Source: Propionibacterium freudenreichii subsp. freudenreichii
GTDB lineage: Bacteria; Actinomycetota; Actinomycetes; Propionibacteriales; Propionibacteriaceae
NCBI RefSeq assembly: GCF_000940845.1
Contig: NZ_CP010341.1
Location: forward strand, 2,310,001 to 2,342,000
Direction of reading: 5' to 3'
Length of the DNA: 32,000 nt
Numbering within the stretch: the stretch's first letter is position 1; every line of letters begins with the position of its first letter. Under the pieces are notes generated by a model. The model ran no database searches and had not been told where the DNA came from. It worked only from the letters and a program-made list of their open reading frames with translations. Both the position numbers and the translations under genes were made by a program. Positions 1 to 32,000 of the stretch are shown here, in pieces.

Positions 1-1465
1 CCACCACGTCGTGGGTGATCAGCACGGTGGTGGTGCCGCGGTGGGCCAGCCGGTCGGCCAGCACCTGCGTCACCCGGGCGCGGGCCTGCACGTCGAGGGC
101 CGAGGTGGGTTCGTCGAGGATCAGCAGCCGCGGGTCGAACACCAGCGCGCGGGCCAGCGAGACGCGGGCGGCCTGGCCTCCCGACAGCTCGTCGCCGCGC
201 CGGAAGGCCAACTGATCTGCCCCGACCGCGGCCAACTGGGCGTGGGCGGCGCGTCGGGCCGCCGCACGCGGGACGCCCCGGGCGCGCAGCGGGTAGGCAA
301 CATTGGCCAGCACGCTCAGGTGGGCGAACACCTGTGGGTCCTGGCGCACCATCGCCACCCCGCGGCGGCGCGCCGGGGTGAAGGTGGTGGCGGTGTCGTG
401 CACCTGCGGCCCGATCGACGCCGTGCCGCTGTCGAGCGCCAACGCCCCGGCCAGCACCTGGGCCAGCGTCGACTTGCCGGCGCCGTTGCGTCCCATCACG
501 GCCACCACGCGCCCGGCCGGGATGTCGAGCGACACCTGCCAGTCGCGGGCCGTGACCGCACCGTCGACATGCACCGGCACGGCGGCGGCGCGCTGTTGCC
601 CGGCCGGGTCCGGCACATCGGTGGGCGTGGGCGACGCGGGCTCATCCTCGGCGGCCGGGCGGCGCCGACGCCCGGGCCACTCGGTGAGGGCGACGATCAC
701 GGCGGCGGCCACGATGAGCACCACACCCAGCGTCAGTGCGGTGCCGGAGTCGGCCTCGCGGGCGAGGTAGATCTCCAGGGGCATGGTGCGCGTGACGCCC
801 TGCAGCGAGCCGGCGAAGGTGAGGGTGGCGCCGAACTCGCCCAGGCAGCGGGCCAGCGCCAGGGCGGTGCCGCGGGCCAATCCGGTCGCCACGGTGGGCA
901 GGGTGATGGTGAAAAGCACCCTGCTGGGGCCGGCGCCCAGGCCGGCAGCGGTCTGTTCGAGGCCCTGGGTGCGCGAACGCAGCGCCGCCTCCAGGGTGAT
1001 CACCAGGAACGGCAGGGAGACGAACACCTGGGCCATCACCACGGCGATCGTGGAGAAGGCGATGTGCACCCCGGCGGCCTCCAGGCCGGCGCCGAGGACG
1101 CCCTTGCGTCCGAAGGTCACCAGCAGCGCCAGGCCTGCCACCACCGGCGGCAACGACAGGGGCAGGGCGACGAGCACGCGGGCCACGCGCACCCCACGCC
1201 ACCGGCGCGACAGGGCGACGGCCGCGGGAACCCCGAGCACCAGGTCGATCACGATGGCGGCCGCGCAGGTGCGCACGCTCAGCCACAGGGCGTCGCGGGC
1301 ACTGTCGCTGGTGATCACCCGGCCGAAGCTGGCCCAGGGCACCTTGGCGCCCATGAACAGCAGCGGCACCACCAGGTAGGCCAGGGCCACGCCGGCCAGT
1401 GCCACCAGCCACCAGGGTGCTGGGGACACCCGTGGTGCGCGGCGGCGGGGCCGGGCGTCGTTCAC
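1..1465 (-). CDS. modBC: Molybdate ABC transporter, fused permease (ModB) and ATP-binding (ModC) polypeptide; the C-terminus lies beyond position 1
   Basis: Absent from the ORF track because it runs off the window. Hand translation of the minus strand starts at GTG 1465 (GTGA overlap with the modA stop; alternative GTG at 1429). It gives a hydrophobic permease (..VSPAPWWLVALAGVALAYLVVPLLF.., ..GLGAGPSRVLFTITLPTVATGLARG..). This continues with no stop into an ABC ATPase: Walker A GRNGAGKST (~468-494), signature LSGGQAARVSLARAL (~150-190), Walker B LLILDEPTSALD (~95-130). Confidence 0.85.
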   Translation of the reverse strand, partial: MNDARPRRRAPRVSPAPWWLVALAGVALAYLVVPLLFMGAKVPWASFGRVITSDSARDALWLSVRTCAAAIVIDLVLGVPAAVALSRRWRGVRVARVLVALPLSLPPVVAGLALLVTFGRKGVLGAGLEAAGVHIAFSTIAVVMAQVFVSLPFLVITLEAALRSRTQGLEQTAAGLGAGPSRVLFTITLPTVATGLARGTALALARCLGEFGATLTFAGSLQGVTRTMPLEIYLAREADSGTALTLGVVLIVAAAVIVALTEWPGRRRRPAAEDEPASPTPTDVPDPAGQQRAAAVPVHVDGAVTARDWQVSLDIPAGRVVAVMGRNGAGKSTLAQVLAGALALDSGTASIGPQVHDTATTFTPARRRGVAMVRQDPQVFAHLSVLANVAYPLRARGVPRAAARRAAHAQLAAVGADQLAFRRGDELSGGQAARVSLARALVFDPRLLILDEPTSALDVQARARVTQVLADRLAHRGTTTVLITHDVV

Positions 1466-2238
1466 TGGCCGGGAGTGGAGAAGCCGTGGGCGTCGAGCAC
1501 CTGGCGTCCGGCCGGCGAGGTCACCAGGGCGACGAACCGCCCGGCGAGGTCCTGCTGGCGCGAGGCGGTCACCGTGGCGATCGGGTAGTCGTTGACCACC
1601 TTGTCGGCATCGGCGATGGGAATCGTGTCCACGGCGTCGCCCGAGGCCATCGCATCGGTGCGGTAGACGATGCCGGCGTCGGCCTGGCCGGTGGACACCT
1701 TGGCGCGCACATCGGTCACCTTGTCCTCCTCACTGACCGGATGCAGCGTGACGCCGAGCAGCCCGGTGAGCTGGGTGGTCGCCGCGCCGCAGGGCACGGC
1801 CGGGGCGCAGATCACCAGCTTGGCGCTGTCGAGCGAGGAATCGAGTCCGGTGACATGGGCCGGGTTGCCGGCCGGCGTGATCAGGGTGAGCACATTGGAC
1901 GCGAAGGTGGTGGGTTGGCCCACCAGCTTCTTGTCGCTGGCCTTGGCCATGGTGGAGGTGTTCGCGGTGGCCAGCACATCGGCCGGCGCCCCGTTGTCGA
2001 GCTGGTCGACCAGGGTCTGTGAGCCGGCGTAGCTGAACGTCACCTTCACTCCCGGGTGCGACGCCTCGAACTGCTTGCCCAGCTCGTCGTAGCTCTCGGT
2101 CAGCGACGCCGCCGCATAGACGGTGAGCGTGGCGTTCTGGCTGGACGAGGCTCCCCCCGAGCCCTTGGACGAGCCGCAGGCGGCCAGCGTCAACGACAGC
2201 AGGCAGGCGGTGACAAGGGCGAATGGGCGGGTTCTCAT
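1462..2238 (-). CDS. modA: Periplasmic molybdate-binding lipoprotein ModA
   Basis: 258-aa ORF with a signal peptide and lipobox (LSLTLAACGSS). It has ModA-like motifs (TVYAAASL, FSYAGSQTL) and sits directly upstream of modBC. Confidence 0.85.
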   Translation of the reverse strand: MRTRPFALVTACLLSLTLAACGSSKGSGGASSSQNATLTVYAAASLTESYDELGKQFEASHPGVKVTFSYAGSQTLVDQLDNGAPADVLATANTSTMAKASDKKLVGQPTTFASNVLTLITPAGNPAHVTGLDSSLDSAKLVICAPAVPCGAATTQLTGLLGVTLHPVSEEDKVTDVRAKVSTGQADAGIVYRTDAMASGDAVDTIPIADADKVVNDYPIATVTASRQQDLAGRFVALVTSPAGRQVLDAHGFSTPGQ

Positions 2239-2457
2239 GGGCGCTCCGGGGTCGTGAGAGGGGGACGGGTGGCCGGCGCGAGTCCGCGGCGACCACGCGT
2301 CAAGTTACCAAGGGCGACGGTCCGGTGGGCGGGGCGGGGTAATTGCGCGGGCGGCCCGGCGATACGCACCCGGTGCCGCCTGCGGGCTCGAATAGTGTGG
2401 TGCCATCCCCACCAGAGCCGCCACTGCCCTGGCGCCCACCCCGAGCGAGGAGCCCTC

Positions 2458-2964
2458 ATGCCGCACAGCGACTACGACCTGGCAGGCATTCGTGCAGCGA
2501 TCATCACCACCAACAACCGCGTGCTGGCCGGCGAACGTCCCGACCGCGGCGGCCAGCTGGCCGTCGAACAGCTCGCTGCGGCGGGCCTGCAGACGTCCGA
2601 GCCGGTGGTGATCCCCGAGGAGCACCATGCGGTGGCCGAGCAGCTGCGCGACAGCCTCGATGAGGGGAACCGGTTGGTGATCGTGCTGGGCGGCACCGGC
2701 TTCGGCATCCGCCATGAGAGCCCCGAGGTGGTGCGCGAGGCGATCGAGGTGGAGATTCCCGGCATCGCCGAGCAGATCCGCGCCCATGGGCTGACCAACA
2801 CGCCGCTGTCACCGCTGTCGCGTGAAGTGGTGGGCGTGACGGCCCGCGACAAGACGGGCGCCCTGGTGGTGGCGTCCCCCAGCTCGAAGGGCGGGGTCGC
2901 CGACACGCTGTCGGTACTGATCCCCCTGTTGAAGGACATCTTCGGCCAGCTCGACGAGATCTGA
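2458..2964 (+). CDS. MogA/MoaB-family molybdopterin-binding protein (divergent paralogue)
   Basis: ATG 2458 is preceded by GAGGAG. The MoCF-biosynthesis fold motif LVIVLGGTGFG is present. The usual R-D after GGTG reads RHE here. The 302-aa track ORF (from 2056) is an upstream over-extension. Confidence 0.7.
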   Translation: MPHSDYDLAGIRAAIITTNNRVLAGERPDRGGQLAVEQLAAAGLQTSEPVVIPEEHHAVAEQLRDSLDEGNRLVIVLGGTGFGIRHESPEVVREAIEVEIPGIAEQIRAHGLTNTPLSPLSREVVGVTARDKTGALVVASPSSKGGVADTLSVLIPLLKDIFGQLDEI

Positions 2965-3002
2965 GCCCCCACAAGCCGCCGGACGCAGGATAGGTGCGGA
3001 TT

Positions 3003-3026
3003 AAGCACCATCTACGGTGCTTTTCT
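3003..3026 (+). terminator. Intrinsic terminator downstream of the 2458-2964 gene
   Basis: Stem AAGCACC (3003-3009) pairs with GGTGCTT (3016-3022) around a 6-nt loop, followed by TTTCT. It lies 39 nt after the stop codon. Confidence 0.6.
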
Positions 3027-3114
3027 CGACCCTGTCTTCGTGTTGCGGGCGGGAGGCCGGACGGCCCATGTCCCGGCGGCGCGCGGGTGCCGGGTGATTT
3101 CGTGGCGGATTCGT

Positions 3115-3160
3115 CGCTCAGTGGATAGCTGTGCGGGAATGACGCCGCACAGGTGCCCAC
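3115..3160 (-). repeat. Copy A of a ~46-bp intergenic repeat with an internal 8-bp-stem hairpin (CTGTGCGG 3129-3136 / CCGCACAG 3145-3152)
   Basis: The reverse complement (gtgggcacctgtgcggcgtcattcccgcacagctatccactgagcg) matches 22473-22518 (gtggacacctgtgcggcgtcattcccgcacaactgcccactcagcg) at about 40/46 positions. Weaker similarity (ggtccggccc) extends to ~3200. Confidence 0.8.
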
Positions 3161-3210
3161 TTAACGGCCGGAACCGGGTCAGGGCGGGGCCGGACCGGAA
3201 GCGTCATTCA

Positions 3211-3250
3211 GGGAGGACTTTTGCAGGGTAGACGACGTAAAAGTCCTCCC
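3211..3250. repeat. Perfect 12-bp-stem hairpin (GGGAGGACTTTT / AAAAGTCCTCCC, 16-nt loop) between convergent genes; possible bidirectional terminator
   Basis: The arms at 3211-3222 and 3239-3250 are exact reverse complements. It lies 87 nt downstream of the mobA stop. No U-tract follows on either strand. Confidence 0.6.
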
Positions 3251-3336
3251 TATCCCTGATGCCCGGCACCCTCTGCCGCCGCCGCAGCATCCACCGCGGC
3301 ACGCCCCACGCGTCGCCCGCCACGTCACCCCGCGCC

Positions 3337-4011
3337 CTACACCAGGCGCCCACGCCACCAGTCGAGGTCATCGGGGGTGTCGATGTCGCGGCACAGGTCC
3401 GCCGGGCTCGGCAACTCCACCAGGTTGAGGACGCGCAGGGTGCGCGCAACACCGCGATTGCGCACCTGCCCGGCGTCGGCCAGCAGCCTGCGCAACGGAC
3501 CGGCCCGGTAGACGGCCTGCAGGTATTGACGGAACGGTGCGGGCTCGCCACCACGGGCCACCACGCCATCCGCATCAGGGCGGGCCGACAGCGCGGCAAC
3601 AAGCAGCGGCGCCAGGTCGACGATTCCGGGGCTGTCGACCGCCGTCACCAGCACCAGGGCGTGAGAGCCGGCCAACGCGGCCAAACCGGCAGCCAACCCG
3701 GCCACCGGACCCCCATCGGGCGGGTCCTCCAGGGTGCGCCGCACCCCCGGGGGCACCTCCACGTCGCGGGGCGCCACCACCACCGCATCACCATCGACCG
3801 CGGGCACCAATCCCGACAGCACGATGTCGAGCAGCCGACGCTGCCCCAGCCGCAGGTCGGCCTTCGACACCCCACCAAGGCGTTGCCCACCACCGCCGGC
3901 CAGGATCACCGCGCCCACCCGGCCGCGCCGGCCGGCATCGGGACGTGCACCTGAGGGGGTGGCTGCCATGGCCCGATCATCGCGCATCACGCGCCCGAAC
4001 ATGCCGGGCAT
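3337..4011 (-). CDS. mobA: Molybdenum cofactor guanylyltransferase MobA
   Basis: Contains the MobA-like NTP-transferase motif AVILAGGGGQRLGG. The start is uncertain: 4011, or the internal Met at ~3969. Confidence 0.75.
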   Translation of the reverse strand: MPGMFGRVMRDDRAMAATPSGARPDAGRRGRVGAVILAGGGGQRLGGVSKADLRLGQRRLLDIVLSGLVPAVDGDAVVVAPRDVEVPPGVRRTLEDPPDGGPVAGLAAGLAALAGSHALVLVTAVDSPGIVDLAPLLVAALSARPDADGVVARGGEPAPFRQYLQAVYRAGPLRRLLADAGQVRNRGVARTLRVLNLVELPSPADLCRDIDTPDDLDWWRGRLV

Positions 4012-4109
4012 GCCCGATCAGCCGAATATTGCGGGGTGATGCCGTCAAAAAACACAGCCACCCGCCCCGCAGCCCCTCGCACGCCGTCACCCGCTTGTAC
4101 TCTGAAACG

Positions 4110-5285
4110 GTGCCCGCCACCCCCCTGCCCAGCGCCGATGGTGCGCTGCGCGACCGCCACGGCCGGACCGCCCACGACCTGCGCGTCTCCCTGACCGATC
4201 GGTGCAACCTGCGGTGCAGCTATTGCATGCCGCCCGAGGGCCTGGCCTGGCTGCCCACCGACCAAATGCTCACCGACGCCGAGGTGACGCGCCTGTGCAC
4301 ACTGGCCGTCACCCACCTGGGCATCCACAAGATCCGCTTCACCGGCGGCGAACCGCTGCTGCGCAAGGGCCTGGAGTCGATCGTCGCCGCCTGCGCCGGC
4401 CTGCGCACCGACCGGGGCAGCTCCCCCGAACTCGCGCTCACCACCAATGCACTCGGCCTGGCCCACCGCGCCCGGGCCCTGGCCGACGCCGGACTCGACC
4501 GGGTGAACGTCTCGCTGGACACCCTGGACCGCGAACACTTCGCCCGCATCACCCACCGTGATCGCCTGCCCGACGTGCTGGCCGGCATCCGCGCCGCACA
4601 GGACGCCGGACTGACACCGGTCAAGGTGAATGCCGTTGTCACCCGCGCCATCAACGCCCCCGACCTGCCCGAGCTGTTCGACTTCTGCCTCGACAATTCC
4701 CTGCAACTGCGGGTGATCGAACAGATGCCGATCGGCCCCGAGGGCTCCTGGGACCGCGCCTCCATGGTCTCGCGCGCCGAGATCCTGGAACTGCTAGCCA
4801 CCCGCCACCAGCTCGCCGAGCTCAGTTCCCCGCCGACGACCGGGACGTTGCCAGATGGAGCGTTGCCAGATGGGATGCCACCCAGCACCGTCCAGCCCGA
4901 GCACTCCGCACCGTCCACCAGCGCGCCGCACACCGCCGAACCCACCGTCGCCGAACCCACCACCGCCCCCCTCGACCCGCACGCACCGGCCCAGCTGTGG
5001 CAGGTCGACGGACGCGCCGACACCACGGTGGGCATCATCGCCTCGGTCTCGGCCCCCTTCTGCCAGGCCTGCGACCGCACGCGACTCACCAGCGACGGCC
5101 AGGTGCGCTCCTGTCTGTTCTCCACCACCGAGACCGACCTGCGTGCCCTGCTGCGCAGCGGGGCCACAGACGCCCAGCTTGCCGACGCCTGGCGCACCGC
5201 CATGTGGGCCAAGCCACGCGCCCACGGCCTCGACGAGCCCTGGTTCGCCGTGCCGTCGCGCACCATGAGCCGCATCGGAGGTTGA
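4110..5285 (+). CDS. moaA: GTP 3',8-cyclase MoaA (radical SAM)
   Basis: Has the CNLRCSYC radical-SAM cluster motif, the C-terminal CQACDRTRLTSDGQVRSC cluster motif and the terminal GG. The start is assigned to in-frame GTG 4110; the track ORF from 3537 is antisense to mobA. There is a ~55-aa P/T/A-rich insert at ~4821-4992. Confidence 0.88.
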   Translation: MPATPLPSADGALRDRHGRTAHDLRVSLTDRCNLRCSYCMPPEGLAWLPTDQMLTDAEVTRLCTLAVTHLGIHKIRFTGGEPLLRKGLESIVAACAGLRTDRGSSPELALTTNALGLAHRARALADAGLDRVNVSLDTLDREHFARITHRDRLPDVLAGIRAAQDAGLTPVKVNAVVTRAINAPDLPELFDFCLDNSLQLRVIEQMPIGPEGSWDRASMVSRAEILELLATRHQLAELSSPPTTGTLPDGALPDGMPPSTVQPEHSAPSTSAPHTAEPTVAEPTTAPLDPHAPAQLWQVDGRADTTVGIIASVSAPFCQACDRTRLTSDGQVRSCLFSTTETDLRALLRSGATDAQLADAWRTAMWAKPRAHGLDEPWFAVPSRTMSRIGG

Positions 5286-5286
5286 T

Positions 5287-5304
5287 CCCGGTGCACACAC
5301 CGGG
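5287..5304 (+). terminator. GC-rich hairpin immediately after the moaA stop (CCCGGTG caca CACCGGG)
   Basis: 7-bp perfect stem with a 4-nt loop, 2 nt after the TGA. No U-tract follows, so terminator function is uncertain. Confidence 0.4.
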
Positions 5305-5428
5305 CACCCCCAGGCCCTAGAATTAGTCGCGATAAATCCGTCGAAAATCCTGTCGCTGCCGGCACCGCGCGATCGTCGAGCACGTGGGTTGCGCCGCCCA
5401 CCCCATGCAGCGTCGCGAGAGGAACGAC

Positions 5429-6787
5429 ATGGCCACCACGCCTGCGGGAGCCCCGTCCTCACCGGGTGCCGCGCTGCACACGTCCGGACGGGTGCTCACC
5501 AACTGGAACCCCGAGGACGCCGCCACGTGGAGCCCCCGCATCGCGTGGCGCACGCTGGCGATCAGCACCTATTCGATGATCCTGGCGTTCTGCGTCTGGT
5601 TCCTGGTGAGCGCCATCGCGCCGAAGCTCAACTCCATCGGCTTCGGGCTGACGACCGGCCAGCTCTACTGGCTGGCCGCCATGCCGGGCCTGTCCTGCGG
5701 CCTCATCCGGCTCGTCTACATGTTCCTGCCGCCCATCATGGGCACCCGCAAGCTCGTCGGCTGGAGCTCGCTGCTCTACCTCATTCCGATGTTCGGCTGG
5801 TTCTTCGCGGTGCAGAACCCCCACACCAGCTTCTGGGTGCTCATGGTGCTGGCCTTCACCTGCGGCATCGGCGGCGGCACCTTCTCGGGCTATATGCCCA
5901 GCACCGGATACTTCTTCCCCAAGCGTCTGCAGGGCACCGCGCTGGGGCTGCAGGCCGGCATCGGCAACCTGGGCATGTCGATCATCCAGCTGGTGGGTCC
6001 GATCCTCATGGGCTTCAGCCTGTTCGGCATCACCTGGCTGGCCCCCGAGCACACCGCCAGCGGAAACCTGTGGGTGCACAACGCGGCGATCTTCTTCGTG
6101 CCGTGGACGATCGTCGCCGCCATCCTGGCGTTCACGCTGCTCAAGGACGTGCCGGTGAAGGCCAGCTTCCGCCAGCAGATCGACATCTTCAGCAACCCCG
6201 ACACCTGGCTCATGACGCTCATGTACGTGATGACCTTCGGCCTGTTCTCGGGATTCAGCGCCCAGTTCGGGCTGCTCATCAACTCCACCTACGGCGAGAC
6301 GAGCCGCTTCGCCGGCATGGCCGCGCTGCCGCAGGGCGTCACCTACGCCTTCCTCGGCCCGCTCATCGGCTCACTGGTGCGCGCCGGCTGGGGACCGCTG
6401 TGCGACCGCTTCGGCGGCGCCATCTGGACGTTCACCTCCGGCGTCGGCCTGGTGGTCACGCTCGGGTGGGCGGCCCTGTTCCTCAACCCCAGCGATCCCG
6501 GCCAGTTCCCCGGCTTCCTGTGGGCGATGCTGATCATGTTCTTCTTCGCCGGCATCGGCAACGCCGGCACCTTCAAGCAGATGCCGATGATCATGCCCAA
6601 GCGCCAGGCCGGCGGCGCCATCGGTTTCACCGCCGCCATCGGCAGCTTCGGCCCCTTCTTCATCGGCATCGCACTGTCCGCCATGAACGCCGCCGTGTGG
6701 TTCTGGATCTGTGCCGCATTCTGTGCGCTCTGCTCGGTGATCTGCTGGATTCGCTACGCCCGTCCGCGGGCGCCGTTCCCCGGCTGA
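5429..6787 (+). CDS. narK: Nitrate/nitrite transporter NarK (MFS)
   Basis: ATG 5429 follows GAGAGGA. The product is a polytopic membrane protein with nitrate/nitrite-porter-type glycine-rich motifs (GGGTFSGYMP, AGIGNAGTFKQMP). It lies immediately upstream of narG. Confidence 0.88.
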   Translation: MATTPAGAPSSPGAALHTSGRVLTNWNPEDAATWSPRIAWRTLAISTYSMILAFCVWFLVSAIAPKLNSIGFGLTTGQLYWLAAMPGLSCGLIRLVYMFLPPIMGTRKLVGWSSLLYLIPMFGWFFAVQNPHTSFWVLMVLAFTCGIGGGTFSGYMPSTGYFFPKRLQGTALGLQAGIGNLGMSIIQLVGPILMGFSLFGITWLAPEHTASGNLWVHNAAIFFVPWTIVAAILAFTLLKDVPVKASFRQQIDIFSNPDTWLMTLMYVMTFGLFSGFSAQFGLLINSTYGETSRFAGMAALPQGVTYAFLGPLIGSLVRAGWGPLCDRFGGAIWTFTSGVGLVVTLGWAALFLNPSDPGQFPGFLWAMLIMFFFAGIGNAGTFKQMPMIMPKRQAGGAIGFTAAIGSFGPFFIGIALSAMNAAVWFWICAAFCALCSVICWIRYARPRAPFPG

Positions 6788-6820
6788 TCGCGCCGTCCCC
6801 ACCCCTCTTGGAGGTCACCA

Positions 6821-9800
6821 ATGTCCACCAGCCAGCGCCAGCACGACCCGCACGAGAAGCCCGCGCACGAGCATGAGCAGCACAAGGCCGCCGACGGGAG
6901 CGGCTCCGGCTCCCCGCTGCTGCGCATGGGCAGCTGGCTGCGACGCGGCAAGGCCTCGCGCGACACCCGCCAGCTGTTCCTGGCCGGCGGACGCGACGCC
7001 GACGCCTTCTACCGGCAGCGCTGGAGCTACGACAAGGTGGTGCGCTCCACCCATGGCGTGAACTGCACCGGCTCCTGCTCGTGGAAGGTGTACGTCAAGG
7101 ACGGCATCATCAGCTGGGAGACCCAGGAGACCGACTACCCCACCACCGGCCCCGACCTGCCCGAGTACGAGCCCCGCGGCTGCCCCCGCGGCGCAGCCTT
7201 CAGCTGGTACGAGTACTCGCCCAACCGCGTGAAGCACCCCTATGTGCGCTCGGCGCTGCTCGACCCCTACCGCGAGGCCCGCGAACGCCTGGGCGACCCG
7301 GTGCTGGCCTGGGCGTCGATCACCGACGACCCCGCCATCTCGCGCAGCTACAAGTCGGCGCGCGGGCACGGCGGCATGGTGCGCGTCAGCTGGGAGGAGG
7401 CCACCGAGATCATCGCCGCGTCCTATGTGCACACCATCAAGGCCTACGGGCCCGACCGCATCGCCGGGTTCTCGGTGATCCCGGCGATGAGCATGATCTC
7501 CTACGCCGCCGGATCGCGCTTCCACGAGCTGCTGGGCGCGCCGATGCTGAGCTTCTACGACTGGTACGCCGACCTGCCGCCGGCCAGCCCGCAGGTGTTC
7601 GGCGACCAGACCGACGTGCCCGAATCGGGCGACTGGTTCAACGCGCAGTACCTGATCATGTGGGGCTCCAATGTGCCGCTCACCCGCACACCCGACGCGC
7701 ACTTCATGACCGAGGCGCGCTACCACGGCCAGAAGGTCGTGGCGGTGAGCCCCGACTTCGCCGACAACACCAAGTTCGCCGACGACTGGCTGCGCGTGGC
7801 CCCCGGCACGGACGCCGCGCTGGCCCAGGCCATGGGCCATGTGATCCTGTCCGAGTTCCATGTCAGGCGCCGCGAGCCGTTCTTCCTCGATTACATGCGC
7901 CGCTATTCCGACGCGCCCTTCCTCATTGAGCTGGACGACGCCGCCACCGACGCCCCCGCCTCAGGCAGCCCCGCCACCAACGCGGCCACACAGGTCGTCC
8001 CCGGCAAGTTCCTGACCGCCGACAAGATGCCGGCCGGCACCACCGAACGCACCGACAACCAGGCGTTCCGCCCGCTGGTGCTCGACGCCGACGGCACCGT
8101 GAAGGACCCCGGCGGCACGCTCGCCGACCACTTCGGCGACCAGGGCGCCGGGCACTGGAACCTCACCCTCGACGGCGTCGCCCCGGTGCTGTCGCTGATG
8201 GACACCGACGACTGGACGCCGGTGGAGGTGACCCTGCCGCGCTTCGACCTGCCCACCCAGCCCGGCCAGGCCAGCCTCGGCGGCGGCACCGTGCGCCGCG
8301 GCGTGCCGGCGCGTCGGATCAATGGCCGCCTGGTGACCACCGTCTTCGACCTGCTGCTGGCCCAGTACGCCGTGGGACGCGAGGGCCTGCCCGGCCAGTG
8401 GCCCACCGGCTACGACGACGCCTCCACGCCGGGCACCCCCGCCTGGCAGGAGGAACTCACCGGCGTCGCCAGCGGTGCCGCCATCAAGATCGGCCGCGAA
8501 TTCGCCCTCAATGCCCTGGAGTCGAAGGGCCGGTCGATGATCCTCATGGGCGCCGGCGTCAACCACTACTTCCACGCCGACCTCATCTACCGCACCTTCC
8601 TGGCGCTCACCACGATGTGCGCCACCCAGGGCGTCAACGGCGGTGGCTGGGCCCATTACGTGGGCCAGGAGAAGGTGCGTCCGGTCACCGGGTTCTCGAA
8701 CTACGCGTTCGCCCTCGACTGGCAGCGCCCGGCCCGGCAGATGATCGCCACCGGCTGGTTCTACCTCACCACCGACCAGTGGCGCTACGACGGGGCACGC
8801 GCCGACGCGATGGCCAACCCGCTGGGAGGGGCGTCGTTCGCCGGCAAGACGACGGCCGACTGCCTGGTGGAATCGGCCCAGCGCGGCTGGATGCCCAGCT
8901 ACCCCACCTTCGACCGTTCGCCCCTCGAGTTGGGACGCCAGGCCCACGAGGCCGGCATGGCGCCGGGTGACTATGTGTCCGGCGAACTACGCGCCGGGCG
9001 CCTGCACTTCGCCGCCGAGGATCCCGACGCACCCGAGAACATGCCCCGCGTGCTGGCCAATTGGCGCACTAACCTGCTCGGCTCGTCGGCCAAGGGCACC
9101 GAGTTCTTCCTGCGCCACATGCTGGGCGCCGACAACGACGTGCAGGCCAGCGAGCTCGACGCCGACCATCGTCCCGCCTCGATGACCTGGCGCGACGAGG
9201 CACCCGCCGGCAAGCTCGACCTGATGTGGACCGCCGACTTCCGCAACACCTCCACCACCCTGCACTCCGACGTGGTGCTGCCGGCGGCCACCTGGTACGA
9301 GAAGCACGACCTGTCGAGCACCGACATGCATCCCTTCGTGCACTCGTTCAACGCGGCGGTCGACCCGCCGTGGGAGGCCCGCACCGACTTCCAGACCTTC
9401 CAGGAGCTGGCGCATCTCATCTCACGCATGGCGGCCACCCACCTGGGCACCCAGACCGACGCGCTGGCGGTGGCGCTCACCCACGATTCGCCCGACGAGC
9501 TGGCCACCCCCGGTGGCGTCGTGGACGCCGAGCGGGGCTGGGTGCCGGGCGTCACCATGCCCAGGATCGTGGCTGTGGAGCGCGACTACACCCAGATCGG
9601 CAACAAGTTCGACACGCTCGGCCCGCTGCTGGCCAGCGCCGGCATGACCACCAAGACGGTCGCCTTCCATCCCGACCGCGAGCTCGACGAGCTCGGCGAG
9701 CTGAACGGACGCGCCGACCAGGGCCGCGGCGCCGGGGCCGGCAGGCCCCTGGTCGACACCGACATCAAGGCCGCCGACGCCGTGCTCAAGCTGTCGGGCA

Positions 9801-10256
9801 CCACCAACGGACGCCTCGCCACCCAGGGCTTCCGCACCCTGGAGGCGCGCACCGGCACCCAGTTGGCCGACCTGGCCGCCGCCGACGAGGACAAGCGGAT
9901 CAGCTTCGCCGACACCGCCGTGCAGCCGCGCTCGGTGATCACCTCACCGGAATGGTCGGGTTCGGAACATGGCGGACGACGCTATTCGGCATTCGTGCAG
10001 AATGTGGAACGCAACAAGCCGTGGCATACGCTCACCGGGCGTCCGCAATTCTATCTCGACCATGATTGGATGATCGACCTGGGCGAAGCCCTGCCGATAT
10101 TCCGTCCACCGCTGGACATGGCCCATATCTATGGTGGGCAGGCGCTCGGCGAGGCACGTAGCACCGCCACGGGGGAAACCCAGGTGGCCGTGCGATATCT
10201 CACCCCGCACAACAAATGGGCCATCCATTCCCAGTACTACGACAATCCCTATATGC
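6821..10256 (+). pseudogene. narG: narG 5' fragment (nitrate reductase alpha subunit), truncated by an IS insertion
   Basis: GGAGG precedes ATG 6821. Contains the FS0 motif HGVNCTGSCSW and Mo-bisMGD enzyme motifs. After 10256 the frame reads 10 IS-encoded codons to a stop at 10288. Confidence 0.93.
10249..10256. repeat. Target-site duplication, left copy (CTATATGC)
   Basis: Identical 8-mer at 11684-11691, directly abutting the two IS inverted repeats. Confidence 0.9.
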
Positions 10257-11683
10257 GGCTCTTCACGAACGAGGGTGTAGCGGGTTGAGCGTGTCGGTGG
10301 CCGGGTAGGGGTCGAGGTCTCCCTGAGGATGGAAGTTCTCACACTCGCCATCTGCCGGAAGACCTCGACGTGTCACACCCTACTTTCACTACACCTTGCC
10401 TGACCACGTTCTGCGGTCTCGACGAGCTCGGCCTGGAGGCTGTCGGGCAGCGTCTGGACCCGGATCGGGCGGTGATCGAGTGCCGTGTCGTGGAGCCGGA
10501 CCGGTGGTGCCGCGAGTGTGGATGCGAGGGCGCCCCGCGCGACACGGTGATCCGTCGGCTCGCGCATGAGCCATTCGGGCATCGGCCCACGACCCTGCTG
10601 ATCCGGGTCCGGCGCTACAAATGCTGCGGGTGTGGGCGGGTCTGGCGGCAAGACACCACGGCCGCCGCGCCGGTACGGGCGAAGATCTCCCGCGGTGGGT
10701 TGGCGTGGGGGCTGGCGGGCTTGGTCCTCGATCATCTCTCGGTCACGCGTGTCGCGGCAGGGCTGGGGGTGTCCTGGTCCGCCGCGAACGACGCGATCCT
10801 CGCCGAGGGCCGCCGGCGGCTGATCGATGACCCGGCGCGGTTCGAGGGCGTGACCACGATCGGCGTCGACGAGCACGTGTGGCGACACACCCGCCACGGC
10901 GACACGTACGTGACCGTGATCATCGACCTGACCCCGGTGCGCGACAAGACCGGCCCGGCACGGCTGCTGGACATGGTCGCCGGACGCTCGAAAGCCGTGT
11001 TCAAGACCTGGCTCGCCGCCAGACCGAAGCCCTGGCGAGAGGGGATCGAGGTCGTCGCCATGGACGGATTCACCGGGTTCAAGACCGCCGCCGCCGAAGA
11101 ACTGCCCGACGCGGCCCCGGTCATGGATCCGTTCCACGTGATCCGGCTCGCCGGTGACGCGCTGGAGAACTGCCGACGCCGGGTACAGCACGACGTCTTC
11201 GGCCGGCGGGGCATGAAGGGCGATCCGCTCTACCAGGCCAGACGGACCCTGCTCACCGGTGCCGGTCTGCTCACCGACAAGCAGCAGGCGCGGCTAGATG
11301 CCCTGTTCGCCGACGACAGGCACGTCGAGGTCGAAGCGACGTGGGGCATCTACCAAGACATGATCACCGCCTACCGGGACAAGGACCGCGGCCTGGGCAG
11401 ATTCTTCCTCGCGCACACGATCGACAAGATCAGCGCCAGCGTCCCGGAGCAGCTCGTCGAGATCCGCAAACTCGCCCGCACCCTCACACAGCGCGCTTCG
11501 GACGTGCTCGGCTACTTCGACCGCCCCGGCACCAGCAACGGCCCCACCGAAGCGATCAACGGCCGACTCGAACACCTCCGCGGCACGGCCCTCGGCTTCC
11601 GCAACCTCAGCCACTACATCGCTCGGTCGCTGCTCGAAGCCGGCGGATTCAGACCCGCGCTACACCCTCGTTCGTGAAGAGCC
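10257..11683 (+). mobile_element. ISL3-family insertion sequence (1,427 bp) inside narG
   Basis: Perfect 25-bp terminal IRs: GGCTCTTCACGAACGAGGGTGTAGC at 10257-10281 and its exact reverse complement at 11659-11683. It carries a single transposase ORF and an 8-bp TSD, as is typical for ISL3. Confidence 0.92.
10370..11677 (+). CDS. ISL3-family transposase
   Basis: 435 aa. The N-terminal zinc-finger-like region has two Cys pairs (CRECGC and CCGCG). ISL3-type core motifs are present (IGVDEHVW, VAMDGFTGFK, DPFHVI, SNGPTEAINGRLE). The stop codon lies inside IRR. Confidence 0.9.
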   Translation: MSHPTFTTPCLTTFCGLDELGLEAVGQRLDPDRAVIECRVVEPDRWCRECGCEGAPRDTVIRRLAHEPFGHRPTTLLIRVRRYKCCGCGRVWRQDTTAAAPVRAKISRGGLAWGLAGLVLDHLSVTRVAAGLGVSWSAANDAILAEGRRRLIDDPARFEGVTTIGVDEHVWRHTRHGDTYVTVIIDLTPVRDKTGPARLLDMVAGRSKAVFKTWLAARPKPWREGIEVVAMDGFTGFKTAAAEELPDAAPVMDPFHVIRLAGDALENCRRRVQHDVFGRRGMKGDPLYQARRTLLTGAGLLTDKQQARLDALFADDRHVEVEATWGIYQDMITAYRDKDRGLGRFFLAHTIDKISASVPEQLVEIRKLARTLTQRASDVLGYFDRPGTSNGPTEAINGRLEHLRGTALGFRNLSHYIARSLLEAGGFRPALHPRS

Positions 11684-12071
11684 CTATATGCTCACGCTGG
11701 GCCGGGGCGGGCAGACCATCTGGATGAGCCCCGCCGACGCGGAGCGCATCGGCGTGCGCGACAACGAATGGGTCGAGGCGCACAACCGCAACGGGGTGGT
11801 GTCGGCGCGGGCGATCGTCTCGCACCGCATTCCGGCCGGCACGGTGTTCATGCACCACGCCCAGGAACGCACGATGAACACCCCGCTCAACGAGAGCACC
11901 GGAAAGCGCGGCGGAATCCATAATTCGCTGACCCGCATCATGATCAAGCCGACGCATTTGATCGGCGGATATGCCCAGTTGTCATATTCGTTCAATTACT
12001 ACGGCCCCACCGGAAACCAGCGCGACGAGGTCACCCTCATTCGCCGCCGCGGCCAGGAGGTGCAGTTCTGA
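11684..12071 (+). pseudogene. narG: narG 3' fragment (C-terminal domain); the first 8 bp are the right TSD copy
   Basis: Encodes (Y)MLTLGRGGQTIWMSPADAERIGVRDNEWVEAHNRNG..GGIHNSLTRIMIKPTHLIGGYAQLSYSFNYYGPTG, collinear with the conserved NarG C-terminus. Its stop shares one nucleotide with the narH start. Confidence 0.92.
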
Positions 12072-13582
12072 TGAAGGTCATGGCGCAGATCGCAATGATC
12101 ATGAACCTCGACAAGTGCATCGGGTGCCACACCTGCTCGGTCACCTGCAAGCAGGTGTGGACCAACCGCGAGGGCATGGAATACGCCTGGTTCAACAATG
12201 TGGAGACCCGTCCCGGCGTGGGCTATCCGCGCACCTGGGAGGACCAGGACCGCTGGAAGGGCGGGTGGCGTCGCACGAAGTCCGGCGCGCTGGTGCCGCG
12301 TCAGGGCGGCCGGGCCAGGACGCTGGCGAACATCTTCGCCAATCCCACGCTGCCCGACGTCAATGACTACTACGAGCCGTGGACCTACGAATACGACAAG
12401 CTGCTCACCGCCCCGGCCGGGGAGCGCAACATCCCGGTGGCGCGCGCCACGTCGTCCACCGATGGGCGCCATATCGACACCATCGAGTGGGGGCCCAACT
12501 GGGACGACGACCTGGGCGGCTCGATGGAGACCCTCGACTCCGACCCCGTGCTGAAGGCGATGAACCTGCAGGTGGCCAAGACCATCGAGGACTCGTTCAT
12601 GTTCTACCTGCCGCGCATCTGCGAGCACTGCCTCAACCCCACCTGCGTGTCGGCCTGCCCCTCGGGCGCCATGTACAAGCGCGCCGAGGACGGCATCGTG
12701 CTGGTTGACCAGGACCGCTGCCGTGGTTGGCGGATGTGCGTGTCGGGCTGCCCGTACAAGAAGGTCTATTTCAACCACAAGACCGGCAAGGCCGAGAAGT
12801 GCACGCTGTGCTATCCGCGTCTGGAGGCCGGCATGCCCACGGTGTGCTCCGAAACCTGCGTGGGGCGGCTGCGCTACCTCGGCGTGCTGCTCTACGACGC
12901 CGACCGGGTGTCGTGGGCCGCGTCGCAGGCCGACGAACACGACCTCTACCGTGCCCAGCGCGAGATCCTGCTCGACCCCCACGATCCCGAGGTGGTGGCC
13001 CGGGCGCAGGCCGACGGCGTGCCCCACTCGTGGATCGACGCCGCGCAGGCGTCGCCGGTGTGGGACCTCATCTCCACCTATGGCGTGGCGCTGCCCCTGC
13101 ATCCGGAATTCCGCACGATGCCGATGGTCTGGTACGTGCCGCCGCTGAGCCCGGTGGTCGACGCGGTCACCGCCAGTGGCAGCGACGGCGAGGACCACAA
13201 GGTGCTGCTGTCGGCCATCTCGCAGATGCGCATTCCGCTCGACTACCTGGCCGGGCTGTTCACGGCCGGCGATCCCGCCCCCGTGGAGCTGTCGCTGCGC
13301 CGGTTGGCAGCGATGCGCTCCTATATGCGCGATGTGTTCATGGACAACCCGCCCGACGAGTCGATCGCGGCGGCGGTGGGCATGAGCGGCGAGCAGGTGC
13401 AGGCGATGTACCGGCTGCTGTCGATTGCCAAGTACGACGACCGCTTCGTGATTCCCACCACGCATCCCGAGATGCCGCGCGGCATCACCGAGCTCGAGGG
13501 CTGCCCGGTGGGATATGACGCCCGCGCCTTCCCCGGCGGGCACACCCCCGGCGGCCCGACCCTGCCGTTGGAGGTGATCTGA
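12071..13582 (+). CDS. narH: Nitrate reductase beta subunit NarH (4 Fe-S clusters)
   Basis: MKVMAQIAMIMNLDKCIGCHTCSVTCK.. plus further ferredoxin-type Cys clusters (CEHCLNPTCVSACP, CRGWRMCVSGCP, CTLCYPR). Confidence 0.95.
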   Translation: MKVMAQIAMIMNLDKCIGCHTCSVTCKQVWTNREGMEYAWFNNVETRPGVGYPRTWEDQDRWKGGWRRTKSGALVPRQGGRARTLANIFANPTLPDVNDYYEPWTYEYDKLLTAPAGERNIPVARATSSTDGRHIDTIEWGPNWDDDLGGSMETLDSDPVLKAMNLQVAKTIEDSFMFYLPRICEHCLNPTCVSACPSGAMYKRAEDGIVLVDQDRCRGWRMCVSGCPYKKVYFNHKTGKAEKCTLCYPRLEAGMPTVCSETCVGRLRYLGVLLYDADRVSWAASQADEHDLYRAQREILLDPHDPEVVARAQADGVPHSWIDAAQASPVWDLISTYGVALPLHPEFRTMPMVWYVPPLSPVVDAVTASGSDGEDHKVLLSAISQMRIPLDYLAGLFTAGDPAPVELSLRRLAAMRSYMRDVFMDNPPDESIAAAVGMSGEQVQAMYRLLSIAKYDDRFVIPTTHPEMPRGITELEGCPVGYDARAFPGGHTPGGPTLPLEVI

Positions 13583-14406
13583 TGGGCGAGTTCGTGGGCC
13601 TTCCCAGCGTGCCGGTGGCCGACACCGTGACGCTTGACGACGCCCCGCGCCGCATCGCGCGGATGGCCTGTTCGCTGCTGCTCGACTATCCCGACGAGGC
13701 GCTCGCCACCACCCTGGGTGCGGTGCGCGCCGAAGTGGGGGCGCTGCCGGCCCCGGTGCGCGAGGAGATCGACGCCTTCTGCGCGGCCGCCGAGCAGTTG
13801 GGCGTCCGGGCGCTGCAGGAACACTATGTGGAGGTGTTCGACCAGCGGCGACGCTGCGCGCTGTCCCTGACCTATTTCACCCACGGCGACACCCGTGGCC
13901 GCGGGCAGGCGCTGTTGGCGTTCCGTGAGGCGATGCGCCGGGCCGGTTTCAGCCAGGTCCGCGAGGAGCTGCCCGACTACCTGCCGATCGTGCTCGAGCT
14001 GTGCGCGCTGGACGACACCGGCACCGGCGAGGCGCTGTTGGCCGCCAACCGGGAGGGGCTGGAGGTGATCCGCACGGCACTGCGGTCGGCGCACTCGCCC
14101 TATGCCCACCTGCTGGAGGCCATCGTGCGCACCCTGCCCGCCGCCAGCGACGAGACCATGGCCGCCTATCGCCGCCTCATCGCCCAGGGCCCGCCCACCG
14201 AGTTGGTGGGCGTGGGGCGTCCCACCCTGCATGAGCCCCTCGAGCCCAACACCCGAGAGCCCGGGCCCCACGAACACGGCCCCCACGAACCCGGCCCCCA
14301 CGAACCCGGCCCCCACGAGCCCAACACCCACGAACCCGGGCTCCACGCGTCCAATCCGCACGCACCCAACCCGCACGCGCCCAGCCCCCACGGAAGAGGG
14401 AAGTGA
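13582..14406 (+). CDS. narJ: Nitrate reductase assembly chaperone NarJ with a C-terminal His/Pro repeat tail
   Basis: Has a NarJ/TorD-like core (YVEVFD, LPDYLPIVLE) in the position between narH and narI. Its last ~55 aa are pentapeptide repeats. Confidence 0.85.
   Translation: MGEFVGLPSVPVADTVTLDDAPRRIARMACSLLLDYPDEALATTLGAVRAEVGALPAPVREEIDAFCAAAEQLGVRALQEHYVEVFDQRRRCALSLTYFTHGDTRGRGQALLAFREAMRRAGFSQVREELPDYLPIVLELCALDDTGTGEALLAANREGLEVIRTALRSAHSPYAHLLEAIVRTLPAASDETMAAYRRLIAQGPPTELVGVGRPTLHEPLEPNTREPGPHEHGPHEPGPHEPGPHEPNTHEPGLHASNPHAPNPHAPSPHGRGK
14263..14394 (+). repeat. 15-bp tandem repeat x ~8.5 (consensus GGCCCCCACGAACCC), in frame within the narJ 3' end
   Basis: The units start at 14263, 14278, 14293, 14308, 14323, 14338, 14353, 14368 and 14383. 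Together they encode GPHEH GPHEP GPHEP GPHEP NTHEP GLHAS NPHAP NPHAP SPH. Confidence 0.9.
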
Positions 14407-15131
14407 GCACCATGTCACTGGTTGAAATGTTGTTGTGGGTGGCCCTGCCCTATGTGTCGATCGTGCTGCTGGTCACCGGATTGGTGTGGCGCTACCGCAC
14501 CGACCAGTTCGGTTGGACCAGCCGGTCCAGCGAGTGGAATGAGTCGGCGCTGCTGCGGTGGAGTTCGCCGATGTTCCACCTGGGCATCCTGTGCGTGGCC
14601 GCCGGCCATGTGGTGGGGCTGGCGATCCCCGAGTCGTGGACGGGCGCGCTGGGCGTGTCCGAGCAGATGTACCACCTGGGCGCCACCGTGCTCGGGTCCC
14701 TGGCGGCGCTGGCCACCCTGATCGGCCTGGGCGGACTGCTCTACCGGCGCATCGTGGTGAAGTCGGTGCGACTGGCCACCACGCGCATGGACATCGTCAC
14801 CTATGTGCTGATGTGCATTCCGATCATCCTGGGCACGATCGCCACCGTGAGCACGCAGGTGCTGGGCGATCCGGGCTACAACTACCGCGAGACGATCTCG
14901 GTGTGGTTCCGCTCGATCCCCACCTTCAACCCGCAACCCGAGTTGATGGCCACCGTGCCGTTGGCGTTCCAGCTGCACATCGTGGCGGGCATGCTGTTGT
15001 TCTGCGTGTGGCCGTTCACGCGCCTGGTGCACGTGCTGTCAGCACCGATCGGCTATCCGACGCGTCCCTATGTGGTCTACCGCTCCCGCAAGGGCGAGGT
15101 GGCCGCCACCCCGAAGCCGCGCGGCTGGTGA
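14403..15131 (+). CDS. narI: Nitrate reductase gamma subunit NarI (dihaem cytochrome b)
   Basis: 5-TM protein with conserved His residues (SSPMFHLGILCVAAGH, FQLHIVAGML, TRLVH). GTG 14403 overlaps the narJ stop (GTGA); the alternative start is ATG 14412. Confidence 0.9.
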   Translation: MSTMSLVEMLLWVALPYVSIVLLVTGLVWRYRTDQFGWTSRSSEWNESALLRWSSPMFHLGILCVAAGHVVGLAIPESWTGALGVSEQMYHLGATVLGSLAALATLIGLGGLLYRRIVVKSVRLATTRMDIVTYVLMCIPIILGTIATVSTQVLGDPGYNYRETISVWFRSIPTFNPQPELMATVPLAFQLHIVAGMLLFCVWPFTRLVHVLSAPIGYPTRPYVVYRSRKGEVAATPKPRGW

Positions 15132-16375
15132 CCGTGCAGGCGGCCGGCACTGCGTCCACCACGGGCACTGCGGCTCCAATGGGCACTGCGTCCAAAGTCG
15201 GCGCTGCGTCTCCAGTGGGCACGGTGTCCAAAGCCGGCACCGCGTCCAGGACCGGCACTGTGTCCAAGACCGGCGCTGCGTCCACTGACAACGCTGCGTC
15301 CACAGCGCACACCGGCGACATGGCGTCCACCACGCTCCAACTGGACACCATCACGCACCTGACCGGCGCGCAGTACACGCTGCTGGCACGCATCGGCGCG
15401 CATGCCTCGCCGGTCACCGTCACCGAGCTGGCCCACGAGCTGGGCCGCCACGTCAGCTCGGTGCGCGAGACGCTCGACGCGCTGCTGCGGATCGGGCTGG
15501 TCACCTCGCAGCGGCTCCCGGCGTCGGGACGCGGACGCCCGGCCCTGGGCTATTCGGCACACGTGCCCGCCGGGCCCGTGGGTGCACCCCAGCTGTTCGA
15601 CCAGGTCTGCGCAGCCTTCCTCGACTACCTGCGCGCCAACGTCCCCGATCCGCTGCGCGCCGCCCGCCGGGTAGGCTGCGACTGGGGCGGACGTGCCCTG
15701 ACGCTGATGAAGGTGCCCGACCACCACGATTTCTCGCTGCCCGAATCGCAGTTCCCGCTGGCCGACCACCTCGAGAAGATCCGGATGTTCCTCAACATCT
15801 TCGGGTTCGGGGTGCATGTCCACCCGCAGCAGGCGACCACCCTGGTGCTCACCGCCATCCCGTTCGGCCAGCCCGTGGGCCGTCCAGCAGGTGGCGACGG
15901 CGACGAACCCGGCACCCCGGAGCCCGATCCCCTGGCGCTGGAGTTGCGTCGCGGCATGGTCGAGCGTGCACTTGAGCTCACTGCCTGCGACGATGTGGTC
16001 GCACGCTATCTACCCGGACCCGGCATGGAGGCCGAGCTGGTGCTGACACGCACCACCGGGCAGCACGATTCCCAATCCCCCGAACAGAGCGAGAAGCCCA
16101 TGACGCACATCCGCTACTTCGCCGCCGCCGCCGAAGCTGCCGGCACCGATTCCGAGCAGATCGGCCTCGACGAGATCGGCGCGCAGGAGATCAGCGTCGA
16201 CAAGCACCCCACCACGCTGGGCGAGCTCGTCGACCACCTTGCCGGACGCCACGCCGGGCTCGCCAAGGTGCTCCGGGTGTCGAGTTTCCTGGTGAACGAG
16301 CGCCCCGCCGACCGTGATGCGCCGCTGCCCGCGGGTGCGGTGGTCGACGTGCTGCCGCCCTTCGCCGGCGGCTGA
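15128..16375 (+). CDS. Uninterrupted ORF: winged-helix transcriptional regulator (same position as ArnR of the Corynebacterium nar locus) fused in frame to MoaD
   Basis: Start candidates are GTG 15128 (GTGA overlap with the narI stop), GTG 15134 and ATG 15320. The wHTH is VTVTELAHELGRHVSSVRETLDALLRIGLV (~15410-15500). The regulator part has three Cys. I checked codon by codon across 16040-16102 and found no stop before the MoaD module. Track positions 14558-15127 of the same frame are out-of-frame overlap with narI. Confidence 0.55.
   Translation: MTVQAAGTASTTGTAAPMGTASKVGAASPVGTVSKAGTASRTGTVSKTGAASTDNAASTAHTGDMASTTLQLDTITHLTGAQYTLLARIGAHASPVTVTELAHELGRHVSSVRETLDALLRIGLVTSQRLPASGRGRPALGYSAHVPAGPVGAPQLFDQVCAAFLDYLRANVPDPLRAARRVGCDWGGRALTLMKVPDHHDFSLPESQFPLADHLEKIRMFLNIFGFGVHVHPQQATTLVLTAIPFGQPVGRPAGGDGDEPGTPEPDPLALELRRGMVERALELTACDDVVARYLPGPGMEAELVLTRTTGQHDSQSPEQSEKPMTHIRYFAAAAEAAGTDSEQIGLDEIGAQEISVDKHPTTLGELVDHLAGRHAGLAKVLRVSSFLVNERPADRDAPLPAGAVVDVLPPFAGG
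15146..15307 (+). repeat. 18-bp tandem repeat x 9 (consensus GGCACTGCGTCCAnnnnn)
   Basis: Contiguous units start every 18 bp from 15146 to 15290. In the frame of the downstream ORF they encode GTASTT GTAAPM GTASKV GAASPV GTVSKA GTASRT GTVSKT GAASTD NAASTA. Confidence 0.9.
16100..16375 (+). CDS. moaD: Molybdopterin synthase sulfur-carrier subunit MoaD (module, or an independently initiated protein)
   Basis: MTHIRYFAAAAEAAG...VVDVLPPFAGG: 91 aa of ThiS/MoaD beta-grasp type with the obligatory C-terminal GG, directly upstream of moaE. Only a weak RBS (GAGAAG) precedes ATG 16100. Confidence 0.8.
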   Translation: MTHIRYFAAAAEAAGTDSEQIGLDEIGAQEISVDKHPTTLGELVDHLAGRHAGLAKVLRVSSFLVNERPADRDAPLPAGAVVDVLPPFAGG

Positions 16376-16382
16376 TCGGCAC

Positions 16383-16426
16383 GCGCACCGTCCACCCCGC
16401 GCACCATCCACCCCGGGCACCGACGC
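16383..16426. repeat. Intergenic 16-bp tandem repeat x ~2.7 (CGCACCGTCCACCCCG / CGCACCATCCACCCCG / GGCACCGACGCC)
   Basis: Read directly from the sequence between moaD and moaE. Confidence 0.8.
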
Positions 16427-16476
16427 CAACTCCGGGCCTGCCCCGCACGGCCACATCCGCATCCTGGGAGGAATCC

Positions 16477-16896
16477 ATGACTGACATCCGCACCGGCATC
16501 ACCTCCGAACCGCTCGATGCGGCCGCGATCACGCAGGCCGCGGCAGACCCCCGCTGCGGGGCGCTGGTGACCTTCGCGGGGGTGGTGCGCAACCACGACG
16601 CCGGCACGCAGGTGCAGGCCATCGACTACTCGGCGCACCCCAGCGCCGAACGGGTGTTGGCACGCATTGCCGCCGGCATCGGCGAGCGTGACGGACTGGG
16701 CCGCATCGAGGCCTGGCACCGCATCGGACACCTCGAGGTGGGCGATACGGCGATGGTGGTGGTCGTGGCCGCCCCACACCGCGGACCCGCCTTCGCCGCG
16801 GTCACCGACCTGGTCGACCAGGTGAAGGCCGAGCTGCCGGTGTGGAAGAACCAACAGCTTGCCGACGGCACGCACAGCTGGTCGGGAATCGCCTGA
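16477..16896 (+). CDS. moaE: Molybdopterin synthase catalytic subunit MoaE
   Basis: GGGAGGA precedes ATG 16477. MoaE motifs are present (GALVTFAGVVRN, VVVAAPHR, PVWK). Confidence 0.9.
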   Translation: MTDIRTGITSEPLDAAAITQAAADPRCGALVTFAGVVRNHDAGTQVQAIDYSAHPSAERVLARIAAGIGERDGLGRIEAWHRIGHLEVGDTAMVVVVAAPHRGPAFAAVTDLVDQVKAELPVWKNQQLADGTHSWSGIA

Positions 16897-17771
16897 TGGG
16901 CGTGCGAATCCCCTTGTCAACCCCGGTTGAGGATGTGGACGCCGACGATCCGCGCCTGGCCCGGCATCGTCGCAACTGGTTGGTGGCGGGCATCGGACCC
17001 GCCGGCCAGGCCCGCATGCGGGCGGCCCGCGTGCTCGTGGTGGGCGCGGGCGGACTGGGCTCACCGGTGCTGCTGTACCTCGCCGCGGCCGGCGTCGGCA
17101 CGCTGGGTGTGTGCGACTCCGATGTGGTGGAGGTGACCAACCTGGCCCGCCAGCTGCTGCACGGCGAGGCCGATGTGGGCATGGCCAAGCCCGAGTCGGC
17201 GGCGCGACGGCTCGGCGCGCTGGACGCCTCGGTGCGCGTCGAACAATTCGGCAATGTCACCCGCGATTTCCTCGACGCCCATGGCGCCGAGTGGGACCTC
17301 GTGATCGACTGCACCGACAACTTCGCGGCCAAGTACCTGGTGGCCGATTGGTGTGCCGACAGCGGCGTGCCGTTGGTGTGGGGCACCGTGGTGTCGATGG
17401 GCTTCCAGGTGTCGGTGTTCTGGTCGCGGCCGCCGGCGGGGGTGCCGGCCACCACCCTGCGCATGGTCTACCCACACGTGCCGCCGCCGGGCACGACGCC
17501 CGCGAGCCCGCAGGTGGGCGTGCTGGGTTCGGTGGTGGGGCAGGCCGGCACCGCCATGGCCACCGAGGCCACCAAGCTCATCACCGGGGTGGGCGAGCCC
17601 TTGATCGGGCGCGCACTCGTGGCGGACGCGGCGCGCAACCGCTACAGCGTGCTGACCTTCGCCGCCGGCCCCGATGGGTCTGATAGTTCGGCCGACAGAT
17701 CCGGCAGACCCGACAGATTCGACGGGCCCGACAGCTCTGCCCGCCATGATGCGACGGGAGACACACCATGA
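16896..17771 (+). CDS. moeB: MoaD adenylyltransferase MoeB (ThiF/E1-like), no rhodanese domain
   Basis: ATG 16896 shares one nucleotide with the moaE stop (TGATG). Contains the Rossmann motif VLVVGAGGLGSP, RQLLH and DCTDNFAAKYL. The region equivalent to the CxxC/active-site Cys reads TTLRMVYPHVPPPGTTPASPQVGVLG. Confidence 0.85.
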   Translation: MGVRIPLSTPVEDVDADDPRLARHRRNWLVAGIGPAGQARMRAARVLVVGAGGLGSPVLLYLAAAGVGTLGVCDSDVVEVTNLARQLLHGEADVGMAKPESAARRLGALDASVRVEQFGNVTRDFLDAHGAEWDLVIDCTDNFAAKYLVADWCADSGVPLVWGTVVSMGFQVSVFWSRPPAGVPATTLRMVYPHVPPPGTTPASPQVGVLGSVVGQAGTAMATEATKLITGVGEPLIGRALVADAARNRYSVLTFAAGPDGSDSSADRSGRPDRFDGPDSSARHDATGDTP

Positions 17772-19294
17772 GCACTTCCCCGGGCAGCTCCGCGCCGGAC
17801 CATGGGCCACGGGCCGGGGGCGAGTCCTTGAGGGCCAATGAGCCATTGGCCGGCCACGAGCCACTGACCGTCGAGGGACCGCTGACGGCCCACAAGCCGC
17901 TGACCGGCCATGAACCACTGACTGTCAACGAACACCGCGCGCTGGTCGACGCGCTGGCCGCGCCCCTCGCGCCGCTGACGCTGCCACTGCTCGGCGACGA
18001 TCCCGCCACACAGCCCACGGGAGTCGGGTCCCGCTCGTCCGCCCAGACCGGGGGCACCGCCGAACCACGCCCTGACAAGGGGTTTCCTGCCCCCGGGCGT
18101 CCGGCGCGCGATTGCCTCGGCGCCGTGTTGGCCCGCGATATGGACGCGCGACTGGCGGTTCCGCCCTTCACCAATTCGGCCATGGACGGCTTCGCGGTGC
18201 GCTTCGCCGATGTGACGCCCGGCACGCCCCTTCCGGTGGCCGGCGACATCCCGGCCGGCGACACCTCGCCCCATGAGCTGGTGGCGGGCACGGCCTGGCG
18301 CATCATGACCGGGGCACCGCTGCCCGCCGGCGCCGACACCGTGGTGAAGGTGGAGCACACCGATCACGCACCGGGCGTCCGCCGGCCACCGGCATCGGTG
18401 ACGATCACCGAGCTCCCTCGGCGCGGCGCGAACATCCGGCAGGCTGGCGAGGACGTGGCGGTGGGCACACCGGTGCTGGCCGCCGGCACCCTGCTCGACG
18501 CGACGGCGCTCGCCGCGGCCGCCTCGGTGGGATATCGCGAGCTGGCCGTGCACCCCCGTCCGCGGGTTGGGATCGTCACCACGGGCGCCGAGTTGGTGGG
18601 AGCCGGTGACGAGCTCGCCGCCGGCCAGGTGCCCGACTCCAACAGCGTGCTGCTGCGGGGACTGGTGCGCGGGGCCGGAGCCGATGTGGCAGCCGTGGTG
18701 CGCACCGACGACGACCCACAGCACCTGCGGGAGGCGCTGGCCGGCTGGCACGACGTCGACCTGGTGCTCACCGCGGGCGGCATCTCGGCCGGCGCCTACG
18801 AGGTGGTGCGCCAGGTGCTCGAGCCGATGGGCGTACGCTTCCACCACGTGGCCCAGCAACCCGGTGGCCCGCAGGGCGTCGGGACGCTCGGGGTCGCGAC
18901 GGGGCGGGTGCCGGTGTTGTGCCTGCCGGGCAACCCGGTGAGCGTGTTCGTTTCGTTCCATGTGTACGCCACAGGGCTGATTGCGGTGCTGGCCGGACGC
19001 GCCACGACGACAGCACCTCGCACGGTCGACGTGAGCGCCGGCGAGGGATGGTCGTCACCACCGGCCAAGACCCAGTTCATCCCGCTGCGGCTTGCGTCCG
19101 ACGGCACGGTGCACCCGATCCATCGGTTGGGTTCGGGCTCGCACCTGGTGGCGTCCCTGCCGCTGGCCGACGGCTTGGGCGTGGTGCCGGCCGGTGTCGG
19201 CCGGGTGGCGCCCGGCGACCGGCTGCAGTTTATTGACACCCGCGCAGGCACGCCGCTGTCCGCGCGACGATCCAGCGAGGACTTCCATGAGTGA
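17768..19294 (+). CDS. moeA: Molybdopterin molybdenumtransferase MoeA with a repeat-containing N-terminal extension
   Basis: ATGA overlap with the moeB stop. MoeA motifs are present (PPFTNSAMDGFAV, RIMTGAPLPAGADTVV, LTAGGISAGAYE, LPGNPVS). Confidence 0.88.
   Translation: MSTSPGSSAPDHGPRAGGESLRANEPLAGHEPLTVEGPLTAHKPLTGHEPLTVNEHRALVDALAAPLAPLTLPLLGDDPATQPTGVGSRSSAQTGGTAEPRPDKGFPAPGRPARDCLGAVLARDMDARLAVPPFTNSAMDGFAVRFADVTPGTPLPVAGDIPAGDTSPHELVAGTAWRIMTGAPLPAGADTVVKVEHTDHAPGVRRPPASVTITELPRRGANIRQAGEDVAVGTPVLAAGTLLDATALAAAASVGYRELAVHPRPRVGIVTTGAELVGAGDELAAGQVPDSNSVLLRGLVRGAGADVAAVVRTDDDPQHLREALAGWHDVDLVLTAGGISAGAYEVVRQVLEPMGVRFHHVAQQPGGPQGVGTLGVATGRVPVLCLPGNPVSVFVSFHVYATGLIAVLAGRATTTAPRTVDVSAGEGWSSPPAKTQFIPLRLASDGTVHPIHRLGSGSHLVASLPLADGLGVVPAGVGRVAPGDRLQFIDTRAGTPLSARRSSEDFHE
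17837..17926 (+). repeat. 18-bp tandem repeat x 5, in frame within the moeA 5' end
   Basis: Encodes NEPLAG HEPLTV EGPLTA HKPLTG HEPLTV. Confidence 0.85.
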
Positions 19295-19835
19295 TCAGCA
19301 CGCCGGCAATCAACGGCCCGACGACCGGACGGCGGGCGAGCTGCCGCATCTGCGTGCCGATGGCCTTCCGCACCTGCGTGCTGACGGCACCGCGTACATG
19401 GTGGACGTGACGGGCAAGCAGCCCACCGTGCGGGAGGCGACTGCCGTCGCACGGGTTGACTGCTCGCCTGCGATCATGGCGGCCCTGCAGCAGGGCACCG
19501 TACCCAAGGGCGATGTGCTGGCCGTGGCGCGGATCGCGGGCATCCAGGCGGCGAAGCACACGCCCGACCTGCTGCCCCTGGCCCATGTGATCGGGGTGCA
19601 CGGCGCCAGCGTCAATCTGGAACTCGCCCACGACCATGTGGACATTTCGGCCACTGTGCGCACGGCTGACCGCACCGGCGTCGAGATGGAGGCGCTGACC
19701 GCCGTCACGGTGGCCGCCCTGGCCGTGGTCGACATGGTGAAGGGCGTCGACCGCATGGTCGAGATCCGTGGCGCGAAGGTGGTGCACAAGGCCGGCGGAC
19801 GCTCCGGCGACTGGACACGTCCCGGCGACGACTAG
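19287..19835 (+). CDS. moaC: Cyclic pyranopterin monophosphate synthase MoaC
   Basis: ATG 19287 overlaps the moeA end by 8 nt. MoaC motifs are present (MVDVTGKQPTVREA, PLAH, GVEMEALTA, DMVK). Contains a 24-bp tandem duplication at 19341-19388 (LPHLRADG x2). Confidence 0.9.
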   Translation: MSDQHAGNQRPDDRTAGELPHLRADGLPHLRADGTAYMVDVTGKQPTVREATAVARVDCSPAIMAALQQGTVPKGDVLAVARIAGIQAAKHTPDLLPLAHVIGVHGASVNLELAHDHVDISATVRTADRTGVEMEALTAVTVAALAVVDMVKGVDRMVEIRGAKVVHKAGGRSGDWTRPGDD

Positions 19836-19889
19836 TTAGGGTGCCGCACTTGTCCCGGACGGCGCATCGGCTCCGCAGGGCACACCGGT

Positions 19890-20474
19890 TCAGCGGCTGG
19901 GGTGATCTCCTCCGTCGAGCTGGTCAATCAGGTGCGCCACCAGCGGCCCGAGCACCGCGATGGCGTCGTGCACTCCCCCGGTGGACCCGGGTGCGTTCAC
20001 CACCACCGCCGAATCCATGCCGTGGCCGGTGATGCCCACCAGCCCGCGACTCAGCAGGGCGGTGGCCACGTGTTCCTCGCCGCGGCGCCGGATGGCGTCG
20101 GCCACGCCGTCCAAGCGGGCGACCAACAGCGGCTCGGTCGCCTCCGGCGTCAGGTCGCGCGGCGAGATGCCGGTGCCGCCGGTGGTGAGCACCACCCGGG
20201 CGCCCTCCGAGATCGCGCGGGCAATCGCGTCCTGCACCGAGTCGATGCCGTCGGGCACCACCCGGGCTGATTGGCACTGCACCGCGAACCCGGCCAGCAG
20301 CTCCACCGCCAGGGGCCCGGAGATGTCCTCGGCCTCACCCGAGGCGCAACGGTCGGAGACGGTGATCACCGCCCCGGGCACCGGGGTGGGCGCGACGTCG
20401 TCCGACGATGTGGTGCCAGTACCCCGCGCCACGCCTCCGGTGCCCCGGGCCGGGGGTTCGTCATGGTGGGCCAT
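19890..20474 (-). CDS. mog: MogA-type molybdopterin adenylyltransferase (second MogA/MoaB-family gene)
   Basis: Contains VITVSDRCASGE, VVLTTGGTGISPRDLTPEAT and NAPGSTGG. Convergent with moaC. Confidence 0.75.
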   Translation of the reverse strand: MAHHDEPPARGTGGVARGTGTTSSDDVAPTPVPGAVITVSDRCASGEAEDISGPLAVELLAGFAVQCQSARVVPDGIDSVQDAIARAISEGARVVLTTGGTGISPRDLTPEATEPLLVARLDGVADAIRRRGEEHVATALLSRGLVGITGHGMDSAVVVNAPGSTGGVHDAIAVLGPLVAHLIDQLDGGDHPSR

Positions 20475-20477
20475 CGT

Positions 20478-20927
20478 TCAGGCCAGCGCCGCGGAATCCA
20501 TGGCCGGCGGCACGTGGGCACCGAAGCCCAGGTCGCGCAGGGCTGCGCGCACCCGCTCGGTGGCGGCGTCCAATTCGTCGCCCGGCACGTCGTCTCGGGC
20601 GTTGGAGAAGCTCAGCTCGGCCTCGCCCCATGCCGGCAGCACGTGCATGTGCAGGTGCTCGATCTCGAAGCCGCCGATCAGCAGGGCGGCGCGCGGCGAG
20701 TCGAATGCCTGCTCGCAGGCTTGGCCGATCACCTTGGCCACGTTCATCAGGTGGTCGAGCAGGGCGTCATCGGCGGCGGTGAACTTCGGCACCTCCGCGC
20801 GCGGCACCACCAGCATGTGGCCGTCGGTGATCGGGGCGATGGTGGCGAACACGACGCAGGTGTCGTCGGCCCAGGCGAAGCGCCCGGGAATGTCGCCATT
20901 GATGATCTTGGTGAATAGCGTGCTCAT
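20478..20927 (-). CDS. HIT-family (histidine triad) nucleotide hydrolase/transferase
   Basis: MSTLFTKIINGDIPGRF.. and the HLHMHVLP histidine triad. It ends 3 nt upstream of the mog start, so the two are probably cotranscribed. The track ORF start at 21038 is an over-extension. Confidence 0.85.
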   Translation of the reverse strand: MSTLFTKIINGDIPGRFAWADDTCVVFATIAPITDGHMLVVPRAEVPKFTAADDALLDHLMNVAKVIGQACEQAFDSPRAALLIGGFEIEHLHMHVLPAWGEAELSFSNARDDVPGDELDAATERVRAALRDLGFGAHVPPAMDSAALA

Positions 20928-21112
20928 GGCCTCATCGTGGCACGTCGGCCCTGCTTGCGGGGCGCGTCCCCACCCGCTTGCCGTCCCCGGCCGTTCCGAC
21001 GCCATGAGTCGGCACATAGGTGACACGTCCAGCCCCAAACCCGCCGGGCAAGCCCGTTTGAAGCGCCCTGAGTTTGTTGGAGACTCCTGACCTTGGAAAC
21101 GAGGATGGGGTT

Positions 21113-21457
21113 ATGCCGAAGGAACTGGCGAATGGGAAGCCGACGACGCGTCGCTACTCGGTCGAGGAGAAGGCCGCCGCGGTGCGGATGGTGAGGACGC
21201 TGCGCGCGGAGCTGGGCGTCACGCAGGGGACGGTGCAGCGGGTCGCGACGCAGCTCGGTTACGGGGTCGAGTCCGTGCGGATGTGGGTCAAGCAGGCCGA
21301 CGTCGACGACGGTGTCGTCCCCGGTGTGAGCTCGGCGGAGGAGCAGCGGGTGAAAGAGCTCGAGCAAGAGAATCGGGAGCTGCGCCGGGCCAACGAGGTG
21401 CTGAAACGGGCGGCGTCTTTCTTCGGGGCGGAGCTCGACCGCCACTACCGGAAGTAG
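21113..21457 (+). CDS. IS3 transposase OrfA (HTH / leucine-zipper part)
   Basis: MPKELANGKPTTRRYSVEEKAAAVRMV.. ..ELEQENRELRRANEVLKRAASFFGAELD, a typical IS3 OrfA ending. Confidence 0.88.
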   Translation: MPKELANGKPTTRRYSVEEKAAAVRMVRTLRAELGVTQGTVQRVATQLGYGVESVRMWVKQADVDDGVVPGVSSAEEQRVKELEQENRELRRANEVLKRAASFFGAELDRHYRK

Positions 21458-22377
21458 TCGCGTTCATCGACGCGAACAAGGACGACGTCGTGGACGGTCG
21501 CCGGCTCGGAGTCGAGCTCATCTGCAGACTGTTGCAGGTGGCTCCGAGCAGCTACTACGCCGCCAAGACCCGTGCGCCCTCTGCCCGTGCGCTGCGTGAC
21601 GAGGAACTGATCCCGCAGCTGGTCGAGATCTGGGAGGCCAACTACCGCGTCTACGGGGTCCGCAAGCTCTGGAAGGCTGCCCGGCGTGGGGGCATCATGA
21701 TCGGCCGCGACCAGACTGCGAGGCTGATGCGCGTCGCAGGGATCGAAGGTGCGAGGCGGTCGAAGCGGGTGAAGACCACGCGGCCGGACCCGGCGTCGTC
21801 GCGGCACCCGGACCTGGTCAAGCGGGAGTTCACCGCGACGGCACCGAACCGGCTCTGGGTGACCGATCTGACATTCGTGCCCACCTGGGCTGGCGTCGCC
21901 TACGTCTGCTTCATCATCGACGCGTTCTCCCGGATGATCGTGGGGTGGCGGGTCGCGTCACATATGCGCACCGAGATGGTCCTCGACGCGATCGAGATGG
22001 CGCGCTGGTCCCGAGGCGCCCACCATGAGGATCTGCGGTGTCACAGCGACGCGGGCTGTCAATTCACATCGATTCGCTACGGCGAACGCCTCGCAGAGAT
22101 CGGTGCGACACCCTCGATCGGGACCGTCGGCGATTCGTATGACAACGCCCTGGCCGAGACGGTGAACGGCTACTACAAGGCCGAGTTGGTTCGCGGGCCC
22201 ACCCGCTCGGGACCGTGGAAGACGGTCGAGGATCTCGAGCTCGCGACGCTCGGCTGGGTGCACTGGCACAACACGCAGCGCCTCCACGGATACCTCGGAG
22301 ACGTCCCACCCGCCGAGTTCGAGAACGCGTTCTATGCTGTCCCCAACGACAGCAATCTGCTGATCGGAATCAAATAG
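21283..22377 (+). CDS. IS3 transposase OrfB (DDE catalytic part); open -1 frame, presumably expressed as an OrfAB fusion by -1 frameshifting near 21400-21455
   Basis: DD(35)E signature: WVTDLTF, HSDAGCQFTS, YDNALAETVNGYYKAE. The frame is -1 relative to orfA and overlaps it. The coordinates give the extent of the open frame, not a proven start. Confidence 0.8.
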   Translation: MGQAGRRRRRCRPRCELGGGAAGERARARESGAAPGQRGAETGGVFLRGGARPPLPEVVAFIDANKDDVVDGRRLGVELICRLLQVAPSSYYAAKTRAPSARALRDEELIPQLVEIWEANYRVYGVRKLWKAARRGGIMIGRDQTARLMRVAGIEGARRSKRVKTTRPDPASSRHPDLVKREFTATAPNRLWVTDLTFVPTWAGVAYVCFIIDAFSRMIVGWRVASHMRTEMVLDAIEMARWSRGAHHEDLRCHSDAGCQFTSIRYGERLAEIGATPSIGTVGDSYDNALAETVNGYYKAELVRGPTRSGPWKTVEDLELATLGWVHWHNTQRLHGYLGDVPPAEFENAFYAVPNDSNLLIGIK

Positions 22378-22472
22378 CGCGAGTCTCCATCAGACCCAGG
22401 GCGCTTCAGTTGGTCCAACCCAAGCCCCGTCAGCTCGGCCCGGGACCCTTGGTCCGGCCCAAACCCCGCTAG

Positions 22473-22518
22473 GTGGACACCTGTGCGGCGTCATTCCCGC
22501 ACAACTGCCCACTCAGCG
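22473..22518 (+). repeat. Copy B of the ~46-bp hairpin-containing repeat, inverted relative to copy A at 3115-3160
   Basis: See copy A. The hairpin is CTGTGCGG cgtcattc CCGCACA. It is preceded by two degenerate ~20-bp units, ggtccaacccaagccccgtc (22412-22431) and ggtccggcccaaaccccgct (22451-22470). Confidence 0.8.
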
Positions 22519-22658
22519 GCCAGATGGCGGCGGAACCAGCCCGATCGGGCCCTAAGTGGAAGGTTTCGATGCGTCTAATCACCACAACCATCCACCTAGT
22601 GACGAACCAGGACGAACCCGGGGGGGACGAGCCGGCCCGCTCGAACCCAACCCCACCC

Positions 22659-23435
22659 CTACACCCACCCGCCATATGGCCTCTGGGCGACGGCCCCATT
22701 GAGCCAGCGGATGAGGGTGGTGAAGTCGAACACCGGCACGCCCACCGCCGCCTGGATGGCCGCGGCATAGGGCGGCATGTCGCTGCACTCCAGCAGGATC
22801 ACGCCCACCTCGGGGTCGCGGCACGCCTCCTCGGCGGCCGACACCAGCTCGTGCTCCACCTGGTTGTTGTCGAAGCTGCCGCGGTGCTGGTTGATGGCCG
22901 AGAACTGCGGCTCGTACTGGAAGCCGCAGAACACCAGGTCGGAGGTGTCGGTGACCCCGCAGGCCTCGAGGATCTCGGGGTCCAGCGAATCGGAATCGGC
23001 GGTGAGCACGGCGATCTTGCGTCCGGGCAGCACCGTGCGAATCCACGGGATCTGCACCAGCGACGACAACGCCGCCGGCACCCCCAGCTTCGGGGCGATC
23101 TTGGCCTGGTAACGGCCGAAGAAGCCGCAGGCCGAGCTGATCGCCCGCACGCCACGCTGCTCCAGCTCACGGCAGGCCTCCAGCACGGGCTTGCTGAGGT
23201 CCTTGTGCTCGGGGCCGAACAGGGCGGGGATGTCGATGCCACGCACCGGCTGCAGCAGCACGGGGAACTCCCAGGTGCTGGCGTTCACCACATTGCCCGG
23301 CACCATCGGATACCAGACGTCCTCGATGTAGATGATGCCCACGTGGTAGCCGGCGATGTTCTGGCCCGGCGCCATCGACACCTTGCCGATCGGCTGGCCG
23401 GGGGCCAGGTATCCATAGGGGCTCGTCGCGTTCAT
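22659..23435 (-). CDS. Asp/Glu/hydantoin-racemase-superfamily protein, function unassigned (putative two-thiol racemase/epimerase)
   Basis: 258 aa. The two candidate catalytic Cys contexts are ISSACGFF and LLECSDMP. The N-terminal motif is VPGNVVNASTWEFPVLLQPVRG. The start overlaps the upstream stop (ATGA). Confidence 0.6.
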   Translation of the reverse strand: MNATSPYGYLAPGQPIGKVSMAPGQNIAGYHVGIIYIEDVWYPMVPGNVVNASTWEFPVLLQPVRGIDIPALFGPEHKDLSKPVLEACRELEQRGVRAISSACGFFGRYQAKIAPKLGVPAALSSLVQIPWIRTVLPGRKIAVLTADSDSLDPEILEACGVTDTSDLVFCGFQYEPQFSAINQHRGSFDNNQVEHELVSAAEEACRDPEVGVILLECSDMPPYAAAIQAAVGVPVFDFTTLIRWLNGAVAQRPYGGWV

Positions 23436-24685
23436 GCGGCGGCCCTCTGGAAGCGTCGCATCGAGAAGGCGCCGTAGTCGGCGGGCGCGACGCCGTCGAT
23501 GAGGGCATGCAGCACGCGCGCGGTGGGCGGCGCATAGGTGAGCCCGAGCATCGCATGCCCGGTGGCCACGAAGGTGTTGACATAGCCGGGTAGGTGGCCG
23601 ACGATCGGCACGCCGTCGGCCGACATGGGACGCAGCCCGGCCCAGCCCGGTTCCACGTCGTCGAGGGGCACGTGCGGATAGGCCTGCCGCAGGTCGTTCA
23701 TCAATCCGTTGAAGACGCTCTGCGGGATCTTCGGGTGCGTCTGGCCGATGATCATGCCACTCGACACGCGCAGCCCCCAGGCCAGCGGGGTGACGGCGAT
23801 GTGGGTGTCATCGGTGATGATCGACGTGCGCGGACGCAGCTCGGCCCGGTTGATGTTGACGTCCACCGAGTAGCCGCCGCCGGAGTACACCGGCACCGAC
23901 ACCCCGAGCTTCTTGCCCAGCTCCCTGGTGGCGACGCCCGCCGCCAGGATCACGTGGTCGGCCGGGAACTCGGTCTTGTCACAGATCACCGAGACGACGC
24001 GGTCGCCCGAGCGTCGGAATCCGGTGACCGGGCTGTGCTCCACCAGGTTCACCCCGCCGTCGACCAGGGCCCCCACAAGGGCCTTCATCAGCGACGCCGG
24101 CTCCACCTGCACATCATCGGGGGCGTAGTAGCCGTAGAGGATGTCAGGCGACAGGGTGGGGTCCACCCGGTGCACCGCCTCGGGGCCGTCGAGCACCCGG
24201 ATGCGGTCGCGCAGCCGGTCGAAGCCGTCGAACACGGCCAGGCCGGCCTCGAAGGCCTCGCGATGGGTGAAGGTGTGCAGCGAGCCCTGTTCGTGCATCT
24301 CGAACTTCAGCCCGTCGGCCAGGTATTCGCCGTAGCCGTCGGACACCATGCGGGTCATGATGTCCTGCGCCAGGGTGCCCTTGACGAACTCCGACTTGCG
24401 CGTGGCCAGGGCCATGCGCAGCAGGAACGACAGGTATCCCGGCTGCACGTGGGGACGCACCGACACGGCGCCGGTGCCGGTGAGCACGGCCTTGGCGGCC
24501 ACCGGGATGGTGCCGGGCGCCGGCACCGGGAATGACAGCACGCTGGTGACCAGCGCCGCATTGCCGTGCGAGGGCCCCTTGCCGTAGCCGTCGGCCTCCA
24601 ACACGGTGACGTCGTGGCCGGCCTTCATCAACTCATAGGCCGCGGCCAGGCCGATCACGCCGGCACCCACAATGACTGTTCTCAT
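23432..24685 (-). CDS. FAD-dependent oxidoreductase, D-amino-acid dehydrogenase (DadA/DAO)-like
   Basis: Has an N-terminal dinucleotide fold (MRTVIVGAGVIGLAAAYEL) and the DAO-family C-terminal GHAMLGLTYAP. Confidence 0.8.
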   Translation of the reverse strand: MRTVIVGAGVIGLAAAYELMKAGHDVTVLEADGYGKGPSHGNAALVTSVLSFPVPAPGTIPVAAKAVLTGTGAVSVRPHVQPGYLSFLLRMALATRKSEFVKGTLAQDIMTRMVSDGYGEYLADGLKFEMHEQGSLHTFTHREAFEAGLAVFDGFDRLRDRIRVLDGPEAVHRVDPTLSPDILYGYYAPDDVQVEPASLMKALVGALVDGGVNLVEHSPVTGFRRSGDRVVSVICDKTEFPADHVILAAGVATRELGKKLGVSVPVYSGGGYSVDVNINRAELRPRTSIITDDTHIAVTPLAWGLRVSSGMIIGQTHPKIPQSVFNGLMNDLRQAYPHVPLDDVEPGWAGLRPMSADGVPIVGHLPGYVNTFVATGHAMLGLTYAPPTARVLHALIDGVAPADYGAFSMRRFQRAAA

Positions 24686-25065
24686 GACTCGTCCCCACTC
24701 ACATATGCTGTAGCGATCATTTCAATGCGATATCCGGGCAATTCGGCACCCACCGTGGCACGCGGCGGGAAGGGCCCCGGAATCATCTGTTTGTAGGTGG
24801 CATCAAAGCCGTCATAGTCGGCGCCGATGTCATTGAGGAATACCTGCACCTGCAACAGGTCGGACAATCCTGAGCCGGCGGCCGTCAGGATCTTTTCGAG
24901 GGTCTGGATCGACAGGCGCGTCTGCTCCTCGATCGTGGATCCCCGCACCTCGCCGGTGTCCAGGTCGTGCGGGGTCGCCCCCGAGGTGAACAGCAGGTTG
25001 CCCACCACCTTGCCGTGGCTGTACGACGCCACGGACTCGCCGATCGATATCATCTTGGGTGTCAT
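24682..25065 (-). CDS. RidA/YjgF/TdcF-family enamine/imine deaminase
   Basis: 127 aa with family motifs (LLFTSGATP, VQVFLND, PPRATVGAELP). Confidence 0.85.
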   Translation of the reverse strand: MTPKMISIGESVASYSHGKVVGNLLFTSGATPHDLDTGEVRGSTIEEQTRLSIQTLEKILTAAGSGLSDLLQVQVFLNDIGADYDGFDATYKQMIPGPFPPRATVGAELPGYRIEMIATAYVSGDES

Positions 25066-25072
25066 GATCTTC

Positions 25073-25876
25073 CTATCTGTTGATAACCGCTGACAGGAAT
25101 TCGGCGGTACGTTCCTTCTCGGGATGTGACATGACCTTTTCGGGGTCGCCCTCCTCGAGGATCGCCCCGTCCTCCATCACCACCAGGTGGTCGCCGATGG
25201 TGCGGGCGAAATTCATTTCGTGGGTCACCACCATCATCGTCATTCCGGTGGCGGCCACTTCCTTCATCACATTCAGCACGCCGTGGGCCAATTCCGGGTC
25301 GAGGGCGCTGGTGGGCTCGTCGAAGAGCATGGCGCTGGGCTCCAGGGCGAGCGCCCGGGCGATGGCCACCCGCTGCTGCTGTCCGCCCGACAGCTTGGCC
25401 GGGTAGGAGTCGGCCTTGTCGGCCAGGCCCACCTTGTCGAGCAGTTCGCGGCCCTTGTCGCGCGCCGCCTCGGGGCTGCGCTTCAGCACGCGACGCTGGG
25501 GCAGCACGATGTTGTCGAGCACGGTCATGTGCGGGAACAGGTTGAACGACTGGAACACCATGCCCACCCGGCGGCGCAGCTCCAGCAGCTCCTTGCGGGA
25601 ATGGTTGATGCCGCCCTGCATGTACTGGCCGTCGACGATCATGTTGCCGTGGTCGGGTTCCTCCAGCAGGTTCACGCAACGCAGCAGGGTGCTCTTCCCG
25701 GCGCCACTGGGGCCGATGATCGAACACACCTCCCCCTGCTTGACGCGCAGCGAGACGCCCTTGAGCACCTCGTGGTCGCCGTACGACTTGCGGATGCCGC
25801 CCAGTTCGATGGCGTAGTCGCCGGGCATCCGCACTGCCGGCGCGGCCGCTGGTGCGGCTGCTACATGCTGTGTCAT
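25073..25876 (-). CDS. Polar-amino-acid-type ABC transporter ATP-binding protein
   Basis: Walker A GPSGAGKST, signature LSGGQQQRVAIARAL, Walker B MLFDEPTSALD. Has GlnQ/HisP-like organisation. AAGGGGA RBS. Confidence 0.9.
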   Translation of the reverse strand: MTQHVAAAPAAAPAVRMPGDYAIELGGIRKSYGDHEVLKGVSLRVKQGEVCSIIGPSGAGKSTLLRCVNLLEEPDHGNMIVDGQYMQGGINHSRKELLELRRRVGMVFQSFNLFPHMTVLDNIVLPQRRVLKRSPEAARDKGRELLDKVGLADKADSYPAKLSGGQQQRVAIARALALEPSAMLFDEPTSALDPELAHGVLNVMKEVAATGMTMMVVTHEMNFARTIGDHLVVMEDGAILEEGDPEKVMSHPEKERTAEFLSAVINR

Positions 25877-25885
25877 GACTTCCCC

Positions 25886-25930
25886 TTGCGTTAGTCAGTT
25901 ACGTCAGTTGGTCAGTTGCGTTCGTCAGTT
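25886..25930. repeat. Cluster of four GTCAGTT heptamers, including a 15-bp direct repeat TTGCGTTnGTCAGTT x2
   Basis: The heptamers are at 25894, 25903, 25911 and 25924. The 15-mers are at 25886-25900 and 25916-25930. All lie in the 69-nt gap between the binding-protein and ATPase genes. Confidence 0.8.
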
Positions 25931-25945
25931 GCCCCGCTGCACCGC

Positions 25946-26806
25946 TCAGCTCTGCACCAGGTAGTCGCCGTCGAGCTTGGTGAGGCTCGTGTCGACGTTG
26001 TGGTCGGTGAAGATCTGGTCGAGCTTGCCGTTGCCGCGCAGGGTGGCGATGTCGTCGTCAAGCGCCTTGCCCAGGTCGGCGTTGTCCTTCGTGTACGGAA
26101 TGCCCACCTGTGCGGGCTTCACCGACGCGCCCACCTGGTCGTCCGGATTGGCGGTGGCCACCTGGAGTCCGGCGTCCTTGTTCTGGTCCGCCTGGAACTG
26201 CGCGGCAGGCACCGAGTCGATGCCCACGTCGATGCGTCCGGCCTTGAGGTCGGCGAACATCTCGACGTTCGACTTGTAGATCTTGAGCTTGTCGCCCATG
26301 AGCTTCTTCATGTCGTTCACCCACAGGTAGCCATCCACCGTGCCGACGTTGTGGGTGATCACGGTGGGGATGTCCTTCACGCCGTCCTTCGACACCAGGC
26401 CCATGCCGTCGACGTACATCGCCTTGCTGAGGCCCACCACCTCGGCACGGCTGGTGGTGCGGTAGTAGTCGCCGATCGCCACGTCGGCACGCTTGGACTG
26501 CACGGCCGGGATGGCGCCGCTGTAGTCAACCTGCAGGAAGTTCGTCGACAGGCACTCCATGGCGGCGATCTGGTTGATCACGTCCACGTCGATGCCCGAC
26601 TGGGTGTTGTCCTTCTTCGAGACGAAGGGGGCGAAGTCGGGGGCCGAGATGGTCAGCTTCTTCGAGCTGACGGTGTTGAAGGTGTGGGCCGGCTTGCAGT
26701 CGGACGCCACCTTCGCGCCGGAACCCGACGAGCCCGAACAGCCCGACAGCACCAGGGCGGTGGCGAGCGCACCAACACAGGCAATCCTGGACAATGAAAC
26801 AGACAT
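25946..26806 (-). CDS. ABC transporter substrate-binding lipoprotein (family 3, amino-acid type)
   Basis: AAGGAG precedes ATG 26806. Signal peptide and lipobox (ALVLSGCSGS). SBP_bac_3-like body. Confidence 0.85.
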   Translation of the reverse strand: MSVSLSRIACVGALATALVLSGCSGSSGSGAKVASDCKPAHTFNTVSSKKLTISAPDFAPFVSKKDNTQSGIDVDVINQIAAMECLSTNFLQVDYSGAIPAVQSKRADVAIGDYYRTTSRAEVVGLSKAMYVDGMGLVSKDGVKDIPTVITHNVGTVDGYLWVNDMKKLMGDKLKIYKSNVEMFADLKAGRIDVGIDSVPAAQFQADQNKDAGLQVATANPDDQVGASVKPAQVGIPYTKDNADLGKALDDDIATLRGNGKLDQIFTDHNVDTSLTKLDGDYLVQS

Positions 26807-26813
26807 GGTTATC

Positions 26814-26849
26814 TCCTTGCTGGAACGAATGGACATCCTTGCTGGAACA
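26814..26849. repeat. 13-bp direct repeat TCCTTGCTGGAAC x2 (23-bp period) spanning the binding-protein RBS
   Basis: The copies are at 26814-26826 and 26837-26849. On the coding (minus) strand each reads GTTCCAGCAAGGA, so the SD-like sequence is duplicated. Confidence 0.8.
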
Positions 26850-26872
26850 TGTTGACAACGACAGGCATCGTG

Positions 26873-27529
26873 CTATTCACGCAGGCTGAGGCGACGCTCA
26901 ACCCGGTTGGCCACCCAGGTGGCCGGAATGGTGATGATGGCGTAGATGATTCCGGCGAGCCCGAATATCTCCAGCGCCCGGAATGACGATGAACTGATGG
27001 AATATGCCTGGGCGGTGAGTTCGCTGACGGTAATGGAATATGCCAGCGAGGTGGCCTGGAATATCTGGATGGCCAGCCCCATCAACGACGGGATCGCCAC
27101 GCGCATCCCCTGGGGCACCACCACGAAGCGCAGCACGTCGGCGGTGGGCATCGCCAGCGCCAGGCCGGCCTCCCGGGTGCCCTCGCCCACCGAGACCAGC
27201 CCGCCGCGGATGTATTCGCCGGTGTAGCCGCCGGTGGTGAAGGCCAGGGCGATCACGGCGCACACCATGGCGGTGGGCGACCAGTGGATGGCCGGCAGGC
27301 CGAAGTAGACCACGTAGAGCATCACCAGGGCCGGCACGCCGCGTCCGACCTCCACCACGCCGATGCACAGCCAGCGCAGCGGGGCCAGTCGCGAGCCCAT
27401 GCCGATGGCGAGCAGCAGCCCGAAGGGCATGCCGATCACCAGGGCCAGTCCGGTGAGTTCCAGCGAGACCACCAGCCCGCCGAGCATCTGCGGGAGGTTG
27501 GCCCACCAGAAGCTGAATGTGTCGCTCAT
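26873..27529 (-). CDS. Amino-acid ABC transporter permease (HisM/GlnP type)
   Basis: 218 aa starting MSDTFSFWWANLPQ... The start overlaps the upstream stop (ATGA). The 446-aa track ORF is an out-of-frame over-extension across the neighbouring permease. Confidence 0.85.
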   Translation of the reverse strand: MSDTFSFWWANLPQMLGGLVVSLELTGLALVIGMPFGLLLAIGMGSRLAPLRWLCIGVVEVGRGVPALVMLYVVYFGLPAIHWSPTAMVCAVIALAFTTGGYTGEYIRGGLVSVGEGTREAGLALAMPTADVLRFVVVPQGMRVAIPSLMGLAIQIFQATSLAYSITVSELTAQAYSISSSSFRALEIFGLAGIIYAIITIPATWVANRVERRLSLRE

Positions 27530-28176
27530 CGTGCGCTCGCCTCCTGCTTGTGGGCTTCGATCCGCCGCGCCAACAGGCCCAGTGGCACCGAGATCACGAG
27601 GTAGATGAGCGCCGCCTCGAAGAACAGCAGCACGCCCTCCTTCGAGATCTTGGCGTAGCTGTTGGCCGTGTAGACCATCTCGGTGACGCCGATCACCGAG
27701 GCGATCGACGAGTCCTTGATGAGGCCGATCGAGTAGGTGGTGAGGCCGGGCTGCATGGCCCGCATCGCCTGGGGTGCCACCACCCGGGTGAACGACGTCC
27801 AGCCGCCCAGGCCCAGGGCGTTGGCGGCCTCGAACTGGCCCTTGCGCACCGCCAGCATCCCGCCGCGGAAGATCTCCGCCAGGTAGCCGGCGGTGATGAT
27901 GCCCAGGCCGATGATGGCCGCCGGGATCGGGTCGAGCATGATGCCCAGGTTGGGGAGCCCGAAGTAGATCATCAGCAGCCAGACGATCGGCGGGATGCCG
28001 CGCGCCAGGTCGACGATGAAGCCGGAGATACCCCGCACCACCATGAGGCGCGCCCGCCGGGCAAACATCAACGGAATTGCGAGGACAAATCCGAGTCCGA
28101 ATGCGCCGAGCGTGACGAGCGCCGTATATGGAACGGCCGCGATAATTGCGGTGAACCCTTCCATGGCATCTCCCAC
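27526..28176 (-). CDS. Amino-acid ABC transporter permease (HisQ/GlnP type)
   Basis: 216 aa, with an EAA-type loop (EAANALGLGGWTSFTRVVAPQA). The start may instead be the Met at 28164. Confidence 0.85.
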   Translation of the reverse strand: MGDAMEGFTAIIAAVPYTALVTLGAFGLGFVLAIPLMFARRARLMVVRGISGFIVDLARGIPPIVWLLMIYFGLPNLGIMLDPIPAAIIGLGIITAGYLAEIFRGGMLAVRKGQFEAANALGLGGWTSFTRVVAPQAMRAMQPGLTTYSIGLIKDSSIASVIGVTEMVYTANSYAKISKEGVLLFFEAALIYLVISVPLGLLARRIEAHKQEASAR

Positions 28177-28199
28177 CCGGTAGTCTGGCCAACTTCAAC

Positions 28200-28266
28200 T
28201 GATATGGTGACACTAACTTCGCGATGTTTCATTGGTATTTCATTGAATCGATATGAACTCGATATG
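28200..28266 (-). promoter_or_regulatory. AT-rich intergenic region with paired 8-bp direct repeats on an 11-bp period; candidate internal promoter/operator for the transporter genes
   Basis: TTTCATTG at 28227 and 28238. TCGATATG at 28248 and 28259, plus a partial tGATATG at 28200. The local GC content is far below the window average. Confidence 0.45.
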
Positions 28267-28280
28267 CGGTTACGAATGCG

Positions 28281-29327
28281 TTACGCGCCCACCGTCAGCA
28301 GGCACTTGATCGACTCGCGGCGGTCCATCAGCTCGTAGGCCCGGCCCACCCGATCCAGCGGCAGGGTGGCGGTGAACACCCGGCCGGGGTGCGAGCGGCC
28401 GGCCAGCACCTCGTCCATGAGCAGCGGCATGTACACCCGGGCGGGGCACATGCCGCCGGTCAGCGTGATGTTGTGCATGAACAGCCGTGCCGGGTCGATG
28501 CTCACCTGGTGCGGCAGGCCCACGTATGACACGGTGCCGCCGTCGCGCACCACGCCGAAGGCGGTGTCGAACGAGCCCTGGGTGCCGACGCACTCCACCA
28601 CGTGCGAGACCATCGCGCCGTGGGTGATGTCGGCCACCTGCTGCACCGCATCGGCGCCACGGACGCTGATGAACCGGTCGGCGCCCACCGTCAGGGCCAG
28701 CTGGCGGCGGTCGGGGTGGGCACTGCCGAGCACGATCACCTCGTCGGCGCCGGCGCGGCGCGCCGCCATCACGGCGCTCAGGCCCACCGCCCCGTCGCCG
28801 ATCACCACCACCGAGGAATAGGCGTCCAACCCGGCCTTGACCACGGCGTGGGTGCCGGTCGGATAGACGTCCGACAGGGTGAGCAGGTCGGCAAGCATCG
28901 ACTCGTCGGGTTCGTCACCGTCGCCGATCCTCACCAGGGTCGAGTCGGCGAAGGGCACCCGCACCAGTTCGCCCTGCCCGGCGTCGAGCACCTCGCGGCC
29001 CCAGAATCCGCCGTGGGTGCAGCTGGAGGTGAGCCCGGCACGGCAGTATTCACACTGCCCGTCGGAGTAGCGGAACGGCGCCACCACCCAGTCGCCGACG
29101 CGCACCTGGTCGGTGAGGGAGCCGGTGTCCACCACCTGGCCGAGGAATTCGTGGCCGATCCGGGCTCCGGGCGCCACCGAGGCCATGCCGCGGTAGGTCC
29201 ACAGGTCGGATCCGCAGACGGCTGCGGCGCGTACCGCCACGAGCGCGTCCATCGGGTCGGTGATCCGTGGCTCGGCGACCTCGCGCACTGCCACGTCGTG
29301 GGGTCCGTTGAAGACGACTGCATGCAT
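28281..29327 (-). CDS. Zn-dependent alcohol/aldehyde dehydrogenase (MDR superfamily)
   Basis: Catalytic-Zn motif CGSD...GHEFLGQVVDTG, structural lobe GQCEYCRAGLTSSC, NAD fold VVVIGDGAVG. Confidence 0.85.
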   Translation of the reverse strand: MHAVVFNGPHDVAVREVAEPRITDPMDALVAVRAAAVCGSDLWTYRGMASVAPGARIGHEFLGQVVDTGSLTDQVRVGDWVVAPFRYSDGQCEYCRAGLTSSCTHGGFWGREVLDAGQGELVRVPFADSTLVRIGDGDEPDESMLADLLTLSDVYPTGTHAVVKAGLDAYSSVVVIGDGAVGLSAVMAARRAGADEVIVLGSAHPDRRQLALTVGADRFISVRGADAVQQVADITHGAMVSHVVECVGTQGSFDTAFGVVRDGGTVSYVGLPHQVSIDPARLFMHNITLTGGMCPARVYMPLLMDEVLAGRSHPGRVFTATLPLDRVGRAYELMDRRESIKCLLTVGA

Positions 29328-29330
29328 GGG

Positions 29331-30410
29331 CTATCCGATCTCGAGTTCGGTGTTCACCAGGTTGGCGGGACGCTTGCCCGCCACGAGGCGCTGCACCAGT
29401 TGTTCCAGGGCGATGCGCTTGCCGTCGGCCAGCGATTCGGTGGAGATGAAGGCGGCGTGCGGGGTGATCACCACGTTGTCGAGCCCGAACAGCTCGGACC
29501 GTTCGTGGTCCTCGTCCTCGATCACGTCGATCGCGGCCCCGGCGATGCGTCGGTCACGCAGCGCGTCCACCAGGGCGGGCTCGTCGACCACGGCGCCACG
29601 GGCCGTGTTCACCAGGAAGGCGCTCGGCTTCATGAGCGCCAGTTCGCGGACGCCGATCAGGTGGTGGGTCGCCGCCATGAGCGGGGTGTGCAGCGAGACG
29701 ATGTCGCTGACCGCCAGCAACTCATCGAGCGTGTCCACCTTCTCGACGCCCCACTCGGCAAGGTATTCGGCGCTCTTGGTGGGCGCGAACACCACGATGC
29801 GCAGGCCCATTGCCTGCAGCATCGGCACCATGAGCTTCGGGATCGAGCCGAAGTAGACCAGTCCGATGGTGTTCCCGGTGATGCGGTGCGGCAGGCCGCC
29901 CAGCATCGGGTCCCAGCTGCCGGCCCGCACCGAGCGGTCGAGGAAGCTGATCTTGCGCACCAGGTCGATGATCATGCCCACCGTGTGCAGCGCCACGTCG
30001 GGTGAGCAGAATCCGGGGGCGTTCGTCACGGCCACCCCGTGGGCGGTGGCGGCATCGGGGTCGATGTTCGACGAGCCGATCGCCTGCACCGCCGCGATCT
30101 TCAGGTGGGGAAGTTGGTCGAGCACCGGATTGGTGACCTCGAAGTACTCCACCACCACGCCCTCGGCGTCGCCGACGGCCTTCACGAAGGTGTCGGGCCG
30201 GTTGTCGCCGGGCTTGGCGTCCACCAGGTCGATGCGGTCGGTCATGCCCCACTGCTCGAGCAGCGCGTGCTCGTAGTCGAGGTCACCGTCGATGTTGAAG
30301 TAGACCACCCGGGGGGTGCCGGTGGTCGGCTCGGCGACGCCCGGCGCCGTGGCTGCCGAGCTGGTGGCCCGCGCGGGGGCGGGCCGTCGGGCGTCCATCA
30401 GCTCGCTCAT
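29331..30410 (-). CDS. D-isomer-specific 2-hydroxyacid dehydrogenase family protein
   Basis: Contains GLVYFGSIP (NAD fold), LVNTARGAVVDE and ITPHAAF (catalytic His). ATG 30410 overlaps the aminotransferase stop (ATGA). Carries a ~30-aa A/P-rich N-terminal extension. Confidence 0.8.
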   Translation of the reverse strand: MSELMDARRPAPARATSSAATAPGVAEPTTGTPRVVYFNIDGDLDYEHALLEQWGMTDRIDLVDAKPGDNRPDTFVKAVGDAEGVVVEYFEVTNPVLDQLPHLKIAAVQAIGSSNIDPDAATAHGVAVTNAPGFCSPDVALHTVGMIIDLVRKISFLDRSVRAGSWDPMLGGLPHRITGNTIGLVYFGSIPKLMVPMLQAMGLRIVVFAPTKSAEYLAEWGVEKVDTLDELLAVSDIVSLHTPLMAATHHLIGVRELALMKPSAFLVNTARGAVVDEPALVDALRDRRIAGAAIDVIEDEDHERSELFGLDNVVITPHAAFISTESLADGKRIALEQLVQRLVAGKRPANLVNTELEIG

Positions 30411-31741
30411 GCCGCCACCGCCTGCTTCGTGGTGGCGCCGGAGGTGTGCCGGGGCGCTTCCCGTGCCGAGACGGTGGTCAGGGCCTGGTGCAGGATGTCG
30501 AGGCCCTCGTCGATGAGCTCGGTGGTGGTGTTGAGGGGCGTGGCGAAGCGCATGCCGTTGTGGCGCACCCCGCACGACAGGGTCATCAGGCCCTTGTCGA
30601 GGCAGATGGCCCGCACCTCCTCCAGCAGGTCACCGCCGGGGCGCCCGTCGACGTGGTTGAGCTCGATGGCGCGCATCAGGCCCAGGCCGCGGGCGTCGGT
30701 GACGATCGGGAACTCGTCCTTCAGCTCGTCGAGGCGGCCGGCCAGGTAGGAGCCGACGGCGTTGACGTTGTCGAGCAGGTGGGTCTCGGCGTAGACGTCG
30801 AGCACGGCGAGCCCGGCGGATGCCACCACCGGGTTGCCGCCGAAGGTGCCGCCATGGCGTCCCGGACCCCAGGCGGCCATGATCTCGGGGGTGGACACCA
30901 CGCCGCTGGCCGGCAGTCCACCGGCCATTGCCTTGCCGATGGTCATGATGTCGGGCACCACGTCGAAGTTCTCGGAGGCGAACATGCGCCCGGTGCGTCC
31001 GTAGCCGGCCTGGATCTCGTCGAAGATCAGCAGGATGCCGTTGTCGGTGCACAGCTGGCGCAGCGCCTTGACGAACCTGGTGGGCGGCACCACATAGCCG
31101 CCCTCGCCCTGCACCGGCTCCATGAGCACGGCGGCCACCGAATGGGGGTCGCGCACATAGGCGAACAGGTCGGTGAGCTGGCGCAGCGCCCAGTCGGCGA
31201 TCTGGTCGTCGGTGTAGCCCTCGGGTGACTGGTCGGCGCTGGGATAGGTCACCAGGTCGATGCCGGGAACCAGCGGGTCGTAGCCGGCGCGGTAGTGGGC
31301 GCTCGAGGCGGTCACCGAGGTGGCGGCGATCGTGCGTCCGTGGAAGGAGCCCTTGAAGGCGATGATGCCCGGACGCCCGGTGTACGCCTTGGCCAGCTTG
31401 AGGGCGCCGTCGGTGGCCTCGGCGCCGCCGTTGGAGAAGAAGGTGCTGCCCAGTTCGCCCGGTGCGATCTCGGCGATCCGCTTGGCCCACTTGAGGGTGG
31501 ACTCGTAGTTCACCACGTTGAACGAACAGGTGAGCAGTTTGCCGACCTGCTCGCGGATGGCCTCCACCACGCGCGGATGGCAATGGCCCAGCGCGTTCAC
31601 GGCGATGCCCTGCACCCAGTCGAGGTAGCGCCGTCCGCTCACGTCCCACACATAGGAACCCTCGCCGTGGTCGATCACCAGGTTGGTGGCCTTCGACAGC
31701 GCAGGGCTGAGGTACTGCTTGTAGTCCTCGTAGGTGATCAC
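30407..31741 (-). CDS. Class-III (omega/GabT-like) PLP-dependent aminotransferase
   Basis: GTG 31741 lies 5 nt after GAGGAGGA. Contains SNGGAEA, FDEIQAGYGRTG and the PLP-lysine context TIGKAMAGG. The track start at 31855 is an over-extension. Confidence 0.85.
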   Translation of the reverse strand: MITYEDYKQYLSPALSKATNLVIDHGEGSYVWDVSGRRYLDWVQGIAVNALGHCHPRVVEAIREQVGKLLTCSFNVVNYESTLKWAKRIAEIAPGELGSTFFSNGGAEATDGALKLAKAYTGRPGIIAFKGSFHGRTIAATSVTASSAHYRAGYDPLVPGIDLVTYPSADQSPEGYTDDQIADWALRQLTDLFAYVRDPHSVAAVLMEPVQGEGGYVVPPTRFVKALRQLCTDNGILLIFDEIQAGYGRTGRMFASENFDVVPDIMTIGKAMAGGLPASGVVSTPEIMAAWGPGRHGGTFGGNPVVASAGLAVLDVYAETHLLDNVNAVGSYLAGRLDELKDEFPIVTDARGLGLMRAIELNHVDGRPGGDLLEEVRAICLDKGLMTLSCGVRHNGMRFATPLNTTTELIDEGLDILHQALTTVSAREAPRHTSGATTKQAVAA

Positions 31742-31920
31742 ATCGTCCTCCTCGGGTCGTCGCTGCGGATTCCGTGGCCCGTCGGTTCGTGGCCTGTTCA
31801 ACCGGGGATCCGTACTGTTTGGCGCCAGCCTAGGAACGGTCCACGGCCCGTCCATGGGCCGTCTCGTACACTTTCTGGACGCGCATGGTCCCGTATGTAC
31901 CGCGCGCGTAGCCTGCTGCC

Positions 31921-32000
31921 ATGGCGATCACGGTGCGCGACCTGCTGGCGGCCCCCGAACTGCGCCTCGTGCTGCGCGAGCCCGGCGGCGAGGGTGCCCT
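31921..32000 (+). CDS. PucR/CdaR-like transcriptional regulator, N-terminal 26 codons only (continues beyond the window)
   Basis: MAITVRDLLAAPELRLVLREPGGEGA resembles the characteristic N-terminus of PucR-family regulators. It is divergent from the aminotransferase gene. Very little sequence is available. Confidence 0.4.
   Translation, partial: MAITVRDLLAAPELRLVLREPGGEGA

Follow-up and report, generated by a model that had tools for sequence, protein, structure and literature searches.

Why should the reference genome of a type strain that represents a subspecies defined by nitrate reduction carry a broken gene for the catalytic subunit of its nitrate reductase? Here, we analysed a window of 32,000 nucleotides from CP010341, the genome of Propionibacterium freudenreichii DSM 20271T, the type strain of the nitrate-positive subspecies. 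The window holds the narK-narGHJI operon order together with genes of Moco biosynthesis. A first-pass annotation, made from the letters alone, had described narG as split by a pristine ISL3 insertion in an otherwise intact locus and had taken this for a recent loss of nitrate respiration, of the kind that could underlie strain-level nitrate-negative phenotypes. Our analysis supports this view and leads, with a probability of about 0.88, to the following fuller reading: a copy of a multi-copy ISL3-family element (ISPfr1 family) would have transposed recently into the AT-rich 8-bp target CTATATGC in narG of DSM 20271T and duplicated this target, most likely in the lineage of the sequenced stock after its split from other holdings of the same strain, with predicted loss of the enzyme and probable read-through transcription into the genes behind.

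The interrupting sequence shows the anatomy of an ISL3 element from end to end (Table 1). ISL3 elements are compact (about 1.2-1.6 kb in the ISfinder description), and a single transposase ORF fills most of their length; with 1,427 bp and an ORF that reaches into the right inverted repeat, the element in narG fits this layout. Its transposase matches the ISL3 profile NF033550 with 355.9 bits (cutoff 180) over model positions 1-369 of 370 and PF01610 with 189.7 bits, and the protein is identical to AJQ91753.1, AJQ89852.1 and AJQ90076.1, for which NCBI gives the name 'ISL3-like element ISPfr1 family transposase'. We use the family name in the sense of this NCBI protein label. Intactness of the element, its orientation along narG and the exact 8-bp target duplication all agreed with the first-pass annotation, which had erred only in the length of the perfect inverted repeats (GGCTCTTCACGAACGAGGGTGTAGCG at the left end): it had put them at 25 bp, and they measure 26 nt, within the range of about 15-40 bp of ISL3 ends. 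This pair is the longest inverted repeat between positions 10000 and 12000. The repeat search returned the target duplication as a direct repeat of 10 nt because the final two bases of the element (CC) equal the two bases preceding the target; 8-bp duplications, often AT-rich, are the rule for the family. That a perfect 26-nt inverted repeat and a flanking exact 8-nt duplication originated by chance has a negligible probability. Around the transposase start codon a stable leader hairpin is predicted; relatives hardly vary over the first 160 nt, which leaves covariation nothing to measure there.

Table 1. Features of the interrupted nar locus (positions refer to the window)
Feature	Position	Strand	Remarks
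narK, nitrate/nitrite MFS transporter, 452 aa, intact	5429..6787	+	TIGR00886 240 bits
narG 5' portion, codons 1-1145	6821..10256	+	ORF continues to 10288
Left target-site duplication copy, 8 bp, CTATATGC	10249..10256		single copy at empty sites of 13 other loci
ISL3-family insertion sequence (NCBI naming: ISPfr1 family), 1,427 bp	10257..11683	+	ends fixed from ten further copies in other flanks
Left terminal inverted repeat, 26 nt, perfect, GGCTCTTCACGAACGAGGGTGTAGCG	10257..10282
Predicted stable leader hairpin around transposase GTG start	10291..10394	+	-48.1 kcal/mol, z = -2.98
Transposase ORF, 435 aa, intact, co-oriented with narG	10370..11677	+	stop codon inside right inverted repeat
Right terminal inverted repeat, 26 nt, perfect	11658..11683
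Right target-site duplication copy, CTATATGC	11684..11691		exact repeat of left copy
narG 3' portion, 127-aa ORF	11688..12071	+	PF01568 73.5 bits, from profile position 26
narH, 503 aa, intact	12071..13582	+	TIGR01660 769.7 bits; 100% identical in ten genomes
narJ, 274 aa, intact	13582..14406	+	TIGR00684 115.5 bits
narI, 239 aa, intact	14412..15131	+	TIGR00351 199.4 bits; 99.6-100% identical in ten genomes

A further ten copies of the element, 99.7-100% identical and three of them without any difference, align to the same stretch within about a base and are embedded in other flanks, so that identical ends recur at unrelated loci. The match of one of them (L016) runs longer owing to its similar target and has a duplication of its own, TCATATCC, 8 bp with an ATAT core. 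Counted from protein accessions, CP010341 itself contains at least three identical transposase genes (those named above), a lower bound for the copy count that the first-pass annotation had proposed. The exact 26-nt inverted repeat is present in many Actinomycetota genomes, and a search with this 26-mer among species-representative genomes returned no P. freudenreichii record. No vector was identified for the element in plasmid and phage collections, which gave only relatives at 71-76% identity, the ISPfr2-labelled plasmid relatives being only about 72% identical. In strain CIRM-BIA1, ISPfr1 is present in 10 copies (supplement of PMC2909200), and ISL3 transposases have been observed moving within P. 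freudenreichii cultures (PMC5644110). With ISPfr1 and the other ISL3 elements of the species, the element shares a single ISL3-profile DDE transposase, a length of about 1.4 kb, inverted repeats starting GGCTCTT, 8-bp duplications and its multi-copy state; disruption of citT and of RM-system genes has been reported for these elements, as has their movement in cultures (PMC2909200, PMC5644110). Unlike the published ISL3 insertions, the site at narG codon 1145/1146 is absent from the searched literature.

On the left of the element, the narG' ORF gains ten IS-encoded residues (RLFTNEGVAG) before it ends at a TGA, and the resulting 1155-aa product is identical to AJQ91752.1, which the supplement of PMC11494915 records under CP010341.1 / RM25_RS10125. 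On the right, 11 nt past the transposase stop, the 127-aa tail ORF starts with an ATG within the duplicated target that corresponds to the native Met1145; in one metagenome contig (L060) this tail is called as a separate gene. Uninterrupted coding sequence for NarG is consequently missing from this genome, which encodes products of 1155 aa and 127 aa instead. In-silico deletion of positions 10257-11691 restores, just as the first-pass annotation had claimed, a single frame of 3,816 nt (1,271 codons plus stop) that reads ..HSQYYDNPYM and then LTLGRGGQTIWMSPADAERIG.. across the junction. The repaired NarG is identical in sequence to a deposited P. freudenreichii protein (CEG92044.1 / WP_060759134.1), and it aligns collinearly with NarG references, in one stretch each, namely with TIGR01580 (narG; 1528 bits, cutoff 1084.15, model positions 21-1227 of 1235) and with E. 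coli NarG (1Q16 chain A; 1261 bits, residues 12-1227 of 1247). The junction does lie in the C-terminal domain: the element breaks narG at codon 1145/1146, 21 residues into the molybdopterin-dinucleotide-binding domain (PF01568, residues 1125-1236 of intact NarG). Compared with E. coli NarGHI (PDB 1Q16, 1R27), the narGHJI order, the position of narK upstream and the collinearity of repaired NarG are shared, whereas the gene is split here and the actinobacterial protein is extended by about 30 residues at its N-terminus and carries several short insertions. Cut after residue 1145 of 1271, NarG would be made only as NarG', shortened to 1155 aa, perhaps with the 127-aa tail as a second polypeptide. 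A catalytic subunit shortened in this way is not expected to retain the Mo-bisMGD cofactor, so that membrane-bound nitrate reductase activity is predicted to be lost despite intact narK, narHJI and Moco genes in the window.

Those neighbours are indeed free of lesions, a statement that holds for the genes lying wholly inside the window (modBC is cut by the window edge). Against orthologues from ten complete genomes, narK, narH, narJ, narI, modA, mog and mobA, as well as moaA, HTH-moaD, moaE, moeB, moeA, moaC and moaB, are full length, collinear and without internal stops, and most of them are 98-100% identical. Full-length narK reaches 99.3-100% identity to the intact orthologues in this set, and narJ comes in alleles of 264, 269 and 274 aa that are set apart by in-frame repeat units. 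An Rfam scan of the window returned no riboswitch, for Moco or otherwise.

How old, then, is the insertion? Three loci (GCA_900000125.1, ERR727043 and GCA_030235365.1) carry an empty site with a single CTATATGC and match the window with 100.000% identity to either side of the element; for GCA_900000125.1 this amounts to 0 mismatches in 10,256 + 9,407 bp, that is, 19,663 bp of flanks. GCA_900000125.1 and ERR727043 both end inside the same downstream IS3 element. All ten complete genomes likewise have the empty site, at 0.1-1.9% divergence from the window here. The filled left junction (from narG into the element) was found in two metagenome contigs (L021 and L022) and the filled right junction (from the element through the narG 3' end into narH) in a third (L060), each 100% identical to the window, while a scan of JGI metagenome contigs gave no match to the exact left junction. 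Because identical empty-site loci exist alongside filled junctions in independent metagenome contigs, the insertion is real and, as far as sequence identity dates it, very recent, in line with the earlier proposal of a recent event. The identity of these loci and the shared IS3 junction suggest that it probably arose after the stocks of the type strain had diverged. Since the filled allele also occurs in metagenomes, the insertion extends beyond a single laboratory culture and may be older than the Helsinki stock. Precise excision in the other lineage would yield the same pair of alleles; most simply, the empty allele is the ancestral state.

Three other accounts of the split gene have to be weighed against a recent insertion that inactivates NarG. 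IS elements are multi-copy and able to confuse assemblers, and the exact 1155-aa product is found in only one complete genome, as it would be if the PacBio assembler had misplaced an IS copy into narG. This explanation is scarcely credible and was rejected, since short-read metagenomes yielded both junctions in independent assemblies, a perfect 8-bp target duplication marks genuine transposition, and the genome was covered 198x (DSM 20271 genome paper). Alternatively, nitrate respiration could have been lost long ago, with the element as one of several lesions in a decaying pseudogene. Other strains do show independent lesions in the locus, among them a second ISL3-type insertion in narG, and a deletion from narK through narG into narH' is common (PMC4437456), but every other nar or Moco gene wholly in the window is full length, the rejoined narG halves are identical to a deposited intact protein, and there is an empty-site allele that shows 0 differences over 19.7 kb. 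The element, too, is 100% identical to other copies and has kept perfect repeats and its duplication. We therefore rejected long-standing decay as very improbable.

The remaining account holds that the strain still reduces nitrate via this locus, either by frequent precise excision of the element, which would act as a reversible switch, or by a two-piece NarG composed of NarG'(1-1145) and the 127-aa tail, for which the ATG in the duplicated target would serve as start codon. Reversible IS inactivation with precise excision is exemplified by IS256 in the staphylococcal ica operon and IS492 in Pseudoalteromonas eps. These cases share with narG an intact IS with a perfect duplication in a metabolic or surface gene that is not essential, and the occurrence of both alleles in otherwise identical backgrounds; they differ in that there is here no sign of switching in either direction within one culture. 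Precise excision is normally rare, and we know of no split Mo-bisMGD catalytic subunit. That the tail ORF begins at the native Met1145 would suit a two-piece protein, but the break lies inside the PF01568 domain and not at a domain boundary. The filled and the empty allele are both found in otherwise identical sequence, and the strain is catalogued as nitrate-positive, yet the catalogue phenotype predates the sequenced stock. In a 2024 study, the genes past the element are still induced anaerobically and NarG' was detected, albeit by a single peptide (PMC11494915). Taken together, we consider retained activity unlikely. If ISPfr1 did excise at high frequency, nitrate respiration would be a trait that the element turns on and off reversibly within a single strain.

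For a recent insertion that inactivates narG, transcription of the operon also has to be accounted for. According to that transcriptome and surfaceome study, narG' (RM25_RS10125) and the genes past the element (RM25_RS10135-10150) are anaerobically induced, the latter up to 17-fold, and this induction was interpreted as anaerobic nitrate respiration, the locus being treated as functional (PMC11494915). From this indirect evidence we infer that transcription from the anaerobically induced nar promoter probably continues through the element into narHJI. Between positions 6500 and 12300, a terminator-like site was found once, on the minus strand, and none on the + strand within the element. No outward-facing or internal promoter of sigma-70 type was found in this interval with a consensus that poorly fits a 69% G+C actinobacterium. 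An anaerobic promoter of its own downstream of the element is a possible alternative to read-through.

In P. freudenreichii, the nitrate phenotype has been traced to the nar locus (PMC4437456), and the suggestion that events of this kind lie behind strain-level nitrate-negative phenotypes suits the species well. Among holdings of the type strain, a phenotype is on record in the literature only for the French one, CIRM-BIA121T, which tests nitrate-positive at 2 days and whose nar island is complete (PMC4471392); other holdings of the strain would keep an intact narG and reduce nitrate, whereas the sequence of the stock behind CP010341 predicts loss of nitrate respiration. This suggests that holdings of one type strain differ in a taxonomically diagnostic trait. 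The DSM 20271 genome paper calls the strain nitrate-reducing, only by citing the taxonomic definition, and leaves the insertion unmentioned. The narG::IS allele was not mentioned in any paper found by our literature search; the allele is new, while nar lesions that cause nitrate-negativity and active ISL3 elements were already known in the species. Seen from general biology, the case is a routine IS knock-out, notable only since the strain is a textbook nitrate reducer. For those working with P. freudenreichii it means that the type-strain reference genome (CP010341 / DSM 20271T), which belongs to a common model strain, has a broken catalytic nitrate reductase gene.

To deletion and point mutation, the known routes to nitrate-negativity, the present allele adds IS insertion. 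Loux et al. (2015) described a deletion of narK, narG and the 5' part of narH in CIRM-BIA1 and most nitrate-negative strains, with 'no trace of transposase' at this common deletion, and a narG nonsense mutation in CIRM-BIA513 (PMC4437456). The insertion shares with these lesions the locus, the predicted loss of the respiratory nitrate reductase and a polymorphism that once defined two subspecies; it differs from them as an IS insertion that leaves the other genes wholly in the window intact, is in principle revertible and sits in the type strain of the nitrate-positive subspecies. Among other P. freudenreichii strains we found independent lesions, namely narK W203*, narG E1163* and frameshifts in narK, moaA and mobA, as well as the second ISL3-type insertion in narG, which brings the independent ISL3-type insertions known in the last 500 bp of this gene to at least two.

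The narG gene of P. freudenreichii subsp. freudenreichii DSM 20271T (CP010341; also called JS16) was confirmed to be split by an insertion sequence (IS), and our results support the interpretation of the first-pass annotation that this insertion knocks out narG. As described there, in silico deletion of positions 10257-11691 restored an open reading frame of 3,816 nt and 1,271 codons, in which YYDNPYM is joined to LTLGRGG. The expected collinearity with NarG was found as well: the repaired frame aligned in a single stretch both with the narG equivalog model (1528 bits, cutoff 1084; positions 21-1227 of 1235) and with E. coli NarG (residues 12-1227 of 1247), and its product is residue-for-residue identical to the deposited intact protein CEG92044.1 / WP_060759134.1. 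The break follows residue 1145, 21 residues inside the C-terminal molybdopterin-dinucleotide-binding domain. The truncated product NarG' (1155 aa, equal to AJQ91752.1) is composed of 1145 native residues and the IS-encoded RLFTNEGVAG. A possible second product is a 127-aa tail, whose ATG is the native Met1145 codon within the duplicated target, 11 nt past the transposase stop. We infer that a NarG lacking most of the PF01568 domain would be unable to hold the Mo-bisMGD cofactor.

Features of the split narG, of its insertion sequence and of neighbouring repeats and mobile DNA (window coordinates unless stated otherwise)
Feature	Position	Strand	Remark
Target duplication CTATATGC	10249-10256 and 11684-11691		exact 8-bp copies
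IS body	10257-11683		1,427 bp between octamer copies
Transposase ORF	10370-11677	+	435 aa, sole ORF of the IS
Predicted IS leader hairpin	10291-10394		-48.1 kcal/mol, z = -2.98
PF01568 domain (Pfam)	NarG residues 1125-1236
narJ 3' end repeats	14260-14392		in-frame 15-nt tandem repeats
Repeats at start of 371-aa ORF	15144-15285		18/36-nt repeats
HTH-MoaD fusion ORF	15260-16375		371 aa
IS3-family element	21059-22408		1,350 bp, TG...CA ends, imperfect terminal repeats, 3-bp duplication GTT
ALIL frameshift pseudoknot RF01497	21412-21546		51.9 bits, orfA/orfB of the IS3-family element

Both IS ends carry the terminal inverted repeat GGCTCTTCACGAACGAGGGTGTAGCG, which is perfect as initially described, but measures 26 nt instead of 25 nt; a repeat search found no longer inverted repeat between 10000 and 12000. 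The direct repeat is listed with 10 nt, since the IS happens to end in CC, the same two bases that precede the target. Ten other copies of the element (L011-L020), retrieved via the exact transposase protein, were 99.7-100% identical, ended essentially at 10257 and 11683 within about 1 base and had unrelated flanks, which fixes the IS ends independently; the longer alignment of L016 is explained by its similar target. This copy, assembled with both flanks, is bracketed by TCATATCC, also an 8-bp duplication with an ATAT core. The transposase (AJQ91753.1; the same protein also occurs as AJQ89852.1 and AJQ90076.1) matched the NCBIfam ISL3 model with 355.9 bits (cutoff 180; model positions 1-369 of 370) as well as Pfam DDE_Tnp_ISL3, and its stop codon sits within the inverted repeat on the right. 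Membership of the ISL3 family also agrees with the size of the element, its one ORF, the length of its repeats and the 8-bp duplication. In NCBI, the protein bears the name 'ISL3-like element ISPfr1 family', and strain CIRM-BIA1 harbours ten complete copies of ISPfr1 (PMC2909200). The octamer itself is native to three places on the + strand of the window (0.12 expected from base composition), outside narG at 5890 (narK) and 13321 (narH), and each time it codes for Tyr-Met within a nar gene; these two sites could be additional preferred targets of ISPfr1 or simply reflect coincidence.

How recent is the insertion? The empty site with a single octamer was found in 10/10 complete genomes, whose flanks differ from the window by 0.1-1.9%. 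On either side of the IS, the window shares 100.000% identity with contig CCYR01000053.1 of GCA_900000125.1, run ERR727043 and GCA_030235365.1; for GCA_900000125.1, the 10,256 + 9,407 bp compared contain 0 mismatches and 0 gaps. All three lack the IS and one octamer copy; therefore, an otherwise identical empty-site allele exists. GCA_900000125.1 and ERR727043 both end 30 bp inside the IS3-family element at 21059. Together with the 100% identity of the IS in the window to three other copies, the empty alleles with identical flanks rule out an old pseudogene. An assembly artefact is ruled out by metagenome contigs, all 100% identical to the window, which contain the left junction from narG into the IS (L021, L022) and the right junction from the IS into the narG 3' end and narH (L060).

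DSM 20271T serves as type strain both for the species and for its lactose-negative, nitrate-positive subspecies; the genome announcement repeats this definition, describes the strain as nitrate-reducing and is silent on transposases and on any narG defect (PMC4619572). The same type strain as kept in France, CIRM-BIA121T, was nitrate-positive within 2 days, and a complete nar island was scored in its genome (PMC4471392). In the simplest reading, the insertion probably occurred in a single stock lineage once the stocks had diverged. Such drift is plausible because ISL3 transposases were seen at differing positions among sub-populations of single P. freudenreichii cultures (PMC5644110). By a run-number argument, GCA_900000125.1 would be either CIRM-BIA121 or CIRM-BIA514. 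Precise excision of the IS in the other lineage would result in the same allele pair, but is the less parsimonious option, since the site is empty in every other strain. Insertion in one stock thus remains our preferred reading, and the narG::IS allele, which appears unremarked so far, probably marks divergence among stocks of one strain. Its value is local, as a broken narG allele in the type-strain reference genome of a nominally nitrate-positive subspecies. Mechanistically, the case is ordinary: a presumably active ISL3 element disrupted a gene of respiration that the cell can do without, and the species was already known for ISL3 elements and for nitrate polymorphism.

The remainder of the nar/Moco locus had been described as intact, which holds for all genes wholly inside the window (modBC is cut by the left edge). 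In a gene-by-gene comparison with ten complete genomes having identical NarH, narK, narH, narJ, narI, modA, mog, mobA, moaA, moaE, the HTH-MoaD fusion, moeB, moeA, moaC and moaB were full length without internal stops, collinear and mostly 98-100% identical to their orthologues. Owing to the repeats in narJ, its alleles differ in length between strains (264, 269 and 274 aa), and every strain examined has kept the unusual fusion of a MarR-like HTH with a MoaD/ThiS domain.

That individual strains of P. freudenreichii have lost nitrate reduction is textbook knowledge, and 39% of 112 genomes are reported to lack narG. Most nitrate-negative strains carry a deletion of narK-narG-5'narH, and one strain a narG nonsense mutation (PMC4437456). 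The ten complete genomes add narK W203* (L001), narG E1163* with a narK frameshift (L002, JS9), narK and moaA frameshifts (L008) and a mobA frameshift (L010, JS20), the frameshifts resting on PacBio assemblies with possible sequencing indel errors. This pattern suggests that nitrate respiration decayed repeatedly and independently across strains. In the CEP26607.1 lineage (contigs L061-L064), narG contains a second ISL3-type end, GGGTCTTCTCAGATGAGGGTGTAGG, 76 bp upstream of the present site (equivalent to window 10180; end differing from the present IS: GGGTCTTCTCAGATGAGGGTGTAGGTCGG), which leaves a NarG' of 1127 aa; the contigs shown all end within about 30 bp of this break. Here, an IS inserted independently into this same portion of narG. 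The two insertions would thus make IS insertion a third, recurrent route to nitrate loss, and we found no description of an IS insertion in P. freudenreichii narG in the literature.

The transposase and narG are indeed co-oriented (+ strand), and a terminator search found no terminator-like site on this strand inside the IS. In a 2024 multi-omics study of DSM 20271, narG (RM25_RS10125) was induced anaerobically, the genes beyond the IS (RM25_RS10135-10150) were induced up to 17-fold, and NarG' was detected in the anaerobic surfaceome by a single peptide (PMC11494915). Both the terminator absence and the published induction are indirect evidence that fits the proposed read-through, which would start at the nar promoter and cross the IS. 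The same study counts these genes as a working nitrate reductase and reads the induction as nitrate respiration; the IS between them is unmentioned (PMC11494915). The stable RNA hairpin predicted for the IS leader includes the GTG start of the transposase and could restrict transposase translation on read-through transcripts; its region is almost invariant among relatives, too conserved for covariation.

Relatives only about 79% identical overall to the IS, with an identical 26-nt terminal repeat (L031, L033, L039, L043-L045, L056-L058), occur in Micrococcus, Kocuria, Actinomyces, Rothia, Brachybacterium, Kytococcus and Dermabacter, and the first ~160 nt of the IS are conserved to about 95%, compared to 79% for the body. 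Partial copies of 54-858 nt, 99-100% identical to the IS, were found at contig ends of Acidipropionibacterium jensenii DSM 20535 and A. thoenii DSM 20276, members of another genus of dairy propionibacteria (L028, L032, L037, L038, L042, L049, L054); this near-identity implies recent horizontal exchange. The second intact element of the window, of the IS3 family, lies just beyond the HIT gene closing the Moco cluster. Its site is empty in 6/10 complete genomes and occupied by different mobile DNA in three others, and therefore looks like an insertion hotspot.

What the first reader, a model, noticed from the sequence alone, without database searches (positions are those of the whole stretch)
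15128..16375. Winged-helix regulator reads without a stop into MoaD: a possible regulator / sulfur-carrier fusion
Downstream of narI, a wHTH regulator (three Cys, no other recognisable domain) occupies the position that the nar repressor ArnR holds next to narKGHJI in Corynebacterium glutamicum. Its frame continues uninterrupted (..LTRTTGQHDSQSPEQSEKP-MTHIRYF..) into a canonical 91-aa MoaD ending in GG. A C-terminally placed MoaD would still expose the GG needed for adenylation and thiocarboxylation. The locus could therefore make a DNA-binding protein that is itself a MoeB/MoaE substrate, coupling nar regulation to Moco-synthesis status. Alternatively, MoaD is made only from the internal ATG 16100, which has a weak RBS. 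I know of no described regulator-MoaD fusion, but I cannot search for one here.
Basis: partly seen in the sequence, partly recalled or inferred. Interest (0 to 1): 0.68.

Follow-up and report, generated by a model that had tools for sequence, protein, structure and literature searches.

The report
ArnR-like regulator fused to MoaD
One gene next to the nitrate reductase operon of Propionibacterium freudenreichii really does encode a DNA-binding regulator joined to MoaD, the small sulfur-carrier protein of molybdenum-cofactor synthesis; the fusion is conserved in dozens of related species, no paper describing it was found, and its purpose is untested.

Summary
The frame 15128-16375 carries a winged-helix regulator and a MoaD ending in GG, with no stop between them.

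It is not a sequencing artefact. The same in-frame fusion is present in 43 of 46 species-level loci from Schaalia, Pauljensenia, Actinomyces, Actinobaculum, Buchananella and Propionibacterium. In nearly all of them the gene order is narKGHJI, fusion, moaE, then moeB and/or moeA.

The regulator half is homologous to the ArnR/SufR-like (COG2345) family. It keeps the conserved His/Arg of the recognition helix, the GRGRP AT-hook and a Bet3-like sensor fold. It has lost the Cys-Cys-His-Cys cluster ligands that 105 of 132 aligned relatives keep.

Most fused loci cannot make MoaD from an internal start. 26 of 44 have no start codon at the junction, and the window's ATG 16100 has only a background-level ribosome-binding site. 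No second moaD lies in any locus.

One relative has the two genes split by a single in-frame TGA, so loss of a stop codon probably created the fusion.

The fusion protein is therefore probably the working sulfur carrier. Whether the tether couples nar/moa transcription to cofactor synthesis is unproven. This is a new variant of known kinds, of moderate interest.

The parts
15128..16375 (+). Longest reading of the fusion gene. GTG 15128 overlaps the narI stop (GTGA); the frame runs to TGA 16373-16375 (415 aa).
   Evidence: Cluster member P0366 (415 aa) uses this start. None of the three candidate starts has a Shine-Dalgarno match: -1.8 to -2.5 kcal/mol, against -8.7 to -13.9 for six neighbouring genes.
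15144..15307 (+). 18-bp tandem repeat, about 9 units, in frame (GTASxx hexapeptides). It is either an N-terminal low-complexity tail or a 5' leader. Copy number varies between strains.
   Evidence: TRF finds period 18/36 over 15144-15285; two further degenerate units to 15307 were read by eye from the sequence. Absent from homologues. P0366 and P0368 differ by 12 aa, i.e. 36 bp.
15320..15559 (+). [quoted passage not shown] Its recognition helix carries the conserved H44 and R49.
   Evidence: Pfam MarR/HTH. AF2 secondary structure. H44 and R49 are conserved in both the fused clade and the Cys-Cys-His-Cys (CCHC) relatives.
15527..15541 (+). GRGRP motif in the wing, the 'GRP AT-hook' of SufR-like regulators.
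   Evidence: Invariant in A1-A3. 99-100% conserved in 105 CCHC relatives. The motif is described in bioRxiv 10.64898/2025.12.26.696629.
15581..15706 (+). Two long helices (aa 88-129), corresponding to the dimerisation helix of ArnR/SufR models.
   Evidence: AF2 model H88-107 and H111-129, pLDDT above 90. G119 and W122 are conserved family-wide.
15707..16054 (+). Bet3/TRAPPC3-like sensor domain (aa 130-245) without Fe-S ligands: I180 (15857-15859), L207 (15938-15940), R210 (15947-15949) and A238 (16031-16033) stand where relatives have Cys, Cys, His, Cys. Clade-specific conserved residues are VPDH 132-135, H150, K153, R155 and R211.
   Evidence: Foldseek hits 2j3r, 1wc9, 1sz7 and 6aq3 over about 170 columns. 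Ligand columns. Clade-specific residues.
16055..16099 (+). Flexible linker (..TTGQHDSQSPEQSEKP).
   Evidence: pLDDT below 50 at aa 248-257. Length and sequence are not conserved between clades.
16100..16102 (+). Internal ATG at the first MoaD residue, with a weak ribosome-binding site.
   Evidence: SD duplex energy -5.5 kcal/mol, against a background of -3.9 +/- 2.8 and -8.7 to -13.9 for six neighbouring genes. The aligned codon is not a start codon in most orthologues.
16100..16375 (+). MoaD beta-grasp domain (91 aa) ending LPPFAGG, followed by the stop codon.
   Evidence: Pfam ThiS and NCBIfam moaD. PDB profile hit to 6jc0/6jbz mycobacterial MoaD2, E 1.5e-18. Foldseek target-normalised TM-score (TMt) 0.84-0.85. 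VLPP..GG is invariant in 46 sequences.
14403..15131 (+). narI, directly upstream. Its stop overlaps GTG 15128.
   Evidence: Pfam Nitrate_red_gam, E 3e-85.
16477..16896 (+). moaE (MPT synthase large subunit), the partner of MoaD.
   Evidence: Pfam MoaE, E 1.4e-34. It follows the fusion in nearly all loci.
16842..17771 (+). moeB/ThiF-family adenylyltransferase, the enzyme that activates MoaD. No rhodanese domain was found.
   Evidence: Pfam ThiF, E 3.2e-55.

Best explanation
This is a genuine, conserved bifunctional gene of Propionibacterium freudenreichii and of many Actinomycetaceae and Propionibacteriaceae.

Shown:
- The N-terminal two thirds is a dimeric ArnR/SufR-like (COG2345) transcription regulator: wHTH, GRGRP AT-hook, long helices and a Bet3-like sensor.
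- In this clade the sensor has lost the Cys3-His [4Fe-4S] ligands and gained its own conserved His/Lys/Arg positions.
- The C-terminal third is the MoaD of the locus.

Inferred:
- The fusion arose when the single in-frame stop between adjacent arnR-like and moaD genes was lost.
- Because MoaD is C-terminal, its Gly-Gly tail is free. The full-length protein is therefore itself the substrate of MoeB and the small subunit that docks on MoaE, and neither cleavage nor internal initiation is needed.
- The regulator half still binds DNA at the nar/moa locus.

Speculative:
- Tethering two MoaD domains to a DNA-binding dimer may let engagement with MoaE2 or MoeB2, or the chemical state of the GG terminus, influence DNA binding.
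For: Conservation of the fusion:
- About 60 protein clusters at 33-57% identity carry HTH plus ThiS.
- 43 of 46 loci have one frame and one ORF.
- The gene order narKGHJI, fusion, moaE, then moeB and/or moeA is found in nearly all loci.

Both halves are under constraint:
- H44, R49, GRGRP and VLPP..GG are invariant.
- The MoaD half matches mycobacterial MoaD2 in sequence and fold.

Family of the regulator:
- 1571 homologues were found. 105 of 132 aligned representatives have C-x13-C-x2-H-x~28-C, which matches the published ArnR residues Cys179/193/223 plus His.
- Corynebacterium members lie next to narGHJI.

No independent MoaD supply:
- 26 of 44 fused loci have no ATG/GTG/TTG within -8..+4 codons of the junction. 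12, including the window, have one with a weak SD. Only 6 have an SD of -7 kcal/mol or stronger.
- No second MoaD/ThiS ORF lies in the window or in any of the loci, most of them about 20 kb long.
- The window otherwise holds a full Moco gene set: modABC, mog, mobA, moaA, moaC, moaE, moeA, moeB.
- Searches with the MoaD domain found only truncated calls of the same gene in Schaalia-like sequences and no free P. freudenreichii MoaD.

Origin:
- In L048 the regulator and moaD are in the same frame, separated by one TGA, with a strong SD before the moaD ATG.
- The Propionibacterium-clade fusions L001, L003 and L004 still carry an AGGAG-type SD and a GTG in the linker.

Precedent:
- Natural C-terminal MoaD and ThiS fusions to larger proteins are known (PMC1779556).
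Against: - There are no protein-level data. The size of the product, thiocarboxylation of the fusion and DNA binding are all untested.
- Whole genomes could not be scanned, so a divergent second moaD elsewhere is not excluded.
- In the window and in 17 other loci an internal start codon exists, so a minor free MoaD species is possible.
- No shared operator motif was found between the narK promoter and the fusion's own promoter.
- The rough tree places fused and unfused forms side by side. This fits a selectively near-neutral, easily reversed fusion.
- In this window narG is broken by an IS element, so part of the system is decaying in this strain.
Confidence: 0.6

Rival explanations
1. Passive 'Rosetta-stone' fusion. 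Stop-codon loss joined two adjacent co-transcribed genes. Both halves work independently, and the tether carries no regulatory information.
For: - The split form L048 differs by a single in-frame stop.
- Fused and unfused forms are interleaved in the tree.
- Linkers differ in length and sequence between clades and are predicted disordered.
- The Fe-S ligands were also lost in unfused close relatives such as P0053, P0060, P0062 and P0063, so ligand loss is not tied to the fusion.
Against: - The fusion persists across two families and more than 40 species, although one point mutation could undo it.
- In the Schaalia clade the internal start and SD are completely erased and the linker is short and conserved (NPKPL), which suggests the fused state is maintained.
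Confidence: 0.3
2. MoaD is made separately from the internal ATG 16100, and the long ORF is incidental.
For: - An ATG sits exactly at the first MoaD residue in the window, and its SD is slightly above the background mean (-5.5 against -3.9 kcal/mol).
- L001-L004 keep strong SDs at the same place.
Against: - -5.5 kcal/mol lies within one standard deviation of the background, and six neighbouring genes reach -8.7 to -13.9.
- 26 of 44 fused loci have no start codon near the junction at all.
- The frame has been kept open across hundreds of millions of years of divergence.
Confidence: 0.1
3. The fusion is a precursor. A protease cuts the linker and releases free MoaD and a free regulator.
For: - The linker is predicted disordered.
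- Cleavage of MoaD-containing fusions is known for MoaD-MoaE proteins (abstract of PMC8832034, seen).
Against: - In those cases cleavage is needed to expose the GG. Here the GG is already free.
- No JAMM/MPN or other protease gene lies in the window or is conserved in the loci.
- Linker sequences are not conserved between clades.
Confidence: 0.07
4. The MoaD domain has become a purely regulatory or sensor module, and the catalytic MoaD is encoded elsewhere.
For: - Whole genomes could not be scanned.
- Trueperella pecoris has a Moco cluster with no ThiS gene in view, so moaD can lie away from such clusters.
Against: - The C-terminal VLPPFAGG is the same as in mycobacterial MoaD2 and is invariant.
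- The gene sits where moaD sits in the split loci, directly before moaE.
- No free P. freudenreichii MoaD appeared among the best 120 hits shown of 2958.
Confidence: 0.08
5. Sequencing or assembly error, or a pseudogene specific to this strain.
For: narG in the same window is disrupted by an IS element.
Against: - The junction is identical in every P. freudenreichii cluster member inspected.
- The fusion is found in 43 independent species-level loci.
Confidence: 0.01

Closest known systems
ArnR of Corynebacterium glutamicum ([4Fe-4S], NO-responsive repressor of narKGHJI and hmp)
   Same: - Homologous regulator module: 34% identity over 130 aa to a Corynebacterium gerontici ArnR-type protein (E 1e-14).
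- Shared wHTH, GRGRP wing, long helix and Bet3/TRAPPC3-like sensor fold (PMC12343034).
- Encoded just downstream of narKGHJI.
   Different: - Lacks the Cys179/Cys193/Cys223 plus His ligand set. The window has I180/L207/R210/A238, so no Fe-S cluster is expected.
- Carries a C-terminal MoaD domain.
- Has clade-specific conserved VPDH, H150, K153 and R155.
SufR / SufR-like COG2345 regulators (bioRxiv 10.64898/2025.12.26.696629)
   Same: Same domain plan, with the conserved His/Arg of the recognition helix and the 'GRP' AT-hook.
   Different: - It would be one of the rare cluster-less members. That paper reports only 5 of 326 representatives without the three Cys.
- It is fused to MoaD.
- It is linked to nar/moa genes rather than suf genes.
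MoaD, the MPT synthase small subunit (E. coli 1FM0; mycobacterial MoaD2 6JC0/6JBZ)
   Same: - Beta-grasp fold and C-terminal GG.
- Sequence ...VDVLPPFAGG as in 6jc0/6jbz.
- Adjacent to moaE and moeB.
   Different: It is not a free ~9-kDa protein. It is the C-terminal domain of a 351-415-aa DNA-binding protein. The NCBIfam moaD equivalog score is below its cutoff (38-45 bits against 66 bits).
MoaD-MoaE fusions (M. tuberculosis MoaX; Deinococcus MoaD-MoaE cleaved by a JAMM protease)
   Same: MoaD is covalently joined to another protein of the same locus.
   Different: In those fusions MoaD is N-terminal, so cleavage after GG is required (established knowledge; PMC8832034 abstract). Here MoaD is C-terminal and needs no cleavage.
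C-terminal MoaD/ThiS fusions listed by Iyer, Burroughs and Aravind 2006 (MoaD on aldehyde:ferredoxin oxidoreductase in Azoarcus; ThiS on sulfite reductase in actinobacteria)
   Same: A sulfur-carrier beta-grasp domain placed at the C-terminus of a larger protein, with a free GG (PMC1779556).
   Different: The partner there is an enzyme, not a transcription factor. That survey mentions no HTH fusion (0 occurrences of HTH, wHTH or 'winged').
ModE and the Moco riboswitch (known ways of coupling Mo/Moco status to gene expression)
   Same: If the coupling hypothesis holds, the biological logic is the same: expression of molybdoenzyme and Moco genes follows cofactor supply.
   Different: The fold and mechanism are unrelated. 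No Moco riboswitch was found in the window.

Membership tests
MoaD/ThiS sulfur-carrier family (PF02597) | Match to the family profile above the curated cutoff | tested here: met
   Pfam ThiS scores 41.1 bits against a cutoff of 22.5.
MoaD/ThiS sulfur-carrier family (PF02597) | NCBIfam equivalog TIGR01682 (moaD) above its cutoff | tested here: not met
   38.4 bits for the whole protein and 45 bits for the domain alone, against a cutoff of 66.15. It is the best-scoring model but falls below equivalog level.
MoaD/ThiS sulfur-carrier family (PF02597) | Beta-grasp fold | tested here: met
   The AF2 model matches 6jbz_B/6jc0_A (TMt 0.84-0.85) and 1fm0_D (TMt 0.85) in Foldseek.
MoaD/ThiS sulfur-carrier family (PF02597) | Free C-terminal Gly-Gly | tested here: met
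   The protein ends ...LPPFAGG followed by TGA. G350 and G351 are invariant in 46 sequences.
MoaD/ThiS sulfur-carrier family (PF02597) | Genomic association with moaE and a ThiF/MoeB-type activating enzyme | tested here: met
   moaE lies at 16477-16896 and the ThiF-family gene at 16842-17771. moaE follows the fusion in nearly all fused loci, and moeB in most.
MoaD/ThiS sulfur-carrier family (PF02597) | Adenylation and thiocarboxylation of the C-terminus; MPT synthase activity | not testable with these tools
   Requires biochemistry or mass spectrometry.
ArnR/SufR-like regulators (COG2345) | wHTH with conserved His and Arg in the recognition helix | tested here: met
   H44 and R49 are conserved at 96-100% in both the fused clade and 105 CCHC relatives.
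ArnR/SufR-like regulators (COG2345) | 'GRP' AT-hook in the wing | tested here: met
   G70-R-G-R-P74 is invariant. The motif is defined in the SufR cryo-EM preprint.
ArnR/SufR-like regulators (COG2345) | Dimerisation helix followed by a Bet3/TRAPPC3-like sensory domain | tested here: met
   The AF2 model has helices 88-129 and an alpha/beta domain at 147-244. Foldseek finds Bet3/TRAPPC3 hits at TMt about 0.5. PMC12343034 reports the same fold relation for ArnR.
ArnR/SufR-like regulators (COG2345) | Three cluster-ligating Cys plus a His/Glu fourth ligand | tested here: not met
   The window has I/L/R/A, and the fused clade has (C/x)/L/R/x, at columns where 105 of 132 relatives have C/C/H/C. It is therefore a homologue, not a functional Fe-S member.
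ArnR/SufR-like regulators (COG2345) | Significant sequence homology to bona fide members | tested here: met
   The profile search retrieves Corynebacterium ArnR-type proteins P0188 and P0162 at E about 1e-15 to 1e-16. Pairwise BLASTP gives E 1e-14. C. glutamicum ArnR itself was not compared because its sequence was not on hand.
ArnR (functional definition) | Encoded next to narKGHJI | tested here: met
   The gene lies directly after narI in the window and in about 40 loci.
ArnR (functional definition) | Binds the narK/hmp promoters and represses them in an NO- or O2-dependent way | not testable with these tools
   Only weak hints were found: A/T-rich TAATT patches upstream of narK, and no motif shared with the fusion's own promoter.
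MarR family (PF01047) | Profile match above the cutoff | tested here: met
   27.3 bits against a cutoff of 24.6, which is marginal. It reflects the generic wHTH and is not an informative assignment.

The most novel reading that the evidence does not exclude
The MoaD domain has replaced the lost Fe-S cluster as the input device of an ArnR-type regulator. DNA binding by the dimer would be switched by whether its two tethered MoaD domains are docked on MoaE2 or MoeB2, or by the state of the GG terminus (free, adenylated or thiocarboxylated). Transcription of the nitrate reductase and Moco genes would then follow flux through molybdopterin synthesis. This would be a transcription factor that is itself a sulfur-relay substrate.
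Probability: 0.18. Interest if true: 0.8.

Novelty: new variant of a known kind. Interest (0 to 1): 0.55.

Why it matters
If the full-length protein is the working MoaD, it is a natural case of a ubiquitin-like sulfur carrier operating while tethered to a DNA-binding dimer.

It also defines a cluster-less branch of the newly recognised SufR/ArnR family, and the signal that branch senses is unknown.

The host organisms matter in practice. Schaalia and Actinomyces are major oral nitrate reducers. Nitrate reduction in P. freudenreichii is a strain-dependent trait used to choose dairy and probiotic strains (PMC4437456).

The hypothesis is cheap to test by western blot, intact-mass measurement, moaD complementation, and EMSA with and without MoaE or MoeB.

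If the fusion turns out to be passive, it is still a clean 'Rosetta-stone' link between this regulator family and Moco/nitrate metabolism. It also warns of an annotation problem: the same protein is variously named MarR regulator, MoaD/ThiS protein or hypothetical protein, and an unfused regulator has inherited the name MoaD.

Tried and rejected
- Operator search. I compared the narK-upstream region with the region upstream of the fusion gene within each of 14 genomes and found no shared motif. TAATT patches are about 100-fold enriched upstream of narK compared with coding DNA, but that comparison is intergenic against coding sequence, so I treat it only as a lead.
- Second moaD. An HMM of the MoaD domain run on six-frame ORFs of the window and all loci found only the fused copies. 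Database searches with the Schaalia and window MoaD domains returned truncated calls of the same gene or MoaDs of other genera. The closest free 91-aa hit, P0419/L052, ends ...HPRRADG without GG and looks like a decayed remnant.
- PDB search for a SufR or ArnR structure. Neither the sequence profile nor Foldseek found one. Only generic wHTH proteins and Bet3/TRAPPC3 matched.
- Rfam. No Moco riboswitch or other RNA element near the gene; the only hit is an IS3 ALIL pseudoknot at 21412-21546.
- C. glutamicum ArnR sequence. The paper's supplement holds only figure images, so Corynebacterium homologues served as proxies.
- Expression and proteome data. The P. freudenreichii DSM 20271 supplements gave only locus-tag lists, which were not informative.
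- Rejected: a sequencing artefact, and an Fe-S cluster held by the window's three Cys.
Full report
**1. Observation.**
narI ends with TGA at 15129-15131. A GTG at 15128 overlaps that stop, and the same frame runs without a stop to TGA 16373-16375. Pfam places a MarR-type wHTH at aa 77-135 and ThiS/MoaD at aa 351-415 of the 415-aa reading. NCBIfam moaD covers aa 327-415. The protein ends LPPFAGG.

An open frame alone is weak evidence in 69% G+C DNA, and this frame is already open from 14543. The question is therefore settled by comparison with other genomes.

**2. The fusion is real and conserved.**
- A protein search with the 351-aa form found about 60 clusters of 300-350 aa at 33-57% identity that carry both HTH and ThiS domains. 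Sources name them 'MoaD/ThiS family protein', 'MarR family transcriptional regulator' or 'ArsR family transcriptional regulator/m...'.
- A scan of species-representative genomes gave 46 loci. In 43 of them the regulator and MoaD are in one frame and one ORF. One locus is cut by a contig end, and two have the regulator only.
- Gene order is nearly constant: (moaA-)narK-narG-narH-narJ-narI, then the fusion and moaE, followed by moeB and/or moeA-moaC, with mog on the opposite strand nearby in many loci.
- The window is from Propionibacterium freudenreichii. Every cluster member of that species that I inspected has the identical junction.

**3. The regulator half.**
- The AlphaFold2 model (pLDDT 84, pTM 0.60) shows a wHTH (aa 1-80), two long helices (88-129), an alpha/beta domain (147-244), a disordered linker (248-257) and a beta-grasp domain (262-351).
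- Foldseek matches the alpha/beta domain to Bet3/TRAPPC3. The ArnR paper reports the same fold relation for the ArnR sensory domain (PMC12343034).
- An exhaustive profile search with regulator-only sequences found 1571 homologues, mostly 220-260 aa.
- Of 132 aligned representatives, 105 carry C-x13-C-x2-H-x~28-C. This matches ArnR's Cys179/193/223 plus a conserved His.
- Corynebacterium members were retrieved. One has Cys179/193/His196/Cys222 and lies after narGHJI-modABC. It shares 34% identity with the window's regulator over 130 aa.
- The recognition-helix His/Arg and the GRGRP 'AT-hook' of SufR-like proteins are invariant.
- The fused clade and its nearest unfused relatives have lost the ligand set. 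The motif 'VCxxHxG' has become 'ALELRRG', and the window has I180/L207/R210/A238. The window's three Cys do not align with the ligand columns.
- The clade has its own conserved VPDH loop, H150, K153, R155 and R211. I read this as a changed, possibly anion-binding, site. That is an inference.

**4. The MoaD half.**
- Its closest solved relatives are mycobacterial MoaD2 in the MPT synthase structures 6JC0/6JBZ (E 1.5e-18 by profile, TMt 0.84-0.85 by fold).
- The VLPP..GG tail is invariant.
- The window otherwise encodes a full Moco set (modABC, mog, mobA, moaA, moaC, moaE, moeA, moeB) and no other MoaD.

**5. Can MoaD be made on its own?**
- At the codon aligned with ATG 16100, most Schaalia, Pauljensenia and Actinomyces loci have TCG, ACG, CCG or GCG.
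- 26 of 44 fused loci have no ATG, GTG or TTG within -8..+4 codons. 12, including the window, have one with a weak Shine-Dalgarno match. 6 have one with an SD of -7 kcal/mol or stronger.
- The window's site scores -5.5 kcal/mol. The background is -3.9 +/- 2.8, and six neighbouring genes (narG, narH, narJ, narI, moaE, moeA) score -8.7 to -13.9.
- Internal initiation therefore cannot be the general source of MoaD.
- Cleavage is not needed, because the GG is already C-terminal. No conserved protease gene accompanies the locus.

**6. Origin.**
- One metagenomic relative (L048) has the same locus with a 279-aa regulator, one in-frame TGA, a strong SD and a 78-aa moaD.
- Acidipropionibacterium virtanenii has narI-regulator-moaA-moaD-moaE.
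- Three Propionibacterium-clade fusions keep an AGGAG-type SD and a GTG inside the linker.
- A rough neighbour-joining tree interleaves fused and unfused forms.
- Stop-codon loss between adjacent genes, possibly more than once or with reversals, is the simplest history.

**7. Mechanism.**
- Shown: the architecture, its conservation, homology to ArnR-type regulators, loss of the Fe-S ligands, and the absence of an independent start in most species.
- Inferred: the full-length protein is the MoeB substrate and the MoaE partner, and the regulator half still acts at the nar/moa locus.
- Speculative: docking of the tethered MoaD domains on MoaE2 or MoeB2, or the chemistry of the GG terminus, modulates DNA binding.
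- In the Schaalia clade the fusion gene lies 300-400 bp after a terminator-like hairpin behind narI (read by eye) and appears to head its own unit with moaE and moeB.
- I found no operator motif shared with the narK promoter.

**8. Literature.**
The library search found no paper describing a regulator-MoaD fusion. The survey of prokaryotic beta-grasp architectures lists C-terminal MoaD on an aldehyde oxidoreductase and ThiS on sulfite reductase, but no HTH partner. Neither the SufR/COG2345 preprint nor the ArnR paper mentions MoaD.

**9. Verdict.**
The 'three Cys' hint is misleading, and the coupling idea remains open. This is a new variant of two known kinds. The proteins are already in databases under inconsistent names, but no paper I could find describes them. 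Interest is moderate at 0.55. It would be high if the tether proves to be regulatory.

Noticed in passing
window 10251-11689 (within narG 6821-12071): narG is split by an intact ISL3-family insertion sequence. It has 32-nt terminal inverted repeats at 10251-10282 and 11658-11689 (94% complementary) and a transposase ORF at 10370-11677. In all 40 or so related loci the two narG parts abut. This strain is therefore probably nitrate-reductase negative, which fits the known strain dependence of nitrate reduction in P. freudenreichii (PMC4437456). That paper reports a deletion and a nonsense mutation as causes, not this insertion.
   Followed up: partly
window 15144-15307: An 18-bp tandem repeat of about 9 units lies between the narI stop and the conserved start ATG 15320. 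It is in frame (GTASxx repeats) and absent from other species. Strains differ by a 36-bp unit (415-aa against 403-aa annotated forms). It is unclear whether it is translated. None of the three candidate start codons (15128, 15179, 15320) has a Shine-Dalgarno match, so translational coupling at the GTGA overlap or leaderless initiation may apply.
   Followed up: partly
window 21074-21546: An IS3-type element lies just downstream of the Moco genes. It has an HTH_Tnp_1 ORF at 21074-21457 and an ALIL frameshift pseudoknot (Rfam RF01497) at 21412-21546.
   Followed up: no
L045 (Schaalia vaccimaxillae), protein P0078: An unfused 246-aa regulator with no MoaD domain and no nar genes nearby is named 'molybdenum cofactor biosynthesis protein MoaD' in RefSeq. 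The name was apparently propagated from fused homologues.
   Followed up: partly
L012 and L021: Records titled Xylanimonas cellulosilytica strain 352_XCEL and Sanguibacter keddieii strain 250_SKED carry loci that group with the Schaalia/Pauljensenia loci in coordinates and identity to the window. The organism labels look wrong.
   Followed up: no
L052 1034-1309: A free 91-aa MoaD-like ORF is 73% identical to the window's MoaD domain, including its loop insertion. It ends ...VDVHPRRADG without GG and has no regulator upstream. It is probably a decaying remnant in a related organism.
   Followed up: partly
L049 (Trueperella pecoris) 6539-8726: A regulator of the same family with the Cys-Cys-His-Cys set is transcribed divergently from moaA inside a Moco/mod cluster, with no nar operon within 8 kb. 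The family's link to molybdenum-cofactor genes is therefore wider than ArnR's known nar/hmp targets.
   Followed up: no
L009 9690-9900, L008 and L037 equivalent regions: In the Schaalia clade a G+C-rich hairpin followed by a T-run lies after narI, then an A/T-rich stretch (for example TTAGTAAC). Both precede the fusion gene, which suggests it has its own promoter and may regulate itself.
   Followed up: partly

What the first reader, a model, noticed from the sequence alone, without database searches (positions are those of the whole stretch)
22659..32000. Ten-gene PucR-associated catabolic/uptake cluster with an unassigned substrate and an uncharacterised racemase-superfamily enzyme
One strand encodes an omega-type class-III aminotransferase, a D-2-hydroxyacid dehydrogenase, a Zn-ADH, two permeases, a binding lipoprotein, an ATPase, RidA, a DadA-like FAD oxidoreductase and a two-Cys Asp/Glu-racemase-superfamily protein. 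Several start/stop overlaps (ATGA) link the genes. A PucR-like regulator is divergent. The combination racemase + D-amino-acid dehydrogenase + RidA suggests L->D inversion, FAD oxidation to an imino acid and deamination. The omega-transaminase plus two dehydrogenases suggest processing of a second amino, aldehyde or keto function. This fits a diamino, hydroxy-amino or other non-proteinogenic amino compound. It differs from PucR-type GabR-controlled GABA clusters such as gabTDP of Corynebacterium glutamicum in having no aldehyde dehydrogenase. It matches no pathway that I can name.
Basis: inference. Interest (0 to 1): 0.6.

Follow-up and report, generated by a model that had tools for sequence, protein, structure and literature searches.

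The report
Conserved orphan amino-acid catabolic operon
This is a real, tightly packed ten-gene uptake-and-breakdown operon for an unidentified amino compound; it is built around a cofactor-independent racemase-like enzyme family with no studied bacterial member, and the same enzyme set recurs in many anaerobic gut, rumen and sediment bacteria.

Summary
Ten minus-strand genes (22659-31741) encode a class-III aminotransferase, a D-2-hydroxyacid dehydrogenase, a Zn-ADH, a four-part polar-amino-acid ABC importer, RidA, a DadA-like flavoenzyme and a two-Cys racemase-superfamily protein. Four junctions are ATGA overlaps. A 498-aa PucR regulator starts divergently at 31922.

The set is not a chance neighbourhood. 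Raineyella and five other actinobacterial genomes carry it gene for gene. In the 66 neighbourhoods scored, mostly Bacillota, the racemase-like gene most often sits beside the flavoenzyme (there a multi-subunit Fe-S/flavin complex), the aminotransferase (54-64% identical), RidA and the 2-hydroxyacid dehydrogenase (54-62%).

The racemase-like protein belongs to NCBIfam PRK07475, the closest bacterial kin of the algal DMSP lyase Alma1. It has no close solved structure. I found no paper on its bacterial function, and no curated equivalog model is met by any of the ten genes.

Best reading (inference, about 0.4): an imported amino acid carrying a second nitrogen, possibly ornithine-, proline- or lysine-like, is inverted to the D-form. 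It is then oxidised and deaminated, its 2-oxo group is reduced, its omega-amine is transaminated and the aldehyde is reduced. The substrate remains unknown.

The cluster is patchy in Propionibacteriaceae (5 of 120 other genomes) and abuts an IS3 element.

The parts
31922..32000 (+). First 79 bases of the divergent PucR-family regulator gene. The full gene is 498 aa and continues beyond the window.
   Evidence: L002:922-2418 carries PF07905 PucR (83 bits) and PF13556 HTH_30 (65 bits). It is 35-48% identical to the regulator at the same position in seven related actinobacterial loci.
31742..31921 (.). Divergent control region of 180 bp between PucR and the aminotransferase gene.
   Evidence: Alignment with seven related loci shows shared boxes (GGTGATACA-like and TCCAGAnnGTAAC/GTAC-like). 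The conservation is weak. No sigma-70 consensus was found.
30407..31741 (-). Class-III (GabT-like) aminotransferase, 444 aa.
   Evidence: PF00202 at 391 bits and NF005993/PRK08117 at 652 bits against a cut-off of 574. The best solved relatives are PuuE/GabT, E 2e-94. All GabT substrate and cofactor residues are kept (I50, R141, E211, D239, Q242, K268, T297, R398). The GABA-transaminase equivalog models are not reached (388 bits against 724; 385 against 507).
29331..30410 (-). D-isomer-specific 2-hydroxyacid dehydrogenase, 359 aa, with an Ala/Pro-rich N-terminal extension.
   Evidence: PF02826 and PF00389. The nearest solved relatives are archaeal PGDH and glyoxylate reductases and McyI. Its ATG overlaps the aminotransferase stop codon (ATGA).
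28281..29327 (-). Zn-dependent medium-chain alcohol dehydrogenase, 348 aa.
   Evidence: PF08240 and PF00107. The best solved relative is 4cpd (entry title 'alcohol dehydrogenase'), E 3e-56. In the Bacillota versions of the cluster an Fe-ADH takes its place.
28177..28280 (.). AT-rich 104-bp spacer between the enzyme genes and the transporter genes; a possible internal promoter or operator.
   Evidence: Sequence. GTAAC and TGAAACA boxes recur in the same spacer of five or six related loci.
27526..28176 (-). ABC permease 1.
   Evidence: PF00528 at 72 bits.
26873..27529 (-). ABC permease 2, 218 aa.
   Evidence: PF00528 at 57 bits in this frame. It starts with an ATGA overlap.
25946..26836 (-). Family-3 solute-binding lipoprotein.
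   Evidence: PF00497. Lipobox LSGC. The Thr/Arg pair that binds the alpha-carboxylate in LAO- and Gln-binding proteins is kept, as are the two sandwiching aromatic residues.
25073..25876 (-). ABC ATPase of the polar-amino-acid type.
   Evidence: PF00005. The nearest models are GlnQ, TcyN and EhuA, all below cut-off.
24682..25065 (-). RidA-family imine/enamine deaminase, 127 aa.
   Evidence: PF01042 at 79 bits. The catalytic Arg context PPRATVGAEL is present.
23432..24685 (-). DadA-like FAD-dependent amino-acid dehydrogenase, 417 aa.
   Evidence: PF01266 at 200 bits. The nearest model is NF001933, D-amino-acid dehydrogenase, at 196 bits against a cut-off of 383. Among solved proteins only glycine oxidases match, E 4e-20.
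22659..23435 (-). [quoted passage not shown]
   Evidence: NF005679 at 283 bits against a cut-off of 231. Invariant C103 and C217. The AlphaFold2 model (pLDDT 88.7) has the racemase fold, but TM is only 0.46-0.63 and identity at most 19% to any solved chain listed. There is no phmmer hit in the PDB.

Best explanation
This is a PucR-controlled, probably horizontally acquired operon. It imports one amino compound and strips both of its nitrogens by way of the D-enantiomer. Every step below is inferred; none was assayed.

1. The ABC system takes up an alpha-amino acid.
2. The two-Cys PRK07475 protein inverts C-alpha (L to D) without PLP.
3. The DadA-like flavoenzyme oxidises the D-form to the 2-imino acid.
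4. RidA hydrolyses the imine to the 2-oxo acid plus ammonia. If the product is a cyclic ketimine, RidA may instead open the ring.
5. The D-2-hydroxyacid dehydrogenase reduces the 2-oxo group.
6. The GabT-like transaminase passes the remaining omega-amino group to 2-oxoglutarate.
7. The alcohol dehydrogenase reduces the resulting aldehyde.

The most likely substrates are C5 or C6 basic or imino acids, of the ornithine, proline or lysine type. These share the intermediate 5-amino-2-oxopentanoate / delta-1-pyrroline-2-carboxylate, or its C6 homologue.
For: Shown by tool results:
- Gene content, order and the four translational overlaps.
- The same ten genes plus PucR, in the same order, in Raineyella and five other actinobacterial genomes. 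Protein identities in Raineyella are 62-81% for the ten genes and 47% for PucR.
- In 66 neighbourhoods of the racemase-like gene, its commonest partners are a Pyr_redox_2 subunit (49 loci), DAO (46), the aminotransferase (39; 54-64% identical to the window's), Fer4 (39), RidA (28), the 2-hydroxyacid dehydrogenase (26; 54-62% identical) and an Fe-ADH (18).
- On a maximum-likelihood tree, racemase-like proteins from aminotransferase/RidA contexts fall in one half, which includes the window. Those from DHDPS/SNF contexts fall in the other.
- In Bacillota the gene order FeADH-AT-HADH-RidA-flavoenzyme-racemase is the exact reverse of the proposed reaction order.
- The transaminase keeps the GabT residues for 2-oxoglutarate (R398) and for a distal carboxylate (R141). 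It has Ile at GabT position 50, where I recall ornithine aminotransferase has Tyr55. This fits a substrate that has already lost its alpha-amino group.
- Treponema loci carry HADH-RidA-flavoenzyme-racemase without the transaminase, which ties the 2-hydroxyacid dehydrogenase to the flavoenzyme product.
- RidA keeps its catalytic Arg, and the binding protein keeps the alpha-carboxylate Arg.

From established knowledge: racemase, then D-amino-acid dehydrogenase, then a RidA homologue is the logic of the Pseudomonas dadAX and dguABC loci.

The lean toward C5 substrates rests on the sister group. There the same racemase-like and flavoenzyme pair sits with DHDPS-family genes, proline-racemase-family genes, SNF transporters and U32 'collagenase' peptidases, which recalls hydroxyproline catabolism.
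Against: - No enzyme activity or ligand is known for any of the ten proteins or for any close homologue.
- The end product would be a dihydroxy acid with no obvious further use. The pathway would then serve nitrogen scavenging or redox balance rather than carbon gain.
- The transporter families differ between lineages (family-3, LIV-type and family-5 with an amidase), so the imported form may differ.
- Lachnospiraceae versions lack both NAD-linked dehydrogenases.
- The root split of the racemase tree is weakly supported (76/86), and the Demequina sequence is misplaced on a long branch.
- The algal relative Alma1 is a lyase, not a racemase.
- Open-chain 5-amino-2-oxopentanoate is disfavoured against its cyclic imine.
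Confidence: 0.4

Rival explanations
1. Acceptor-recycling reading. The imported substrate is a simple omega-amine or omega-amino acid, such as GABA or 5-aminovalerate. The transaminase converts it to the semialdehyde, and the ADH reduces that to the omega-hydroxy acid. The L-glutamate formed is returned to 2-oxoglutarate plus ammonia through a glutamate-racemase-like step, a D-glutamate dehydrogenase and RidA, as in Pseudomonas dguAB.
For: - The transaminase is most similar to GABA transaminases and keeps every GabT residue.
- The racemase-like protein belongs to the Asp/Glu racemase superfamily.
- A DAO, RidA and family-3 binding-protein trio is the dguABC pattern (established knowledge).
Against: - The genome already encodes a canonical glutamate dehydrogenase, at 299 bits.
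- The 2-hydroxyacid dehydrogenase has no role in this reading. Reducing 2-oxoglutarate would defeat the recycling.
- Treponema loci, and the whole sister group, pair the racemase-like gene and the flavoenzyme with a transporter but no transaminase.
- The binding protein keeps the residues that hold an alpha-carboxylate in alpha-amino-acid-binding proteins.
Confidence: 0.2
2. The PRK07475 protein is not a racemase. Like Alma1, it would use its cysteines for an elimination, isomerisation or decarboxylation. Its substrate would be a pathway intermediate, for example a 2-oxo, enamine or beta-substituted acid.
For: - PRK07475 is described as the bacterial subfamily closest to the DMSP lyase Alma1 (PMC10349084).
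- The superfamily also holds maleate isomerase (established knowledge) and arylmalonate decarboxylase, which appears among the fold matches.
- No solved chain exceeds 19% identity or TM 0.63.
- Some sister-group loci already carry a proline-racemase-family gene, so a second epimerase there looks redundant.
Against: - Both cysteines are invariant. This is the racemase and epimerase signature, and single-Cys members do other chemistry.
- The gene is translationally coupled to a D-amino-acid-dehydrogenase-like gene in two phyla.
- Bacterial homologues are reported to lack DMSP lyase activity.
Confidence: 0.12
3. These are two unrelated units that happen to be neighbours: an aminotransferase-dehydrogenase operon under PucR, and a separate transporter-RidA-flavoenzyme-racemase operon for D/L-amino-acid use.
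For: - A 104-bp AT-rich spacer with its own conserved boxes separates the two halves.
- The racemase-flavoenzyme pair occurs without the aminotransferase in many loci.
Against: - The aminotransferase, at 54-64% identity, sits next to the racemase-flavoenzyme unit in 39 of 66 loci. These span Actinomycetota and Bacillota and have different gene orders and regulators.
- In Bacillota all the enzyme genes lie head to tail on one strand with no transporter between them.
- Similar sequence boxes occur in both control regions.
Confidence: 0.1
4. The pathway is already characterised under names that my searches did not catch.
For: The paper library lacks most subscription journals. Only nine keyword searches were run.
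Against: - No function-specific NCBIfam model (June 2026 release) is met by any of the ten proteins, nor by the eight Clostridium kluyveri counterparts scanned.
- Public names for the racemase homologues are generic or wrong ('arylsulfatase').
- A 2023 paper treats PRK07475 proteins as having an unknown, different function.
Confidence: 0.08

Closest known systems
Pseudomonas dadAX (with its RidA homologue) and dguABC D-amino-acid catabolic loci
   Same: They share the logic: a racemase supplies a D-amino acid to a DAO-family FAD dehydrogenase, and a RidA-family protein speeds hydrolysis of the imino acid. In dguABC a family-3 binding protein is part of the locus.
   Different: - The racemase here is PLP-independent and belongs to an uncharacterised subfamily.
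- The flavoenzyme scores only about half the DadA subfamily cut-off (196 bits against 383).
- Three further enzymes are constant partners here: an omega-transaminase, a D-2-hydroxyacid dehydrogenase and an ADH.
- In Bacillota the flavoenzyme is a five-gene Fe-S/flavin complex.
PucR-type GabR-controlled gabTDP of Corynebacterium glutamicum
   Same: A divergent PucR-family regulator sits next to a GabT-like class-III aminotransferase whose GabT active-site residues are intact.
   Different: - There is no succinate-semialdehyde (aldehyde) dehydrogenase and no GabP permease.
- The GABA-transaminase equivalog cut-offs are not reached.
- Seven additional genes are present.
Bacterial trans-4-hydroxy-L-proline pathway (epimerase, D-hydroxyproline dehydrogenase LhpBEF/HypO, DHDPS-like deaminase, KGSA dehydrogenase)
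   Same: An L-to-D inversion is followed by a DAO-family, sometimes three-subunit, dehydrogenase, with a family-3 ABC importer. The sister clade of the racemase-like protein sits with DHDPS-family and proline-racemase-family genes.
   Different: The window has no proline-racemase-fold epimerase, no DHDPS-family deaminase and no aldehyde dehydrogenase. It has RidA, a transaminase and two NAD-linked reductases instead.
Alma1, the algal DMSP lyase (Asp/Glu/hydantoin racemase superfamily)
   Same: It is the closest named relative of the PRK07475 subfamily. It has two cysteines at equivalent positions. Two-domain relatives of 459-789 aa at 28-34% identity exist in the protein library.
   Different: Alma1 carries the motifs DCGF/NCGF and ECTE/ECTQ, where the window protein has ACGFF and ECSD. 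Bacterial homologues are reported to lack lyase activity. The genomic context here is amino-acid catabolism.
Thermococcales clusters of class-III-fold amino-acid racemases with heteromeric dye-linked amino-acid dehydrogenases
   Same: A class-III aminotransferase-fold protein lies next to a complex of DAO, a Pyr_redox_2-type subunit and ferredoxin-like subunits. This matches the Bacillota versions of the cluster. Solved archaeal racemases are among the transaminase's PDB matches (E 5e-83 and 4e-70).
   Different: - A separate two-Cys racemase-like protein is always present here.
- The class-III protein keeps the full GabT transaminase residue set.
- The archaeal gene context is recalled from the literature and was not checked here.

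Membership tests
Asp/Glu/hydantoin racemase superfamily (PF01177) | Two-domain alpha/beta racemase fold | tested here: met
   The AlphaFold2 model has pLDDT 88.7. All the Foldseek hits listed (to rank 50) are hydantoin, Glu, Asp or allantoin racemases or arylmalonate/malonate decarboxylase, apart from one unnamed Rhodococcus protein and the fungal family member OpaE (probability 1.00, TM 0.46-0.63). PF01177 scores 35.5 bits against a cut-off of 31.
Asp/Glu/hydantoin racemase superfamily (PF01177) | Pair of catalytic cysteines, one per domain | tested here: met
   C103 (ACGFFG) and C217 (LECSDMPPYA) are invariant in 39 sequences.
Asp/Glu/hydantoin racemase superfamily (PF01177) | Racemase or epimerase activity | not testable with these tools
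   This needs an enzyme assay.
NCBIfam NF005679 / PRK07475 subfamily | Full-length score above the curated cut-off | tested here: met
   283.5 bits against 231, over residues 18-257 of 258.
Alma1-type DMSP lyase | Motifs DCGF/NCGF and ECTE/ECTQ around the two cysteines (PMC10349084) | tested here: not met
   The window protein has ACGFF and ECSD. The paper states that PRK07475 bacterial homologues lack lyase activity.
DadA D-amino-acid dehydrogenase (NF001933 / NF009074) | Score above the curated cut-off | tested here: not met
   196 bits against 383, and 118 against 494. The DAO fold family PF01266 is met at 200 bits.
RidA imine deaminase | YjgF/RidA fold plus the catalytic Arg (Arg105 of Salmonella RidA) | tested here: met
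   PF01042 at 79 bits. Arg lies in PPRATVGAEL. The archetypal TIGR00004 cut-off is not reached (69 bits against 106), so it is a RidA-like subfamily rather than RidA proper.
GABA catabolic gabTDP unit | GabT equivalog, succinate-semialdehyde dehydrogenase and GabP permease | tested here: not met
   GabT models score 388 bits against 724 and 385 against 507. None of the ten genes carries an Aldedh or amino-acid-permease domain.
Hydroxyproline catabolic cluster | Proline-racemase-fold epimerase, DHDPS-family deaminase and KGSA dehydrogenase | tested here: not met
   None of these is among the ten genes. They occur only in loci of the sister clade.
Ectoine utilisation (ehuABCD-eutABCDE / doe) | Ehu transporter equivalogs, EutD/DoeA hydrolase and EutE/DoeB deacetylase | tested here: not met
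   EhuA scores 282 bits against 345. EhuC and EhuD score 114-118 against about 200. No hydrolase or deacetylase gene is present.

The most novel reading that the evidence does not exclude
The PRK07475 proteins would be a widespread, unrecognised class of cofactor-independent amino- or imino-acid epimerases. They occur in at least 547 species genomes, mostly anaerobes. They would feed D-specific flavoenzyme complexes, and with the conserved transaminase, RidA and two reductases they would define an undescribed route. That route would take a common basic or imino acid (ornithine, proline or lysine type) to a dihydroxy acid and harvest both nitrogens.
Probability: 0.3. Interest if true: 0.7.

Novelty: new variant of a known kind. 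Interest (0 to 1): 0.55.

Why it matters
If the model holds, it assigns a first function to a bacterial enzyme subfamily known so far only as the 'inactive' kin of the climate-relevant algal DMSP lyase. It would also add a missing amino-acid degradation or nitrogen-salvage route to many gut, rumen and sediment anaerobes and to a dairy Propionibacterium. In the dairy setting, use of ornithine, GABA or proline left by lactic acid bacteria would bear on cheese ripening. The gene set is compact and conserved, and it comes with its own binding protein and regulator, so the substrate could be found with ordinary ligand screens and enzyme assays.

Tried and rejected
- **Ectoine, hydroxyproline, GABA (gabTDP) and Dad/Dgu memberships.** Each fails at least one defining gene or a model cut-off.
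- **Phosphonate catabolism (HpnW/HpnZ, PbfA), opine oxidase, taurine/isethionate, threonine dehydrogenase and formaldehyde dehydrogenase readings.** All have only sub-threshold model hits.
- **Solved structures.** Sequence search with the racemase-like protein gave only chance hits. Fold search gave only distant superfamily members.
- **ESM Atlas.** It returned only generically named clusters.
- **Binding-protein pocket.** Comparing the actinobacterial and Bacillota binding proteins, only the alpha-carboxylate Thr/Arg pair is shared. No substrate could be read from the pocket.
- **Literature.** Nine searches found nothing on bacterial function. Terms included PRK07475, Alma1 homologues, freudenreichii with enzyme names, pyrroline-2-carboxylate with RidA, D-ornithine clusters, and racemase family with hydroxyproline.
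- **Earlier notes of this scan.** None covers this gene set.
- **Promoter and terminator consensus scans.** No more sites than shuffled sequence gives.
- **Alphaproteobacterial plasmid relatives (30-44% identity).** These lie with polar-amino-acid ABC genes and, in three of the four loci read, an FAD-binding oxidoreductase. Three of the four also carry a large FAD-dependent oxidoreductase, two of these with ETF and purU genes. This is suggestive of N-methyl-amino-acid or proline-type substrates, but it is too distant to transfer.

Full report
**What is there**

The window is high-GC DNA, about 0.62-0.76. I did not verify that name.

Between 22659 and 31741 the minus strand carries ten genes.
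- a class-III aminotransferase, 30407-31741
- a D-2-hydroxyacid dehydrogenase, 29331-30410
- a Zn-ADH, 28281-29327
- two ABC permeases, 27526-28176 and 26873-27529
- a family-3 binding lipoprotein, 25946-26836
- an ABC ATPase, 25073-25876
- RidA, 24682-25065
- a DAO-family flavoenzyme, 23432-24685
- an Asp/Glu-racemase-superfamily protein, 22659-23435

Start codons were refined. The aminotransferase starts at GTG 31741, behind GAGGAGG. The dehydrogenase ATG overlaps the aminotransferase stop. The second permease lies in the frame of ORF 26873-28213.

Four junctions are ATGA overlaps. The other gaps are 3-104 bp. GC3 is 0.79-0.94 in all ten frames.

Only 79 bases of the divergent regulator lie in the window. 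In the genome it is a 498-aa protein with PucR and HTH_30 domains. Downstream of the racemase-like gene lies an IS3-family transposase (rve domains).

**Is it a unit?**

The closest homologue of the racemase-like protein (73% identity) is in Raineyella sp. W15-4. There it sits in the same ten-gene order with the same divergent PucR. The ten proteins are 62-81% identical and PucR is 47% identical. Five further actinobacterial metagenome genomes repeat the whole arrangement, and a sixth contig is cut after the last four genes. Demequina has a rearranged version next to a family-5 ABC system and an amidase.

These are mostly anaerobic Bacillota, with Propionibacteriaceae, Syntrophomonadaceae, Holophagaceae, Treponema and Desulfovibrio.

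I called ORFs in 82 loci (the 80 from the scan plus Raineyella and Clostridium kluyveri) and clustered them. Among the 66 loci with a cleanly called racemase-like ORF, the commonest neighbours were:

| Neighbour | Loci |
|---|---|
| Pyr_redox_2 protein | 49 |
| DAO protein | 46 |
| The aminotransferase (54-64% identical to the window's) | 39 |
| Fer4 protein | 39 |
| Fer2_4 protein | 32 |
| BFD/SO_alpha_A3 protein | 30 |
| RidA | 28 |
| The 2-hydroxyacid dehydrogenase (54-62% identical) | 26 |
| Fe-ADH | 18 |
| Auxin-efflux-carrier-family transporter | 18 |

Clostridium kluyveri shows the typical Bacillota form: ABC importer, Fe-ADH, aminotransferase, 2-hydroxyacid dehydrogenase, RidA, a five-gene Fe-S/flavin dehydrogenase, the racemase-like gene and an exporter-like gene.

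So the enzyme set is conserved across phyla. The transporter, the regulator (PucR, LysR or GntR) and the type of ADH are interchangeable.

**The racemase-like protein**

It passes NCBIfam NF005679 (PRK07475), a model named only 'hypothetical protein'. A 2023 paper identifies PRK07475 as the bacterial subfamily closest to the algal DMSP lyase Alma1. It states that these bacterial proteins lack lyase activity and probably do something else (PMC10349084).

Both cysteines are invariant. The Alma1 motifs are not matched. The AlphaFold2 model is confident and has the racemase fold. No solved chain listed exceeds TM 0.63 or 19% identity, and sequence search of the PDB finds nothing.

In 1.84 billion representative proteins, 170 clusters match at E below 1e-30. 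They include two-domain proteins of 459-789 aa, reminiscent of duplicated Alma-type proteins.

A maximum-likelihood tree splits the sampled proteins into two halves. One holds the loci with aminotransferase, RidA and 2-hydroxyacid dehydrogenase, including the window. The other holds loci where the racemase-like and flavoenzyme pair sits with a DHDPS-family gene and an SNF transporter. Those loci sometimes also carry a proline-racemase-family gene, U32 'collagenase' peptidases or an aldehyde dehydrogenase. That second context recalls hydroxyproline catabolism. The root split is only moderately supported (76/86).

**The other enzymes**

- **Transaminase.** It is most like PuuE/GabT (E 2e-94). 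It keeps every residue I could map from E. coli GabT. These include R398 (2-oxoglutarate/glutamate), R141 (distal carboxylate) and Ile at position 50, rather than the Tyr I recall for ornithine aminotransferase. This points to an omega-amino carboxylate without an alpha-amino group. No equivalog cut-off is met.
- **Flavoenzyme.** It is nearest DadA but reaches only half the cut-off.
- **RidA.** It keeps its catalytic Arg.
- **Binding protein.** It keeps the Thr/Arg pair that holds an alpha-carboxylate and the two aromatic residues that sandwich the ligand in the LAO protein. The residues that would read the side chain differ, and they are not shared with the Bacillota binding proteins.
- **2-hydroxyacid dehydrogenase.** It is closest to archaeal phosphoglycerate dehydrogenase and glyoxylate reductases.
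- **Zn-ADH.** It is closest to the alcohol dehydrogenase of PDB entry 4cpd.

**Most likely mechanism (inference)**

An alpha-amino acid with a second nitrogen is imported and inverted to the D-form. The flavoenzyme oxidises it, and RidA deaminates the imine. The 2-oxo group is then reduced, the omega-amine is transaminated to 2-oxoglutarate, and the aldehyde is reduced.

Three points favour this model:
- Each of the six enzymes has exactly one job.
- The Bacillota gene order is the reverse of the reaction order.
- Treponema loci, which lack the transaminase, still keep the 2-hydroxyacid dehydrogenase with RidA, the flavoenzyme and the racemase-like gene.

D-ornithine and D-proline would give the same product (5-amino-2-oxopentanoate / pyrroline-2-carboxylate). 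The sister group looks hydroxyproline-related. I therefore lean toward C5 or C6 basic or imino acids. This is the weakest link of the argument.

The genome has no PutA-type proline dehydrogenase. It does have an ordinary glutamate dehydrogenase. That lowers the need for the rival scheme, in which the racemase, flavoenzyme and RidA merely regenerate 2-oxoglutarate from glutamate.

**Regulation and origin**

The PucR-aminotransferase spacer and the 104-bp AT-rich spacer before the transporter genes both share short boxes with the corresponding spacers of related loci. This fits common control but proves nothing. Consensus promoter and terminator scans were uninformative.

The racemase-like gene was found in only 5 of 120 other Propionibacteriaceae genomes and in none of 5 other species of the same genus. 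With the adjacent IS3 element, this suggests horizontal acquisition.

**Novelty**

The logic resembles the Dad and Dgu D-amino-acid loci and, more loosely, the hydroxyproline pathway. No defining feature set of a known pathway is met (see the membership table). No curated model names a function, and nine paper searches found no characterised orthologue. I rate it a new variant of a known kind, of moderate to good interest. The main open item is the substrate, which is experimentally accessible.

Noticed in passing
window 21283-22377 (+): An IS3-family transposase ORF (rve, HTH_21 and rve_3 domains) lies directly downstream of the racemase-like gene. It sits between this cluster and the nitrate-reductase/Moco block, which fits the patchy distribution of the cluster in the family.
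   Followed up: partly
window 25877-25945: The spacer between the binding-protein gene and the ATPase gene holds four copies of (A)ACTGAC in about 40 bp (CAACTGACGAACGCAACTGACCAACTGACGTAACTGAC). Its purpose is unknown.
   Followed up: no
window 28177-28280, and the same spacer in L007, L008, L009, L011 and L012: The AT-rich spacer before the transporter genes shares GTAAC and TGAAACA boxes with related actinobacterial loci. GTAAC/GTAC-like and CAAACA boxes also occur in the PucR-aminotransferase spacer. This is a candidate common operator.
   Followed up: partly
window 30336-30410: The 2-hydroxyacid dehydrogenase has an Ala/Pro/Arg-rich N-terminal extension of about 25 residues. It is absent from the 334-aa Raineyella orthologue. 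The true start could be further downstream.
   Followed up: no
L041, L048, L073, L075, L083, L085, L024: In a sister clade of the racemase-like protein, the gene sits with a DHDPS-family gene, an SNF transporter and the Fe-S/flavin dehydrogenase. Some of these loci also carry U32 peptidases, a sigma-54 activator or a proline-racemase-family gene. This could be an anaerobic hydroxyproline-type pathway in which this protein replaces or supplements the usual epimerase.
   Followed up: partly
L015, L021, L022, L023, L025, L035, L053, L069, L074: A cytidylate-kinase-like protein (PF13189) sits between the LIV-type ABC genes and the enzyme genes in at least nine Bacillota and Treponema loci. Its role is unexplained.
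   Followed up: no
L003:10867-16150 (Raineyella): Directly after the cluster lies a second set of genes: another 2-hydroxyacid dehydrogenase, another class-III aminotransferase, an FMN-dependent 2-hydroxyacid oxidase, a GntR regulator and a P5C-reductase-like gene. This set is not conserved in the other loci.
   Followed up: no
L093-L096 (alphaproteobacterial plasmids): Relatives at 39-44% identity follow a polar-amino-acid ABC operon in all four loci. Three loci also carry a large FAD-dependent oxidoreductase (two of them with ETF and purU genes), and three carry a DAO-like FAD-binding oxidoreductase (two of them with a PLP aminotransferase). This hints at N-methylated amino-acid substrates.
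   Followed up: partly
protein library, P0146, P0155, P0157, P0178, P0189, P0214, P0215, P0229, P0266: Proteins of 459-789 aa carry two copies of the domain and are 28-34% identical to the window protein, like the duplicated racemase domains described for eukaryotic Alma-type proteins. Their origin is not known from this library.
   Followed up: no
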